From Candidatus Freyarchaeum deiterrae (GTDB taxonomy: Archaea; Asgardarchaeota; Jordiarchaeia; Jordiarchaeales; Jordiarchaeaceae), in NCBI GenBank assembly GCA_037305845.1, contig CP147778.1, positions 2,304,001-2,368,000 on the forward strand: a stretch of DNA of 64,000 nt, written 5' to 3'. Positions 1 to 64,000 of this stretch are shown one piece after another. The translations under genes and the position numbers were made by a program. The notes beneath the pieces were generated by a model, which saw only the letters and a program-made list of their open reading frames with translations, was not told the DNA's origin and made no database searches. Within the stretch, counting starts at the first letter, position 1. Each line of letters opens with the position of its first letter.

Positions 1-2
1 TG

Positions 3-272
3 ATAATAGCTGCGGGGCACGTAACTCTATTCGTAGACTCGGAGGACGATGAAGAGCTTGAGGAGATTGTAAAGAAAACCCCATCCAGCGCTTCAAAGAG
101 TTACGGGAAACCCTTCTACCAAACATTCAAAGAGGCAAAATTCGACTTCTACAAGATTGACCCGGGAATCTTCGCACCTGCAAGCATCTTGGTGAACAAC
201 ATCAAGACAGGCAAATCCTACACTGCAGGCAAAATAGATATTCCTCTACTCAAAAACTCAATAGGAATCTAA
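3..272 (+). CDS. mch: Methenyl-H4MPT cyclohydrolase, 3' part (5' end outside the window)
   Basis: Hand translation from base 3: ...KKTPSSASKSYGKPFYQTFKEAKFDFYKIDPGIFAPA...NNIKTGK..., the typical Mch C-terminus; TAA at 270-272. Confidence 0.92.
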   Translation: MIAAGHVTLFVDSEDDEELEEIVKKTPSSASKSYGKPFYQTFKEAKFDFYKIDPGIFAPASILVNNIKTGKSYTAGKIDIPLLKNSIGI

Positions 273-420
273 AAATATAACTCCTTTTTCTTTTACAATA
301 AAATAAGATTACGACCTGATAGTATTATTTTTTGCCTGCCTTAATTGTTTGTCTAAAATAATAAAATTGATCAAAATGGCTTAATCGTTTTTTGATAATA
401 AAAATGAAATTGAATTGAGT

Positions 421-1629
421 TTAGAATAACTCGTATTCTCTCTGCATGAATCCTTTCCAGATGTTCGGCATATCTTGCATTACTTCTTCAGCGATAGCCT
501 CTGCAGTGTCCTTAACAGCATTTATCGATCCTTCCATGTTTAGCTCTAGGTTGATTCCTTGGGGTTCAGTTATCGGAGCGCCTATTTGACTCACTATGTA
601 CACTGACACGTTTTCCACTTTTGGTTCTTCCTTCACTAGAGTGTCCGCAATTCTCCGAGCAGCGGTATTGTACGTTTTCCCAACGTGTGTCACTGGGTTC
701 TTCCCTGCTGTCGCCTCAAGAGTCATAGGTCTGTAAGGAGTAATCAAACCGTTTGCACGATTACCTCTACCAACTTGTCCATCGTCACCATGTTCAGCTG
801 AAGTACCCGTCACGGTGAGGTACATTAAATCATTTTTAATTACGTCCGCTGTGTTTACGTATACGTTTACATCCATATCTGTGATTTTTGAAGCCAGGTT
901 TAATGCCCATTCTTTGATTTCATCTTTTACACTAATATAACTGTCTTTGTCCGGGGTTTCACTGGATATTATTGCAGTTGCTACTGTTAGATTGATTGTG
1001 TTATTGCGTCTTACACCCATAACTTTTATGTCTTCGCCGACGGCCGGGCATTTTTGCTTGCATTCTGGCGAGTTCAGAGTTTTTTCTGTCTGATATACTA
1101 GTGTCTCGGTTTCTGTGAATGGTGCGAAGGAAACACCGAAACTTGTGTCATTTGCTCTGGGGATTTCGGGCGTCTGATCAAAGTTTCCCACTAGGTCAAC
1201 GCTGCCTGGTTTAATTTTGTAATCCACAATCAAGTCGCAGTTGACGTCAAGGTGTGGGAGCGTTTCGGCTATCCACTCTTTAGTGTGTCCGACGGCGAAT
1301 TTTCCTACGGGAACCTTTTTTGAAGAGTCGTGGCCTACCTGCACTGTTGCTCTACCTACTAAGAGTAGATATATTGGTTCCAGAATATCCCCGCCGCCAA
1401 GTCTGGCGTTAGACTGTCCACCGACCAGTACGCATTTGTCAACATTGTGGTGGAGTACACGTCCAAAGTTTTCAAGGTAGTACTCGCTGAGTGATATGCT
1501 TAGTTCTTCCGAAGCTCTATCACAGATGGAGTCTGGGTGACCTTTTCCCTTGCGTTCAACCATTTCCATTGGTAGATGAGAGGGGGGTAAACCCTGTGCT
1601 TTGCTTACTTCTAGATTCATTTCCAACAC
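421..1629 (-). CDS. mat: Archaeal methionine adenosyltransferase
   Basis: ERKGKGHPDSICD, ANDTSFG, GEDIKVMG and GKNPVTHVGK motifs. Confidence 0.96.
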   Translation of the reverse strand: MLEMNLEVSKAQGLPPSHLPMEMVERKGKGHPDSICDRASEELSISLSEYYLENFGRVLHHNVDKCVLVGGQSNARLGGGDILEPIYLLLVGRATVQVGHDSSKKVPVGKFAVGHTKEWIAETLPHLDVNCDLIVDYKIKPGSVDLVGNFDQTPEIPRANDTSFGVSFAPFTETETLVYQTEKTLNSPECKQKCPAVGEDIKVMGVRRNNTINLTVATAIISSETPDKDSYISVKDEIKEWALNLASKITDMDVNVYVNTADVIKNDLMYLTVTGTSAEHGDDGQVGRGNRANGLITPYRPMTLEATAGKNPVTHVGKTYNTAARRIADTLVKEEPKVENVSVYIVSQIGAPITEPQGINLELNMEGSINAVKDTAEAIAEEVMQDMPNIWKGFMQREYELF

Positions 1630-2025
1630 CTTTCAAAACTTAAACTCAATGAACTTAATTAATGTTTTTCTTAAGTCGTTCAATTTTTTAAATTTTGGTT
1701 TAGGTTTCACCCCTATTTTTTACACCTTTATCAATTTTTGTAAACCCTTTTTCCAAGTTTCTGTTCAATTTAAGTAGAGTTTGTTTTTATTGCTTTTTAA
1801 TGAACGGGGTTCTCGATGTACAGAATTCAGTTTTATTCCGTTTAATAATATTTAAATCATACTTCTATGCCTTTTTAAGCATATACATATTCGGAAAACT
1901 AGGAAAAGCAGAAAGAAGTTACATCAACTTCTGGAAAAAATTATTAAAATGTAAGAAATCTCCTAAAAAAATACTTATTTTATGAATTTTCCGGGTTCTT
2001 GAATTAAAAAATAGAGAAGGGGGAT

Positions 2026-2859
2026 TTAAGCTGGTTTTTCAGCGAGAGCGGTCTTTTTTACTATTTCGCCCGATTTTTTGTGAGGTTGTCTCAGCACTGT
2101 GTCTCCGGTTTTCTCTAGTTCTCGCGCCTCATCCGCTAATTTTGCGGCAACTCTCATCATTTCGTGTGCACTGGCAATGATTGGGATGTACTTTTCCGCT
2201 TCCTGTATTTTGAAGCAACCTTCAACATTCAGGTCAGCAACTTTACAAGCAATCTCATAAGCTGCCAAAGCTTTTGCCTTAGCGTAGGGATTCCTGAAGT
2301 TCAACGCGTCTACTGCTGTATCTTTATTGATTACTACTCGGGGAAGTTCTGGTTTCTCTCCTTTCTTTATTTGTTCAATAACCGAGTCTATCTCGTGATA
2401 TATCACAGAGAATGCACCTGTGGCAGCTAGAACACGGATAACATCTGAATTGAAGAGCGCCATCTCAGTTGGATCCAAGAATTCTCTTCGAGCTCCAATC
2501 ATTGAATCGGCGTTCACAATTATGTAACCCTGGTTTTTAGCTTCCACATCTTCCTTACACTTTTTTCCCGGAGCGTCCGAAACAACTATCAGAGGAATTC
2601 CCGCATCAGCCATTATCTCCCGAACCTTTCCAGGACCGGGTAAAGCCGCATTCGGACTCACTGTAATAACCAGATTCGGCTCAAAATCAAGAATCTTCTT
2701 AGCAGTCTCCTCAGCCTGTTCCGGGTTGAGCTTAGCTCCAGAACTCACCACCCGGACATCGATATCGTTTCTATCAGCTCTCTCATCTAAAAGAAGCTCC
2801 AGTAGCGGAGCAGAACCGATGTTTCCTAGCTTCACAAATCCTATTTTGACAACATCCAT
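2026..2859 (-). CDS. mtd: F420-dependent methylene-H4MPT dehydrogenase
   Basis: KLGNIG...LLLDERADR, SPNAALPGP and DSMIGARREFLDPTEMALFN. Confidence 0.96.
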   Translation of the reverse strand: MDVVKIGFVKLGNIGSAPLLELLLDERADRNDIDVRVVSSGAKLNPEQAEETAKKILDFEPNLVITVSPNAALPGPGKVREIMADAGIPLIVVSDAPGKKCKEDVEAKNQGYIIVNADSMIGARREFLDPTEMALFNSDVIRVLAATGAFSVIYHEIDSVIEQIKKGEKPELPRVVINKDTAVDALNFRNPYAKAKALAAYEIACKVADLNVEGCFKIQEAEKYIPIIASAHEMMRVAAKLADEARELEKTGDTVLRQPHKKSGEIVKKTALAEKPA

Positions 2860-3141
2860 AATATCACCATCTCTTTAAATTACTGTCATATACAGCCTTT
2901 CGTATAAACCACTATAAAAATATATTACACTCTCAAGCTCTTTGAGGCGCTATTTTTTGAGGCGTAGTGTACTATTTTTAAGGTAATAGATTAAGTTTAT
3001 TGTTTCCTTCCTCCAAAGAGCTTAAAAACTTTAACAATTCACTTATATTAAAATTGAATTTGATATTAACTTCAGAAAAAGACATAAATGTCTAACAACT
3101 ATCTTGAGAAGTTAAGATAGATAGATACGTGGAGGTTATGA

Positions 3142-4026
3142 GTGTTGGCGGAAGTTGTTGACACCTTTGCGGAAGGTTTCACTCTCTGGATGAGTAGAAT
3201 TCTAATAACTGCGAAAAATGAGAAATGGGCGAGAATAGCTGCTAATGTCGTCACAGGATTCGCAACCTCAGCGATAGGTTGCCCCTGTGAGGCTAGCGTC
3301 GATAAAGAGGTTCCCGCAAGTGGAACACCGGATAAGCGTCCTGGAATAATTGTAATGCTCTGCGCTTCAAAAAACAATCTTGAGAAAGTGCTTATAGATC
3401 GAATAGGACAGTGCATACTCACCTGCCCCACAACCGCGGTTTTTGATGCCCTAGGCGAGGAGCCTGAGTTGACTTTTGACACTGGGAACAAAATGAAATA
3501 CTTTGGCGACGGATTCCAGACAAAGGGTGAAGTTGCAGGTAAAGAGGTCTACAAGATACCGGTAATGGAAGGAGAATTTATTATTGAGAATAACTTCGGC
3601 GCTAAAAAAGGTGTGGCTGGAGGAAACTTCTTCATACTAGCGGAGAACGAAGATAAGGGACTGGCTGCCGCGGAAGCCGCAGTTGAAGCAATTAAAAAAA
3701 TAGAAAAAGTTATCCTACCATTCCCAGGAGGAATATGCAGAAGCGGAAGCAAAGTCGGGTCGCTTAAGTACAAATTCATGCATGCTACAACAAACCAAAA
3801 ATACTGCCCGACCCTAAAAGGCCAGATAGAGGACTCCGAATTACCAGACAATGTAAACGCTGTTTACGAACTGGTAATAAACGGATTAACAATAGACCTC
3901 GTAAAACAAGCGATGTCCGCTGGAATAAAAGCAGTCAAAAAAATGCCTGGCGTGAAAAAGATTACCGCTGGAAACTATGGAGGAGAACTCGGAAAACACT
4001 TCATCTACCTGAAGGAACTCGTATAG
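3142..4026 (+). CDS. ftr: Formylmethanofuran:H4MPT formyltransferase
   Basis: DTFAEGF, TGFATS, RIGQCILTCPTT, SGSKVGS and ITAGNYGG. Confidence 0.96.
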   Translation: MLAEVVDTFAEGFTLWMSRILITAKNEKWARIAANVVTGFATSAIGCPCEASVDKEVPASGTPDKRPGIIVMLCASKNNLEKVLIDRIGQCILTCPTTAVFDALGEEPELTFDTGNKMKYFGDGFQTKGEVAGKEVYKIPVMEGEFIIENNFGAKKGVAGGNFFILAENEDKGLAAAEAAVEAIKKIEKVILPFPGGICRSGSKVGSLKYKFMHATTNQKYCPTLKGQIEDSELPDNVNAVYELVINGLTIDLVKQAMSAGIKAVKKMPGVKKITAGNYGGELGKHFIYLKELV

Positions 4027-4489
4027 AAACACGCCACCATTTCTTACTTTTTTTAATTCACATTACCGAATACTGGTAATCCCCGACATCCTCTAAAAAC
4101 TAGAATAATTAACTTTTTTTAAAACTCAACCATTGTTTAAAATGTGTTTGTACAGAAACCCCACACTAATCCATCTACGCTTCTCTAATTATGCAGACTA
4201 CTCGCATCTCTACACCCTTTAAGTGTTTGAGGTTATTAAGCTGTGGAGATTAACAAAGGGTATGTCACCGCCTTATTAAGTTCATTAAGATGCAGAAGCC
4301 GTTTACCATATTTAAACAGCCAAGTAGGTTTGAGCCTTTTTCTTATAGCTTATAACTGCTATCTTTATCAGAATTATCAAGTGTCTTCATTGGTCTCATA
4401 ATTCTTCCATAAAGTTTAAAACCCAAAAAAACCGTCGTTAGTCGGATTCAATTTGATTATACTGCGCAAGTTTATGGAGGAAATAAATA

Positions 4490-6853
4490 ATGACTAAAAC
4501 CTCTGGATATTTGAAAGCAGACGAACTCAAGACACCTCTAGCAGCATTCAAAAACCTAGAGGTGCAAATAGGAAAAGTACTAGTTGAAGAAGAAGAATGG
4601 GAACCCATGGGACCCACTCCCAAACCCACTCTGACTCAGCTTAGATCTTGGTCGATAGATAAGCTTCTTAAGAGGTATCGCCCCTTTTACTCTCCATTCT
4701 GTGACCGCTGCTGTCTCTGTACATATGGTCACTGTGACCTAACAGCAGGAAAGCGCGGCGCATGCGGAATCAACATCGAAGACACCCAAGGCAGAACAAT
4801 TCTCTTGGCCTGCACCATAGGTGCTTCGGCTCACGCTGGACACGCGAGGCACATGCTTCACGACCTCATACAAAGAGTCGGCCCAGACTACCCCATCGAT
4901 ATGGGTAACGATATCGCTGTTGAAGCACCCATAATCCGTAACATACTCGGCATAAGACCCCAGAAATTGAGCGACTTGGAGGAAGTTATGGACTATGTTG
5001 AAAACCAGATAGTGCAGGGAGTCGCCGCTTGCCACACCGGGCAAGAGGGGAGTTACCTTGACTTCGAGGCTAAGGCTTTGCACATCGGTCTGATGGACTT
5101 CGTGGGAATGGAAGCAGCCGACATACTCCAGATAACAGCGCTGAACTTCCCGAAGGGTGAAGGCGACGCGCCTCTGGTGGATATCGGTCTGGGTTGCATG
5201 AGTACCGAAAAACCTATGATTCTAGTAGTAGGTCACAACGTCATCCCGAGCGTTGGTGTCATGGACTATATGCATGAACACAATCTAGAAGAAAACTTGG
5301 AGCTGGCTGGAATATGCTGCACCGCTCTGGACATAACCCGATATAATGCTCGGTATAAGGTTGTGGGCTCAATGGCACGCCAGTTGACCTTTGTCAGATC
5401 CGGTATCCCGGATGTCGTGATGGTAGATGAACAATGTGTCCGAACGGACCTTCTTGAAGAAGCGGCTAAGGTCAAGTCGGCATTCATAGCTACAAACGAG
5501 AAGAACTGTCTAGGATTAAAAGACAGAACCTTCGACCCAGTTCAGGACATTGTTGATGACCTGGTCAAGTACGCCACAGCCGGTGAGGCGAATGGTGCAC
5601 TCATATTTGACGGTAATAAAGCTGGCGAAGTCGCTGTGAGAACCGCCATGAAACTATTCCCCATGAGAAAGAAGTTCAAGAATGTTCCCAGCGAGGAACA
5701 GGTTGTAGAATACGCCAAACTATGTACCGAGTGTTACGATTGTGAGAGAGCTTGCCCGAATGACTCGCCCACCACAGAAGCGGTGAGGGCTGCTGCTGAG
5801 GGAGACCTGACCCCGCTTGAGGCCCTATACGAAGACTGTGTTGGGTGCGGCAGATGCAACGTCGTATGTAAAAAAGGTGTACCAGTCAAAGAAATGATTG
5901 ATGCGGCAGCTCAGAAAGAGATCAAGAGCGACGTTTATAAGGTAAGGGTTGGACGCGGTCCTGTTAAAGACACTGAGATCCGAAACGTTGGAGCTCCTAT
6001 AGTTTTGGGCGAAATTCCAGGTGTTATAGCTTACGTGGGTTGCGCGAACTATCCCAATGGACCAAAAGAGGTAGCTTTGATGGCTGAGGAGTTTCTCAGG
6101 AGAAGGTACATAGTAGTGGTCAGCGGTTGCTCAGCCATGGACATAGGTAGATACAAGGACGAAGAAGGTCTTACACTCTACGAGAAATATACCGGTGAAT
6201 TCGACGCCGGAGGACTTGTGAACGTTGGTTCCTGTGTAGCCAACAGTCACATAGTAGGGGCTGCAATAAAGATTGCAAACATATTCGCTAGAAGACCACT
6301 CAGAGCGAATTTTGAGGAGATTGCAGACTACGTTCTTAACCGGGTGGGTGCCTGTGGTGTGGCTTGGGGTGCCTACAGTCAGAAGGCAGCTTCCATAGCA
6401 ACTGGAGTCAACATGTACGGCATACCGGTAATTGTGGGACCACACGGATCCAAGTACCGAAGAATGTATCTTGGCCGGAGTGACAAAGACGAAGACTGGA
6501 ACGTCTACAATGCAAGAACCGGTGAAAAGGTATATATTGGTCCTTGTCCAGAGCACCTGATACTTGCTGCTGAAAACATGGACGAGTGTATTGTGGAGAC
6601 TGCGAAGCTGTGCTTGAGGCCTAACGACACCTTTAAGGGTAGGGCGATTAAGCTCAGCCACTGGATCGACCTATACCGCAGGAAGTACGGAAAGGACTTC
6701 CCAGACGATATTCACAAGTACATTAGGGTTGAAGGTGATATACCAGTCACTTTCAAGGAGGATCTCGTAAGAGTGCTCAAGGACTGGAACTGGAAGCCCA
6801 CCGAGATACCAGACCCTACACTGCTCGAAAGACTCGTAAAAGTCAAAAAGTAA
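4490..6853 (+). CDS. cdhA: CO dehydrogenase/acetyl-CoA synthase alpha subunit
   Basis: CCLCTYGHCDL, CHTGQEG, two CxxCxxCxxxC motifs, GSCVANSH and WGAYSQKA. Confidence 0.97.
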   Translation: MTKTSGYLKADELKTPLAAFKNLEVQIGKVLVEEEEWEPMGPTPKPTLTQLRSWSIDKLLKRYRPFYSPFCDRCCLCTYGHCDLTAGKRGACGINIEDTQGRTILLACTIGASAHAGHARHMLHDLIQRVGPDYPIDMGNDIAVEAPIIRNILGIRPQKLSDLEEVMDYVENQIVQGVAACHTGQEGSYLDFEAKALHIGLMDFVGMEAADILQITALNFPKGEGDAPLVDIGLGCMSTEKPMILVVGHNVIPSVGVMDYMHEHNLEENLELAGICCTALDITRYNARYKVVGSMARQLTFVRSGIPDVVMVDEQCVRTDLLEEAAKVKSAFIATNEKNCLGLKDRTFDPVQDIVDDLVKYATAGEANGALIFDGNKAGEVAVRTAMKLFPMRKKFKNVPSEEQVVEYAKLCTECYDCERACPNDSPTTEAVRAAAEGDLTPLEALYEDCVGCGRCNVVCKKGVPVKEMIDAAAQKEIKSDVYKVRVGRGPVKDTEIRNVGAPIVLGEIPGVIAYVGCANYPNGPKEVALMAEEFLRRRYIVVVSGCSAMDIGRYKDEEGLTLYEKYTGEFDAGGLVNVGSCVANSHIVGAAIKIANIFARRPLRANFEEIADYVLNRVGACGVAWGAYSQKAASIATGVNMYGIPVIVGPHGSKYRRMYLGRSDKDEDWNVYNARTGEKVYIGPCPEHLILAAENMDECIVETAKLCLRPNDTFKGRAIKLSHWIDLYRRKYGKDFPDDIHKYIRVEGDIPVTFKEDLVRVLKDWNWKPTEIPDPTLLERLVKVKK

Positions 6854-6869
6854 AGTAAAGGAGGAGATT

Positions 6870-7406
6870 GTGATGGCTGTTAAAGCACCGACCCCCTGGC
6901 AGACAGGTAATTATGGTGGATCAAAGAACGCTAGCGTTCTGGTTGGCGGAAAGGCTGCTGCTAAAATAATGAAAAAGAAGAGATGCCTGTTGATAGTCAG
7001 TGCTCATGCAATAAGAGAATTGGACGGCAAAAAACTAATCGATTACGCAGTTGAAATCGGCAAAGCCGGAATCCCGATAGTTGCAACCGCAACCATGATT
7101 AAAGAACTTCGAGGTGCGGGATTCAATGATGCAATAGATTTGCAATTGGTTGATATAACAAACAGACTAAAAGACCCAGCATGGATGGGATTGGACGGAA
7201 AAGGACCCTATGACTGTGTAGCCTACTTAGGCGGAATATACTACGTTCAGAGCCAAGTCCTATCTACACTCAAACACTTTTCAGACATTTTGACTATCAG
7301 TCTGGACAGAGAATACCAACCTAACGCCGGTTTTAGTTTCAACAACATAAAGAAAGGAGAATGGAAAAAAGAGTTAGATGATTTAGTATCTGAACTAAAC
7401 GCATAA
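6870..7406 (+). CDS. cdhB: CODH/ACS epsilon subunit
   Basis: Position after cdhA; W.GLDGKG.YD, LSTLKHF and YQPNA.FSF.N. Confidence 0.93.
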   Translation: MMAVKAPTPWQTGNYGGSKNASVLVGGKAAAKIMKKKRCLLIVSAHAIRELDGKKLIDYAVEIGKAGIPIVATATMIKELRGAGFNDAIDLQLVDITNRLKDPAWMGLDGKGPYDCVAYLGGIYYVQSQVLSTLKHFSDILTISLDREYQPNAGFSFNNIKKGEWKKELDDLVSELNA

Positions 7407-7418
7407 TTTATTTTTTTT
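7407..7418 (+). terminator. Intra-operon oligo-T tract after cdhB
   Basis: tttattttttttt immediately after the stop codon; function inferred. Confidence 0.35.
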
Positions 7419-7455
7419 GAAAAATTAAGATTAATGAAAAAAGGAGGATACCCAA

Positions 7456-8865
7456 ATGAGCATGTTTGAGGACATACCCGTGGACGTAGGAGTAGTATAC
7501 GAAGGCGAGCGAATTCGTGGAAAAGATATGCAATTCGAATTCGGCGGACCAAACGTAGAAAAGAAATTCGAACTGGTACAAGCCCGCGAAATGAAAGAAA
7601 TCCAAGACGGAAAAGTCATCATACAAGGACCGAACCTAAAAGACTTTGAGGAAGGCAAGTCATACCCCCTCGGCATACTAATAGAAGTTGCAGGCAAGCA
7701 AGTCGAAAAGGACCTTGAGGCAGTACTTGAGAGACGAATACACGAATTCACCAACTACGTTGAAGGCCTCATGCACCTAAACCAGCGCTACGACATCTGG
7801 TTAAGACTAAGCAAAGGTTCTTTCAAGAAAGGTTTCAACTCATTTGACTTTTTAGGGAAGGTTCTAGCAAGACTCTTCAAATCCGAGTTCCCAATCATAG
7901 AAAAGATACAAATCACATTCATTACTGACCCAGCAAAGATTGAAGACTGGTATAGCAAAGCAATGAAAATCTACGAGGCAAGAGACGCAAGAGTTAGAGG
8001 AATGAAAGACGAGGACGTTAAAGAATTCTACGGATGCGTTCTATGCCAAAGTTTTGCACCAAGCCATGTATGCATCATATCCCCTAACAGGGTCTCCCTG
8101 TGTGGAGCCATAAATTGGTTCGACGCTAGGGCTGCCGCACGCATTGATCCGAAGGGACCAAACTTCATGATTGCCAAAGGCGATTTAGTCGACGAGGTTC
8201 ATGGAGAATATACGGGTGTAAATGAAGCAGCAAAGCAAAGATCACTCGGAGAAGTTCAGCAAGTTTATATGTACAGCATGTTTGGTCACCCACACACCAG
8301 CTGTGGATGCTTCGAAGCCATAGCCTTCTACATACCCGAGGTGGATGGAGTAGGAGTTGTGGACAGAGGTTTCGAAGGCACCGCAGTTAACGGCTTAGCG
8401 TTTTCAACCATGGCTAACCAGACTGGAGGAGGCAAACAGGTCGAAGGATTCAACGGCATCGCAATAGAATACATGCGAAGCCCGAAATTCTTACAAGCCG
8501 ACGGAGGATGGAACAGAGTAGTATGGCTACCCTCCAACGTAAAAGAAAAAATCCAAGACGCCATACCTCCAGAACTAAAAGACAAAATCGCAACCGAAAA
8601 AGACGCAACCAACACAACAGACCTAAAAGCATTCCTAAAAGAGAAAGGACACCCCGTAGTCGAAAAATGGCCCGCAGAAACTGTTGAAGCCGAAGCAGCG
8701 CCAGCAGAAGGCGTTTCCACCGAGTACGCTCTACCCCAAATGACAATGGCAGCAATGCCCGGATTTATTCCAGGCGTAGGTGAAGGCTTCCAATTAATCT
8801 TCAAAAACGTAAAAATCAAAGCTGACAAACTAATAATCAGAAAAGAAGAAAAAAAGAGTAAATAA
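7456..8865 (+). CDS. cdhC: CODH/ACS beta subunit (acetyl-CoA synthase)
   Basis: FYGCVLCQSFAP, HTSCGCFE and TGGGKQVEGF. Confidence 0.97.
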   Translation: MSMFEDIPVDVGVVYEGERIRGKDMQFEFGGPNVEKKFELVQAREMKEIQDGKVIIQGPNLKDFEEGKSYPLGILIEVAGKQVEKDLEAVLERRIHEFTNYVEGLMHLNQRYDIWLRLSKGSFKKGFNSFDFLGKVLARLFKSEFPIIEKIQITFITDPAKIEDWYSKAMKIYEARDARVRGMKDEDVKEFYGCVLCQSFAPSHVCIISPNRVSLCGAINWFDARAAARIDPKGPNFMIAKGDLVDEVHGEYTGVNEAAKQRSLGEVQQVYMYSMFGHPHTSCGCFEAIAFYIPEVDGVGVVDRGFEGTAVNGLAFSTMANQTGGGKQVEGFNGIAIEYMRSPKFLQADGGWNRVVWLPSNVKEKIQDAIPPELKDKIATEKDATNTTDLKAFLKEKGHPVVEKWPAETVEAEAAPAEGVSTEYALPQMTMAAMPGFIPGVGEGFQLIFKNVKIKADKLIIRKEEKKSK

Positions 8866-8879
8866 ATGAGGGATAACAA

Positions 8880-10094
8880 ATGCCTAGTGACGATGTAACA
8901 AAACTTGGCAAAAATATACTATCAATACTGGAAAAATTTGGTGAACTAGAACTGCAAGACGTTACCCTAGAAGCTGATGAACTGGTACTTAAAATGGCCG
9001 CAGGGGTGGCTTCTATGGTTCCTAGAGCCATAGCCCCTGGGGTCGTACCCACAGTGGCAAAACCTTTCCAGCTTCTAGAAGAAAAATTCAAGCCTCCAGT
9101 ACAGACATATCCTGGTCAAATAGTAGAAGTACAATTTGGTCAAACCCGTGCTGAAGGAGGCACTCGAAAACAGATCCGTAAAATTGGTGGAGAAAAGGTT
9201 CCGCCATTCTACCGTTTTGAATACGATAACCCCAACAGACCCCTAGTCACCTTCGACGTTTTCGACATGAGAATGAACCTACCCAAACCAATCAGGGATC
9301 ACTTCGACGAGGTAATGGACGACCCGGCGGAGTGGGCGAAGAAATCCCTCAAGGAATATGGCGCAGACCTTGTAACAGTGCACCTAATCAGTACAGACCC
9401 CTACATCAAAAACACCCCTGCAAAACAAGCCGCAAAAACCATAGAAGACGTACTACAAGCAATAGACACCCCCCTGCTCATAGGAGGATCCGGAAACCCG
9501 GAAAAGGACCCCGAAGTCCTTGAAGCTGCCGCAGAAGCCGCACAAAATGAAAGACTCATGTTAAACTCCGCATCCGACAACCTCGACTGGAAAAGAATAG
9601 TCGAAGCCGCCAAAAAGAACAACCACAACGTACTCTCCTGGACCCAGCTAGATGTCAACAATCAGAAGAAAATGAACCAGCTAATCCTTGATGCAGGTCT
9701 ACCCAAAGACCACATCGTACAAGATGCAACCACTGCCGCCCTAGGATACGGACTAGAATACTCTTTCAGCATCTACGAAAGAATCAGAATGGCTGCCCTA
9801 AAAGGAGATAAAGACCTACAAATGCCACTCTCCTCAGGAACCACGAATGCTTGGGGTGCAAGAGAAGCTTACATGAGCGACAAAAAGAAAGGACCCGAAT
9901 GGGGAACAGTCAACTTCCGAGGCCCGCTATGGGAAGCAACTACTGGACTCTCACTGGCACTAAACGGCTGTGACATCTTCATGATGCTACACCCTGCTAG
10001 CGTTAAAATATTCAAAACAGTCGTCGAGTATCTAACCTCCAAAAAGAAAGACAAACCCAGCCCGCTCTTAAACTGGGTAACCACAAAAGTATAA
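8880..10094 (+). CDS. cdhD: CODH/ACS delta subunit (small corrinoid FeS subunit)
   Basis: GGSGNPEKDPEVLE, TTAALGYGLEY and NAWGAREA. Confidence 0.96.
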   Translation: MPSDDVTKLGKNILSILEKFGELELQDVTLEADELVLKMAAGVASMVPRAIAPGVVPTVAKPFQLLEEKFKPPVQTYPGQIVEVQFGQTRAEGGTRKQIRKIGGEKVPPFYRFEYDNPNRPLVTFDVFDMRMNLPKPIRDHFDEVMDDPAEWAKKSLKEYGADLVTVHLISTDPYIKNTPAKQAAKTIEDVLQAIDTPLLIGGSGNPEKDPEVLEAAAEAAQNERLMLNSASDNLDWKRIVEAAKKNNHNVLSWTQLDVNNQKKMNQLILDAGLPKDHIVQDATTAALGYGLEYSFSIYERIRMAALKGDKDLQMPLSSGTTNAWGAREAYMSDKKKGPEWGTVNFRGPLWEATTGLSLALNGCDIFMMLHPASVKIFKTVVEYLTSKKKDKPSPLLNWVTTKV

Positions 10095-10099
10095 AAAAG

Positions 10100-11878
10100 G
10101 TGAAAAAAATGTCACGATTAAAACCCCTAGACATTTACAACCTACTACCCAGAACTAACTGCAAAGTATGTGGCGAAGATACCTGCATGGCCTTCGTTTA
10201 CCTACTCATGAACCACGAAGCAGAACTAGAAGCCTGCAAGCCAATATTTGAACCCAAATACAAGCAAAGCTACACGAAACTCAGAGAAATTCTAACTGCT
10301 CCAGTGAGGGCTATTAAATTCGGAGAAGGCGAGCATGAGAAGGTAATAGGCGGAAAAGAAGTCATGAGGCGCCATGATCTTACATGGTACAATCCTACAG
10401 TATTAGCAATAGATGTCCACGATGAAATGGACGAGAAAGAACTAGCAAAACGAGTAGACCTAGTCACACACTGGGGAACCTTCTACATAGGACAAACACT
10501 CATGCTTGACGCAATTGCAATCAAATGCGTATCAGGTGACCCCAACAAATTCGCAAATACAGTGAAGGCAGTCATCAAGAACACCGACTGGCCCATAATC
10601 CTCTGCTCCTTAGACCCCGCATGCCTAAAAGCAGGAATAAAAGCCGCCGCTGGAAAGAAACCGCTACTTTACGCTGCCACAAAAGACAATTGGAAAGAAG
10701 TCGGAGAAATCGCAAGAAGCGAAAAACTCCCAGTAGTGGTAGCCGCACCAGGAGACTTAGATCAACTGAAAACTTTAGCAAAATCACTGCACGAAGCGGG
10801 AGTAGAAGAAATAGCCCTTGACCCAGGAACCTTCTGGGGAGAAGGATTATTCTCCGATACTGTAAACAACTTTACAATGCTGAGAAGAGCCGCAATAGAA
10901 AATAACGATAAAGCTGTGGGATGGCCACTAATAGGCGTTCCCGCTACAATCTGGATCGGCAAAGAAGGAGTCTCCGAAGGTGATAGACTAGCAACCGCTT
11001 TTCAGGAAACTATCATGTCTGCAGTATTAACTGCCAGATATGCCGACCTACTAATCATTCACTCAACAGAACTTTGGACATTCCTACCACTAGTGTTCCT
11101 TAAAAAGAACCTCTACGCAGACCCCCGAATACACCCTGCAGTTAAATCCGAAGTCATGTCAGTAGGGACACCAGACCAAAACAGTCCAGTAATGATAACA
11201 ACAAACTTCGCCCTAACAGCGTACACAGTAAAATCAGACCTAGAACAAGCCAAATTAAGCGCATGGCTCATAGTCATGGACACTGGCGGCATAGGAGTTG
11301 AGTCTTCGGCTGCTGGTGGTCAGTTTAATGCAAGTAAAGTGTCTGAGGCGATTCAGGAGTTTAAGGTTGGAGACAATGTTGCTCACAGGGCTTTAATTAT
11401 TCCAGGTATGGGTGCCAGGTTCAAAGGTGAGATTGAGGATCAATCCGGCTGGGATGTTTATGTTGGTCCCAGGGACTCCGGTGGTATCGGCGACTTTCTG
11501 AAGGAGAAATACAGAGCAGTGACGGGTCTTAAGTACGTGGGAGATCCAGGTAAGGACAGTCCAATGATTTTGACTACAAACAACATCAAGTCCTTCTACG
11601 AGGTTAAGAAGCCATTGCTGGATGCCAAAGCTTCGGCGTGGCTGGTTGTGGTGGACACCGAAGGTCTAGACGTAGCCTCTGCTGTGAAAGAGAAGAAGTT
11701 AGACGCTGCATCCGTGAAGAAAGTCATGGATGAAGGCACTGCTGACGAGCAGGTTACAAAGAAGGAACTAATAATTCCGCCTGCTGCAGAGTCGTTGAAG
11801 ACCAGCATTGAGAGCGCCACCAAGTGGAAAGTAAAAGTCGTCGCTCCAGAAAAACTTGCAGGAACAATAAAGAAATAA
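10100..11878 (+). CDS. cdhE: CODH/ACS gamma subunit (large corrinoid FeS subunit) with a duplicated C-terminal domain
   Basis: LPRTNCKVCGEDTCMAF FeS motif, SPVMITTNFALT and VYVGPRDS; extra C-terminal repeat. Confidence 0.95.
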   Translation: MKKMSRLKPLDIYNLLPRTNCKVCGEDTCMAFVYLLMNHEAELEACKPIFEPKYKQSYTKLREILTAPVRAIKFGEGEHEKVIGGKEVMRRHDLTWYNPTVLAIDVHDEMDEKELAKRVDLVTHWGTFYIGQTLMLDAIAIKCVSGDPNKFANTVKAVIKNTDWPIILCSLDPACLKAGIKAAAGKKPLLYAATKDNWKEVGEIARSEKLPVVVAAPGDLDQLKTLAKSLHEAGVEEIALDPGTFWGEGLFSDTVNNFTMLRRAAIENNDKAVGWPLIGVPATIWIGKEGVSEGDRLATAFQETIMSAVLTARYADLLIIHSTELWTFLPLVFLKKNLYADPRIHPAVKSEVMSVGTPDQNSPVMITTNFALTAYTVKSDLEQAKLSAWLIVMDTGGIGVESSAAGGQFNASKVSEAIQEFKVGDNVAHRALIIPGMGARFKGEIEDQSGWDVYVGPRDSGGIGDFLKEKYRAVTGLKYVGDPGKDSPMILTTNNIKSFYEVKKPLLDAKASAWLVVVDTEGLDVASAVKEKKLDAASVKKVMDEGTADEQVTKKELIIPPAAESLKTSIESATKWKVKVVAPEKLAGTIKK

Positions 11879-11880
11879 AC

Positions 11881-11918
11881 TCTCCCCCCTTCTTTCTTTA
11901 TTTTGTTTTTCTGTTTTA
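11881..11918 (+). terminator. Pyrimidine/oligo-T terminator of the cdh operon
   Basis: tctcccccttctttctttattttgtttttctgtttt after the cdhE stop. Confidence 0.5.
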
Positions 11919-12099
11919 GGTTTTGATTAGCTCGTTTTTTGAATGTTTTTTAAATAGTCATTATAACCTTTTGGGCTCATTTTGTAGATATTAGACAAAG
12001 TTGAAGAATTAATTGTTGGAGTCTTGGTTTAGCGTATTATTAGAACTGGGCAATATGCGTGTCTGCTTACTTTTTCTGAGACGCTGCCTATAGTGAGGA

Positions 12100-12552
12100 T
12101 TAAACTAGGTTTTTCATCATTTCAAATCCGTTGCGATTTTTTCCATAGTAATCTTTTAGTTCTCTATTTGTTTTGTATCCAAATTTTTGGTACAGGTTAA
12201 GAGCTGATGTGTTGTTAACCTCTACTTCAAGTATGGAAAGAGCTGCCCCCCTTTTTTTGAATTCGTTTTCCAATGTTTGAATCAGCTTTAAAGCTATGCC
12301 CCTCCTTCTGAATTCTGGTTTAACATCTAGAGTATATATTCTTCCAACGCTAAAGGAGTTTTGGAGGACGCCGGCTATGAATCCGACGATTTCGTCGCTT
12401 ATTTGGGCTTTGAGGAAAATGGAATTATGCTGAACTATTAAGAATTTTATGAATGATTTGGGAAACGCGTTTTCCTGAAAACACTCCATCTCAATTTTGT
12501 GTAAGGTGTCTAAATCCTTTACTTCCGCTTTTTCGATTAAAATTTCAGTCAT
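12100..12552 (-). CDS. RimI/Ard1-family GNAT N-acetyltransferase
   Basis: VKPEFRRRGIA, LEVEVNNTSALNLYQKFGY and YY motifs. Confidence 0.9.
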   Translation of the reverse strand: MTEILIEKAEVKDLDTLHKIEMECFQENAFPKSFIKFLIVQHNSIFLKAQISDEIVGFIAGVLQNSFSVGRIYTLDVKPEFRRRGIALKLIQTLENEFKKRGAALSILEVEVNNTSALNLYQKFGYKTNRELKDYYGKNRNGFEMMKNLV

Positions 12553-12826
12553 TAGCTAAACACTGCCCCACGGTACCCATTTTTTAAAACTTTCAAAATT
12601 GGATGTTGCTTGTTAAATTTCCGTTTTAGCGCAATCGACCTAACTACACAACTTGCAATGTAGACTCTTAGGCCTTCATACTTTTTTATTTATTTAAACT
12701 TATAATATTCTTCCTATTTAAGAGATAAATTTGTAAATACTTATTGTGTATTATCACAACATAATCAAAAGAATTATAAGCACCAACAACCTAAGTTATA
12801 AAAACGATGCATCTGAGGCCAAATAG

Positions 12827-13249
12827 TTGGGAAATTGGGAAGTTCAATTGAATTCACCAGCGGAAAGACTAGTATTTAATGATACTAGACGAGAAATAGG
12901 AAAAGAGATACTACGACTTAGTTTCCTTCAACATCTCGCTGAAGACGGAGAAATAATTAGAAGAGAAATGAGAGTCACAGACCCCGAAGGCAAAACTCGA
13001 TATTCGGACACCTTTCTAATAATAGACCTAAAAGACGAATCCGGAAGCTTTACTCTACTTTTTGAACACCATTCAAATTTGGGCATACGCATAGTGGGAG
13101 TTAAAAGCCGCCTTGGAAGAACGCAAAAGATAGTTGGACATCTTGAGGAAATCGCCAAAATTGAAAATCACAAAGAAATTAAAATTACACTTCCACCAAC
13201 TTATAGAATAAGCACTAGAACCATTAAAACCCCACAAATAGTCGATTAA
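12827..13249 (+). CDS. Hypothetical protein, paralogue of 14470-14856
   Basis: Aligns end to end with the 14470 ORF (PEGKTRYSD / PEGRGRYTD; GIRIVGV in both). Confidence 0.8.
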   Translation: MGNWEVQLNSPAERLVFNDTRREIGKEILRLSFLQHLAEDGEIIRREMRVTDPEGKTRYSDTFLIIDLKDESGSFTLLFEHHSNLGIRIVGVKSRLGRTQKIVGHLEEIAKIENHKEIKITLPPTYRISTRTIKTPQIVD

Positions 13250-13480
13250 CTCTTTCAATTACCCACTCATTTTTAGTCTTTACTCAGATAATTCAAAAAT
13301 TAAGAATTTTTAGAGAATAAATAATATTTCTAGTCCAAGAATTTCTTGCAAAATCTACCAATAAGTCTTGACACGATACAATCCTACTAGAAAAATTTGG
13401 AATTAAAATTAGAGGAAAAATTGATGAAACAAAAATTGAGTCAGCGGCTATTAGAAGCTCTCTCAGCGTAGGAACATATC

Positions 13481-14266
13481 CTATGATTCTAGTTTCGACT
13501 TAATGATTTGGGAAACCACTTGATATGCTGGGTCATCGTCCGGTAGTGTGAGTAACGATTTTCCCTGTAGATTATATTGCGCTAGTTGATCGTCTGGGGG
13601 AATGGTTGCAATGTATTCTAGGTTGTATTTTTTTGCTTGTTCTTTTACCGCGGGTTCAATATCTGGTGTTATCCTATTACCGACCAGGTATATGTGCTCA
13701 AAATTCGATTTAAGGGATTTCGCCAAATCTCTAATGTGGGCTGCGGTTTGGATTCCCATTCTTGAAGCGTCTGAAATTAAGAACATGTAATTTACATTCT
13801 TACTCGTTCTTCGACTTACATGTTCTAAACCTGCGGGTAGGTCTAACAGAGTGAATATGTAGTTTTTTGTTAGCGTATCCATAATCTTGGTTAGCAGATT
13901 ATTCACGCTACAGTAGCAACCCTCTCGCTCAGTTGTTCCCATAACCAATAAGTCAAAATCGTCGCCCTCATGCAGAACACTGAAAATTAGAGATTCTAGG
14001 TATTCCCCTTTATCAACTCCTGGAGCCATTTGACTCATCTTTCCTTTAAAATCTGCTACAACACTTCCTACAGTCTTTTTAACATTAACATCCAAAACTT
14101 GGGGCATATTGGAGTCAGCATCACCGTCGACAACCAAAATCTCCTTTCTGTTAGATTTTATTAGCGTTTTTAAGGCTAAAGCGAGAAAACTTGTTTTCCC
14201 GACTCCTCCTTTTCCGGATACTGCAATTATTTTATTTCCTTGCATAAGCACATCCCCGAATAACAT
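13481..14266 (-). CDS. cooC: CooC/AcsF nickel-insertion ATPase (start probably the second Met)
   Basis: SGKGGVGKTS, GCYC and AGLEHVSR. Confidence 0.92.
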   Translation of the reverse strand: MLFGDVLMQGNKIIAVSGKGGVGKTSFLALALKTLIKSNRKEILVVDGDADSNMPQVLDVNVKKTVGSVVADFKGKMSQMAPGVDKGEYLESLIFSVLHEGDDFDLLVMGTTEREGCYCSVNNLLTKIMDTLTKNYIFTLLDLPAGLEHVSRRTSKNVNYMFLISDASRMGIQTAAHIRDLAKSLKSNFEHIYLVGNRITPDIEPAVKEQAKKYNLEYIATIPPDDQLAQYNLQGKSLLTLPDDDPAYQVVSQIIKSKLES

Positions 14267-14469
14267 TTAACTTATCATGTTGCCGGTAAAGTGGAGGAAT
14301 AAATACTTTTTGTCTATAAAAAATACCTTATTTTCTTATCGAATTATCTTTGCTTACAAAAATATAATAGTATTAATTTCTAGTTATCTTGATACCAAAT
14401 TTTATTAGTGCGTTTACTCTTTAAATTCACTAGGAGTGGTGTCATTTTTACTCAGAAGGTGTAAGGCTA

Positions 14470-14856
14470 ATGTCTTCCTGGAAGGTGAAGATAGATTCTA
14501 TGGGAGAAACTCCTTATGAGTTTTTGGATTCTCGTCGAAAGACGGGTAAGGATGTTCTCAGGCCAGAGTTTTTACACGATTTGTCGCAAAAGGGGGAAGT
14601 AATAGAAGACGATTTGCATGTTGTGGGGCCAGAGGGAAGAGGAAGATACACCGATGCCTTTGTCATTATATCTCTCAGTGATAATAAGGGGGGGTTTATG
14701 TTGCTTATGGAGAATTACATGGTGGGCATAAGAATCGTTGGTGTTAGAGGTAGCATTGATATCTCCGAGAAGCTAATAGAACTTTTGCAAGACACTGTAA
14801 GGTATTCTCAGAACATTAAGGTAAGCATTATTACCCCTAAAGGCTATAAAATTTAA
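14470..14856 (+). CDS. Hypothetical protein, paralogue of 12827-13249
   Basis: Internal paralogy; RBS-like gaaggtg upstream. Confidence 0.8.
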   Translation: MSSWKVKIDSMGETPYEFLDSRRKTGKDVLRPEFLHDLSQKGEVIEDDLHVVGPEGRGRYTDAFVIISLSDNKGGFMLLMENYMVGIRIVGVRGSIDISEKLIELLQDTVRYSQNIKVSIITPKGYKI

Positions 14857-14882
14857 AAAGTAAAAGCTCAATAATCTGTTTT

Positions 14883-15659
14883 TCACTTTAACCATTTTAA
14901 ATTTTTGATTCCGGGTATTATTTCCTGGGCTCCGGTTATGTTTACTATTAAAGTGTTTGTTTGCGACGCTAGCCAACTTATTAAACTTTTAGCGTATTCT
15001 AGTTTTTTTCTTTTAGTTGGTGTTACCGATACATCTGTTTTGTAATTTGGTTTCGAGTATTTTCCAATGTACTCGCCAAAATCGAAACCCGCTAAAAGAA
15101 TTGTATGGGCTCCCATTGCGTCTGCTAGGAATATAGCTCGATCTCCGTCGGTGAATCCTGAAAAGTTGAATACGTGAGTTAACGGTTTTGTTTGTGTGGT
15201 GCCAATGAGAACCCCAGGCATATTTTTTACGAACTTTTTAAGCGCCGGAATATTGTCACCGTGTGCATGAACGACTAGGATAGCGCCCCTGCTATTCGCT
15301 AAAATTATATCTTTAATCTGCCCGTCGAGATCTGAAACAATTATTTCCGGAACCATATCTTCTCCAAGTAGCGCTGATGTTGCGCCATCTGCAGCTATCT
15401 GGCAGCATACTCTGTTTAAACCAACTCTTTTGATCTCAGAAATGTTTCTCTCTAAGGAAGGCCCACAACCGTAAACCAAAACACACTTGTTAAGAACTTT
15501 TTCTTTCAGAAGACTCAACTGCCTTTCTGGGTCTTGGTTTTCAAGCATTTTTTCCAAAATTTCTGCAGCTTCTGTATCCGCATCCCTACTGTACCCAAAA
15601 TCGTTTATGATTCTTTGATACCACGAATTCCACTCATTGAAGCTCAATTTCTTTGACAT
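14883..15659 (-). CDS. mptE: 6-hydroxymethyl-7,8-dihydropterin pyrophosphokinase
   Basis: AADGAT, VSDLDG, VHAHGDN, GFTDGDRA and KRKKL. Confidence 0.92.
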   Translation of the reverse strand: MSKKLSFNEWNSWYQRIINDFGYSRDADTEAAEILEKMLENQDPERQLSLLKEKVLNKCVLVYGCGPSLERNISEIKRVGLNRVCCQIAADGATSALLGEDMVPEIIVSDLDGQIKDIILANSRGAILVVHAHGDNIPALKKFVKNMPGVLIGTTQTKPLTHVFNFSGFTDGDRAIFLADAMGAHTILLAGFDFGEYIGKYSKPNYKTDVSVTPTKRKKLEYAKSLISWLASQTNTLIVNITGAQEIIPGIKNLKWLK

Positions 15660-17076
15660 CTTTGGGCTCCTTCTTTACAAGATCCATTGCCTCTTCGAAG
15701 CTAGGTAGCGAAGATCTTGCACCCAGCTCTCTGGTTGCTAGAGCAGCAGAAGCAGAGGCGAAACGTATACAATCCTTTAATTCCTCAAACCCTTTTTCCT
15801 GTAGTAAAGCGGCAATTAGACCAGCAGAAAAGGCGTCGCCGGCACCGATTTCGTCTACACTTTTAACGTCATAGGCATCTATATGGAAACTAAAATCCTT
15901 TGTGTATGTATCACACCCTTTCGTTCCTCTCGTGATTATGAAAATATCAGGCCCCTTTTCCAAAATTTCATTTAGGCTTTTAACACCCTTTTCTTTTAAA
16001 CTCTGCCAACCAGTATCGTTAATAATAAGAATGTTTGTATTTCTAAGTATCCCTTCTAGTTTTTCCAAACCCTGAACTAGGTAATGAATAGTTGGACGGT
16101 AGATGATTGTTTTTCCTAGGTTTTTACCGTATCCCGCAATTAATTCACTAATTTCAAGAAAGGTTTCACCTATGTAGAAAATCTCCGCGTCTTTCATTTG
16201 GTTCCAGTTGATTTCATCAGGGATTGTTATGGATAAAGCGGTGTCCTTTGTCGCATAAATGTACGTTCTTTTCTTTTGAACCTCTCCAGAAATAATGAAG
16301 CTTCTAGAAGTTCTCTTATCCCTATCGATAATAACACTAGAAACATCCACACCATCTTTAATGAATTCACTTAGCAACTGCCATCCAGCTCGGTCACCGC
16401 CCAGTTTTCCTATGAAGCTGGTTTTCACCCCCAGCTTTGAGAGAGCAACGGCAACATTGCCTCCCGAACCTCCAGGAAACTCGTGTAACTCATACAAAAG
16501 ATGTGAGCCCCCTGTTTCACCCTTTTCCTCCAGTAAAGAAGATGTGTCCAAGGCCACCGAACCGAATACAAGAGCACTGGGTATTTCCAATTTTGAAGAC
16601 TTTGATAGTTTTATTAAACCCTCACCCATAGACTTTGAGAAAATGCTCTCTAACCGACTGAAATCAAGTCCACTCTTCAAGCATAGTTCTACCGCATTAT
16701 CGAGATAAATACTGAAAAGTTCTTCCAACACTTCACCAAGATCAGTTGTAGACAACTTTCTTTCAAACATAAGCAGTATCCAGCGTCCCGTAGATGAAGG
16801 TTTATAAGCGATGATTCTACGTCCTCCCTCAATCTGGAATTCCTCTTTGATAACTTTCAATTCAATAAGAGTTTTCAGGTGTGCGATTACGGTCTTATTA
16901 GAATAATCAAGTTGCTGTATAATATCCTTTTGACGCACTGTTCCTTCATTTATTTTTTCCAGAATACTTATACTTATTGGAGAACCCAGAACTTCAGTAA
17001 GAAACTTCTTCAACACTTCAGGTTCCGCTGGAAGAAAAATTAGATACGGCCAAATCTCACCTTCAGGGCTACCCAT
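15634..17076 (-). CDS. Winged-HTH plus PfkB-family carbohydrate kinase fusion
   Basis: N-terminal HTH (QKDIIQQLDYSNKTVIAHLKTL); GGSGGNVAVALSKLG and DEIGAGDAFSAG signatures. Confidence 0.88.
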   Translation of the reverse strand: MGSPEGEIWPYLIFLPAEPEVLKKFLTEVLGSPISISILEKINEGTVRQKDIIQQLDYSNKTVIAHLKTLIELKVIKEEFQIEGGRRIIAYKPSSTGRWILLMFERKLSTTDLGEVLEELFSIYLDNAVELCLKSGLDFSRLESIFSKSMGEGLIKLSKSSKLEIPSALVFGSVALDTSSLLEEKGETGGSHLLYELHEFPGGSGGNVAVALSKLGVKTSFIGKLGGDRAGWQLLSEFIKDGVDVSSVIIDRDKRTSRSFIISGEVQKKRTYIYATKDTALSITIPDEINWNQMKDAEIFYIGETFLEISELIAGYGKNLGKTIIYRPTIHYLVQGLEKLEGILRNTNILIINDTGWQSLKEKGVKSLNEILEKGPDIFIITRGTKGCDTYTKDFSFHIDAYDVKSVDEIGAGDAFSAGLIAALLQEKGFEELKDCIRFASASAALATRELGARSSLPSFEEAMDLVKKEPKDVKEIELQ

Positions 17077-17492
17077 TAATCCTCCTCCTCCTCAATTTTT
17101 TCAATAAACATTAGAGGAAAATCCAACTCCGAAACAAAGGACATTCGCATATACACTCGAGTTTTACCATATTTTGATACCAGCTTAACTGAAAGATGTT
17201 TTCCCCCCACTTCACTATAATCATAAGGATGCGAACCTTCCTTGATTTCACTTAAATCGATTTTTATTTCAACCTTCTCAATATAGGGTTGGAGAGACAT
17301 GGATTTTTCTATCGCTTTTTCAAGCGCTGAAACAACCTTGGTATCTCTAGAAATAGGTGTCCCTACAAATTGATGATACGTAGCACCCATGGTTATAGCT
17401 CCCTCAAAAATAGCTCTATCCCTATCTGTCACATCCTTTCCAAAGTATCTCTTTGCCTTCGCTTCAAACTCTTCTATTCTCGGCATATGCAA
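17076..17492 (-). CDS. mptD: Archaeal dihydroneopterin aldolase
   Basis: RAIFEGAITMGATYHQFVGTP, SLQPY and FPLM. Confidence 0.9.
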   Translation of the reverse strand: MHMPRIEEFEAKAKRYFGKDVTDRDRAIFEGAITMGATYHQFVGTPISRDTKVVSALEKAIEKSMSLQPYIEKVEIKIDLSEIKEGSHPYDYSEVGGKHLSVKLVSKYGKTRVYMRMSFVSELDFPLMFIEKIEEEED

Positions 17493-17971
17493 TCATCCTT
17501 AAATTAACCAATTAGTAGTTTAACTCCAATTAAATGATTATTCATGAAAATCGGAATTCCTGATACAAGTTCTAATATTTTTCGTGTATTGCTTCATTAA
17601 TTTCTTTTCCCCGCTATTTAACTAATCCTCATTTTCTGCTCATTTTCACAAATAATTTGTATGAAAAATAACTAGAAAATCGGCTTGGATAAATATTTTC
17701 GAAATCAATTGAGTGAATTTTTTAGTTGATTCGGATTATATGCACTCAAATTGATAATGGGTTGGGCATATTTTTTAATCGATAAATGTTAATAACTCTC
17801 CAAAATATAGTTTTAACAGTGAATTTTGGGTCATTTTGAGACGATTTACATCCTGTATTGTAACAAAAATCTTGAAATAAAAAGTGGCTCGAAATTTATG
17901 GCATCTCTAGTTTGGAAGCTAACTCATCAAGTCTTGATTAAAATGTTTGAAAAAGGTATTGAGGGATTTAA

Positions 17972-19333
17972 TTGGCGGATTTAGAGGGGCTTGTAAAAAG
18001 GCTTTATGCCAAAAACTCTTCAAAAGAAGAAATCATTTCTCGCTTAGTTGATGAAATAAAAATATATAAGGATTTAACCGATGAGGAAGCCTCTGAACTA
18101 GCAAATGCAGTTTTCTCTGAAACTTGGGCTACTATTAATCAGAAAACCACAAAGGAAGTAGCCGATATACTAGATTATTCAAAGTGTGAGGCAACCATGC
18201 ATGATTTAGGCGTTGGTTGCCGTGGGGAGGGCGACTTCTTTGTTCATAGATTGCTTGCAAAATTAAGCGACGCAGGGATAAGTACTTTGTTAGGTCCTCG
18301 TTCACAGGATGATGCGGGGGCCGTTAAGGGTAGCCATGATGTAATTGTTGTTTCTGTTGATGGGACTCACTCCAGGCTCACTGAGTTTCCTTTTATTGCT
18401 GGTTTTCACGTAACCAGAGCAACCATGAGAGATGTTTATGTTAAAGGATCTAAACCCTTAGCGTTGCTTACAGATGTGCATCTTGCGGATGATGGTGATG
18501 TTGGAAAACTTTTCGACTTTATGGCGGGCATAAGAACGGTTTCCAAATTGACCGGTGTACCTTTAGTCACCGGCTCCACACTGAGAGTTGGAGGAGACAT
18601 GGTTATAGGAACCAGATTTGTTTCCTGCGTCGGTGCAGTAGGTGTTGTCAGAGAACCCCACCTTATTGCAGCGAGAACCAGAGTAACACCCGGAGATGAC
18701 ATAATTATGACCGAAGGTGCAGGAGGCGGAACGATAGCAACTACCGCTATTTATGGCGGAATGCCCGAAGTAATTATGGAAACTCTAAACATTCAATTCA
18801 TAAAGGCCTGTGAAACACTCATGAACAGAAACCTGTTTAGAAAGATACATGCCGCAACGGATTGGACTAACGGGGGATTAAGAGGAGACTGCAACGAAAT
18901 CTGCAAAACCGCTGGGGTAGGAATAAAAATCTTCGAGGAAAAGGTAGACTCACTAGTAAACCCCGTAGTGCTAAAAATGCTCCGCGACCTAAACATAGAC
19001 TATCTAGGAGTCTCAATCGACTCCCTACTAATTTTCAACCCACCCAAGTACTCGGAAGAAATTCTATCAGCATTAAGAGATGCGAAAATAAAATCTGACA
19101 TTATCGGTACAGTAGTTGAAAAACCGAAAAAAGCTGAATTAATATCCGACGGTAAAGCAAAATCGCTACAACCTCACTACAGAGAAGCTGCTTACACCAA
19201 AGTAAAAAAAATTGTTGGAGAAGAAACACCTCAAAACAAAGAAAAACTAATGAATAAAACAACACGAGCTGCAAAAGAAGCTATTGAAAAATCTGAAAGA
19301 ATAATAAAAATGATTAAGGCGCAAAAAAGCTAA
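17972..19333 (+). CDS. AIR synthase/PurM-superfamily protein (archaeal conserved family)
   Basis: GVGCRGEGDF, DDAGAV, VDGTHSRL and TDWTNGGLRGD. Confidence 0.85.
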   Translation: MADLEGLVKRLYAKNSSKEEIISRLVDEIKIYKDLTDEEASELANAVFSETWATINQKTTKEVADILDYSKCEATMHDLGVGCRGEGDFFVHRLLAKLSDAGISTLLGPRSQDDAGAVKGSHDVIVVSVDGTHSRLTEFPFIAGFHVTRATMRDVYVKGSKPLALLTDVHLADDGDVGKLFDFMAGIRTVSKLTGVPLVTGSTLRVGGDMVIGTRFVSCVGAVGVVREPHLIAARTRVTPGDDIIMTEGAGGGTIATTAIYGGMPEVIMETLNIQFIKACETLMNRNLFRKIHAATDWTNGGLRGDCNEICKTAGVGIKIFEEKVDSLVNPVVLKMLRDLNIDYLGVSIDSLLIFNPPKYSEEILSALRDAKIKSDIIGTVVEKPKKAELISDGKAKSLQPHYREAAYTKVKKIVGEETPQNKEKLMNKTTRAAKEAIEKSERIIKMIKAQKS

Positions 19334-19551
19334 ACTTCATCAAAAATCTCACGTCTTCCGCCTTTTTTTTAATTTATGTTCAACTAGGAAGTCGCTGAAA
19401 CTATTAGTTCGTCTTTTTTATTCTCCTTCTAAACTATCTCAGGGGATTCGGTTATAAACAAGAAATATAAAATGAGTTTTATTTGGGGAAACTAGTTGAA
19501 TCTAAAGTCGGTTTACAATACGCTGGGTATTTTACTCTTCACTTGGAGTTA

Positions 19552-20499
19552 CTAAGCATCGCTTATACCGTTTTCATCTATTGCAAACACTACTTCCGAT
19601 TCTGGGAGATAGGGGCTGTCCACAAGTCTCGCTATTCGCTGGGTACCTTTGCTTTTTCTAAGATATATTCTCGTGGTACAGTTGTGAGCTACTATGTGCC
19701 CGCCAACAGGAGTTGTCGGGTCTCCAAAGAATGTGTCTGGTTTTGACATGACCTGGTTTGTGACTACAACCGCGAGGTTGTATAGTTCCGATAACCTCAG
19801 CAATGTGTGAAGATGCTTGTTTAGTTTCTGTTGTCTTTCGGCGAGCATTCCTCTACCAATATATTCTGACCTAAAGTGCCCCACCATACTGTCTACGATA
19901 ATGAGTTTTATGTTTTTACCCTTCGTTATTAACCCGTCTATGTTTTGAGAAAGATACAACTGGTGATCCGAGTTATAAGCCCTCGCATAAACTACCTTCT
20001 TCAAAGCCTCCTTAGGGTCCATTTCGAGCTTGGTGGCGACTTGGACGATTCGTTCCGGCCTGAATGTTCCTTCAGTGTCGATATACACAGCTTCCCCGTT
20101 GAGTCCTCCTTTTTCTTCAGGTAACTGAACCATGACAGATATCTGGTGGCATATCTGAGTTTTGCCTGTTCTAAACTCTCCGAAAAACTCTGTGATGCCT
20201 CTTGTTTCTATACCTCCACCAAGTAGTTGGTCAAGGTTTTTGGTGCCAGTGGTAATCGTCGAGATTGCTTTTCTCTGCTCCAGAAACTCCTGAGCAGACA
20301 CGAACCCTATGTTCAGCATCTCTCGGGCGCCCTCAATTATTCTGCTAGCAGTTGCCTCTCCAATATCTGCTGCGGTGGCGAGTTCCTTAGGAGTAGCAAC
20401 AGCCACTGCTTCTGGGCTTCTATAACCCGCTTCAGTTAGTTTCTTTGCGATAGCAGGCCCAACTCCGGGAAGATCCTCTAAGTGAGCAGTTGATGTCAT
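19552..20499 (-). CDS. radA: DNA repair and recombination protein RadA
   Basis: HhH N-terminus, [21 protein letters not shown] and LAERQQKL. Confidence 0.97.
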
Positions 20500-20652
20500 G
20501 TTTAAACCTCTATAATATTATAGTAGTTTTATCGTTGTAAAATATACAATAGGGGTATATTAATAGTTTGCATCCTTAGTACTTTAGGCACTGAGAGATT
20601 TGAAGTTTATTGATTAGTATTCTCTAAACGCTATTTAAGGGGCTCGAAGCAC

Positions 20653-21288
20653 ATGAATTCGGAAATACTTGAAAAATTAAAAATCATTCCTAACTGCATA
20701 TACGAAACTATATTCACTACCTACAATAATGACTTCACTCCCAACGTGGCTCCAATGGGAATTAGCACCCCCGATATGAAAAAGCTTGTAGCAAAGATAT
20801 ACTCCACTAGTCAAACATACAGGAATATATCGGAAAAAAAATGCACCGTAATAAACATCACAAATGACTTGTCGCTCTTCTATAAGACGTCAATAGATAA
20901 AAAAAGTTTGGAAAAAGAAACCAAAATATTCGCAAAGTCAAAGAATATAGCTGCCCCAATTCTAATCCCCTCATCGGCTTACATGGAAGCAACGGTAGAC
21001 GTTATACAAAAAATTGAAAAAAATCGGTTTAAAATAATATTTAGCATAATTAACGCTGAAATATTAGACCCATGCGTAACTCCAATCTGCAGAGCCCCCA
21101 ATTTAGTGTTAGAATCCATAATCCATGCTACTAGAATCGAAACCTACAACAGCAGGGGGGAAACTGAAAAAGCAGAACAATTAATTGACCAAATAAAAAA
21201 TTATAGAGAACTAATAGGTCGAATTGCAACCGGAACCATGTACGAAGAACTAATAGAAAAAATCTGGAAAAAAATACAACCAGCTTGA
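20653..21288 (+). CDS. DUF447-family protein
   Basis: IYETIFTT...PNVAPMGI and RA..LVLES.IHATR. Confidence 0.8.
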   Translation: MNSEILEKLKIIPNCIYETIFTTYNNDFTPNVAPMGISTPDMKKLVAKIYSTSQTYRNISEKKCTVINITNDLSLFYKTSIDKKSLEKETKIFAKSKNIAAPILIPSSAYMEATVDVIQKIEKNRFKIIFSIINAEILDPCVTPICRAPNLVLESIIHATRIETYNSRGETEKAEQLIDQIKNYRELIGRIATGTMYEELIEKIWKKIQPA

Positions 21289-21300
21289 ACTTAGTATAAA

Positions 21301-21495
21301 ATTGAAACATTTTCCTTGAAAGGAGCGAATTGTTTTATGATAGTTACCGATTGGAACGAGTTTAAAAATTTGCCACTAGCCGAAATTAAAGATTTGATGA
21401 AAACTCCCTTTATCGTGGATGGTAGACGAATCCTGAATCCAGAAATTGCTAAGAGAGAAGGATTCAAGTACAAATAAATAGGTTGGAAAGACTAA
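21301..21495 (+). pseudogene. C-terminal remnant of a UDP-glucose/GDP-mannose dehydrogenase
   Basis: Hand translation LKGANCFMIVTDWNEFKNL...MKTPFIVDGRRIL...GFKYK*IG; no N-terminal domains and an internal TAA. Confidence 0.8.
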
Positions 21496-21510
21496 GGATG
21501 CTGCAATAAA

Positions 21511-23133
21511 ATGAGCTTTCAAGTGAAATTCACGGACATAATGGGTCGTATAGGCCAAATTAGTACAAAAAGCGGAAAGTTCCAAACTCCAGCACTTCTG
21601 CCAGTTATAGATCCGAGAAATCTGATTATTCCACCCAATCTTTTGAAAACAGAATTCAAATGTGATGCTGTTATTACTAATGCTTTCTTTATTAAGAAGA
21701 ATTTCTATGAGCAGGCTAAAGAAGAAGGGCTTCATAAATTCTTGAACTTCCCCGATTCCATAATGACCGATAGTGGAGCCTACCAACTGCTAGTATACGG
21801 TGAGGTAGATGTTTCCCCCGAAGAAATTGTGAAGATACAGGAAGAAATCGATACCGATATCGCTATAATCCTTGACATACCCTCAAGCCTGAATGCTAGT
21901 TCTCAAGAGGTGGAGAATGGGGTAAAACAGACCATAAGAAATGCTGAAACCAGCCTAAAGCAGAAGACCCGGGACGATATACTCTGGATTGGCCCTGTTC
22001 AGGGCGGAACCTATCTAGATTTAGTAAAACAGTGCGCAACGCAAGTTGGAAAACTCGATTTTGATATGCACGCAATTGGTAGCGTTACCCAAATAATGGA
22101 AACATATCAATTCGAAAAATTAGTAGACATTGTTATGGCGGCGAAACAAAATCTACCCCTACAAAGACCTGTTCACCTGTTTGGGGCGGGGCACCCCATG
22201 ATGTTTTCTCTTGCAGTCGCTATGGGCATAGATACATTTGACTCCGCAGCTTATGCACTATATGCAAGGAATAACAGATATCTAACTACCACAGGCACTG
22301 TGCGACTAGAAGAACTAAAATATAATATCTGCGTTTGTCCTGTCTGCAGGGAGAATTCTCCACAAGAACTATTAGAAAAACCACAAGGAGAAAGAGAAAC
22401 ACTACTAGCCAAACATAATCTCTACGTCTCACTAATGGAAATCCAAACAATCCGTCAATCAATCCTTGAAGGAAGACTCTGGGAACTATTAGAAATCAGA
22501 GCAAGATCACACCCCTCTTTACTGGAAGCCCTTAGGCGTCTGGGAGAATATAGCGATGTTCTAGAATTTTTCACTCCAACAGCAAAGCCCCACGCAATCT
22601 TCTACGGGGGTCCAGAAACACTAAAAAGACCCGAAGTCACCCGCCACCTAAAAAAATTGGAAACGCTTCAGCAACCCGAAGAAACTGACATACTTCTAAT
22701 ACTGTTGGAACCCAAAACCAAACCATTCTACAAATCCAGAGAACACGCCGAAGTACTCGAAATAATTAATGGTTTCCCGGATGACCAACAGAAAAGGTTT
22801 CAAATAATAACCAAATCCACAATTTTCGGATTAATACCCCTCGAACTAGAGGAGGTATACCCCCTATCACAGCACATAAATCTGAGACCCGATCCCACTA
22901 CTATACAACACACTTCCCAAGTCATAACACAATACATAACTACTCACAGTTACCACAAAGTAATTATACAATTAACACCAGCAGAGGAGGAAAGCTTCGA
23001 ACCCATAAGAAAAATCTGCAAAGAAAAAAACATCGACCTACACATAATCAATGTTGAAGACGTATCGAACCTCAAAAATAACTTGGAATCACTAGAAGAA
23101 ATTCTAAGGAAAGTAACCCCATGCGAGAAATAA
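21511..23133 (+). CDS. tgtA: Archaeosine tRNA-guanine(15) transglycosylase
   Basis: MTDSGAYQL, PVHLFGAGHP, FDSAAY and the C.CPVC zinc site. Confidence 0.95.
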   Translation: MSFQVKFTDIMGRIGQISTKSGKFQTPALLPVIDPRNLIIPPNLLKTEFKCDAVITNAFFIKKNFYEQAKEEGLHKFLNFPDSIMTDSGAYQLLVYGEVDVSPEEIVKIQEEIDTDIAIILDIPSSLNASSQEVENGVKQTIRNAETSLKQKTRDDILWIGPVQGGTYLDLVKQCATQVGKLDFDMHAIGSVTQIMETYQFEKLVDIVMAAKQNLPLQRPVHLFGAGHPMMFSLAVAMGIDTFDSAAYALYARNNRYLTTTGTVRLEELKYNICVCPVCRENSPQELLEKPQGERETLLAKHNLYVSLMEIQTIRQSILEGRLWELLEIRARSHPSLLEALRRLGEYSDVLEFFTPTAKPHAIFYGGPETLKRPEVTRHLKKLETLQQPEETDILLILLEPKTKPFYKSREHAEVLEIINGFPDDQQKRFQIITKSTIFGLIPLELEEVYPLSQHINLRPDPTTIQHTSQVITQYITTHSYHKVIIQLTPAEEESFEPIRKICKEKNIDLHIINVEDVSNLKNNLESLEEILRKVTPCEK

Positions 23134-23591
23134 AAAAAGAGAACCTACTGCAAGTTGATGGAGCCGGCATATTCTTTGACTTGGACAAATTCAAAGAAAC
23201 CATGAAAAAAATGGGATGGACAGAATTCAAACCCAACGCAATCACCGGAAACCTCACTCAATTTATACAAATGTTCGCCTCAAAACACAATGCAAATATT
23301 CTCTGGGGATTAGACCAAGAAAGAGGAACAGAGGAAGCTTACCTAGAAATTGTTGAGCCAGACACTGAGGAAATATCAGCAGATTTGGAAGTGATTAGAA
23401 AAAAAATAGAGGAACTCGGAAAAGAAACAAAATCCAATGCACACCTAAGCATAGGAGTAGCCTATGGAAAAATTGGAAACGTAAAACCCCGCAGTAGAAG
23501 AGAGCTTACCAGAACGCCACTGGGAAACGGAGCATGGAAGGCACTACATGAAGCCAAAAAAACTGGCGGAAACAAAATAATGCAAATTTAG
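23121..23591 (+). CDS. Stand-alone GGDEF-like nucleotide cyclase palm domain (GTEEA variant)
   Basis: FFDLDKFK, RGTEEA, LSIGVA and ALHEAKKTGGNKI. Confidence 0.7.
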   Translation: MREIKKENLLQVDGAGIFFDLDKFKETMKKMGWTEFKPNAITGNLTQFIQMFASKHNANILWGLDQERGTEEAYLEIVEPDTEEISADLEVIRKKIEELGKETKSNAHLSIGVAYGKIGNVKPRSRRELTRTPLGNGAWKALHEAKKTGGNKIMQI

Positions 23592-23786
23592 TATACTTTT
23601 GAGACCATTAAACATTTTATCATGATAAAATCTCTTGTAATATCAAAAAACTCAGTTGTTAGGTTTCTGTATTTAAACTTCTTTCGAAATAAAAGACGAT
23701 GTTAAGAATATGAACATTTTTGCGGAAATCATTAAAATTTAGAAATGGTGCACTTTTATGTTACTCAGATTACATAATCTTGCAAC

Positions 23787-24065
23787 GTGTTGGTAAATAT
23801 GGTTTCAGGATGCGAATTATGTGAATTGCGCAAGGTAACTGAATGGTTTTTTGAATGTGAGGATTACGTTATATTGGAATGCGATTTGTGCGGTATTCCT
23901 ATGGTGGTTTTTCGTTCGCATGAGGAGGTTCCAGAGGAATTATATGAAAAGGCAAAGGCTAAGTGTCGTGAGCTATTTGGAGAAGTTTATTTCCGTATGT
24001 ATCGGGGATCAATACCTGATCATCCTCATTTTCACGTGGTAACATTTAAACCAGTTCATAAATAG
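23787..24065 (+). CDS. Small HIT-like zinc-binding protein
   Basis: CELC and CDLC plus an HPHFH triad. Confidence 0.65.
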   Translation: MLVNMVSGCELCELRKVTEWFFECEDYVILECDLCGIPMVVFRSHEEVPEELYEKAKAKCRELFGEVYFRMYRGSIPDHPHFHVVTFKPVHK

Positions 24066-24198
24066 GGAATCTATCTGAAATCCGTTGTAATAACTCTTTT
24101 TTTATAAGATTATATTATCTCAACCGAGTCTCAGAAAAATAAATAAAAAAGTAGAAGTGAAGAAGCTTTTACTCTTTTAGAAAGCTTTTATTGTATTA

Positions 24199-25368
24199 CT
24201 AAATGCGTGGAATACCTAAATCTCTATCAGATTGTTTAGGGTCTTCGGAAAATACTGGAATTAGCGGTTCATTGTCTTTGAGGATGCTGGCTCCCTTGCT
24301 GTATTCTCTTATGGGTTCTATGGAAGGCAGGTCTGGCACAATTTCCGTGGGCCCTAGAAGCTGCGGGCTGGTAACTCCGGTTAGAATCAGAATGACTCTT
24401 ATCATGCCTTCGGCTCGGGGGTCTTTTCTGGCTCCCCAGATTACATTGGCGTCGTCAATCATTTTGTCTGTGATTAGTTCCGCAACACCGGTGGCTTCTG
24501 CTAGGGTTAAATCTGAACCTCCGGTGACGTGTATCAGTGCTCCTGTTGCACCCACTATGTCCACATCTAGGAGCGGACAGTCTAAGGCGCTTTTTACGGC
24601 TCTTTCTACGCGATTTTCGCCTTCGGCTTCTCCTATTCCCACCATGGCTACCCCTCCATCTGTAAGTATGCTGCGTACGTCGGCGTAGTCAAGGTTGATT
24701 AAACTGGGTATCGATATGCACTCGGTAATTCCCTTTACCATGTTAGCCAGTATTTCGTCTGCCACGCTGAATGCTTCCTCAATGGGTAGATTTGGAACGA
24801 GGTCTAAGAGCCTGTTGTTATCTATTACCACCACGGTATCCGTATAGTATCTTAGTTTTCTAAGTCCCTGTTTGGCTTTTATTATTCTTCCTCTTTCAAC
24901 GTTAAAGGGCATAGTTACGACGCCCACAACTATGCTTCCCATCTTTTTCGCAATATCCGCAACAATAGGTGCGCTTCCAGTTCCAGTTCCGCCGCCCATT
25001 CCAGCGGCTACAAACACTAGGTCTGCGTCGGAGAGAATTTCGGCTAGTTCTTCCCTGCTCTCTTCCGCTGCCGCTTCGCCTATTCTTGGGAAGCCTCCAG
25101 CTCCTAAGCCTCTGGTTATGTTTCTTCCCATTAGGAGTTTGAGGTTAGCGTTGGTTGCGTCTAAATGTTGCTGGTCGGTGTTAACCGCTATGCATTTTGC
25201 TCCATGGATGCCTATCTGCATAATTCTGTTTACCGTGTTGTTTCCAGCGCCTCCGGCGCCAACAACCAGTATTCTCGCAGATCCTGGCTTTTTAGTAGCA
25301 CTTGGCTCTTTACTCTCTCTTGCGTTCTGTAATGCGTCTTTAATAATATTATTCATGCTCATTGGCAT
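24199..25368 (-). CDS. ftsZ: Cell division protein FtsZ (FtsZ2-type context)
   Basis: GAGGAGNN, GMGGGTGTG and INLDYADV. Confidence 0.97.
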   Translation of the reverse strand: MPMSMNNIIKDALQNARESKEPSATKKPGSARILVVGAGGAGNNTVNRIMQIGIHGAKCIAVNTDQQHLDATNANLKLLMGRNITRGLGAGGFPRIGEAAAEESREELAEILSDADLVFVAAGMGGGTGTGSAPIVADIAKKMGSIVVGVVTMPFNVERGRIIKAKQGLRKLRYYTDTVVVIDNNRLLDLVPNLPIEEAFSVADEILANMVKGITECISIPSLINLDYADVRSILTDGGVAMVGIGEAEGENRVERAVKSALDCPLLDVDIVGATGALIHVTGGSDLTLAEATGVAELITDKMIDDANVIWGARKDPRAEGMIRVILILTGVTSPQLLGPTEIVPDLPSIEPIREYSKGASILKDNEPLIPVFSEDPKQSDRDLGIPRI

Positions 25369-25398
25369 CCACCTGAATATCTATCATATCGGTTCTGC

Positions 25399-25584
25399 TT
25401 AGTGTCCTGTGCCCCTAAAAAAGAGTTGCCTTTCCCAAAGCTCTCTTTTAAGTAGGTCTCTAACCGCTACTCTTATCGCTTCACTTCTGTTCGGATATAT
25501 TTTACTTTTTACGAGTTGTTCTAAACCTTCGAGATAAGCTTCTGGTAGGTGTACTGTTACGAGTATAATGAAGACCACCCCCAT
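25399..25584 (-). CDS. cdrS: Ribbon-helix-helix cell-division regulator, CdrS-like
   Basis: VTVHLP...YPNRSEAIRVAVRDLL directly upstream of ftsZ. Confidence 0.85.
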   Translation of the reverse strand: MGVVFIILVTVHLPEAYLEGLEQLVKSKIYPNRSEAIRVAVRDLLKRELWERQLFFRGTGH

Positions 25585-25922
25585 TTGTTGGGATTATCTA
25601 AAACAATTCTTTCTTGAATAATGCTTTTAATGTGAGTAGTTTTCCATTAATACACAAGGAATACCCACATTATATATGCGTGACACACCCTAGCTAGAAA
25701 TGGTGCTTGTTACGCTTTATTCCCATAAGAGAGAAGCTATAATCCCTCTTTGGAGATTCAGCGATATACCTTATCTTCTTTTTAATTATTGGGGCTCTAA
25801 ATATTTTAATATTATTTATCAGCCCTCCTATTCCAAAATTTTTCATGTACCCTTGATTATTCCCCCGGATTTTTGGCGCGTTTCGAAGCAGAATACGTTA
25901 ATGTTATGCTGGAGTTTTCATC

Positions 25923-27233
25923 TTATAAACATTGGGAATTCTTAATTATCTTCCCTATGAGGTATCCTATTTTCGAGGCGATTACTTCTATCCTAATTTT
26001 TCTCCCCAAGGATTGATTCTGGTTATGAACTAAGATTGGCTTGTAAGTGTAATTTCGTGCTATCCAGCCTTCCTTAGTTCCTCCCTCTGTTATAATGGCG
26101 TCTCCCCTCCACCCAACCCATCTCTTGTTTCTTTCTTGACCAATTTTTTGGACTGTTTTCGTAACTTCCCTGCTCCTATCTTTAATAATCCATCCCGGGA
26201 TCTGGTTTTCCATTGTTTCCGCCTGCGTTTTTGGTCTAGGTGCGAATCTTGAAATATTGACTATATCCGGTTTTATTTCTTGGATGAGATTCACTGATTC
26301 TTGAAAGTGTTCGTCGGTTTCTCCTGGAAAACCTACTATAATATCTGTGGATAGCGTCAGGTCGGGGATTTCTGTTTTAAAAGCGTCTATAATTCCTGTG
26401 AACTGTTCCTTTGTGTAACCCCTGTTCATGGCTCTCAGTATTTCGTTGCTTCCTGATTGTACTGGAATATGGAGAAACTTGTAAACCTTTGGATTTTGGA
26501 AGATATTCACTAAATCTTCGAGAATTGGTATTGCGTGCTTGGGGTTGGTCATGCCAACTCTAATTTTAAAATCTAAGGGTAGTTCCACAATTCTTCGTAG
26601 CAAATCGGGAAGACTCTCATTATTCCAGCGATAGGCTCCAGTGTCCTGAGAGGTTAACCAGACTTCCCTGCACCCCTTCTGAATTGATGTTTCTATCTCC
26701 CTCAGAATTATTTCAGGAGGGTAGCTTAAGAGTTTTCCACGGGCAAATTTTACGCAGCAGTAATAACAATCACCCAGACATCCCTCGCCTATGGGAATGA
26801 TTGCAATCACTGGATTGACTGGTTTCCTCGGAGTTCCTAACTTAACATCCTTTTTTTCATCAAGATTTACGATTCCCCGTTCACCCTTCTCCACCTGTTT
26901 TAAAACATCAACAATATTGAACAATGAGTTGGTGTCTAAAATCGCAGCGAATTTCGAGCCAGCCTTTACAACCCCATCAAGGTTTATTCGGGGTAGACAG
27001 CCACCAATAATAAAGGGTTTTTCTGATAAATTTAGCTCCGAGATTTTTTTCAAAATCTTCCTTTCTGTTGGTTTCTTGACACCGCAAGTATTTATGATGA
27101 TGACATCTGCCTGGTCTTCCGACTCTGCTGTACTGTAACCCCCCTCTTTTAATATGCCTAACATGATTTCTGCATCGGCTTGGTTCATAGAACAACCATA
27201 TGTAGAAACATATACTGAAACCAAAACAATCAC
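25923..27233 (-). CDS. tRNA t6A37 methylthiotransferase (MiaB/MtaB/CDKAL1-like radical SAM)
   Basis: TYGCSMN, NTCGVK, GCLGDCYYC, HIPVQSG and a TRAM-like C-terminus. Confidence 0.93.
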   Translation of the reverse strand: MIVLVSVYVSTYGCSMNQADAEIMLGILKEGGYSTAESEDQADVIIINTCGVKKPTERKILKKISELNLSEKPFIIGGCLPRINLDGVVKAGSKFAAILDTNSLFNIVDVLKQVEKGERGIVNLDEKKDVKLGTPRKPVNPVIAIIPIGEGCLGDCYYCCVKFARGKLLSYPPEIILREIETSIQKGCREVWLTSQDTGAYRWNNESLPDLLRRIVELPLDFKIRVGMTNPKHAIPILEDLVNIFQNPKVYKFLHIPVQSGSNEILRAMNRGYTKEQFTGIIDAFKTEIPDLTLSTDIIVGFPGETDEHFQESVNLIQEIKPDIVNISRFAPRPKTQAETMENQIPGWIIKDRSREVTKTVQKIGQERNKRWVGWRGDAIITEGGTKEGWIARNYTYKPILVHNQNQSLGRKIRIEVIASKIGYLIGKIIKNSQCL

Positions 27234-27241
27234 TCACAACT

Positions 27242-27559
27242 TTACCTCAACATACCGGCGAAGGGGTTAGAGTCGGTTCCACCTACTGCTGGCGGAAGAA
27301 CCGCTAAAACATCTCCATCCTTAAGCGGAGTTTCTAATCCTTTTAGTTCCTTTATGGAAACACCGTTTACCATTAAAATAAAAACAGGCTTTGGTTCTCC
27401 ATTCTTCTCAAGCAGGTAGTTAGCTAGCTTCTCTCCGTACCTATCGGTCATTAACTTTATTGCATCATGAACTTTTATCTTATTGTCTGATTCCAACTCA
27501 ATTTCTTTTGTTTTCGTTATCTCCCTTAGGGTGGCGAAGACCTTTATTTTGAATTTCAT
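27242..27559 (-). CDS. MoaD/SAMP ubiquitin-like protein with an 11-aa extension after GG
   Basis: FATLRE...VNG...LKDGD.LAVLPPAVGG followed by TDSNPFAGMLR. Confidence 0.9.
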   Translation of the reverse strand: MKFKIKVFATLREITKTKEIELESDNKIKVHDAIKLMTDRYGEKLANYLLEKNGEPKPVFILMVNGVSIKELKGLETPLKDGDVLAVLPPAVGGTDSNPFAGMLR

Positions 27560-27709
27560 TTACTCGCCTGCTCCTAATTCTATTCAGTCAACTAATTAAG
27601 TTCTGAATAAGTGGTAAAATTTCTGGATGAAATATTGATAAGATTCTGTCTTAAACTTTGCTTATTTATCTTGAAAAATGTTTAAATAATATTTCATTGA
27701 CATGAACGA

Positions 27710-28384
27710 TTGCAAGAGGAGATGCATTTTATGAGCGAACAGGGAGTCAAAATTGTTAACATTGAGCAGGATCTTATCAAAGCGAATGAAAAAATAGCGA
27801 AAAAAATCCAAAAGATTTTCCACCAAAAAGGAATCAAAACCTTCGACATTGTGGGAGCTATAGGCGCCGGCAAAACCCTGATTCTGGAGGCCCTTGTGGA
27901 GCGGCTGAAAGAGAAGTACAGACTGGCTATGGTTACTGCGGATGTGACCACGGAGATAGATGCTGATAGAATTAGGCGTCATGGAGTTAAGTGTATACAA
28001 ATTAATACTGGGAGAGAGTGCGCTTTAACCGCGATTCTTCTACAAAACATTCTGGATCAGCTACCCCTAGACGACATTGATATACTCTTTGTGGAGAATG
28101 TGGGTAATCTAATCTGTCCAGCGGATTTCATAGTCGGTTGTGATAAGAGAATTGTGGTGGTAAGCATCACCGAGGGAGGGCATGTGGTTATAAAGCATCC
28201 TCTGCTGTTCAAAATGTCGGATGTTGCGGTTATAAATAAGATTGATCTGCGAGAAGTTATGGATGTAGATCCTGAAAAAATGTTGAGGGACGCTCTAGAC
28301 ATAAATCCTTCCATCAAGGTGGTTTTGACCAGTGCGAAAACGGGTGAAGGTATCGATGAGTTGATTAATGTACTCGGCCTCTGA
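27710..28384 (+). CDS. hypB: Hydrogenase nickel incorporation GTPase
   Basis: GAIGAGKT, INTGREC, ENVGNLICP and NKID. Confidence 0.92.
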   Translation: MQEEMHFMSEQGVKIVNIEQDLIKANEKIAKKIQKIFHQKGIKTFDIVGAIGAGKTLILEALVERLKEKYRLAMVTADVTTEIDADRIRRHGVKCIQINTGRECALTAILLQNILDQLPLDDIDILFVENVGNLICPADFIVGCDKRIVVVSITEGGHVVIKHPLLFKMSDVAVINKIDLREVMDVDPEKMLRDALDINPSIKVVLTSAKTGEGIDELINVLGL

Positions 28385-28554
28385 AAATTTTTTTCATATA
28401 AAAGTGAACTAGTAAACTACTCTTTTTTTCAATAAAAGATATAAGAATAAATCCGTTATGTAAGTCCAAAATAAACAAAATTATATTTATATAAACCCCA
28501 AAACCCAATGATAACATGTCAATAAAAAATAAATAAGGGTTTTACCTAAATCGG

Positions 28555-29658
28555 TTGAGTCAAGAAAAGTGTTTGCTTGGAGGCGCTTCGATGCCCACCG
28601 TTTGGGTTGATTACGTTGCTCCCAAAGACGTTGTTTTCTTCATGAACATGGTTGAGAAGCTGAAAAACAGGGGAGACACTGTTATCGCAACAACCAGAAA
28701 ATTCAGAGAAGTAAACGAGTTAATGAGATTAAAAAATGTTGAAGCAAAGATTTTGGGTAGCTATGGTGGGGGAACCCTGAAAGGCAAGTTGGTGGAGGGC
28801 GCAAAAAGAATAGTTAAATTGGCAGATTATGTTTCAAGATTTGATGTAGATGTTATGGTTTCCTATTGCTCACCCGAAGCTGCCCGTGTAGCCTTCGGAT
28901 TGCAGATTCCAATTATAAATATTTATGACGCTCCTCATGCGGTTAAGCAAATACTTTTGTTATCACAGCTTGTGGATTTTAACCTTTCACCAAAATGTAT
29001 CCCTGAACAGGAATGGCTTAAACTTGGTTTCAAACCAGAGCAGTTGATATTTTACGATGCTATAGATCCAGTTGCCTGGCTCAAAAACTTTTCACCCGAT
29101 AAAACCATTATACAAAATTTAGGATTAAATCCCGACAAAAAAATCGTTGTGGTCAGAACAGAAGAAGCTTTCGCTTCATACCTACTCGGTAAAACCTCGG
29201 ACGACAATTCCTATATAGCTCCATTAATTAAAAGCGCTTTAGATTTTGATGAAGAGCTTCAAATCGTTGTGCTCTGTAGATATGGGCGTCAAAAACCGAG
29301 TTTAGGTAAACTCTTTAAGAAAATTATTATTGCTGAACACGTAATAGACACTGCGAGTCTACTTTCTAATAGCGTTCTTTTTATGGGGGGAGGCGGAACA
29401 ATGACCTGTGAGGCTGCTCTTTTGGGAGTACCTTCTATCTCGTTTTTCCCTGGAAAGCTCTACTATGAAGAGCCGCTCATGAAAGAAAAACTGCTCTGTC
29501 ATCCAAAAACGGTAAACGAAGCCCAAGGTTTGATTAAGGAAATACTGAGTCAGCCGAAAAAATATTTCGATGAATTAAAGAAAAGAGCCAGACTTTTATT
29601 GGATAGTATGGAGAATCCAACAGACAAAATAATTGAAACTATTGACAAATTTGGGTAA
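28555..29658 (+). CDS. DUF354 glycosyltransferase-like protein (start possibly at the MPTVW Met)
   Basis: SPEAARVAFGL, R.EE..ASY and GGGTMTCEAALLG. Confidence 0.85.
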   Translation: MSQEKCLLGGASMPTVWVDYVAPKDVVFFMNMVEKLKNRGDTVIATTRKFREVNELMRLKNVEAKILGSYGGGTLKGKLVEGAKRIVKLADYVSRFDVDVMVSYCSPEAARVAFGLQIPIINIYDAPHAVKQILLLSQLVDFNLSPKCIPEQEWLKLGFKPEQLIFYDAIDPVAWLKNFSPDKTIIQNLGLNPDKKIVVVRTEEAFASYLLGKTSDDNSYIAPLIKSALDFDEELQIVVLCRYGRQKPSLGKLFKKIIIAEHVIDTASLLSNSVLFMGGGGTMTCEAALLGVPSISFFPGKLYYEEPLMKEKLLCHPKTVNEAQGLIKEILSQPKKYFDELKKRARLLLDSMENPTDKIIETIDKFG

Positions 29659-29678
29659 CCAGTAAGCATTAATTTTCC

Positions 29679-29990
29679 TTAGCTTAATTTCTTCTTTTTC
29701 ATATCTCTCCAGAATATCTTTTTCGATAGTTCATACCATGTGTACAACCATACTAACACCAGAGATCCTGAAGAAACTACTTGAAATATCTGTCTTATTG
29801 AACTCCAAAATCCTAGCTGGCCTTGGTCAAACTGATAGGGTGTAGTAAGAAAGTTAATAATTGTCCAGGATATCTGTTGAGGTGGATACCAAGGAATAAT
29901 TATCAATCCAACGAATACAAATACGCCGATTATTGTTATCCATACAAACAGAATCAACAATAGAAGGGGTATGTATCTTCTTAACTCCAA
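29679..29990 (-). CDS. Small two-TM membrane protein
   Basis: Two hydrophobic segments; tight spacing behind aglH. Confidence 0.7.
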   Translation of the reverse strand: MELRRYIPLLLLILFVWITIIGVFVFVGLIIIPWYPPQQISWTIINFLTTPYQFDQGQLGFWSSIRQIFQVVSSGSLVLVWLYTWYELSKKIFWRDMKKKKLS

Positions 29991-29996
29991 TTTTCA

Positions 29997-31031
29997 TCAC
30001 CAAACTATTAGCACCGCGGTTAAAATAGCTAATATGGCACTTAGAGCGCTTAGTAAGTAAAGCCCCTTAACGATCTCCGGTTCAGTTAGAGGCCCTCTTG
30101 CAAGCATCATGCGCGCCAAGGGTATTGGAGCCTTCGAGCTTTCATTGGCTGCGATTCTGCCATCCTTGAGGAGTATTGTTGCTGGCTCTTTAACTAGTCT
30201 GTACTCTTGAAATTTACGCATACTTGTCAACATGTAGAAAGAATTCATTATGAAAGGTATCAAGGCAATGATGGTGACCAGCTCCAACTGTCCCACAACA
30301 GCGAGGGCACCAATAGCGGCGCCCACGGTTAAAGAACCTACATCGCCAGAAAAAGTCTTCGCCGGATATTTGTTGAACCTATAATAGGCTATCATTACTC
30401 CCAGCATTACTACCGATATTATCACGCCGGTCTTAGAATCTAGAAGAACTGAGCAACAAAGCATGGCGCCGAACGTTATTATAGTTGTACCGGGCATAGC
30501 TCCATTCATAATATCCAACATGTTTACAGTATTCGAACAGACCGCCACATTCACCGGAACATAAATTGGATAGAGATAACTTAATCTGGTACTTCCAATA
30601 AAGGGAAAACGAGGGGAGTAAACCAGGATAGGAAAGAAAAAGTTGATTATCAGCAGGGGAGCGGCTGCAATTACTGTAAGCAGGGTTTTTGTATAGGCGC
30701 CCAATCTTTTTAAATCATCGACCATCCCCACCGCACCAGTGGCAGCTACGGTTAATAAAAATGCCAGTAGCCTCAATCTAATTATATTATCCTCAAACGG
30801 AATGATCATTATCATTATGCCCAAGGTTACGCTTATTAAAATCGCGATTCCACCCATCTCTGGAATCTTGGGTTTATTAAGTTTATGTACATCACTCCCT
30901 ACAATTTTTAACGATTTCATCTTTCGCATAACGCGAGGAACCAAAAAATTACAAATCAAAAGAGAGGCGAAGAACCCAATCACTAAAAATAGTATTTCAA
31001 TGGGTTCAAGGTTTATCATTTTTACTGTCAC
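29997..31031 (-). CDS. aglH: UDP-GlcNAc:dolichyl-phosphate GlcNAc-1-P transferase (AglH/Alg7, MraY superfamily)
   Basis: G.DVHK...PEMGG, GMVDD, N.VNMLD..NG and F.GDVG; many TM helices. Confidence 0.88.
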   Translation of the reverse strand: MTVKMINLEPIEILFLVIGFFASLLICNFLVPRVMRKMKSLKIVGSDVHKLNKPKIPEMGGIAILISVTLGIMIMIIPFEDNIIRLRLLAFLLTVAATGAVGMVDDLKRLGAYTKTLLTVIAAAPLLIINFFFPILVYSPRFPFIGSTRLSYLYPIYVPVNVAVCSNTVNMLDIMNGAMPGTTIITFGAMLCCSVLLDSKTGVIISVVMLGVMIAYYRFNKYPAKTFSGDVGSLTVGAAIGALAVVGQLELVTIIALIPFIMNSFYMLTSMRKFQEYRLVKEPATILLKDGRIAANESSKAPIPLARMMLARGPLTEPEIVKGLYLLSALSAILAILTAVLIVW

Positions 31032-31195
31032 CCTCTTAAATAATCCAAGATAAGGCTTTTATACCAAATCAAACTATTCATCAGTAAAAATTGCCAAAAC
31101 ATTTATGCGAATTAGGTAATAACCTTTATGTCCTTAAGATAATCCATATATATTCTTCAGTATAATTATAATCAGCCTTTGCCGAAGGTGATTAC

Positions 31196-32941
31196 TTGCG
31201 AAAAAGCACAGGTGCGATGCTGCTGATACTATTAATCATTACAATGGGTTTAACCGCAATCATAGCACTAAACAACAACAACAATATCGGTTATACGCCT
31301 TTCATTCAAACCAATAACAAAGTAATACCCAAAAATATTACAAGCGCGTCTACCAACAATCTAACCAACAGTCTGGTACTAAGAAATATTTCAATAAATA
31401 ACTTCGGGATAGCAACCATTACCGACGTTATCACAGTAAGGAACGACGGTATAGATACTGCAACATTCGCAGATGTCTTCTATACTGCGGATGTATGGTC
31501 TAAACTCCTTACATCTAGCGCTCAGTTCGGAAATATTCAACTGAGCACCCAACAAATTTCTTCGGGCGGAATTAACGGTACCAGAATACTGTTCAGTAAC
31601 TCAGTAGCCCCCGGGGAAAACTACACATTCGCATTAGTGCAATATTTTGATGGAACACTTACGAGTGTTGCTATTCCATCTTTTGGAAATGTATCAGAAT
31701 TCGATTTTCCAGCTAGCCCCTATTCACCTTACACGATAGAAGTATGTAATGTTTCGATTGCATTACCTAAAGGTGCACAAACCCCCTTCTCACTTACAGC
31801 CAATTTTACTAACCTTACACCTTTCAATACCAACAACACACTATCAACAGAATTCGTGTTCACAGATGGAAGCTCCATCATATCACTTAAAACGGTTTAC
31901 AGACAGATAACAGTGGATCCTTGGCGTGGAATAACTGTAACAGAAACCAACTTCATAGAAAACGCGGCTCCCGCGAATCTTACCAAAATCTATTTCAAAG
32001 CCGCTTCCGGCACAGTACAGTTAAAAGCTTATGATTCCGCAGGATCAATACCAGCTTGGATTAGTGGTGACAGTGTCATAATAACCCCCCACTACCCAGT
32101 TCCGCCAAATGGAACTTACGCCTATTATGTGATCTACTCCATTCCAATTGACTTTTCACAAGTGGGCAGCTCCGGTTCATACCTGTTTGCGTTCAACATT
32201 CTGCCCAGTTACGGAGCATTAATTGACAACTTTTACGTATCGCTAACATTCAACAACTTCGCGAGCATATCATCACAGAGCCCCCCGACAATCTCTATAT
32301 CCTCCTCAATTGCTGAGAACACTTATCTTTACTCTTTTAACAATGTCCTTCCCACCCAAAACGTGGAAGCCTACGCTACATACAGTATTGGTTTGCCAAC
32401 AACATACCTCCGTCCACTCGTCTTCATGTTAATCTTCGGATCTATAGCAATAGCCTATGTAGTTATCAGATCACGCCGCGTAGAAGAAGCTGCGCCCATC
32501 ATAGTAAGCCCTGCAGAAGTTGTGGCTCCCGTTCTTCGCGAATTCTGCGACCTGTACGAAGAAAAGAACTCACTAATACTCGAAATGGACAGTTTACGCG
32601 AGGATGTTCTTAGAAAAAAGATTAGAAAAATAGAATACAATCAGAGAGCCAGAAACTCTGAAAAAGAGATATCCAGACTTAGCATACAGATAGACCAGAA
32701 AAAAACAGAAGTGCTAAAATCAAACAATAAATTCGAGTCGGATTTCAGTTTCTTGGAAATAAACGAGGCTGACCGAGACCATGCCAAAATAACGCTCCAG
32801 CACCTTAAACGAAGATACTTTATGAAACGCTTATCCAAAGAAACATACATCAAACTCAGCGAGGAACAAGAAAAGAAACTCAACAAGGCAGAATCCAACA
32901 TAGACAAGAAAATTCAAGACCTACGCAGAGAAGCAAGCTAA
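31196..32941 (+). CDS. Ribophorin I (OST1)-like protein
   Basis: Signal anchor, beta-rich luminal domain (SPY motif, R.ITVDPW.GITVTE), one TM helix and a helical cytosolic tail. Confidence 0.75.
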   Translation: MRKSTGAMLLILLIITMGLTAIIALNNNNNIGYTPFIQTNNKVIPKNITSASTNNLTNSLVLRNISINNFGIATITDVITVRNDGIDTATFADVFYTADVWSKLLTSSAQFGNIQLSTQQISSGGINGTRILFSNSVAPGENYTFALVQYFDGTLTSVAIPSFGNVSEFDFPASPYSPYTIEVCNVSIALPKGAQTPFSLTANFTNLTPFNTNNTLSTEFVFTDGSSIISLKTVYRQITVDPWRGITVTETNFIENAAPANLTKIYFKAASGTVQLKAYDSAGSIPAWISGDSVIITPHYPVPPNGTYAYYVIYSIPIDFSQVGSSGSYLFAFNILPSYGALIDNFYVSLTFNNFASISSQSPPTISISSSIAENTYLYSFNNVLPTQNVEAYATYSIGLPTTYLRPLVFMLIFGSIAIAYVVIRSRRVEEAAPIIVSPAEVVAPVLREFCDLYEEKNSLILEMDSLREDVLRKKIRKIEYNQRARNSEKEISRLSIQIDQKKTEVLKSNNKFESDFSFLEINEADRDHAKITLQHLKRRYFMKRLSKETYIKLSEEQEKKLNKAESNIDKKIQDLRREAS

Positions 32942-33183
32942 ACCGCATCTTTCCATCTTTATTCTAAAACACACTTTTCAATTTACATTTTTATTCATCA
33001 AGCTTACTTTACTTAATACACCGCGTTTCGGTAACTATTTTTGAATTTGGAAAGACTCTTCGATGAATATGCGGCTTCCCGTTTGATGGTTTTTCAAGCT
33101 CAACAATACTTCTAGATGGTTTCTTGAAATCCTATTCACACTATTTGAAAATGAGAATCGAGAATTAGAAGAATGAAGAATAT

Positions 33184-33289
33184 TGGTAGCGCCGCGCAGA
33201 TTCGAATTCCGCGGCCACACAAAAGCTGTAGCTACTCTGCGGTCTCGGGGTCCAAAGCCCCATATGCTTGTCCTCTACACCACGGCGCT
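33184..33289 (-). tRNA. tRNA-Gln(UUG) with encoded CCA and a 30-nt intron at position 53/54 (intron 33207-33236)
   Basis: Acceptor AGCGCCG/CGGCGCT (A1-U72), anticodon arm TGGGG-CTTTGGA-CCCCG, and T-arm CGCAG/TTCGAAT/CTGCG after intron removal. Confidence 0.93.
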
Positions 33290-33319
33290 CCGAGAACTGG
33301 ATAAGAAATCTTACAGTTA

Positions 33320-33334
33320 TTTTATATATTTTTC
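33320..33334 (-). promoter_or_regulatory. BRE/TATA promoter of tRNA-Gln
   Basis: GAAAAAATATATAAA on the minus strand about 30 nt upstream of the tRNA 5' end. Confidence 0.6.
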
Positions 33335-33399
33335 TACTTTTTAACTGTTATCATTAGGATGCCAACATTATTGATTAGAGTCCAGGATACCGTTTGAAC

Positions 33400-33613
33400 C
33401 TAATCTTCTTCTATGGAGATAGCTCCCGCCTCACACTGTATCTCACATGCCCTGCAAACCAAGCACTCTTCTTCGGCCGCCGCCTTTGCTAAACCATCCT
33501 TAAGCTTGTAAACCGCAGCGGGGCAAATTTTTACGCGGTCAGACTATGTCTTGTACCTTTACGCATACCCCGCAGCCAGTGCATTTGTTCTTATCCACTC
33601 TAATTTTCACCAT
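33400..33613 (-). CDS. 2x[4Fe-4S] ferredoxin, 61 aa, split by a 28-nt BHB intron: join(33559-33613, 33400-33530)
   Basis: Spliced product MVKIRVDKNKCTGCGVCVKICPAAVYKLKDGLAKAAAEEECLVCRACEIQCEAGAISIEED; RBS GAGGTG upstream. Confidence 0.85.
33531..33558 (-). other. Candidate BHB mRNA intron AGGTACAAGACATAGTCTGACCGCGTAA
   Basis: GCGU/GCGU central helix with two AAA bulges, an intron hairpin and an 8-bp exon helix; removal restores the frame. Confidence 0.8.
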
Positions 33614-33749
33614 TTTCTGGGCACCTCATTAATTTGTTGGCTCAACAAGTGGAGACTATAAGTGATTCTTTTGTACTAATTATTTATTTTCTTAATAGGG
33701 CTGAAATTCTCATAAAAAAGAGAATTAGGGCATTCAACTATTTTTTTTC

Positions 33750-34361
33750 CTACTTTAAGTTGAAAGGCTTTCCCTCGTTTAATACCTTTTTGGGAATTTT
33801 ATCCTTCCACTTCTCCAGAAAGGCTTTGTCATCCTTAGCCTCACGAAGATCGTCGGGTAACATGTGGGGAATTGTTTCTATTACTGGGTACCATCTGCCG
33901 CACTTGTCACAGAGTATTACTCCCTCCTCAACTTCGGCTCTGTACAACAGCCAGTTTAACAGGTGTATATCCAAGTTGAGTTCAGGAGTGAGACTAGAAG
34001 GGAGCTTACCCTTTTTTATTTCCAGAGCGCTTTTTATCAACTGTACTGACGGGGCATCGCTTAAATCCTCAATTGTCATTAATATGTCCAATTTTTCGGA
34101 GAATGTTTCCAGATATTCTTGGAGGGGGACTGGTTCCCTAGTCATTTCATCCTCAATCTTAACTGTGGACCCTGATTGATCTGTTTTAATCCTGTCCTTC
34201 AACTCCTTTTTTAGGAAGTTCGAGTCTTTCTTTTTGAGATCCTCATTGACTTTCTGGAAGTCCTCCTTTTTTGTTTCCCATGTGAAAATTTTGAGCTTTA
34301 GAGGATAATTTTTACAACCACTTATCGGGCAAGCTAAGATATCTAACAACCAAAGCTTCAT
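33750..34361 (-). CDS. Trm112-family methyltransferase activator with a long insertion
   Basis: LLDILACP...EVEEGVILCDKCGRWYPVIETIPHMLPD. Confidence 0.85.
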   Translation of the reverse strand: MKLWLLDILACPISGCKNYPLKLKIFTWETKKEDFQKVNEDLKKKDSNFLKKELKDRIKTDQSGSTVKIEDEMTREPVPLQEYLETFSEKLDILMTIEDLSDAPSVQLIKSALEIKKGKLPSSLTPELNLDIHLLNWLLYRAEVEEGVILCDKCGRWYPVIETIPHMLPDDLREAKDDKAFLEKWKDKIPKKVLNEGKPFNLK

Positions 34362-34578
34362 TTTTTAAACCTCTCTGATAATTATTAGTTTTCATTCTTG
34401 TTTCATTTTATATTCGTAGTATTAGATTACTGGTTTTAAATTAATTCTGCGTCAATGTTTCACTACATACCAGTAGCGTTGGTATGCCCTAGTGCTGAGG
34501 GCAATGTATTAACGATAAGATAAAAATTTAATATAAAAACTTTTGTATAAATTTCTTTGTCAAACAAATTCCAGCAGA

Positions 34579-35718
34579 TTATATTCTTGTTCTTACTGTG
34601 CCGCTTATTCGACCTTTAACCCAAAGGTCCGGCCAAATTCTTGAACCTGGCAAAACTGTGCTCGAATCTGCAATTACACAGTTGGGCCCCACAACTGCTA
34701 ATTTACCTATATCCACCTTGTTTCCTACTTCACAATTTTCAGCTATGATACATTCTTGGAGGTGTGCACTAGAAGCGATTATTGAATCTTGATACATTAC
34801 TGCCTTGTCAACTTTGGTATAACTACCTATAGTTACCCCCGACTTCACTATTGAACCGGGTTGAATTTGAGCGCCTGCTTCTATTGTGCAATCGTTTTCA
34901 ATAATTACCGGACCCTCAACTTTCGTACCTTTTTTAATAACAGTGTTTTCTCCGATGTAGACTGGGCCTTCTACTTTCCCCTCTATTTCAGCGGTTTCAC
35001 TAATATACTTGTTTATTTGGTTAACAATCCATTCTGTAGCTTTCATATAACCCTCGGGTTTCCCCACATCTACCCAAAACCCTTCAGCCCTATAACCATA
35101 GATCCGCTTACCCCTCTTTAGCAACTGGGGAAACAAATCTTTTGCAAAATCAAAAGGAGTGTTTGCAGGAATGTAATCCAAAATCTCGGGTTCCAGAACG
35201 TAGAGACCCGTGCTGGCGAGGTTGCTAAAACATTCATCAGGTTTTGGCTTTTCAAGAAATTTCTTGACCTGATTTTTTCTGTTTAACTCCGCAATGCCGA
35301 ATTGCCACGGGTTTTCAACATCGATGAGTGAAATTGTGGCTATACCCTTCTTTTCCTTATGATATTTCAGGGCTTCTGCGAGACTTATCTCTGTAATGTT
35401 ATCTGCCTGTATTATACCAAAGGGTTCGTCGAGATATTTTTCAGCGTTTTTGACGGATCCCGCGGTTCCGAGCGGTTCATTCTCTTTCGGATAATATAGT
35501 TTTACACCGAACTCTTGTCCGTCTCCAAAATAATTCTTTATTTTTTCTTCTAGATAGTTAGTCGTGATAATAATCTCATCAAAACCTCTTTTACTAAGGG
35601 AGTCAATTATCCAGTGTAAGACTGGTTTATCGCAAATAGGTAACATGGTTTTCGGTGTAGTATACGTCAAAGGACGTAATCTTGTGCCATAACCACCCGC
35701 TAGAATAACTGCTTTCAA
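34579..35718 (-). CDS. NDP-sugar synthase (sugar-1-phosphate nucleotidyltransferase with LbH domain)
   Basis: LAGGYGTRLRPLT, EPLGTAG, FLEKP and hexapeptide repeats. Confidence 0.93.
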   Translation of the reverse strand: MKAVILAGGYGTRLRPLTYTTPKTMLPICDKPVLHWIIDSLSKRGFDEIIITTNYLEEKIKNYFGDGQEFGVKLYYPKENEPLGTAGSVKNAEKYLDEPFGIIQADNITEISLAEALKYHKEKKGIATISLIDVENPWQFGIAELNRKNQVKKFLEKPKPDECFSNLASTGLYVLEPEILDYIPANTPFDFAKDLFPQLLKRGKRIYGYRAEGFWVDVGKPEGYMKATEWIVNQINKYISETAEIEGKVEGPVYIGENTVIKKGTKVEGPVIIENDCTIEAGAQIQPGSIVKSGVTIGSYTKVDKAVMYQDSIIASSAHLQECIIAENCEVGNKVDIGKLAVVGPNCVIADSSTVLPGSRIWPDLWVKGRISGTVRTRI

Positions 35719-36382
35719 GAAACTACCTCCCTTCTAAGACCAAACCAGCATTTTTATTGTTATTATCAGGTAAACGTAATTTTGTTTCTAGTTTACCTCT
35801 TCGATTGTAATCTCTTACACTAGGTAAGATTGTGATGCTGTAAAACTTATTGTATTGTTGTTTTCTGAATTAACCTCTCCCACGATATAAATGTAGTGGT
35901 TAGATTCCGGAAATATTTTTCAAGCGCGTAATTGGAATTAACAAGGTTGATTTTTAACTTCCACCTTCTAGAGAAATATAACAAGTATAATCTATGGAAA
36001 AGCAAAAAAGTTAATGGATAAAATAAAACCAATATACAAAACCTTACGCCATCGGCTCTTTATCTGAGGAAGATTAGGCGCCAAGATTACTTTTATTTCA
36101 AAATTTTAAAGGCCAAGAAAATCGGGATACGGATAATCGGCGCATTTTTTTCAATAATAGTCTTATTTTACTATTTATCTTCAATTTCTAAATTAATAGG
36201 GCACGACACTAAGTTTTCATCGAATTAAAAAATTTATTAACGGGGGGATACTAGAAAATTTAATAATATGGGAGCTCTTTCTCTTATCCATGCTTTTTAC
36301 TGAATAAGGGAGACCCAGGGTATTTGTGGGCGACATATATAACATGACTGAGCATAGTTCTAGAAACATTGGTGGGATTTAA

Positions 36383-38563
36383 TTGGTTGCAAGTCTGGAA
36401 AAGATAAAGGGTATAGGCAAAAAAGTAGAGGAAAAGTTAGTGGAACACTTTGGATCAGAAGAAGAAGCGCTTGATGCCGTTTTAAATGGAAGAATATCCG
36501 AAATAGGCGGAATTCCCGGCATAGGCCTGGGTAAGGCGCTACAAATCGTAAAGAACGCCTATGAAGAGGTAGAAGGTGTAACTTCTTCTCAAGTTCTTAA
36601 AACCGATGATATTCAGGAAATTTATGATCACATACTAGAAATAGTCCGATCCTATGCCAGAACAACATACGGTAAAGATAAAATGGCGCTTTACTGGCCC
36701 CTCCCTCCCTCCAAGATAGATAAGATAAAAAACAATTTGACTCGTTTTATCGAGTCTAAGGAAATTATTGAAACCATAGGGAAAGAAAAAGTTGATGAAA
36801 TATCCGAGTTACTGGGCGCCCTTGCTCCCCTTAAAAAGGGTATGATTAAAAAGAAGATAGAGGGTAGGACGATTCTCACAAAAAGTGAAGAGACTTACAA
36901 AGAAATACGAAAACAAAAAATTGAACACTACTGCAATGTAGCTTTATTAGACCCCAATGAAAAAACCGCGGAATACGCCCAGGGATACGACCTAGCTTTG
37001 TACATACCGTCAACCGGCGGTGATTATGACAGTTCACTTGATTATGCTGAAAACGTTTTCATGATCCCCAAAGAATGGACCGCAAACGATTTGGTTCCAG
37101 AATTAACCATCGAATTTTATTCGGTAAACTACAAGGTCATAAATGCCGCCTGTGAGCTGGCTAAAACAATTAACACTCTCCCGGACGGAGAAGCCCTAAA
37201 TGAATTCAAGTCACAACTGGATATTCAAGTCTTAGAAGAAGTGAAAACTCTTCTCGGATTAATTACCGAAGAGGGCCGCGTATCCGAAGGATACAATGCT
37301 GAACTGGATAGATTCGGGAAGGCGTTAGCAAGTTTTGACACCGCGGTAATGGACACAGAAACCTGGTTAAATGACGAGATAAGAAAAAGACTATCTGACA
37401 GCGAAGCAAAACTCGGAGGAGAACAGATAATCAAGATTCTTGAAGCGGCGAGAAAAGACTCCATCGAAGCGGGGAGTCTTAAAAGTTACCTTCCAGGTGA
37501 GGTTAGTGACATTATAATAGACACCATGGGAAAAGCGGAAGACAGATTTTGCAAAATTCTAAATCTAACTTCCAAGGAAATAGCTTGGATAGATGGAATA
37601 TTCCCCACAGAAATTTTATTGCCCTTGGAACTAAATCGCTCCAAGACAATTGAATTAGAAAACACTCTGCGTAAACAATACAGTATTAAAGAATACACGA
37701 TATTAAGAGAGATCGCGGACAAACTTTCAAAATACATGGTAGTAGTAAGAAAGGCAGTTCAATCGGTTCTCGAATTCGACTTATTCTTCGCCGTAGGCTT
37801 ATTCTCCAAGGATTACGAGCTTAACATCCCAAAAATTCAAACCGAAAGCTGCGGAATTGGATTCGAAGGCGGACAGAATATCTTCCTAAAGGAGAACGAG
37901 CTCAAGGGAAAAGACAAAGTTGTTCCCATTAACTACATAGTAGGCGACCCCGGCTTCAAAATGGATGACACAAAGGGAGAACGCGTTGTAATGCTCTCGG
38001 GTGCAAATTCCGGAGGGAAAACCATGACCATCCACCTAATAGCCCAAATAGCCATACTATCTCAGATGGGATTCCCGATTCCAGCAAAGAAAGCAAGCGT
38101 AAGCATATACGACGAACTGTTTTACTTTGGAAAATCTCAAGGAATGGTCTCCGCGGGAGCTTTAGAAACAACGCTCAAAAGATTCGTATCCATAATAACT
38201 GATCCGGCTTCCAAACTCGCGTTATTCGATGAAGTGGAAGCCATGACCGAGTCAGGGGCAGCAGCCAAAATTATTGCCGGGATACTAGACATCATGTTCG
38301 AAAACAAAAGTACATGCGCAGTTTTCGTTAGCCACTTATCTCAGGAAATAATAGACCTAACCAAAACTCCCATCAGGGTGGACGGTATCTCTGCCAAAGG
38401 GCTTGACGAAAACCTTAACCTCGTAGTTGATAGAACACCAAGATTTAACTATCTAGCCAAATCAACACCAGAACTAATACTACAAAGATTATACTCCCTC
38501 TCCAAAGGCGAAGAAAAAGAGGTTTTCGGAAACATCCTAAAAAAAGTGAGCGAAAAAGAATAA
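36383..38563 (+). CDS. Archaeal MutS-family ATPase with N-terminal HhH motifs (MutS5-like)
   Basis: IKGIG/IPGIG HhH, SGANSGGKT, AGALE and FDEVE. Confidence 0.85.
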   Translation: MVASLEKIKGIGKKVEEKLVEHFGSEEEALDAVLNGRISEIGGIPGIGLGKALQIVKNAYEEVEGVTSSQVLKTDDIQEIYDHILEIVRSYARTTYGKDKMALYWPLPPSKIDKIKNNLTRFIESKEIIETIGKEKVDEISELLGALAPLKKGMIKKKIEGRTILTKSEETYKEIRKQKIEHYCNVALLDPNEKTAEYAQGYDLALYIPSTGGDYDSSLDYAENVFMIPKEWTANDLVPELTIEFYSVNYKVINAACELAKTINTLPDGEALNEFKSQLDIQVLEEVKTLLGLITEEGRVSEGYNAELDRFGKALASFDTAVMDTETWLNDEIRKRLSDSEAKLGGEQIIKILEAARKDSIEAGSLKSYLPGEVSDIIIDTMGKAEDRFCKILNLTSKEIAWIDGIFPTEILLPLELNRSKTIELENTLRKQYSIKEYTILREIADKLSKYMVVVRKAVQSVLEFDLFFAVGLFSKDYELNIPKIQTESCGIGFEGGQNIFLKENELKGKDKVVPINYIVGDPGFKMDDTKGERVVMLSGANSGGKTMTIHLIAQIAILSQMGFPIPAKKASVSIYDELFYFGKSQGMVSAGALETTLKRFVSIITDPASKLALFDEVEAMTESGAAAKIIAGILDIMFENKSTCAVFVSHLSQEIIDLTKTPIRVDGISAKGLDENLNLVVDRTPRFNYLAKSTPELILQRLYSLSKGEEKEVFGNILKKVSEKE

Positions 38564-38687
38564 ACAAACCAAATTCGGCGAATCATTCTTTTAATTTTTT
38601 AATCAAAACTTTTTTGAAATATGAAACCGCTCACGAATCGGCTGACTTTAAACAAGCCCAAAAAATATTTTTTTAGTAATTGAGATT

Positions 38688-39545
38688 TCAACCACCGGCT
38701 TCTATCCTGATTTTGTCTCCTACCTTCAGACCCAGCTTATTAGCGGCGTTGCCCTGATTTATCGATATCTCCAAAAAGTCATAACTTCCAATAACACAAA
38801 CATAGTCCCCTCCCTTAACATAACCATATGCTCTTTTGAATGGAGAGCTAATTCTTTTGCCACCAATACTGACATTCATGTTGATATCATATTTTACATT
38901 GATTTTCTCCAAGTCTTTTTCAGTTATATTAGTTATACCATTACCAAACTGATCGATATGTATAATCTCCCCCAAAATCACTCCATCTTCAACAATAGAT
39001 TTTTGAAAGCTCCAACGAATATAGTCGTTAATTTTAGGGCCTACCAGTCGAGGTTTGACTCCATTTGCCAAGTGTGCCGCTACCGGTGAAAAAATAGTTA
39101 AACCGTGAAAAGTATGTGTTTTCTTTTTGAGCATTAGCTCCTCATTTTTGATTTCATAAACATTCTTAACGCCCTCTCTATCCATGAAGAGTGAAAAGAG
39201 ACCATTATCCGGACCGACAGCCAAGAACCGTTCAGTTTCCACAACTATTCCCCTTCTCTCCGTGCCCACACCCGGATCAACTACACATACAAAAATAGTG
39301 CCCTTCGGAAAATAGGATGCCGCCGAAGCAAAAACAAAAGCACCGTCCTTTATATCAAAAGAAGGAACTTCATGAGAAATATCAATTATCTGAGCCTCCG
39401 GACATATGCCCAGTATTGTACCCTTCATAGCTGCTACCGACGATTCCTTAAACCCAAAATCGGTCAATAAAGCAATAACCCTCAGCTTCGCCATTAAATG
39501 GACACCCCTTCCTAACATTAGTTTAACATAATATTCATGAGTCAT
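38688..39545 (-). CDS. SAM hydroxide adenosyltransferase (DUF62, chlorinase/fluorinase family)
   Basis: LLTDFG, VVDPGVGT, GPDNG, TFHG and HIDQFGN. Confidence 0.92.
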   Translation of the reverse strand: MTHEYYVKLMLGRGVHLMAKLRVIALLTDFGFKESSVAAMKGTILGICPEAQIIDISHEVPSFDIKDGAFVFASAASYFPKGTIFVCVVDPGVGTERRGIVVETERFLAVGPDNGLFSLFMDREGVKNVYEIKNEELMLKKKTHTFHGLTIFSPVAAHLANGVKPRLVGPKINDYIRWSFQKSIVEDGVILGEIIHIDQFGNGITNITEKDLEKINVKYDINMNVSIGGKRISSPFKRAYGYVKGGDYVCVIGSYDFLEISINQGNAANKLGLKVGDKIRIEAGG

Positions 39546-39657
39546 ATAACTTTATTTTCCAAATATTTTTTTAATAAAATACAAATAAAGAAACATATAA
39601 AGGATATTAGATAACCTGTTAATAAGCAAAAACCAAATAGAATAAAGGGTAATACTG

Positions 39658-40206
39658 ATGACTCGAGGTCTATTTGTCGGCAGATTTCAACCATTCCACC
39701 TCGGACACCTGCACGTAATAAAAGAATTGCTAGAAAAAGTAGATGAACTAATAATAGCCATTGGCAGCGCCCAGTACAGTCATACTTTCAAGGATCCTTT
39801 TAATGCGGGTGAGAGGATTTGGATGGTTAGAAGTGCATTAAACGATAATGATGTAGACCCGAGAAGATATTATGTTATACCTATTCCGGATGTTCATGAT
39901 AACCGCATCTGGGTGGCGCACGTAACATCTTACACTCCCCCCTTCAGAATAGTTTTTTCAAATAACTCCTTAGTGAAAGTGTTATTCGAAGAAGCCGGGT
40001 ACGATGTTCAGCCTTCCCCAATGTATCACAGAGAATTGTACTGCGCCACGGAGATCCGCAAAAAAATTGTATCTAATGAAAAATGGGAACATCTTGTTCC
40101 TGATATCGTGGCAGAAATTATTAAGGAGATAGGGGGAGACAAAAGACTCAGAGAAATTGTGAAGAAGGATAACGAATCCGTAACTACTAGCAAAGACTCA
40201 GAATAA
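39658..40206 (+). CDS. nadM: Nicotinamide-nucleotide adenylyltransferase
   Basis: GRFQPFHLGH, GSAQ.SH...PF.AGER and ATEIR. Confidence 0.93.
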   Translation: MTRGLFVGRFQPFHLGHLHVIKELLEKVDELIIAIGSAQYSHTFKDPFNAGERIWMVRSALNDNDVDPRRYYVIPIPDVHDNRIWVAHVTSYTPPFRIVFSNNSLVKVLFEEAGYDVQPSPMYHRELYCATEIRKKIVSNEKWEHLVPDIVAEIIKEIGGDKRLREIVKKDNESVTTSKDSE

Positions 40207-40294
40207 TTTCAAACTCTTAAAGAAGGTTATAACTGTCTTCACAATTACAGATTTTTTCCCTTTAATTTCAATCTTTCACACTGCGATAATTTCC

Positions 40295-41029
40295 TCAGTC
40301 AATGCCACTATTTCCATACCGATTATGGTGAGTGAATTCTTCCACATCGCGGCGTACTCTCAGGTATTTAGCTGGCGCAGAGACAGGGTACCCTAGACGG
40401 ATAGTATAAGCAATATTCATATATTCAGGGATATTGAGAATTCGCTTTACCTCTTTCGCTACAGGATACGCGCTGAAGACGCTCAGTATCTGAAGGCCGA
40501 TCCCTAGGGACTGAGCCATGAGCCACATGTTCTCCATAACACAACCAAGGCTTATAAAACCCAGAACATCCCCTTCCGAAGCAGGTGCTCTCTTTCTGGA
40601 ATCATAGATCACAACCAGAAGCACCGAACTACCATCAATCCTTTGGATTAGAGGCATAGGCGTGCTTTGGCGGGCTATCTCTTCCATCTTGGCAGGGTCT
40701 CTCCACGCGGGCGGAAACATGGTACCGAGAATTCCTACCTTCTTCTCAAGTAACTCCTCTTCCGAGAACGAAAGCTGTTCATAGTTCTCGCGCAAAAACT
40801 CTACTGAGATACTAGATTTAATGTTACCTATTTTTTCAAGAGCCTTCTTATCATCAACAACAAGAACCTCGAAGTTCTGCATGTTGTGAGCTGTGGGAGC
40901 CCACCTACCTGCCTCCAGGATCTGCCTCAAATCCTCTTTAGAAACCGGTCGACGAGAATCAAAGGGAACTCTTGACGATTGTCTTTGCTGGATAAGTTTC
41001 AGGATGTCACTCTCACTCATTACTACCAT
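40295..41029 (-). CDS. Nitroreductase family protein
   Basis: RQSSR, APTAHNMQ and ENMWLMAQSLGIG. Confidence 0.9.
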   Translation of the reverse strand: MVVMSESDILKLIQQRQSSRVPFDSRRPVSKEDLRQILEAGRWAPTAHNMQNFEVLVVDDKKALEKIGNIKSSISVEFLRENYEQLSFSEEELLEKKVGILGTMFPPAWRDPAKMEEIARQSTPMPLIQRIDGSSVLLVVIYDSRKRAPASEGDVLGFISLGCVMENMWLMAQSLGIGLQILSVFSAYPVAKEVKRILNIPEYMNIAYTIRLGYPVSAPAKYLRVRRDVEEFTHHNRYGNSGID

Positions 41030-42047
41030 CTCCTATTTTTAAGACCGCCCGGAAATGAACCTGCGCAGACATCATCCGTTCAAAAGCCAGTGCGGCCTGC
41101 TCCAGCGGAAACACTTCGACCATGGGGACGACTCCCGTTAGGACACTGAAACGGAACGTGTCACCGGCGTTTCCGCCAATCCAGCCACTTATGGATCGCA
41201 CACCTCTCATCAAAAGAACTGGTGAAATCAGCATCGGCTCGTTGACGAAGGTGATTATAATCATCTGTCCGTTACGGCTTAATCCGCCGACAAGTTCTGA
41301 AATAGCCTTGCTGTTTGGAGCTGTGCAAAGGATGACCCGCGCCCCACCGAGCTTCATCAATTCCTCCGCAGCATTAGCTGCATCTGTATCAATATAGTGA
41401 TGAGCGCCCATCTCTCGGGCTAACTCTTCCTTTTCCCTGCCACGCGACAGAACCACAGTATTGAGCCCGAGCTTGACGGCGAACTGCAGCGCTAAGTGAC
41501 CAAGTCCTCCGAGACCATGGATTGCAACCAGATCTCCGCCTTTTGCTATACTATTCTTCAAGGCTCCCAAAGTGGTTGCCCCAGCACAGAGAAGCGGTGC
41601 GGCTTCCACAGAAGAAAGTTCATTAGGAATGGCGGTCAACGCTTCCAAACGAGCAACCATGTACTCGGCATAGCCGCCGTCGGTAGAGATGCCGGTCGCC
41701 AAAGGATTTTCGCAAGCCCAAAACTCCCCTCTCAGACATGCACGGCAGGAGTAGCAGTATCCGCCGCGCCACCCCACGCCAACTCTTTGTCCGGTCTTCC
41801 AGATTTGCGATTTGGAACCCAATCGCTCGATAACACCGACCACTTCATGACCGGGAGTTCTGGGGTATTGGAGTCCAGGGTAGCGTCCCTCTTTAACAAG
41901 AGCATCTCCGTGACAGACTCCGCAAGCTTCAACTTTAATAAGAACTTCGTTTGCTTTTGGTTCAGGAATTTCCTTACGAACTAACTCAAAATCAGCTCCA
42001 GGCGAACGCACTTGGATTGCCCTCATCGAAGGCATAAAGCTTCGCAC
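41013..42047 (-). CDS. Zn-dependent alcohol dehydrogenase
   Basis: CGVCHGD, GHE, C..C..C.......C and GLGGLG. Confidence 0.93.
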   Translation of the reverse strand: MRSFMPSMRAIQVRSPGADFELVRKEIPEPKANEVLIKVEACGVCHGDALVKEGRYPGLQYPRTPGHEVVGVIERLGSKSQIWKTGQRVGVGWRGGYCYSCRACLRGEFWACENPLATGISTDGGYAEYMVARLEALTAIPNELSSVEAAPLLCAGATTLGALKNSIAKGGDLVAIHGLGGLGHLALQFAVKLGLNTVVLSRGREKEELAREMGAHHYIDTDAANAAEELMKLGGARVILCTAPNSKAISELVGGLSRNGQMIIITFVNEPMLISPVLLMRGVRSISGWIGGNAGDTFRFSVLTGVVPMVEVFPLEQAALAFERMMSAQVHFRAVLKIGDGSNE

Positions 42048-42210
42048 CTCCTTAACTTATCTTAACACCTAATCCATATCGGATTATCGATATCAAGTCA
42101 CTATATAAATCTTACCAGTCAGGGCTCCGAACCATGCAGCGCATAACAATCTTTTTTAAAATATCTGGTGTATCTTTAACAAATATTTTACCAGAAAAGA
42201 ATAGCAAGAT

Positions 42211-43287
42211 TTGGAGGCCAAAGAAATTATAGAAATAGACGGACTGCTTGGTGGTGGTCAAATTGTCCGTACAGGCATTGCTCTATCCGCTCTCGTGAAT
42301 AAACCTGTGAAATTTTACAATATACGCGCTAAAAGATCAGACTCAGGTCTTAAGGCTCAGCATGCAACTGCAATTAATGCTTTAGCTAAAATAACCCAAG
42401 CTAAGGTAACTGGCGCTGAAATCGGGTCGAACGCAATAACGTTTAATCCCAGTAAGCCTCAAGGAGGAAACTTCAAATTCGACATCGGCACAGCAGGATC
42501 TATTAGCCTAGTTCTTCAAACCATAATGCCCTGCTCCGCATTCGCACAGTCCGCAACCCGACTGGAAATAACAGGAGGTACAGATGTAGCTTGGAGTCCG
42601 CCTATAGACTACATAACGAATGTTACTTTACCGATTCTGACGAAGATGGGTTATAATTCGGAGATTTTATCGGTTAGGCGAGGACATTATCCGCGAGGAG
42701 GTGGGCAAGTGAGAGCTGTTATAAATCCCGTAAAGAAGTTAGTCCCACTAAACCTGACCGAGAGAGGAGAAATTCTTAGCATTAAGGGAATTTCACACGC
42801 TGTGAGATTACCTCAACATGTTGCTCAAAGGCAAGCAGATTCAGCGCAAAACAAACTGAGGGAAGCTGGTTTCAAAGATGTTGAAATCCAACTGGAATGG
42901 TATGAACAGGGAAAAGATCCACATCTAAGCCCGGGTTCCGGTATTGTGTTATGGGCTGAAACAGATTCTGGTAGCATAATTGGTTCGGATGCACTGGGTG
43001 AGAGAGGCAAACCTGCAGAGAAAGTAGGGGAGGAGGCTGCTGATAAACTTCTAAGAGAAATTGGAGGAGATGCACCTGTTGATTCGCATCTTGGGGACAT
43101 GCTGATTCCCTATCTGGCGGTTGCGGATGGTAGGTCTGAAATAAAAGTTACTGAATTAACTCTCCACCTAATTAGTAACATTTCGGTAACTGAAAAAATC
43201 CTGAACATTAAATTCGACGTTAATGGTAAGGAAGGTGAACCTGGAATAGTTAGCGTCGATGGAATAAATCTTAAAAATTCAATTTAG
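42211..43287 (+). CDS. rtcA: RNA 3'-terminal phosphate cyclase
   Basis: GGGQIVRT, GGTDV.WSP, RGHYPRGGG, D.HL.D and TLH. Confidence 0.95.
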   Translation: MEAKEIIEIDGLLGGGQIVRTGIALSALVNKPVKFYNIRAKRSDSGLKAQHATAINALAKITQAKVTGAEIGSNAITFNPSKPQGGNFKFDIGTAGSISLVLQTIMPCSAFAQSATRLEITGGTDVAWSPPIDYITNVTLPILTKMGYNSEILSVRRGHYPRGGGQVRAVINPVKKLVPLNLTERGEILSIKGISHAVRLPQHVAQRQADSAQNKLREAGFKDVEIQLEWYEQGKDPHLSPGSGIVLWAETDSGSIIGSDALGERGKPAEKVGEEAADKLLREIGGDAPVDSHLGDMLIPYLAVADGRSEIKVTELTLHLISNISVTEKILNIKFDVNGKEGEPGIVSVDGINLKNSI

Positions 43288-43374
43288 AACTCTTTCCCAA
43301 ACGTTTTAAATCAGTTACAGATTTATCTTGCCAATAGGAGTATACTCGGCTTTAGTTATTCCTACTTTGAGCTG

Positions 43375-43791
43375 TTAATCGACTTTTACTTTGCCTGCTT
43401 GTTCTGATTTGGTTTTTGGGATGTATATCTCTAAAATTCCGTTATTTCCTGAGTATTTGGCTCTAATATTATTGGTGTCGATTTTTTCTGGGAAAGTAAG
43501 CCGCCTTTTAATGCTGCCAGAAATTCTTTCGTGTAATAAATATTTTCCCGGTCCCAGCTCTGGAAGTGGAATATCTGCCGAAAAATCCAAAAAGTTACCG
43601 CTAGCGTTCAAAATGATTTTGTTCTTATCCACTCCCGGTAAATCCACGAAAACCGTGTATTCATTATCGGATTCAACTATGTCTACGAGGGGAAATTCCA
43701 CGGTTGGTTTGTTCTCCAGAGCCGCTTGAAGCTTACTCTCCAATCTTTTTAAAATCATGAACACGTTTTCAGAGCGCGGTCCCTTTCTCAT
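43375..43791 (-). CDS. Hsp20/alpha-crystallin small heat shock protein
   Basis: P.VDI.E...DLPGV.K...I.A.Y.NNGILEI..PK. Confidence 0.9.
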   Translation of the reverse strand: MRKGPRSENVFMILKRLESKLQAALENKPTVEFPLVDIVESDNEYTVFVDLPGVDKNKIILNASGNFLDFSADIPLPELGPGKYLLHERISGSIKRRLTFPEKIDTNNIRAKYSGNNGILEIYIPKTKSEQAGKVKVD

Positions 43792-44806
43792 ATCTCAAAT
43801 CTCCTTCGAGTTTACCGGCTTTCACCGCCGCTTCAAGTGCCTCTTGCACCCCGACGTTTTGAACCGCTACCATCTCAATTGGATTGTCCACTTTCATCTT
43901 AACTTCTTCTAGGTCTTTATTGCTCATCAAGTCCACCTTATTAATTACAACAACTACGGGAAGCGTGGGGAAAGTCTCTCTCATCTCACTCAATAAATCT
44001 AACTGTCCCTCTAATGGATAGCCACTGGTAAGTGATGGGTCAATAATGAAGACTACCACATTAGCGATATGACGAATAGCCGTTATTGCTTGAAGCTCTA
44101 TTGGATTTCTCTCCCTCATTGGTCTATCGAGTACACCCGGGGTATCAATTATTTGACAGCGAGAATTATTATATGAAAAATGACCCAAAATAATTTTCTT
44201 TGTTGTGAAAGGATATTCTGCAATTTGCGGTTTTGCCGATGAAACAGCACTCACAAAAGAGCTCTTGCCGGTATTTGGATACCCCGCAACAACAACCGTG
44301 AACTCATCTGTATTAACCGTGGGAAGTTTCGAAAGTATTTTAGACGCATCAATTAAAAAATCTAATCGGCTGGCTAATTTATTAATCACAGAAGAAATTC
44401 TGGCGTAAGCTTGTATACGCGCTTGTGAAGCCTGTTTAGGCTGCTCCGAAAATTTTATTACCCGCATTTTGTCTCCAGCAATTTTTTTTATTACTCGAGC
44501 CGCCCCCTCAATAGAGGCTAAAATCTCTTTTAATTTATCAATACCCACCAGAATATCCGCTAACTCATGATAAAATGGATGAATCTCATCCAGGTTTGGA
44601 AACATTTTCACCGTACTGTCTAAATACTCTACAAGATTATATGAAATAAACTTCACACGTGCCACTTCACGCTTCCTAGCCTTAGCAATCGGAGTGGAAC
44701 GCCGCGACACATCTAGGGAGAGACGCGAAGCCCTATGAAAAACAATATCAAGAAGTTCCTCCGACCTATGAATATTCCTGACTTTCGAAAATGGGTGCAT
44801 CTTCAC
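43769..44806 (-). CDS. Nog1-family GTPase
   Basis: HPFY, GYPNTGKSS, YPFTTK, DTPG.LDRP..ERN.IE and NKVD. Confidence 0.92.
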   Translation of the reverse strand: MKMHPFSKVRNIHRSEELLDIVFHRASRLSLDVSRRSTPIAKARKREVARVKFISYNLVEYLDSTVKMFPNLDEIHPFYHELADILVGIDKLKEILASIEGAARVIKKIAGDKMRVIKFSEQPKQASQARIQAYARISSVINKLASRLDFLIDASKILSKLPTVNTDEFTVVVAGYPNTGKSSFVSAVSSAKPQIAEYPFTTKKIILGHFSYNNSRCQIIDTPGVLDRPMRERNPIELQAITAIRHIANVVVFIIDPSLTSGYPLEGQLDLLSEMRETFPTLPVVVVINKVDLMSNKDLEEVKMKVDNPIEMVAVQNVGVQEALEAAVKAGKLEGDLRYEKGTAL

Positions 44807-45036
44807 ATCCCTCAGTAAGAGGGACTAAAAGGCACTTTTTAACTTTATCGGCGGGCTACTCCATTGATTCAACTAATGAAATGAGAGTGTATCCATGTGT
44901 CCTAAAATGGCACTCTAGAGGGACAAATAGAAATTAATAAAAGGTGATGATTAGATTGAGAATGTAGGATAAAGGATTTTACCACAAAAAGTTTTTATTT
45001 GTCAGACGGATTGATGGGTTAAAGGAGAGGATCAAA

Positions 45037-45636
45037 ATGTCAGGATTTCCAGAGAGTGCAACTATAATAGGAATAGTTTGTAAGGACGGCGTCGTTTTAG
45101 CCGCTGAAAAACGCATTACTTACGGTAGTCTTATCATGAGCCGTACTGGTAAAAAGGTGTTCAAGATTACTGACCGAATAGGAATTACAGTTGCTGGACT
45201 TGTAGCAGATATGCAGGTTTTATCAAAAGAGCTTGAAGCAATGACCAGAATGTACTCCATGGAACAGCGTAGGCCCATAGGCATCCGCTCCGCCGCTCAC
45301 CTTCTATCAAACATACTGTACGAGAGGAAGATGTATCCCTTCTTCAGCCAAACAATCATTGGCGGGTTTGATGACAGTGGACCGGCAATCTACACTCTGG
45401 ACTTAATGGGTTCGCTTCTAAAGGATTCCTATGCGTCTGTTGGTTCTGGTTCAGAAATCGCTCTCGGAACTCTCGAGAGGCACTTCAAAGAAGACATAGA
45501 TGTTAGCGAAGGAAAAGACCTTGCAGTACGGGCGATAAAGGCTGCAGCTAGAAGAGATACTCAGTCCGGAGAAGGAATTGACATAATGGTCATAACCGAT
45601 AAGGGAATAGAGATATCCGAAGAGAGCATAACCTAA
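45037..45636 (+). CDS. psmB: Proteasome beta subunit, probably non-catalytic
   Basis: GVVLAAEKR, AGLVAD.Q, GSGS and A..RD..SG; Ala at the Thr1 position. Confidence 0.92.
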   Translation: MSGFPESATIIGIVCKDGVVLAAEKRITYGSLIMSRTGKKVFKITDRIGITVAGLVADMQVLSKELEAMTRMYSMEQRRPIGIRSAAHLLSNILYERKMYPFFSQTIIGGFDDSGPAIYTLDLMGSLLKDSYASVGSGSEIALGTLERHFKEDIDVSEGKDLAVRAIKAAARRDTQSGEGIDIMVITDKGIEISEESIT

Positions 45637-45805
45637 ATCATGAAAGTATCCCCTTCTCTTTTTCTTGAAATATTTATAGAAAAATCCTTGCAAACAAGAT
45701 AAACATCTTTAAGATAAAGGTCAAAATACTTTTTATCATTCATAAAATACTAGTTCACCTGCTAATATTTTCCAAATCAGAAACACCAATTTAAGTTTCC
45801 TTATC

Positions 45806-46774
45806 ATGAAAGATTTTTCCCTGGAGATAAAAATGCTTGAATCATTAGAGAAGCTAGCTTCTAAAACAAACCGAGCTTTATGCTTGGGAGTGGGAGGAGG
45901 CGGCGATATAATGGGCACCCTGCCCACCAGCGGTTTTCTCAACGTTCTCAGAGTAGAGACAATCATAGGAAGCGTAAGCTGGGAACGCATCGTCATCGAC
46001 CCTAAACCTGGACCGAGATTACTAGATGAAATACTAAACATAGAGAAGATATCAGAAAGCACTGCTTATGCTGATAAAGATTCCCATACAAGTGACGGCG
46101 TATACTTTCAATGCAGCAACATGGCTAATTTTCTAAAAGAGAGAACTATAATCGTGGATATTTCCAAAGGCGTCCATGATATTTCAAGGGGACTACAAGA
46201 AACTGCTGACAAACTAGAGTTAGACCTAATAATAGGCGTCGATGTGGGCGGCGATATCTTGGCAAATGGTCAAGAACCGGGGCTCAGAAGTCCTCTTTGT
46301 GACGGTATGATGCTTGCAGCTCTCAGATTATTAAAAATTCCAACAGTAATAGCTGTTTTCGCTCCAGGCTGTGACGGCGAACTAACTCTTAATGAATTAG
46401 TGAATAAATTTGAACTAGTAGCTAAGAATTCCGGATATCTGGGAGCCAGAGGCATGACTCCAGATGATTTCTCCAAGATGAGTAATGCTTCTGGATATGT
46501 AAAGACTGAAGCCAGCCTACTTCCTCTGCGAGCTTGGAAGGGGGAACACGGTGTTTTTAAAATAAGGAATGGAGCCCGTAGCGTGGATCTCTCTATTATT
46601 TCGACACTGACATTTTATTTCGATACAAAAGTTGTTTATAATTTGAGCCCCATTGCAAAGGCTCTCAAGGACGCCAAAAACTTTCATGAAGCAAACGAAA
46701 AACTTCACGGTTTGGGTCTAACAACAGAATATGACCTAGAATTGGATTACACAAAAAATCAAAAAGAATTGTGA
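45806..46774 (+). CDS. DUF1152-family protein
   Basis: GVGGGGD, DVGGD, LRSPL.D, G.DGEL and TEAS. Confidence 0.85.
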   Translation: MKDFSLEIKMLESLEKLASKTNRALCLGVGGGGDIMGTLPTSGFLNVLRVETIIGSVSWERIVIDPKPGPRLLDEILNIEKISESTAYADKDSHTSDGVYFQCSNMANFLKERTIIVDISKGVHDISRGLQETADKLELDLIIGVDVGGDILANGQEPGLRSPLCDGMMLAALRLLKIPTVIAVFAPGCDGELTLNELVNKFELVAKNSGYLGARGMTPDDFSKMSNASGYVKTEASLLPLRAWKGEHGVFKIRNGARSVDLSIISTLTFYFDTKVVYNLSPIAKALKDAKNFHEANEKLHGLGLTTEYDLELDYTKNQKEL

Positions 46775-46916
46775 CCTGTTAAAAACTTGCCTTTATCTCT
46801 TCATTACCTTTTTACACGCTTGAATTTTTCCAATCTTTTCTGAAGCCTTACCCACATGTCTTATGGTAAATACATACACTATTATTAAAGGAAACTAAGA
46901 GTTATATACGCGGTTC

Positions 46917-48509
46917 CTAGCTAATTCTCTCATTCTTTATAGGTATATCTACAATAAACGTGCTTCCTTTCCCAACTTCACTTTCGAAGGTGATTTTTCC
47001 ACCATGGGCTTCGACCAACCGTTTGCAGACAGCCAAGCCGAACCCCTGTCCCTTTGATTTCGTTGTAACTAATGGAGTAAAGAGCTTAGGTCTAACTTCC
47101 TCAGGTATACCCATGCCCGTGTCCCGAACAGATATGTACACGTCTTCTTCTTTTTTGGACGCATTTATGGTTAGCTTGCCTCCATTTGGCATTGATTGGA
47201 TAGCGTTTGTAATCATGTTGGTTAAAACTCTCTTCATCATCGTTAAATCAGCCATTGGCTTCGGAACGTCTTTTTCAACCGTCACCGAGAAATCGACATT
47301 TTGCGGTATAGAACTCAGACGTAAGGCGTCTTCTATGAGTTGCATGACCTCGACTTTTTCGAACTCAGGTTTCAACGGTTTCGCGTAGTCTTGGAGGTCG
47401 GAAACAATCTTGTTGATGTACTTCGACTGTTCTCCGATCAAGTCTAACATCTCCCCGATACCACTTTTCTCCACGAATTGAGAAGGGATGGAGTTCAATT
47501 CTTCCCTAGCCAGATACAGTGCACCCTCTATGCTCTGCAGCGGGTTACGGATGTCGTGTCCAACCATGCCGGCCATGTGGCCAATCGCGGCCAGTCGCTC
47601 AGCGTCCTTCAGTTCTTTGGTTCGCTCTTCGACCAACTGCTCCAAATGACTTGAATAACCTTTGATCTTAGCCTCCGCCTTCTTACGCTCGGTTATGTCT
47701 AATGTGGAACTGACAATGACCCGCTCTCCATGCAACGTGATGACCTGGGCTGACACCAGAGCAGTCCATACCTCACCGTTTTTCCTGACGGCCTCAAACT
47801 CCCGATTACTGTATGAGCCATGCATCTCCAGATCGCGAGCCATCTGCGCCTGCTCTTCGGGGTGTTTCCATGTATTATTCTCGAATGTTGGTCGGCCGGT
47901 GACCTCTTCACGTGAGTAGCCAAAGAGCTCTAGCCATCTTTCATTCACGTCTATGATGCGTCCATCCTGAAGACTCGTTAGTGCCATAGCGGCAGTATTC
48001 CCGTAGAACGCTTTTACGAATTTTTCTTCGGACAAGCGTAACGTTTCATCGGCCAGCTTCTTCTGCTCAGTGATGTCGTTTTGGATGACTATTGCTGCTG
48101 AGATACTTCCGTCTTTGTTCCGAATTGGAGCAGACCTCACTAGCATCGTGCCTTCAGAGCCGTCGCCTCGGATGAATTTAAATTCCTCATCGTTCACAAC
48201 CTCACCTTTGAATAACGATCTCGCAAGAGGTCTCTCCTCAGGGTCGTATGAGGTTCCATTCAAATGAAAAGCTCTGTAATACTGCTGAAACTCGTTAAAA
48301 TCTACACACTGCTTGAAAGTCTTACCCCAAATCTTTTCAACCTGTCTGTTCCCCCAAACGATTTTTCCAGACGGAGCTTCAGCAACGATCACGCCAACCG
48401 GCAGTTGATCCAAGATATAAAACAACTGAGCCTCTTCTCCGCGTTCAGAAGAAACACCCAAGACTCTGTGATTGTGCTTTGAACTATTGGATTTCTTTTC
48501 ATCGCCCAT
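46917..48509 (-). CDS. Cytoplasmic PAS-PAS sensor histidine kinase
   Basis: Two PAS/PAC repeats, HDIRNPL, NAIQ, DTG.G and G.G.GL. Confidence 0.95.
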   Translation of the reverse strand: MGDEKKSNSSKHNHRVLGVSSERGEEAQLFYILDQLPVGVIVAEAPSGKIVWGNRQVEKIWGKTFKQCVDFNEFQQYYRAFHLNGTSYDPEERPLARSLFKGEVVNDEEFKFIRGDGSEGTMLVRSAPIRNKDGSISAAIVIQNDITEQKKLADETLRLSEEKFVKAFYGNTAAMALTSLQDGRIIDVNERWLELFGYSREEVTGRPTFENNTWKHPEEQAQMARDLEMHGSYSNREFEAVRKNGEVWTALVSAQVITLHGERVIVSSTLDITERKKAEAKIKGYSSHLEQLVEERTKELKDAERLAAIGHMAGMVGHDIRNPLQSIEGALYLAREELNSIPSQFVEKSGIGEMLDLIGEQSKYINKIVSDLQDYAKPLKPEFEKVEVMQLIEDALRLSSIPQNVDFSVTVEKDVPKPMADLTMMKRVLTNMITNAIQSMPNGGKLTINASKKEEDVYISVRDTGMGIPEEVRPKLFTPLVTTKSKGQGFGLAVCKRLVEAHGGKITFESEVGKGSTFIVDIPIKNERIS

Positions 48510-48748
48510 AACATTTCTCCAAATACTTCAATCTCTTGCATTAGAATAACTCCGATGAAGAAAACTCCATTTTGTCAACTTTGACAATGGATTGTATAGA
48601 ACCAACTACTCATAAGTATTTCTTCACAAGCTTTTCTATCAAGTCTACTATAGGCTTTTATTCAGGCTCAGTTTTTCGAGGGAATCAAGAGGAGAAACGC
48701 CGTATATTGCCAGAGCAACCATCAACAAAAGAACCTGCCACAAAAATC

Positions 48749-49981
48749 TTATCTATATTTGTTCAAAACTTCTAGGTGTCCCTTAATTCTGCCATTTTTG
48801 CCGAGTTTATATAAATCTCTGAGCACTTCCTTATCTAATTCAGCGGGTTTGCTGTGTGCCAAGGGTGTTCCAGCTAGTGGCGTGAAATAATGAAGTCTAG
48901 CCGTAACCTGACCCTTCTTGAATAGACGCTTAATCGCTTCATAAGTTTTATACTGATCGTCTCTTGTCTCTGAGGGAAATCCGAGAAGAAAATCTACAGA
49001 GACCCCTAAACCATTATTTACTGCGCAGTCCACCGCTGCGTACACATCTTCTATGACGTGCCCTCTATTCATTAACTTTAATACGCGGCTACTCCCAGAT
49101 TGAGCTCCTATAGCAACAATTTTGTTGCTACAATACTCCGAAATTATTCCTGCAACTTCATCACCAAAGTTTTCAGGACGACCTTCCGATGGGAACGAGC
49201 AAAAGAAGACTCTCGAATTGTTGAATGATTTGCTGGTTCTTAATAACTCCTCAATAGCATTAGGGTTTGGTTTCAGGCCGTCTTTTGAGCCGTAACAGAG
49301 AGAGTTTGGGCTAATGAACCTAATATCGATGCGTCCCCTACTCTTAAACCGCTTTTCATATGCTTCCATATGTTTCTTTATGGCATCTAAACTCCTGTGA
49401 CGCATTTTCTTCCCGAAAATGTATGAGACTTCGCAGTACTTGCATCCGTGAGGACAGCCACGGCTAATTTCGATGGGAGGATACAAATCAAATTTTTCGG
49501 AAAAACTATAAAACTCGTCTAGTTGTAATTCCTGCGCCTTGGTTCTTTTTATCTCACCATCTAGAAAATATGCGATACCCGGAACACTAGAAAGTGGTTT
49601 GTCGAGTTGAAGATTATAAATGAGATTGGGGAAGCCAGCTTCACCTGAACCCACGGATACAATATCGAACCCCATACCCAGGGTTCCTTTCACATCTCCA
49701 CTGGGGTGCGGTCCCCCCGCGACTAGAGTAAAGTTTTTTCTTCCCAGTGGAGATATGTACTCTGAGAGTTTTTTCAACTCCTTTTGAACTGATGGCGATT
49801 GTGTCGTGAAAAAAGAATATGCAAAAATAATTCTCCCGTACTCTTCAACCATTTTTTTAATCTCGGAGCTGGTTAAGTTTCTAAAATCTTTAAGGAAGGA
49901 TATCTGAAGGTTATCTACTCGCTTATCCCTTTCTAGGGCTCCCAGTAGTGGAGCGAAACTATACCAATTTTGTTTAAGCAT
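48749..49981 (-). CDS. B12-binding radical SAM protein (TIGR04013-like)
   Basis: GGPHPSG, EISRGCPHGCKYC and FPSE.RP. Confidence 0.88.
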   Translation of the reverse strand: MLKQNWYSFAPLLGALERDKRVDNLQISFLKDFRNLTSSEIKKMVEEYGRIIFAYSFFTTQSPSVQKELKKLSEYISPLGRKNFTLVAGGPHPSGDVKGTLGMGFDIVSVGSGEAGFPNLIYNLQLDKPLSSVPGIAYFLDGEIKRTKAQELQLDEFYSFSEKFDLYPPIEISRGCPHGCKYCEVSYIFGKKMRHRSLDAIKKHMEAYEKRFKSRGRIDIRFISPNSLCYGSKDGLKPNPNAIEELLRTSKSFNNSRVFFCSFPSEGRPENFGDEVAGIISEYCSNKIVAIGAQSGSSRVLKLMNRGHVIEDVYAAVDCAVNNGLGVSVDFLLGFPSETRDDQYKTYEAIKRLFKKGQVTARLHYFTPLAGTPLAHSKPAELDKEVLRDLYKLGKNGRIKGHLEVLNKYR

Positions 49982-50417
49982 TCTTAGAATTAGCAGTAAT
50001 TTCTTCCACTCCTTTTTCTAAAAAATCCGATGTTATCTCAACTATTTTATACAAAAGAGACCCAAAAATAAATATGTTTTCAATTGTCAGTCTTCTTTCT
50101 TCCAACAGTTCCTCATCTCAGGAAAGAAAACTTTAAACCAAGTCTTCAAATTAGAGGAAATTATTGGTTATGTTTTATCTCAATCTTATTTCATTGAAAA
50201 ACCATACTGCATCAAATGTATTGAATTAAATTTCAATTCACTAAGATTTAGCTATCTGTGTTTCGGAACTTAAATAAATATGGAAATCAAAATCATTATT
50301 GTTAGTTTACAACAGCAAAAATTCTAAAAGATTAAAAGTATTAAGTCTAATTATCTTTAATGAAAGATACATAGGTTTGATAGCGATTAGTGTTTTCAAG
50401 GTATAGGAGGAAGAACA

Positions 50418-51023
50418 TTGCCCGGTTGGGAAAAAAAATATGTTGGACTAAATACAAACGTGGACAACATTCTTGAGGAGCTCAAAGTCTTTTTTTCGGA
50501 TCAGAGTTTCAAAATCAAATCTCTGAATAAAAAGAAGGGAACAATAGAGGTTCAAATGGATAGCGACGTTGATAAAAATTATGGCAAGGTTTCATTCATC
50601 GGAACCCCTAACGATTATGCAGCGAGAGTCGACTGGGACACGGCTCTCGGAAAGGTTTTCTGGATAAATTTCACCAACAAATTGCAAGACTTGATAAAGA
50701 TGAATAGTGTTCAAGAAAAGAGTGCAGAAATTAAGGGAGAGAGTTGGTCTCCATCCGAAGAGGTTGTGGGAACATTGGATTGGAGAAGAATGCCTGATGA
50801 TCCAGATTTAGCAAAGTTGAAGAAGGATACAGAAAAGGAGTTAGACGGTAAGCGTAGCATTCTCCTCTCACAAGCAGAAGCATACGAGCTAGAAGGCAAA
50901 AATAAGGAGGCACTAAATCTCTATCAAATGGCTGTCATAATATCAAAAGACTTGGGAGAAAATGTTTACGCCGAAATGTTTGAATCAAAAATTAAGGAAC
51001 TCGAAGGAAAGCCCAAAAAATAG
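50418..51023 (+). CDS. Hypothetical protein with a C-terminal TPR-like hairpin
   Basis: RBS ggagg; A..YE..G...EA...Y..A pattern. Confidence 0.7.
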   Translation: MPGWEKKYVGLNTNVDNILEELKVFFSDQSFKIKSLNKKKGTIEVQMDSDVDKNYGKVSFIGTPNDYAARVDWDTALGKVFWINFTNKLQDLIKMNSVQEKSAEIKGESWSPSEEVVGTLDWRRMPDDPDLAKLKKDTEKELDGKRSILLSQAEAYELEGKNKEALNLYQMAVIISKDLGENVYAEMFESKIKELEGKPKK

Positions 51024-51116
51024 ACATCAAAATAAAGGCTTATCCTTCCAAAGGTATGCAAAACATTTCTTCGCTATCCCTTATATATCAAAAATTAGTT
51101 TAAATAGCTGATTCTT

Positions 51117-51308
51117 TTATACTGGTTTTTTCAACTTAGGCTTATCAACTATAAGAGTTGAGTTTCGAGAGAATTCACCTTGCTCAATTAACTTTTCTGA
51201 GCCCTCTTTTTCGTCGTAAATTTTTTCAAATCTCGATTTCTTAGGATTCCTTCTTTCTTCTCTCTCTTGTAAATTAGCCCAATTATCCAAAATTTCTAGT
51301 ATATACAT
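51117..51308 (-). CDS. Small charged hypothetical protein
   Basis: 63-aa ORF with gagg RBS, co-oriented with the upstream genes. Confidence 0.45.
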   Translation of the reverse strand: MYILEILDNWANLQEREERRNPKKSRFEKIYDEKEGSEKLIEQGEFSRNSTLIVDKPKLKKPV

Positions 51309-51399
51309 TTAGCATCCTCTGTGCCTTCGTGCAGTTATACTTGTGCTTTTTGATTCTTTTAACATTTTAGTGGAAATCGACCTATAGTGAAAGTTGTTG

Positions 51400-51942
51400 C
51401 TACTCCATGGATTTAACGAATTTTTCTGCCTTCTTTCTAAATCTGTAGAACGATAGCGTGATAAGTGCAGGAGTTATAATGAGGGCGGAGATTACTGGGA
51501 CGAGGAAAATCGGGCTATTGAAAATCCCAAAATCATGGTTAATACTGCCCCAAACGTAACATACGAGAGTAACGTATCCCGCGTAAAGAAGCGCCGCGAC
51601 AGCAAGTGCAATAAAACGCCAGTCCTCCCATAATTCTCCCCTAGCCACTAGTGAAGCCAGATTCCATGTCTGAATAACCGCGGCTGCGAATAGTACTAAC
51701 CCTGCGGCTAGAATTACTACTATGACTTGGCCCACCAGTGGATTCATTTCAAAAAATTGGGTTAATGTCATGATGTCCTCAGTTGTAGAAAGAACGATCG
51801 CTATCGGTCCCAAGTTGTATTCAAGACCTGTAGGGTATCTAATGGACAACTTTAATGCAGATGTTGGAGTTAAAGCTAGTAATATAGAAGGTATAATTAA
51901 TAATACGAGTATAACTATTATTGCTATATATCTGAATTTCAT
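51400..51942 (-). CDS. Four-TM membrane protein
   Basis: Hydrophobic segments; abuts the upstream gene. Confidence 0.75.
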   Translation of the reverse strand: MKFRYIAIIVILVLLIIPSILLALTPTSALKLSIRYPTGLEYNLGPIAIVLSTTEDIMTLTQFFEMNPLVGQVIVVILAAGLVLFAAAVIQTWNLASLVARGELWEDWRFIALAVAALLYAGYVTLVCYVWGSINHDFGIFNSPIFLVPVISALIITPALITLSFYRFRKKAEKFVKSME

Positions 51943-52884
51943 TTACTCCACCTTCCTTATCCATTCAATATACTTGCCAATCCTCTCAAGAATGTTTACG
52001 AGTTTACTTTCAGGAACGTCCAGAATGCCAGCTACTTCGTCTAATGTTCTTTTCCCGTTACAGAGCCTTCTGAGTTCCTTGTAAAGATTAGTGTAAAATG
52101 GGTCAATTCCAAATAGTAGTAAACTTCCTCCATCAAGCCTTTTAACCAGAGGATACTGTTGAACCCTTTTAACCCAGTTTTGACTTAGCCCCTGCTTCAT
52201 AATCGTCACAAGGTCTTCCAACACTATCCCCGTTTTTTCGACTATTTCTTGAACCGTTTTTTTGCCATCCATTTCTTTTAGCACTTTAACTCCTTTCTCC
52301 CCGAACATCTCCAAAAGTTCCTCTTTTTTTTGTTCAGTTTCGGGGTAGACAAACAAAAAAATTTCATGATTGAAAATATCAGGTTTTTTCTCATCAGACG
52401 TAGATTCTTCATAAAGCATACGGTATTCTTCTACGGGAGATGAACTCAATTTTACAACTATTTCAACAATTTTTTTCGAAAAATGCATAATGTAAGGAGT
52501 TACAGACAAAAGAGGTCCTATCGCACCTTCTGTGTATATCGCAATCGCAGCAGATTCTGATAACTTCCAAACTACTAGAGAGAGATCACTTCTAGGTATG
52601 GCATAACTGCCTTCAGGGAAAAACTCTTGATTTCTCTGCACGTAAGTAGATATGAATTTTAACATCTCTTTTTTTATAGGTCTACTACAATAAAAAATTA
52701 TGCCTTTATCATTAAGTACACACACACTTACTCTTGGAAAAACATTAATGGTATCCCCAATTTTTTGAGCGATCTTCCTAAGCTTAGAGAATAACTTTTT
52801 TTTCTCCTTTTCCTCTCCACCACCTTCATCTAATTCTTCGTATTCATTAAAATCCCAGTCTTTAAGAGGAGAGGAATCATTCAT
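51943..52884 (-). CDS. Profilin/longin-like domain plus tandem winged-helix protein
   Basis: Repeats MDGKKTVQEI and CNGKRTLDEV; fold inferred from sequence pattern. Confidence 0.6.
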   Translation of the reverse strand: MNDSSPLKDWDFNEYEELDEGGGEEKEKKKLFSKLRKIAQKIGDTINVFPRVSVCVLNDKGIIFYCSRPIKKEMLKFISTYVQRNQEFFPEGSYAIPRSDLSLVVWKLSESAAIAIYTEGAIGPLLSVTPYIMHFSKKIVEIVVKLSSSPVEEYRMLYEESTSDEKKPDIFNHEIFLFVYPETEQKKEELLEMFGEKGVKVLKEMDGKKTVQEIVEKTGIVLEDLVTIMKQGLSQNWVKRVQQYPLVKRLDGGSLLLFGIDPFYTNLYKELRRLCNGKRTLDEVAGILDVPESKLVNILERIGKYIEWIRKVE

Positions 52885-53026
52885 CTAATTACCTCCAAAG
52901 TTAAGGATATTTACAGCTTCTAGGAATTCATACAATTTTTTGGATCGCTAATTTGTTTTTCATACTTTTTATAATTAAACCTTTTTGAATAACTTTTATC
53001 CAGCTAATCAATATTAACTTTAACCA

Positions 53027-53428
53027 CTAAACAGGGAGTGGCTTGCCACTGCCTCTTATGGTCATTAATCTATCAAAAATCTTTCTGTTGATTACTCCTA
53101 CAATCTTTCCTCCATCCTCCACAGCGATTCTTTCCGCGTCTGTCTGCTCAAAAATCATCTGAACTTCTGTAATCGAGGCATTTCTATCAACGGTAAAGAC
53201 AGGACTTATCATCACATCCTCGGCTATAAGCTCTTTTGGGTTCTCTCCCTCCGCTACAATCTGAAAGATTTCCCTATCCGTTATCATGCCCACAATTTCC
53301 CTTGTCTCATCCTCAACGAGAAGTGATCCAACTTCTTCATCAACCATCATTTTAGCTACTTCGGAGAGAGTGTTATCAACTTTGCAGATAACTACATTTC
53401 TTCTGGCTATGTCATACGCTATAGACAA
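53027..53428 (-). CDS. CBS-domain pair protein
   Basis: VGSLLV...IVGMITDR and DVM..PV.TV...IVGVI. Confidence 0.9.
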   Translation of the reverse strand: MSIAYDIARRNVVICKVDNTLSEVAKMMVDEEVGSLLVEDETREIVGMITDREIFQIVAEGENPKELIAEDVMISPVFTVDRNASITEVQMIFEQTDAERIAVEDGGKIVGVINRKIFDRLMTIRGSGKPLPV

Positions 53429-53669
53429 GAGTAGACCCCCAATTGGCGTATCATCTACTTCGAATTAAAGAAGCTTCATTGCCCTTAAATTTGTTACTCT
53501 ACTATTAATTAATAGATGAGCCAATACCTGAAAATATTCATGCTAAAATTTTTATTTTCAAAGATGAAAGAACTAAGTATAATCAAAACACTTCTTTAAA
53601 ATATTGTAAAAAAAGATAATTTCTGACCTACATCTAAAAAGTTCAGGCTAAAAATTTGTGTCGGGGATT

Positions 53670-54128
53670 CTAAAGTTTTGTGTTTGGAATGAATTTGTGG
53701 CATCTTATGCACTCGAATCCAACAGGTCTTTCCTCTCCCCTCATTAGTAAAGCATCAGACTCGCCGAGTTCTCCATCACCACAAAGGTGAAGCGCGGTAA
53801 TTTTTGAAGTATTTCCGCAGTGGAAGCATTCATACTCATACTCTACAGAGGACACATTTTTGACTCTGTCAATAGATACGACATACTTTTCTATGAACAT
53901 CCTCCTACACACTGCACATGTGTAAACTATCTCATCAGCAAGTATAGTGGTTGGGCAACCACAGTTGGGGCAGTTTTTGCTAGGCTTTTTAATATGCGTT
54001 CTCAATAGTGTCTTAAACTCTAATTTTTGATACCATCCGCACCATTTACAGACTTCGTGTAGGGGGGAGTCCGTGTCGGGGAGGCTAACCCCTTTTAGAG
54101 CCTTTATAAGCTCGGCTTTTTTCCACAT
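53670..54128 (-). CDS. Multi-CxxC zinc-ribbon protein (start taken at MWKK)
   Basis: CKWC, CPNC, CAVC, CFHC and CIRC; gaggg RBS before ATG. Confidence 0.65.
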   Translation of the reverse strand: MWKKAELIKALKGVSLPDTDSPLHEVCKWCGWYQKLEFKTLLRTHIKKPSKNCPNCGCPTTILADEIVYTCAVCRRMFIEKYVVSIDRVKNVSSVEYEYECFHCGNTSKITALHLCGDGELGESDALLMRGEERPVGFECIRCHKFIPNTKL

Positions 54129-54418
54129 CGCTTTTCCCTCAATTGTGTAGCAAATATACAAAATACGATAATTTTTATTGGTCAATATACAAGATTGATT
54201 AATGGATATTTATAGCTTTCTAATAATATTGAGAATTTCACAATAAAGGAAAAAAATTTATGCGAAAATTTAAAAAACCGCAAAAATTTGTTAAAATAGA
54301 GTTATATTTTTAATATAATTCGCAAAACTTTTTAAGAAACGTGGTTCAGTCTTTTACAAAGTATGCTAATTTATTCAGAATCACATAAAAATAAACTATT
54401 AAGTTATTAGGGAAAACT

Positions 54419-54871
54419 TTACTGATTTCTTTCCCAAAACTTGTTTACCCTTGCTACAAGGCTTTTCAAGCAGGAAATTTTGGTAGGATCGCCACTATAT
54501 TTATTCATGATACTCTCAGCATGGGTAACAAAGTTTTCAATGTCTACTTCTCGTTTAAGAAATAAACAGAGAAGATTATACTTATATGAGGATACTACCA
54601 CTTTTTCGTCTTTAAAAACTATGGCTTTGGGTAGTATATCACGATGCATGCCCACCATAAACATAGTATAAAACTCTGCTATCATTTTCTGTACGGATGT
54701 TTTGCCGTCTAAACTCTTTTCCCATTTTAGCATAGGCCCGTATTCCTGATCCATATTAATCAAAGCTACAGCCTTCAAACCATAATTCTTTAGCGTTTCC
54801 AATTTTATTATCCTCCTCAATGCTATTAACCGAATTACCCTCAACATTATATTAAACATAGTATTGTTCAC
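54419..54871 (-). CDS. Small longin/uDENN-like protein (true start probably TTG near 54802)
   Basis: VALINMDQEYGP beta-hairpin pattern; GAGGAGG RBS. Confidence 0.5.
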   Translation of the reverse strand: MNNTMFNIMLRVIRLIALRRIIKLETLKNYGLKAVALINMDQEYGPMLKWEKSLDGKTSVQKMIAEFYTMFMVGMHRDILPKAIVFKDEKVVVSSYKYNLLCLFLKREVDIENFVTHAESIMNKYSGDPTKISCLKSLVARVNKFWERNQ

Positions 54872-55087
54872 GTAATATTCTAAGAGTCTTCCCTGATTCT
54901 AAACACCTTTATTCCATGGATTCATTCTTTTGAAGTAAGATTCAAAAACTAGTAGGAATATCTAAAATTATAGCTATATGTAATTATAAAACAATATTTT
55001 TAATAGATTACAACTTTTTCTCAAATAGAAAAATTAAAAAGATTCAAAATTAAGGGAAAGACTAGGGAAAAAAACCAGGGGAACACC

Positions 55088-55519
55088 ATGGCTATAAGAA
55101 ACCTATACGTTTTCAAGTTTTCAGGTCTCTTGCTCTTCCACAGAGACTATCAAGAAGCCACCGTAGACTCCGACTTGGTAGCCGGATTCTTCTCGGCAAT
55201 ACAATCATTCGCAGAAACCCTACTAAAAGAACCAGAAACAGAACTTCACAGTATGAGATTGGGTAAATACACCTTCATGTTCACCCCTAATGCAGATTTG
55301 GAAATCACCGTTGTAATAGTTGTTGACGACCCCAAAAAAGACCAAGCAAACGCCAAAAGAATAGTGGAAGCAACTATAAAAATATTCAAAGAAAAAAGAT
55401 TAAAGGTAAAAAATTTTGAAGGAAGCCTTGAAGAATTCAAAGATGTCCAGCCAAAACTAGATGAATTGGTCAAACCAGAATCACTCGACAAAAAGGCCAT
55501 ACAAGCATTATGGGACTAA
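55088..55519 (+). CDS. Longin-domain protein (Asgard type)
   Basis: IRNLYVFKFSGLLLFHR...DLVAGFFSAIQSFA. Confidence 0.8.
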   Translation: MAIRNLYVFKFSGLLLFHRDYQEATVDSDLVAGFFSAIQSFAETLLKEPETELHSMRLGKYTFMFTPNADLEITVVIVVDDPKKDQANAKRIVEATIKIFKEKRLKVKNFEGSLEEFKDVQPKLDELVKPESLDKKAIQALWD

Positions 55520-55689
55520 CCACAGAAAGAAAAACCCCAGTAATAGAAAAATAGTACATCAACACCTGATTTTAAATTCTGCAAAAACAACTTTTCAGAA
55601 CCTAACATATTATTGAAGGATCATAAAATTTTTTGAATTTTAAGAATCAAAAAATACAAAAAGTGAAAAAGAGGGTAAGGATTCTACTT

Positions 55690-56247
55690 TTAGAACCTGG
55701 TCCAGTCCCTGGTGATTAAGCCGCCTATCATCCCTAGAAGTGCTGGTAGCCCAAAGAGTAGAATATAATCCCAACCCGAAACACTTGTTACAAAGCCGAA
55801 GATATTAACCAAACTTGAACCGCCAGTACCTGTAATGATGAAGATGATAACTACTATAATACTGCAGATTATTCCGATCATTATTGCCCTTAATGGATGC
55901 TTTGTAATAAGACCAGAGATAAAGCCAGCTAGAGTCAGAGCCGCAATTGGGACAAAGGTCTGAGCGGGCGGGCCGCTTGTTGCTAATGTATAAGGACGTG
56001 CCAAGTAATCAGCAGCCGCAAGTTGCACGTTATTCCAGAACGCTGCATACTGTGTACCAGTTCCTGTTGGGTCTAACCATAACATGTACGCATTGAGTAG
56101 ATTCAATAGAGTGTGATGCATTGCAACGAAGTAGATGATTCCGAACATAGTTGCTAGGCATACGACAAACGCTAAAATAAGTCTGAATATCGATCCGATA
56201 ATCACTTTTATCTGCTCCCTTCTTACCTTTTTGAGTTGATATACCAC
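55690..56247 (-). CDS. Multi-TM membrane protein
   Basis: Four hydrophobic segments. Confidence 0.75.
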   Translation of the reverse strand: MVYQLKKVRREQIKVIIGSIFRLILAFVVCLATMFGIIYFVAMHHTLLNLLNAYMLWLDPTGTGTQYAAFWNNVQLAAADYLARPYTLATSGPPAQTFVPIAALTLAGFISGLITKHPLRAIMIGIICSIIVVIIFIITGTGGSSLVNIFGFVTSVSGWDYILLFGLPALLGMIGGLITRDWTRF

Positions 56248-56348
56248 TTTAATATATTAAAAGATGTTGTTCGAGGCATTCTTTAAATTTACCAAATTTC
56301 GACTTTTGGCAGTGGAATATTTTTATATTCCCTGTTGAATTCTAGGTT

Positions 56349-57353
56349 TTAATTGGTATTAATTTCTTTTTTTCTGGTTTTCTTTCCAGGATTTGAAGTT
56401 AAATCGTCGAATACTTTACTAACCTGCCCCGTGATATTCAGAAGTTCAGTGGGTATAACATACTTCTTTGAGCTACCCGAAGCCATATTTTTGAGCGTAT
56501 CCAAGTACTGTATTCCCAGGGTTTTACTATCAATGTCTTTCGCAACATTTTGAATGGTATCCAACGCCTTGGAGTAACCTTCAGCTTTCAGAATGGATGA
56601 TTGTCTCTTCGCTTCCGCTCTAAGAATTAGAGCTTTCTTCGTAGCTTCCGCTTTAACAATGGTTGACCTTTTCTGGCCCTCCGCTATTTTAATAGAAGAC
56701 ACCCTGGTTCCATCGGCTTCCGTTACTGTTGCTCTTCTAATTCTCTCCGCCTCCATCTGTTTTATCATTGCTTCGAGCACCTGCTGTGGAGGCATTATTT
56801 CACGAATCTCAACACTTGTTACCTTAACTCCCCACCGACTCGTAACCTCGTCCAACTTCTCCCTAAGAGTATTGTTGATACGTTCCCGTTCAGTTAAAAT
56901 ATCATCCAAACTTATGTCACCCATCACAGACCTAAGAGTAGTCTGAGATATACCCATAGCGGCACCCTTCCAATCCTCAACCTTAACAACTGAATCATAA
57001 GCATCCATTACCCTGTGATAAATGAGGACATCAACCTCTGCGGGCGCGTTATCTTTTGTTATACATTTCTGTCTTGGTACTTCGAAGAAGTTTTCTCTCA
57101 AGTCCACTTTGACTGTACGGTCGATTATGGGCGTTATGTAAACGAGTCCTGGTCCTTTAGATCCGGCTAGTGCGCGACCCAGTCTGAATACTACGGCCCT
57201 TTCGTATTCACGGTATACTCGGAGTCCGCTCAGTATAATTAGTAAAGCGATTATTCCAACTACAAAGATTGATATAAAAATTGGGTCTGTAAAAAGATTA
57301 TATTGAAATTGCAAAGTGTTTAGTGCCATTTCTTCTCCTCCCATCTGCTTCAC
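56349..57353 (-). CDS. SPFH/band 7 (stomatin-like) protein
   Basis: YERAVVFRLGR, ITKDN, QTTLRSV.G, WGVKV..VEI and QMEAER. Confidence 0.94.
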   Translation of the reverse strand: MKQMGGEEMALNTLQFQYNLFTDPIFISIFVVGIIALLIILSGLRVYREYERAVVFRLGRALAGSKGPGLVYITPIIDRTVKVDLRENFFEVPRQKCITKDNAPAEVDVLIYHRVMDAYDSVVKVEDWKGAAMGISQTTLRSVMGDISLDDILTERERINNTLREKLDEVTSRWGVKVTSVEIREIMPPQQVLEAMIKQMEAERIRRATVTEADGTRVSSIKIAEGQKRSTIVKAEATKKALILRAEAKRQSSILKAEGYSKALDTIQNVAKDIDSKTLGIQYLDTLKNMASGSSKKYVIPTELLNITGQVSKVFDDLTSNPGKKTRKKEINTN

Positions 57354-57541
57354 AGTTTTTAAACTTATTTTATTATTCTCTATTAGGCTTTTAAATCTTT
57401 ATTCTCGTGCATTGCAAAACACTGTTATCTCAAGGAATTTACTTTTAAAAATTGCTTCAATTTGTTTTGCATAGGGTTTAAATCGTACTTTTACACTGTT
57501 ATAATTAGCTTTTTATTGTAACTAGGAAATCTTAGAGGTCA

Positions 57542-60223
57542 TTGACGTTGTTCTTGGCGCGTTGCTTGGATGATGGAACATTGCATAATTTTTACCTACT
57601 TGACGCTCGTATACATTTAGGTGTTGATCGAGGGCCGCCGATACGTAATTACGATTGTGCAAATTTCTTCAAGTTTTGTCAATCAGTGGAAAAAGCGTTT
57701 TTTAAGGACTTTTCGCTGTCGTCTACGGGTTTGAATTATAAGTTAGAGGGGGCGCGCATTCCCGATGGAACAGTTGGTTTTCCTCTTTCTTTGGTTGAAG
57801 GAATAACTCCTTCTCAGCTTTTTGACGAATTTTTTGTGTCAGCTTACATGAGTAGGATAACCTCTGTTAGTATGGATAGTGTAAAGATTGATGGTGACGA
57901 TGTTCAAGCTTTTACAAATAATAAGTTAATTACGAAATGGTGTGCCTTGCCTAGTATGACGCGTCTCACCGGATTCAAGTATGTGATGCCTTCGAAAGAG
58001 AGTTCGCTTGAAAACCAAATTGAATTAGCTTTGTCGCGTGAAGGGTTTTCGGGTGTTAAAATTAAATTTGATGTCTTAGAGGAGACTTTTGTAAATGTAT
58101 TAAAGTTTATGCAGAATAAAAACTCACCCATTATTGTAGAGATGTTGAATTCCGAAAAGTTGGAAACTTTTTTGAAACTGTTAAACGATGCCGTTTTAAA
58201 AATTGGTGGTATTTCGACTCCGATTATACTCAGTAGCTTTGGACAAGATTCAGATATTGACTTGCTCGGGAAAGTTTTAAGCATAGACAACATTTATGCA
58301 GACCTTTCTGCGTTAGACCTTAATCATTTAGCTGACTTTATCCTTTCAGCCAAAAAAAATATTTCCAATTGGTCTAAGAGGTTGATATTTGGCACCAACT
58401 ATCCTTTTTGTAAAATTGGTGATGTGGTGTCTACTCTAAGTTATTTTTTTAGTTCTGATTTCGTTGGAGAACCTATAGATCTTAAGAGGATACTCGGAGG
58501 GAACGCTGTGGGATTAGTTCCTCCGCGTTATAACTTGTTGACTCCTTCAATTGATGAGATGTGTACTCTGGCTATTGATAAGTATTCTGAACAGGCGGCG
58601 AAAATATTTGAAGAATTGTTAAGCTATTTCATCAAACGAGGTTTAGCAACAGTTAGTTCCTGTGATTTTTTGGTAAGAGGAGAAGATGGAGTTATTGATC
58701 TCTCAAAATATTTCTTATCTTTGAAATCGATGAAGGAACAGAATAGAGGCGTTACTTTCCTGTTCATGAAGACTCCGGGAAACGTGCCTCGTGATGCCTT
58801 AGCTATAGCGGTGCTTAATTCTAAAACCTTGAGTGCCTTTAAGAATAGGACCATTGAAAACTTTGGTGCCAACAAAACCATGAAGAATCTACTAAGCCGA
58901 GCTTCTCTCATATCCTCTGATGAAGAAATCAACAAAGTTTCAGAAATGATTACAGATGCAGTTTACAAAACTAAAACAATCAGTAAAGGCGAAATCAGTG
59001 TTTTTTCGCTTTCGGCTGCTCCCCTTAAAGAAAAGGTTGTTGGAATGAATCCTAAGGATATGAAAATTCTTGGTATAAACGATGGCGGCATTATTCTCAT
59101 AAAACCAACAGTTACTGAAAATTGGTACGCCGCTTTGGTGAAAAGCTTTGAAGACGCTTCCTCAGGTGAACTGCAAGTTAATGAGGAAATTATGAGCAAT
59201 TGGTACGTTTTTGAAGGGGATATGGCTATAATAGAAAATTACTCCGGTAAAATTGAGCTTCTTGAACAAGTAGATTTTGCTGTGGAATCTTCTGAAGAAA
59301 TAAAATTACCCGACTTCCTAGAGAAAATCGAGGGTAAAATGGATTTACTACTCGAAAAGCTAGATGGGTTTTTCATTGGAAAAGACATGAGATTCATTCT
59401 ACCCGAACTATTCTTAGACTCTCCATTCATCATACGACCAGTCCATTCTCAACCTGAAATAGAACAAAAAAAGCTAGGAATCATAAAAACTGGGAAGACT
59501 GTAATTAATTTCGTTTCAGAACAATGGGTTAAACCATACAATTTAGTCCTTGTCATCAATACGAGTGAGATCATGAAAAATTCAGATATAACTATTGAGG
59601 AATTCGAAAAAATCGCAGATCTTCTCTCTACAATAGATGCGAAATCAGTAGAGAAATTTGAAAAAAGGATCAGAGAGGGAAACATTACAAAGAATATTGC
59701 TGCGGCTTTCATTGGAGTTTCAAGTTTAAAGAATCTTTCAGAAAAAAGTAATTTACATAAAGCATCAGTTATCTCCTACTCCAATCAGAGTAATTTATTC
59801 TCAATTTTAGAAAAAGGACAAGTAACCCCATACATGGATTTTAGATCAAATAGAAAGGATTTCTCACTAAAAGTGCTCTCATCACATATAATGGACAAGT
59901 GTCAGTATCCAGAAGGAAAAGCGGCACTTAAGGAAGCAGGAGCCAAAGTTGAAGAATTCATTGAAAAAGTCGGAGAAAAAATTCCAACCCTAACAGTGCT
60001 AATCACCGCTGGAGAAAAAACAGAAAACTTTGAAATCTTCCAGGAAATAGCAGATAAGGACCCAAGAATAAAACTCGTGGTAATACAAATTGGGAAACCA
60101 GAAAATGAGAAAGAATTAAAAAGAATTATAGACTCCATAAAAGGCAAGTACATTCAAGTCGAGGAAATAGACCCGCAAAACTTGGGAATGAAGCTAATAT
60201 CCCAGCTAACAGAATTTCTATAA
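57542..60223 (+). CDS. Amidohydrolase-like + Cdc48-N-like + vWA-like multidomain protein
   Basis: DARIHLG, IYADLS, LIFGTNYP and ILGGNA; MNPKDMKILGI..G; LVLVINTS...LVVIQIG. Confidence 0.65.
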   Translation: MTLFLARCLDDGTLHNFYLLDARIHLGVDRGPPIRNYDCANFFKFCQSVEKAFFKDFSLSSTGLNYKLEGARIPDGTVGFPLSLVEGITPSQLFDEFFVSAYMSRITSVSMDSVKIDGDDVQAFTNNKLITKWCALPSMTRLTGFKYVMPSKESSLENQIELALSREGFSGVKIKFDVLEETFVNVLKFMQNKNSPIIVEMLNSEKLETFLKLLNDAVLKIGGISTPIILSSFGQDSDIDLLGKVLSIDNIYADLSALDLNHLADFILSAKKNISNWSKRLIFGTNYPFCKIGDVVSTLSYFFSSDFVGEPIDLKRILGGNAVGLVPPRYNLLTPSIDEMCTLAIDKYSEQAAKIFEELLSYFIKRGLATVSSCDFLVRGEDGVIDLSKYFLSLKSMKEQNRGVTFLFMKTPGNVPRDALAIAVLNSKTLSAFKNRTIENFGANKTMKNLLSRASLISSDEEINKVSEMITDAVYKTKTISKGEISVFSLSAAPLKEKVVGMNPKDMKILGINDGGIILIKPTVTENWYAALVKSFEDASSGELQVNEEIMSNWYVFEGDMAIIENYSGKIELLEQVDFAVESSEEIKLPDFLEKIEGKMDLLLEKLDGFFIGKDMRFILPELFLDSPFIIRPVHSQPEIEQKKLGIIKTGKTVINFVSEQWVKPYNLVLVINTSEIMKNSDITIEEFEKIADLLSTIDAKSVEKFEKRIREGNITKNIAAAFIGVSSLKNLSEKSNLHKASVISYSNQSNLFSILEKGQVTPYMDFRSNRKDFSLKVLSSHIMDKCQYPEGKAALKEAGAKVEEFIEKVGEKIPTLTVLITAGEKTENFEIFQEIADKDPRIKLVVIQIGKPENEKELKRIIDSIKGKYIQVEEIDPQNLGMKLISQLTEFL

Positions 60224-60329
60224 AAGTGCAAAGTACCAAAAAAAAACAATTTTTTCTAAAATGAAAATTTCACTCATTTTTTAAACATAGAAATTACGCT
60301 TTTTCAGATATTATTTACTTCCCATTATC

Positions 60330-61310
60330 CTACCATTGAAATACTAATAACGTAACTATTAAGAAGGCTACAAGAGAAGCAAAGGTAACAATCCATATTC
60401 GTTTACTCCATTGCCAAACTTTATATCCGTCGAAAGGTGGAACAGGCGACATATTAAATAGTCCTAAATTAGCGTTTATACTCGCTCCAACAATCATTAT
60501 ATAGGACAAGTTCACCTGCGAGAATAAAGATTGAACATGAAGATTCGGAAACAGGAAAGACAGTACGAATAGACTGGCTCCTAATGCAAGATTAACTAGG
60601 GGCCCAGAGATCGATGTCTTGCCCATAGACTGCAAATCGCTGGGCCCTGATATCATAACTGCCCCCGGTGCCAGAAATTTCAGAAAAGTAAAAATAGATA
60701 AAATTGTGAAAAAAATACCGAATAATACTATCCTAAACTCCGCCCATAGATTATACATTTGAGCAACAAGCTTGTGGCTGAGTTCATGAAGTAGAAAACT
60801 TGCAATAACGATTAGTCCTAACCATAAAACGTTATCAATCTGGAAAAAGGTTAGAAAATTTGACAACCCTGGTATATAAGAGAGTAACCACGTTGATCCA
60901 CTAAAAACCAGCCAGATGAGCGTTCCAAATACAAAACCCCCTAGCCCACTGGTGAAAATCCATATTACATTGAATATAAGACTTGAAAAAACCACCGCTA
61001 AAATAAGAACGGTGGCCGCAAAAAGATGAGCAACCTCCGTTTTGGAAGTAGACAACTTACCTAACCTACTAACAGATCGACCTTGAACTATCCTTCGTGG
61101 AACTATATCCTTCTCCACATCTTCTTCCTGAGATCTTTTTTCCATCTCCCTCGGTTCCTTTTTTGTTTTTCTCTCTTTTTTAGGAGCCTGGTATGCTTTT
61201 GAGCAGTTATGATTTTCAGGAAGTCGATGTTCTGCGCAAAAATAACCATTGCAGTAGCGGCATTTGAAGGGTAGATAATCCTCTTTACCACAGAAATCAC
61301 ACTTGACCAA
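60330..61310 (-). CDS. AN1 zinc finger fused to an M50 (site-2) intramembrane metalloprotease
   Basis: CDFC...PFKCRYC..YFC.EHRLPENH.C; HELSH and NMSPVPPFDG. Confidence 0.9.
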   Translation of the reverse strand: MVKCDFCGKEDYLPFKCRYCNGYFCAEHRLPENHNCSKAYQAPKKERKTKKEPREMEKRSQEEDVEKDIVPRRIVQGRSVSRLGKLSTSKTEVAHLFAATVLILAVVFSSLIFNVIWIFTSGLGGFVFGTLIWLVFSGSTWLLSYIPGLSNFLTFFQIDNVLWLGLIVIASFLLHELSHKLVAQMYNLWAEFRIVLFGIFFTILSIFTFLKFLAPGAVMISGPSDLQSMGKTSISGPLVNLALGASLFVLSFLFPNLHVQSLFSQVNLSYIMIVGASINANLGLFNMSPVPPFDGYKVWQWSKRIWIVTFASLVAFLIVTLLVFQW

Positions 61311-61632
61311 GGTCAGAGTCCTCCGGCTAGGTTAAAATTTATCAAACTTCTCGAGCTCCCAAGAATCCGACATTTTAAGTCTTTTTAGTGTACTATAAAA
61401 AAACAAAAATTTAAGTCTTTACCCATAAAAAGGGCAAAAAACCTTCTCCGTTCTTTAAAATCTAATTTAAAATTAAAAAACGTCTATTAAAATAATTTTC
61501 TGTATTCAACATATCTCACAAAAAAATATTCTTCTATTCCCTCAATTAGTCACATGAACTTTTTCCACGAAAAAACAAATAAATTGGTCACAGCATTAGT
61601 ATAAGTAAATAAAAAAATTATGAGGAATTCTT

Positions 61633-62787
61633 ATGTCTTCAGATGAGGGCCCTACCGTGGTTTTTGAGCCATGGAGTCGAAAGGCGAGTATAGCAGGGAG
61701 TTCATACATAGTACAAATAGGAAAAGTAGATGACTATTGGTCAATAGCTATTTTCAGAGGAAACGATTTGATATCCGTAAAAAAAGTAGGTACACTTGAC
61801 CCTAATGTGCTTACCAGTATCATAAGCAGCAGCATATCTCTGCCTCTAATATCTCCCTACTCGATAGTAAGAAGTTTAGGGAATATAATAAACGAAGCTA
61901 AGGTAAGAAAATATCCTCTCACATACACCCCAAGTCCAGAGGGCGAACAACCAACAGCCCCCGCCCCTAGTCCCGCTCCAGTTTATACTCCCGCTCCTAG
62001 TCCCGCTTCAGCCCATGAGGCTGCTCCCGCGAAAATATCTGATTTTGAATCAAGGACAGGTTTCAAAAGGATGACTACACCTGAGGTAACGGAGAAAGAG
62101 GATACAGGTGCATTCTATGAATCTACTCCAGAATCCACCGAATCACAAGTTGAAGAAGAAACAAACGAGAAAGAACTAACAGAGGTCGGTAAATCCAAAG
62201 ATGTACTAGGTAGCTTCGCTTCGGGAAATGACAAAGCTTTTAGTTCTATGTTTGAGGAAGAAGAGGGACCAGCCAAACCCATGATTCATAAGGCTGGAAC
62301 TAAATCAATAGAAATACCCGAGTTGCAACCTTTAGAAAAGTGGCAAAGAGGAGTTTCTGGTTTAAGCTTCTTTTTGGACATAGCGATATCTTTTATGAAG
62401 AGTAAGCACTCTAAGGATTTATCTAAACTTTGGCAGTATTATCTAGAAGTAGAATCTAGAAACTGGAAAGCTGCCAAAGGTAGGAAATTTGAAGAAGTCG
62501 TTGGAATACTGGTAAATATAGAGAGAGCTACGGGTTCGGAGATAGAAGTGCAGGAGTTTACTGAAAGCACCTTCAAAGCTAAGGTTTCAAAGTGCCTTGG
62601 CAAAAACTATAAACAAAAGTATGGGTCCGTGCTGCCACTTCCCGATGAATTTCCCTGTGTTCTGTGCAAAATCAGAGGCGAATCAATAAGTCGCAACCTA
62701 GGCTACTCCTTTGACATGATAGAAACACCTCAGGGCTGCCAAATACAAATGAGTGCATCTCCCAAAAAAGAAAAATTAGTCATCTAA
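61633..62787 (+). CDS. Hypothetical protein: N-domain, Pro/Glu-rich linker and V4R/ATC-hydrolase-like C-domain
   Basis: PAPSPA repeats; KVSKC...PCVLC...GCQI. Confidence 0.6.
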   Translation: MSSDEGPTVVFEPWSRKASIAGSSYIVQIGKVDDYWSIAIFRGNDLISVKKVGTLDPNVLTSIISSSISLPLISPYSIVRSLGNIINEAKVRKYPLTYTPSPEGEQPTAPAPSPAPVYTPAPSPASAHEAAPAKISDFESRTGFKRMTTPEVTEKEDTGAFYESTPESTESQVEEETNEKELTEVGKSKDVLGSFASGNDKAFSSMFEEEEGPAKPMIHKAGTKSIEIPELQPLEKWQRGVSGLSFFLDIAISFMKSKHSKDLSKLWQYYLEVESRNWKAAKGRKFEEVVGILVNIERATGSEIEVQEFTESTFKAKVSKCLGKNYKQKYGSVLPLPDEFPCVLCKIRGESISRNLGYSFDMIETPQGCQIQMSASPKKEKLVI

Positions 62788-62929
62788 CCTCTTTCCCAAA
62801 CATATGACCCCTATCCAATTGATTCCTTTCCTTCCCTTTATTTTGAAACCATATTTTTGAAAAATAGTAAATCCAGCCATACACTATGTAAAAAATTAAA
62901 AAGGTTTTAAACGGTAGAACTTCAACTCT

Positions 62930-64000
62930 CTAAGACTCTTTTTTTAAAAAGCTCTCCAGCTTATCAAAGGTTTCTTCTAGAACTTTCAAGTCTGGTAAGA
63001 ACACCATTCTAAAGTGATCCTTACCTTGTACTGGGTCGAAGCCTGATCCGTTAACGAATAGTAGTTGAGTTTCTGAGAGAACCTGCAAAACAAAATCGGT
63101 GTCGTCCTTCCATCTCATTGTTTCAATTTTTGGGAATGCGTAGAAAGCTGCTTCTGGCTTAACGCAGCTAAGTCCATTTATTTCATTCAATCTCTTGTAG
63201 GTGAAGTCTCTTCTCTCTTTGAGTTGAGAAACCAGTTCCGGTATATGATTCTGGGGACCGTATATCGCTGATACACACGCTTTCTGTGCTGGAGTGTTAG
63301 TACATATTCTGACACGGGCTTCCTTTAAGATGCTTTCACGGAGTTCGGTTAACTGTTCTTCGGGGTCATAAAAATACATGTAACCAACTCTCCACCCTGT
63401 AGCAAGATAAGTTTTCGAGAATCCGTTAAACCCAATTATTGGGACGTCCTTTGCAATGGAAGCCGTGCTAGTAAACTTCTTATCGTACACCAATCGATCA
63501 TAAGTCTCATCTGAAACCATGGGGATACCATATTCTCCAGAGATAGAAATCAGTTCACTCAAAACCTTCGGCTCATAAACTGATCCACAAGGATTATTGG
63601 GATTAACTAGTATCAAGGCTTTCGTCTTATCAGTGATTTTTCTCCTTAAATCGTCCAAATCAGGCTGCCAACCCTCTTCTTCAACGCACCTGAACGTAAT
63701 CGGATTTGCTCCAAAAAACTTTGTAAAAGAAATAAAGGGCGGATAAGACGGTCCAGGAATAAGAATTTCATCACCCGGATTTGCAATCGCTCCAAGAAAC
63801 ATTTGAATGCCCTCAGAAATCCCCGCAGTGACAATAACATCATCAGCCTCTAAACCCCGAACACCATTAACCTTCTCCTCCTTATAACAAATAGCCTTCC
63901 TTAGTTCAGGAAGCCCCTCAGAAGGAGCATAACGATTAAAACCCGAATTAACAGCGTCAAAAAGAGCCTCCTTCAAATGATCCGGGGTATCAAAGTAAAG
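62930..64000 (-). CDS. Class I/II PLP aminotransferase (5' end outside the window)
   Basis: Y.PS.G..ELR, NPNNP.G, SDETY and FSKTY..TGWRVG. Confidence 0.93.
   Translation of the reverse strand, partial: LYFDTPDHLKEALFDAVNSGFNRYAPSEGLPELRKAICYKEEKVNGVRGLEADDVIVTAGISEGIQMFLGAIANPGDEILIPGPSYPPFISFTKFFGANPITFRCVEEEGWQPDLDDLRRKITDKTKALILVNPNNPCGSVYEPKVLSELISISGEYGIPMVSDETYDRLVYDKKFTSTASIAKDVPIIGFNGFSKTYLATGWRVGYMYFYDPEEQLTELRESILKEARVRICTNTPAQKACVSAIYGPQNHIPELVSQLKERRDFTYKRLNEINGLSCVKPEAAFYAFPKIETMRWKDDTDFVLQVLSETQLLFVNGSGFDPVQGKDHFRMVFLPDLKVLEETFDKLESFLKKES

Follow-up and report, generated by a model that had tools for sequence, protein, structure and literature searches.

A 28-nt insert in a small ferredoxin gene of Candidatus Freyarchaeum deiterrae is, with high probability, a spliced mRNA intron of the BHB class, a reading that we draw from its fold, its conservation, its absence from outgroups and the enzyme genes of the genome. 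As to its origin, we favour, with restrained confidence, a gain independent of the intron in the neighbouring tRNA-Gln(UUG) gene, the resemblance between the two being driven by the splice motif. The locus lies in the window, i.e. the whole stretch of 64,000 nucleotides that was analysed, which belongs to a genome consisting of a single contig of 3,576,204 bases. On the minus strand, a Trm112-like gene is followed by the small ferredoxin gene (33613-33400), 110 nt with a TATA-like box, and tRNA-Gln(UUG). The first-pass annotation had described two same-strand introns of 30 and 28 nt about 300 bp apart, and this holds, as they occupy positions 33236-33207 and 33558-33531 on the minus strand and are separated by 294 nt. 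The features of the locus, in window coordinates, are:

33622-33627, minus strand: Shine-Dalgarno-like GAGGTG ahead of the ferredoxin start, found by sequence inspection
33559-33613, minus strand: ferredoxin exon 1, 55 nt, from the start codon through CxxCxxC plus the first base of codon 19, set by gapless alignment to intron-free Atabeyarchaeia orthologues
33531-33558, minus strand: putative BHB mRNA intron, 28 nt, frame-shifting, with stops in both relevant frames, assigned by fold and frame
33400-33530, minus strand: ferredoxin exon 2, carrying the CP that completes the first motif, then the second 4Fe-4S motif (Pfam Fer4_9 at E 0.0009, short of the curated cut-off)
33561-33564, minus strand: exon strand of the central helix, GCGU, 4 bp, within the first repeat copy (33564-33558)
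33533-33536, minus strand: intron strand of the central helix, GCGU here and GCGC in two relatives, within the second repeat copy (33536-33530)
33518-33573, minus strand: 8-bp exon-exon helix clamping the intron (33573-33566 with 33525-33518), fully paired in 4/4 distinct sequences
33321-33328, minus strand: TATA-like box upstream of tRNA-Gln, found by sequence inspection
33184-33289, minus strand: tRNA-Gln(UUG) gene, CCA encoded (ARAGORN after intron removal; PMC11291895 Supplementary Data 4, tRNA 26)
33207-33236, minus strand: tRNA-Gln(UUG) BHB intron, 30 nt, position 53/54 (central helix 33242-33239 with 33212-33209)

Beside these features, an extended Trm112-like gene (33750-34361, minus strand) lies upstream of the ferredoxin gene, and a Ribophorin-I-like gene (31196-32941, plus strand) is convergent on tRNA-Gln, its Pfam match being faint or weak in relatives and lacking here; a ribophorin-like neighbour is also present at Atabeyarchaeia-type loci, but on the opposite side. 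Elsewhere, a CRISPR-like array with a 37-nt repeat and unique spacers was seen at about 28500-32500 in genome coordinates.

The insert interrupts the CxxCxxCxxxCP motif. Removal of 33558-33531 yields a 61-aa ferredoxin with two cluster motifs, and the unspliced frame runs into a stop at codon 25. Both the tRNA-Gln and the ferredoxin inserts present a 4-bp central helix between two 3-nt bulges, and the product, namely the tRNA cloverleaf or the 61-aa ferredoxin, is regained when each bulge is cut between its second and third base; this also holds in four relatives. Inserts of 28-29 nt are found at the same site in four genomes of the genus and in one metagenome contig; two further NCBI contigs repeat one such insert allele. 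The interior of the insert has diverged, but 97.5% of pair cells stay paired, compared with 30-50% in slid controls, and one compensatory pair change was observed; with four distinct sequences only, the covariation shuffle control (126/500) was not significant. The exon-exon helix reaches -16.6 versus -6.9 and -8.6 in Atabeyarchaeia-type orthologues, and synonymous change showed no clear difference between the exon stem (4/10 codons) and the remainder (18/31). In two Atabeyarchaeia-type genomes, the ferredoxin orthologues, which adjoin the same tRNA, have no interruption and can be aligned gaplessly, and more distant homologues are likewise uninterrupted; in the second family of the order, no ferredoxin orthologue was found with this query. 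The simplest history would be a gain of the intron in the Freyarchaeum lineage.

The genome also encodes the enzymes that such an intron would call for. EndA is present as two subunits. In one of them, inspection shows the catalytic Tyr, His and Lys, and this same subunit has a lysine that aligns to K44 of Aeropyrum pernix EndA in the broad-specificity loop, the residue that confers broad specificity on that enzyme (PMC5829648). The rtcB gene is present and is itself intron-interrupted. It is very improbable that the insert stays unspliced, with the gene being a pseudogene or read by ribosomal frameshifting, in which case the intron comparison would be moot. Such a reading could point to the protein collection, in which searches found no spliced ferredoxin product, and to the sole database match, an NCBI hypothetical protein at the ferredoxin locus of a relative. 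This 61-aa protein, however, continues across the intron in the frame of exon 2 (L301:1501-1686, L302:1501-1686), so that we regard the ferredoxin as mis-annotated there. Against an unspliced insert, the exons are 71-83% identical across genomes with every cysteine kept, the insert lengths of 28 and 29 nt would need different frameshifts, stops occur in both frames in this genome, and read-through would add about 10 residues within the cluster motif. The insert has every testable feature of the BHB class bar an observed transcript, and is very probably an mRNA intron.

The tRNA-Gln intron was already known, as it has been published at the same coordinates: the Gln(TTG) tRNA is tabulated at 2337289-2337184 with an intron at 2337236-2337207, corresponding to window positions 33236-33207 (PMC11291895). 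ARAGORN and Rfam gave no match in the unspliced window, and ARAGORN calls tRNA-Gln(ttg) once the 30-nt intron is taken out. The TATA-like box suggests that tRNA-Gln has its own promoter; a sigma-70 promoter scan is unsuited to archaea. In other lineages, position 53/54 of tRNA-Gln is also interrupted, by introns that range from 11 to 31 nt and differ in sequence; in the second family of the order, the site is occupied, but the introns are shorter and look unrelated, and the Atabeyarchaeia-type tRNA-Gln genes have no intron there.

The ferredoxin intron belongs to a set of 27 candidate mRNA introns that we catalogued in this genome by combining a motif-independent search for frame-breaking junctions with a motif-first scan and further candidates, each checked for geometry and frame; an earlier BHB scan with a coding-score filter had been over-strict and missed the ferredoxin. 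A mostly assembled genome of the order's other family (G006) served as the reference for a search of frame-breaking junctions that made no use of the motif. Here, a stable BHB was found at 8 of 29 strong junctions versus 0.2 expected from displaced positions, and in-frame insertions relative to the same genome showed no BHB excess. Homology spans the junction for about 19 of the 27 introns, and for those of hypD, queE, pcm, endoQ and a radical SAM gene the support is one-sided or at motif level. Exon-exon helices of -8 kcal/mol or lower occur at 12 of the 27 sites versus a background of 4-6%, and at 7/19 sites versus 1/19 matching intron-free G006 sites (p 0.018); since detection may favour well-folded cases, we take helix strength as supportive and not as independent proof. 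The rtcB, ychF and fbp introns have central cores with three of four pairs. Introns were also seen within catalytic or cofactor motifs (rtcB, the ychF P-loop, hdrC, mvhD, hypD, nadE, moaE, porA, ahcY), an observation open to detection bias.

We compared these 27 mRNA introns with 47 published tRNA introns. The intron starts (AGUA and AGGUA) and the identity of 9 of 11 terminal bases are as the first-pass annotation gave them, and one of its two proposals was that a tRNA-type intron had moved into the mRNA by reverse splicing. Given the ferredoxin exon core and the pairing and bulge frequencies of the genome, a match of at least 9/11 has a P of about 0.004, in an 11-base window that was picked after the match was seen, and of about 0.02 when referred to the best of the 47 tRNA introns. 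Among 1269 mRNA-tRNA pairs, two reach this level, the other being ahcY and tRNA-Asp with 10/11 at a distance of about 450 kb; the same terminal count in relatives is 9, 6 and 8. In global alignment, the pair scores 7.5, joint best (rank 2) of 1008 mRNA-tRNA pairs, and in relatives it scores 8, -0.5, 3 and 0. True copies within the genome score higher (Arg isoacceptors 16, Gly 14.5-18, two Asp introns 14), and orthologues of the tRNA-Gln and ferredoxin introns score 10-18. Identity of the pair is 61% here and 52-68% across relatives, below the 80% mark for transposed tRNA introns. At the family level, for which orthologues of 22 intron families (three of them mRNA) were available, the orthologue-averaged pair ranks 4-6 of 231, and the two families are narrowly reciprocal best matches (0.593 versus 0.587 and 0.529).

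Much of this likeness disappears when the motif positions are removed, the pair dropping to rank 28-30 among the 231 family pairs and to rank 117 among the 1008 single ones (top 12-13%). The first-pass annotation saw something real, in that the resemblance lies in the upper tail, but outside the motif the pair stands out far less. Terminal identity climbs with core identity across all pairs, and the introns of hypD and tRNA-Ile2, both distant, resemble the ferredoxin family to about the same degree. Positions -16 to -7 average 4.7-5.9 matches of 10 versus 2.5 ± 1.1 (top 1-3.5%, with positions chosen post hoc), and the apical stems of both introns share a register found in 5 of 64 introns. The alba and mvhD introns are not among the top-scoring pairs. 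The likeness mostly sits in splice-motif positions, and the shape of the motif explains most of the signal, in agreement with the caveat of shared structural constraint raised at first pass. The resemblance of the two introns stems mainly from exon cores that call for a near-identical partner (GCG), from the prevalence of AA bulges in this genome and from a G-C closing pair, with a few further matches due to chance.

A local hop, in which the tRNA-Gln 53/54 intron was copied into the ferredoxin gene 300 nt upstream in a Freyarchaeum ancestor, whether through mis-ligated RNA that was then reverse-transcribed or through an event in DNA, is in our view unlikely, if still worth pursuing. The copy would initially have formed three of four central helix pairs, as known from rtcB, ychF and fbp, and one G-to-pyrimidine change would then have completed the pairing. 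In line with this, the alignment has flush ends, a single loop gap and paired positions 7, 9 and 10 in common besides its 52-68% identity and its high rank in this genome, and the base opposite the exon U is G and not A in all six genomes, a choice made in 23% of such pairs genome-wide. The relative ages may also fit, as the 53/54 tRNA intron position, occupied in the second family too, may be the older one and the ferredoxin intron is genus-confined in our sample. On the other hand, the free positions are unexceptional, the score falls, in two of four lineages, to between -0.5 and 3, not one of the remaining 26 mRNA introns has a clear tRNA donor, 1.5% of Asgard tRNA introns belong to cross-type families with at least 80% identity (10.64898/2026.10.13.758758), and tRNA-Gln appears to have a promoter of its own. 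There are four mRNA-tRNA intron pairs with members no more than 1 kb apart, and eight when the limit is set at 5 kb, which gives a 0.5-2.6% tail event a chance of roughly 2-20% of occurring once, so that it is not rare. Similarity showed no general rise with proximity, the exceptions being the tRNA-Asp pair and the ferredoxin/tRNA-Gln pair. A search for related copies elsewhere, as suggested at first pass, turned up no duplicate of either intron in the genome when up to 6 mismatches were allowed, and three matches at 7-8 look like chance.

We retain the local hop among the explanations because two tRNA-Asp introns lying 7 nt apart (G000:C1:1427046-1427109) resemble a local copy. They are related in a register shifted by 1 nt, the first is absent in one relative (G002), and with a family score of 10.2 they form the best candidate here for local copying of an intron to a new site. 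Intron copying does occur in this lineage, as the Arg and Asp tRNA introns indicate: of four genomes, this one alone has the tRNA-Arg(UCG) intron, which shares 86% identity with its counterpart at the equivalent position of Arg(CCG). The Arg(UCG) intron and the first tRNA-Ile(GAU) intron (G000:C1:1513222-1513243 and 1729037-1729064) are absent in G001, G002 and G003, and for the latter no donor was identifiable. Should the hop be true, it would offer a traceable example of a protein gene being colonised by a tRNA intron and would point to tRNA introns as a source of Asgard mRNA introns; on present data, we treat transposition as a lead and not as a result.

A further proposal from the first pass, that the intron arose by duplication of a self-pairing site, finds little backing. 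A 7-nt direct repeat, GCGTAAA, is indeed present at 33564-33558 and 33536-33530, but the hairpin that it flanks is one of 21 nt and not of 21 bp. Had a target of 5-7 nt been duplicated around an inserted hairpin, or had replication slipped there, both strands of the central helix would have arisen together and the G opposite U would be expected, and comparable repeats occur in rps26e (6 nt), ahcY (7 nt) and tRNA-Leu(UAG) (6 nt). Nevertheless, the repeat is perfect only in this genome and matches at 5-6 of 7 positions in the other five (6/7 in G003-G005) because Glu is encoded where this genome has Lys. A self-complementary core alone produces a 4-nt repeat, which AA bulges lengthen, and the terminal repeat beyond this pairing-forced length is neither conserved nor in excess over the 27 mRNA introns. 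Repeated cores were found in 3 of these 27 versus 1.2 expected for random cores (P 0.12) or 2.2 for real cores (P 0.36), leaving 24 introns without such a repeat, and the intron body is unlike either exon beyond about 7 nt, with no donor in the genome at up to 6 mismatches. We consider an origin by duplication improbable.

Independent gain with motif-driven likeness is the account that we lean towards; our weighing of the origins is a judgement from the tests and not a computed posterior. The ferredoxin intron would have entered the Freyarchaeum lineage as a short hairpin insert, unconnected with the tRNA-Gln intron, and is proposed to have been kept because it formed a BHB. EndA would cut both 3-nt bulges between their second and third bases, and RtcB would join the exons, as established for tRNA and as we infer for the ferredoxin mRNA in vivo from positions, conservation, fold, outgroup absence and enzyme genes. 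The ferredoxin would then, with high likelihood, be made solely from spliced mRNA.

A tRNA-type intron in an archaeal protein gene is almost undocumented, and for protein-catalysed mRNA splicing within archaeal coding regions cbf5 was the only documented case found in our literature search. The presence of no fewer than 27 candidate mRNA introns, including one in the organism's own RNA ligase gene, suggests that such splicing is routine in a group near eukaryotes; gene callers mis-annotate intron-split genes of this kind. The intron pair and the catalogue together provide a direct test set for the arrival of BHB introns, with Arg, Gly and Asp as controls for copying within the genome. In Thermoproteales, tRNA introns were proposed to have moved to BHB-capable sites, and 28% of introns fall into cross-tRNA families with at least 80% identity, according to later accounts of Fujishima 2010 (PMC4090602, 10.64898/2026.10.13.758758). 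Unlike these, the ferredoxin/tRNA-Gln pair reaches 52-68% identity and would involve an mRNA as recipient; no published case of this kind was found. The non-canonical tRNA introns of Freyarchaeia and Atabeyarchaeia (PMC11291895; 10.64898/2026.10.13.758758) match the mRNA introns in size and design. The cbf5 pre-mRNA carries a BHB intron in Desulfurococcales and Sulfolobales, with splicing shown by experiment (Yokobori 2009, PMC2738675). This genome has a cbf5 intron of its own, a 32-nt BHB intron (G000:C1:1483446-1483415, minus strand) that splits the catalytic Asp codon after its first base, and its position is that of crenarchaeal cbf5 (PMC2738675), a match that may reflect either shared ancestry or repeated gain. 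The ferredoxin intron differs from cbf5 in its host gene, in occurring in an Asgard archaeon as one of at least 27 candidate genes, and in that its splicing is here a prediction from sequence. Like cbf5, it is a short BHB intron in the coding region, placed within a functional motif, with conserved ends and a variable interior, in a host with a two-subunit EndA.
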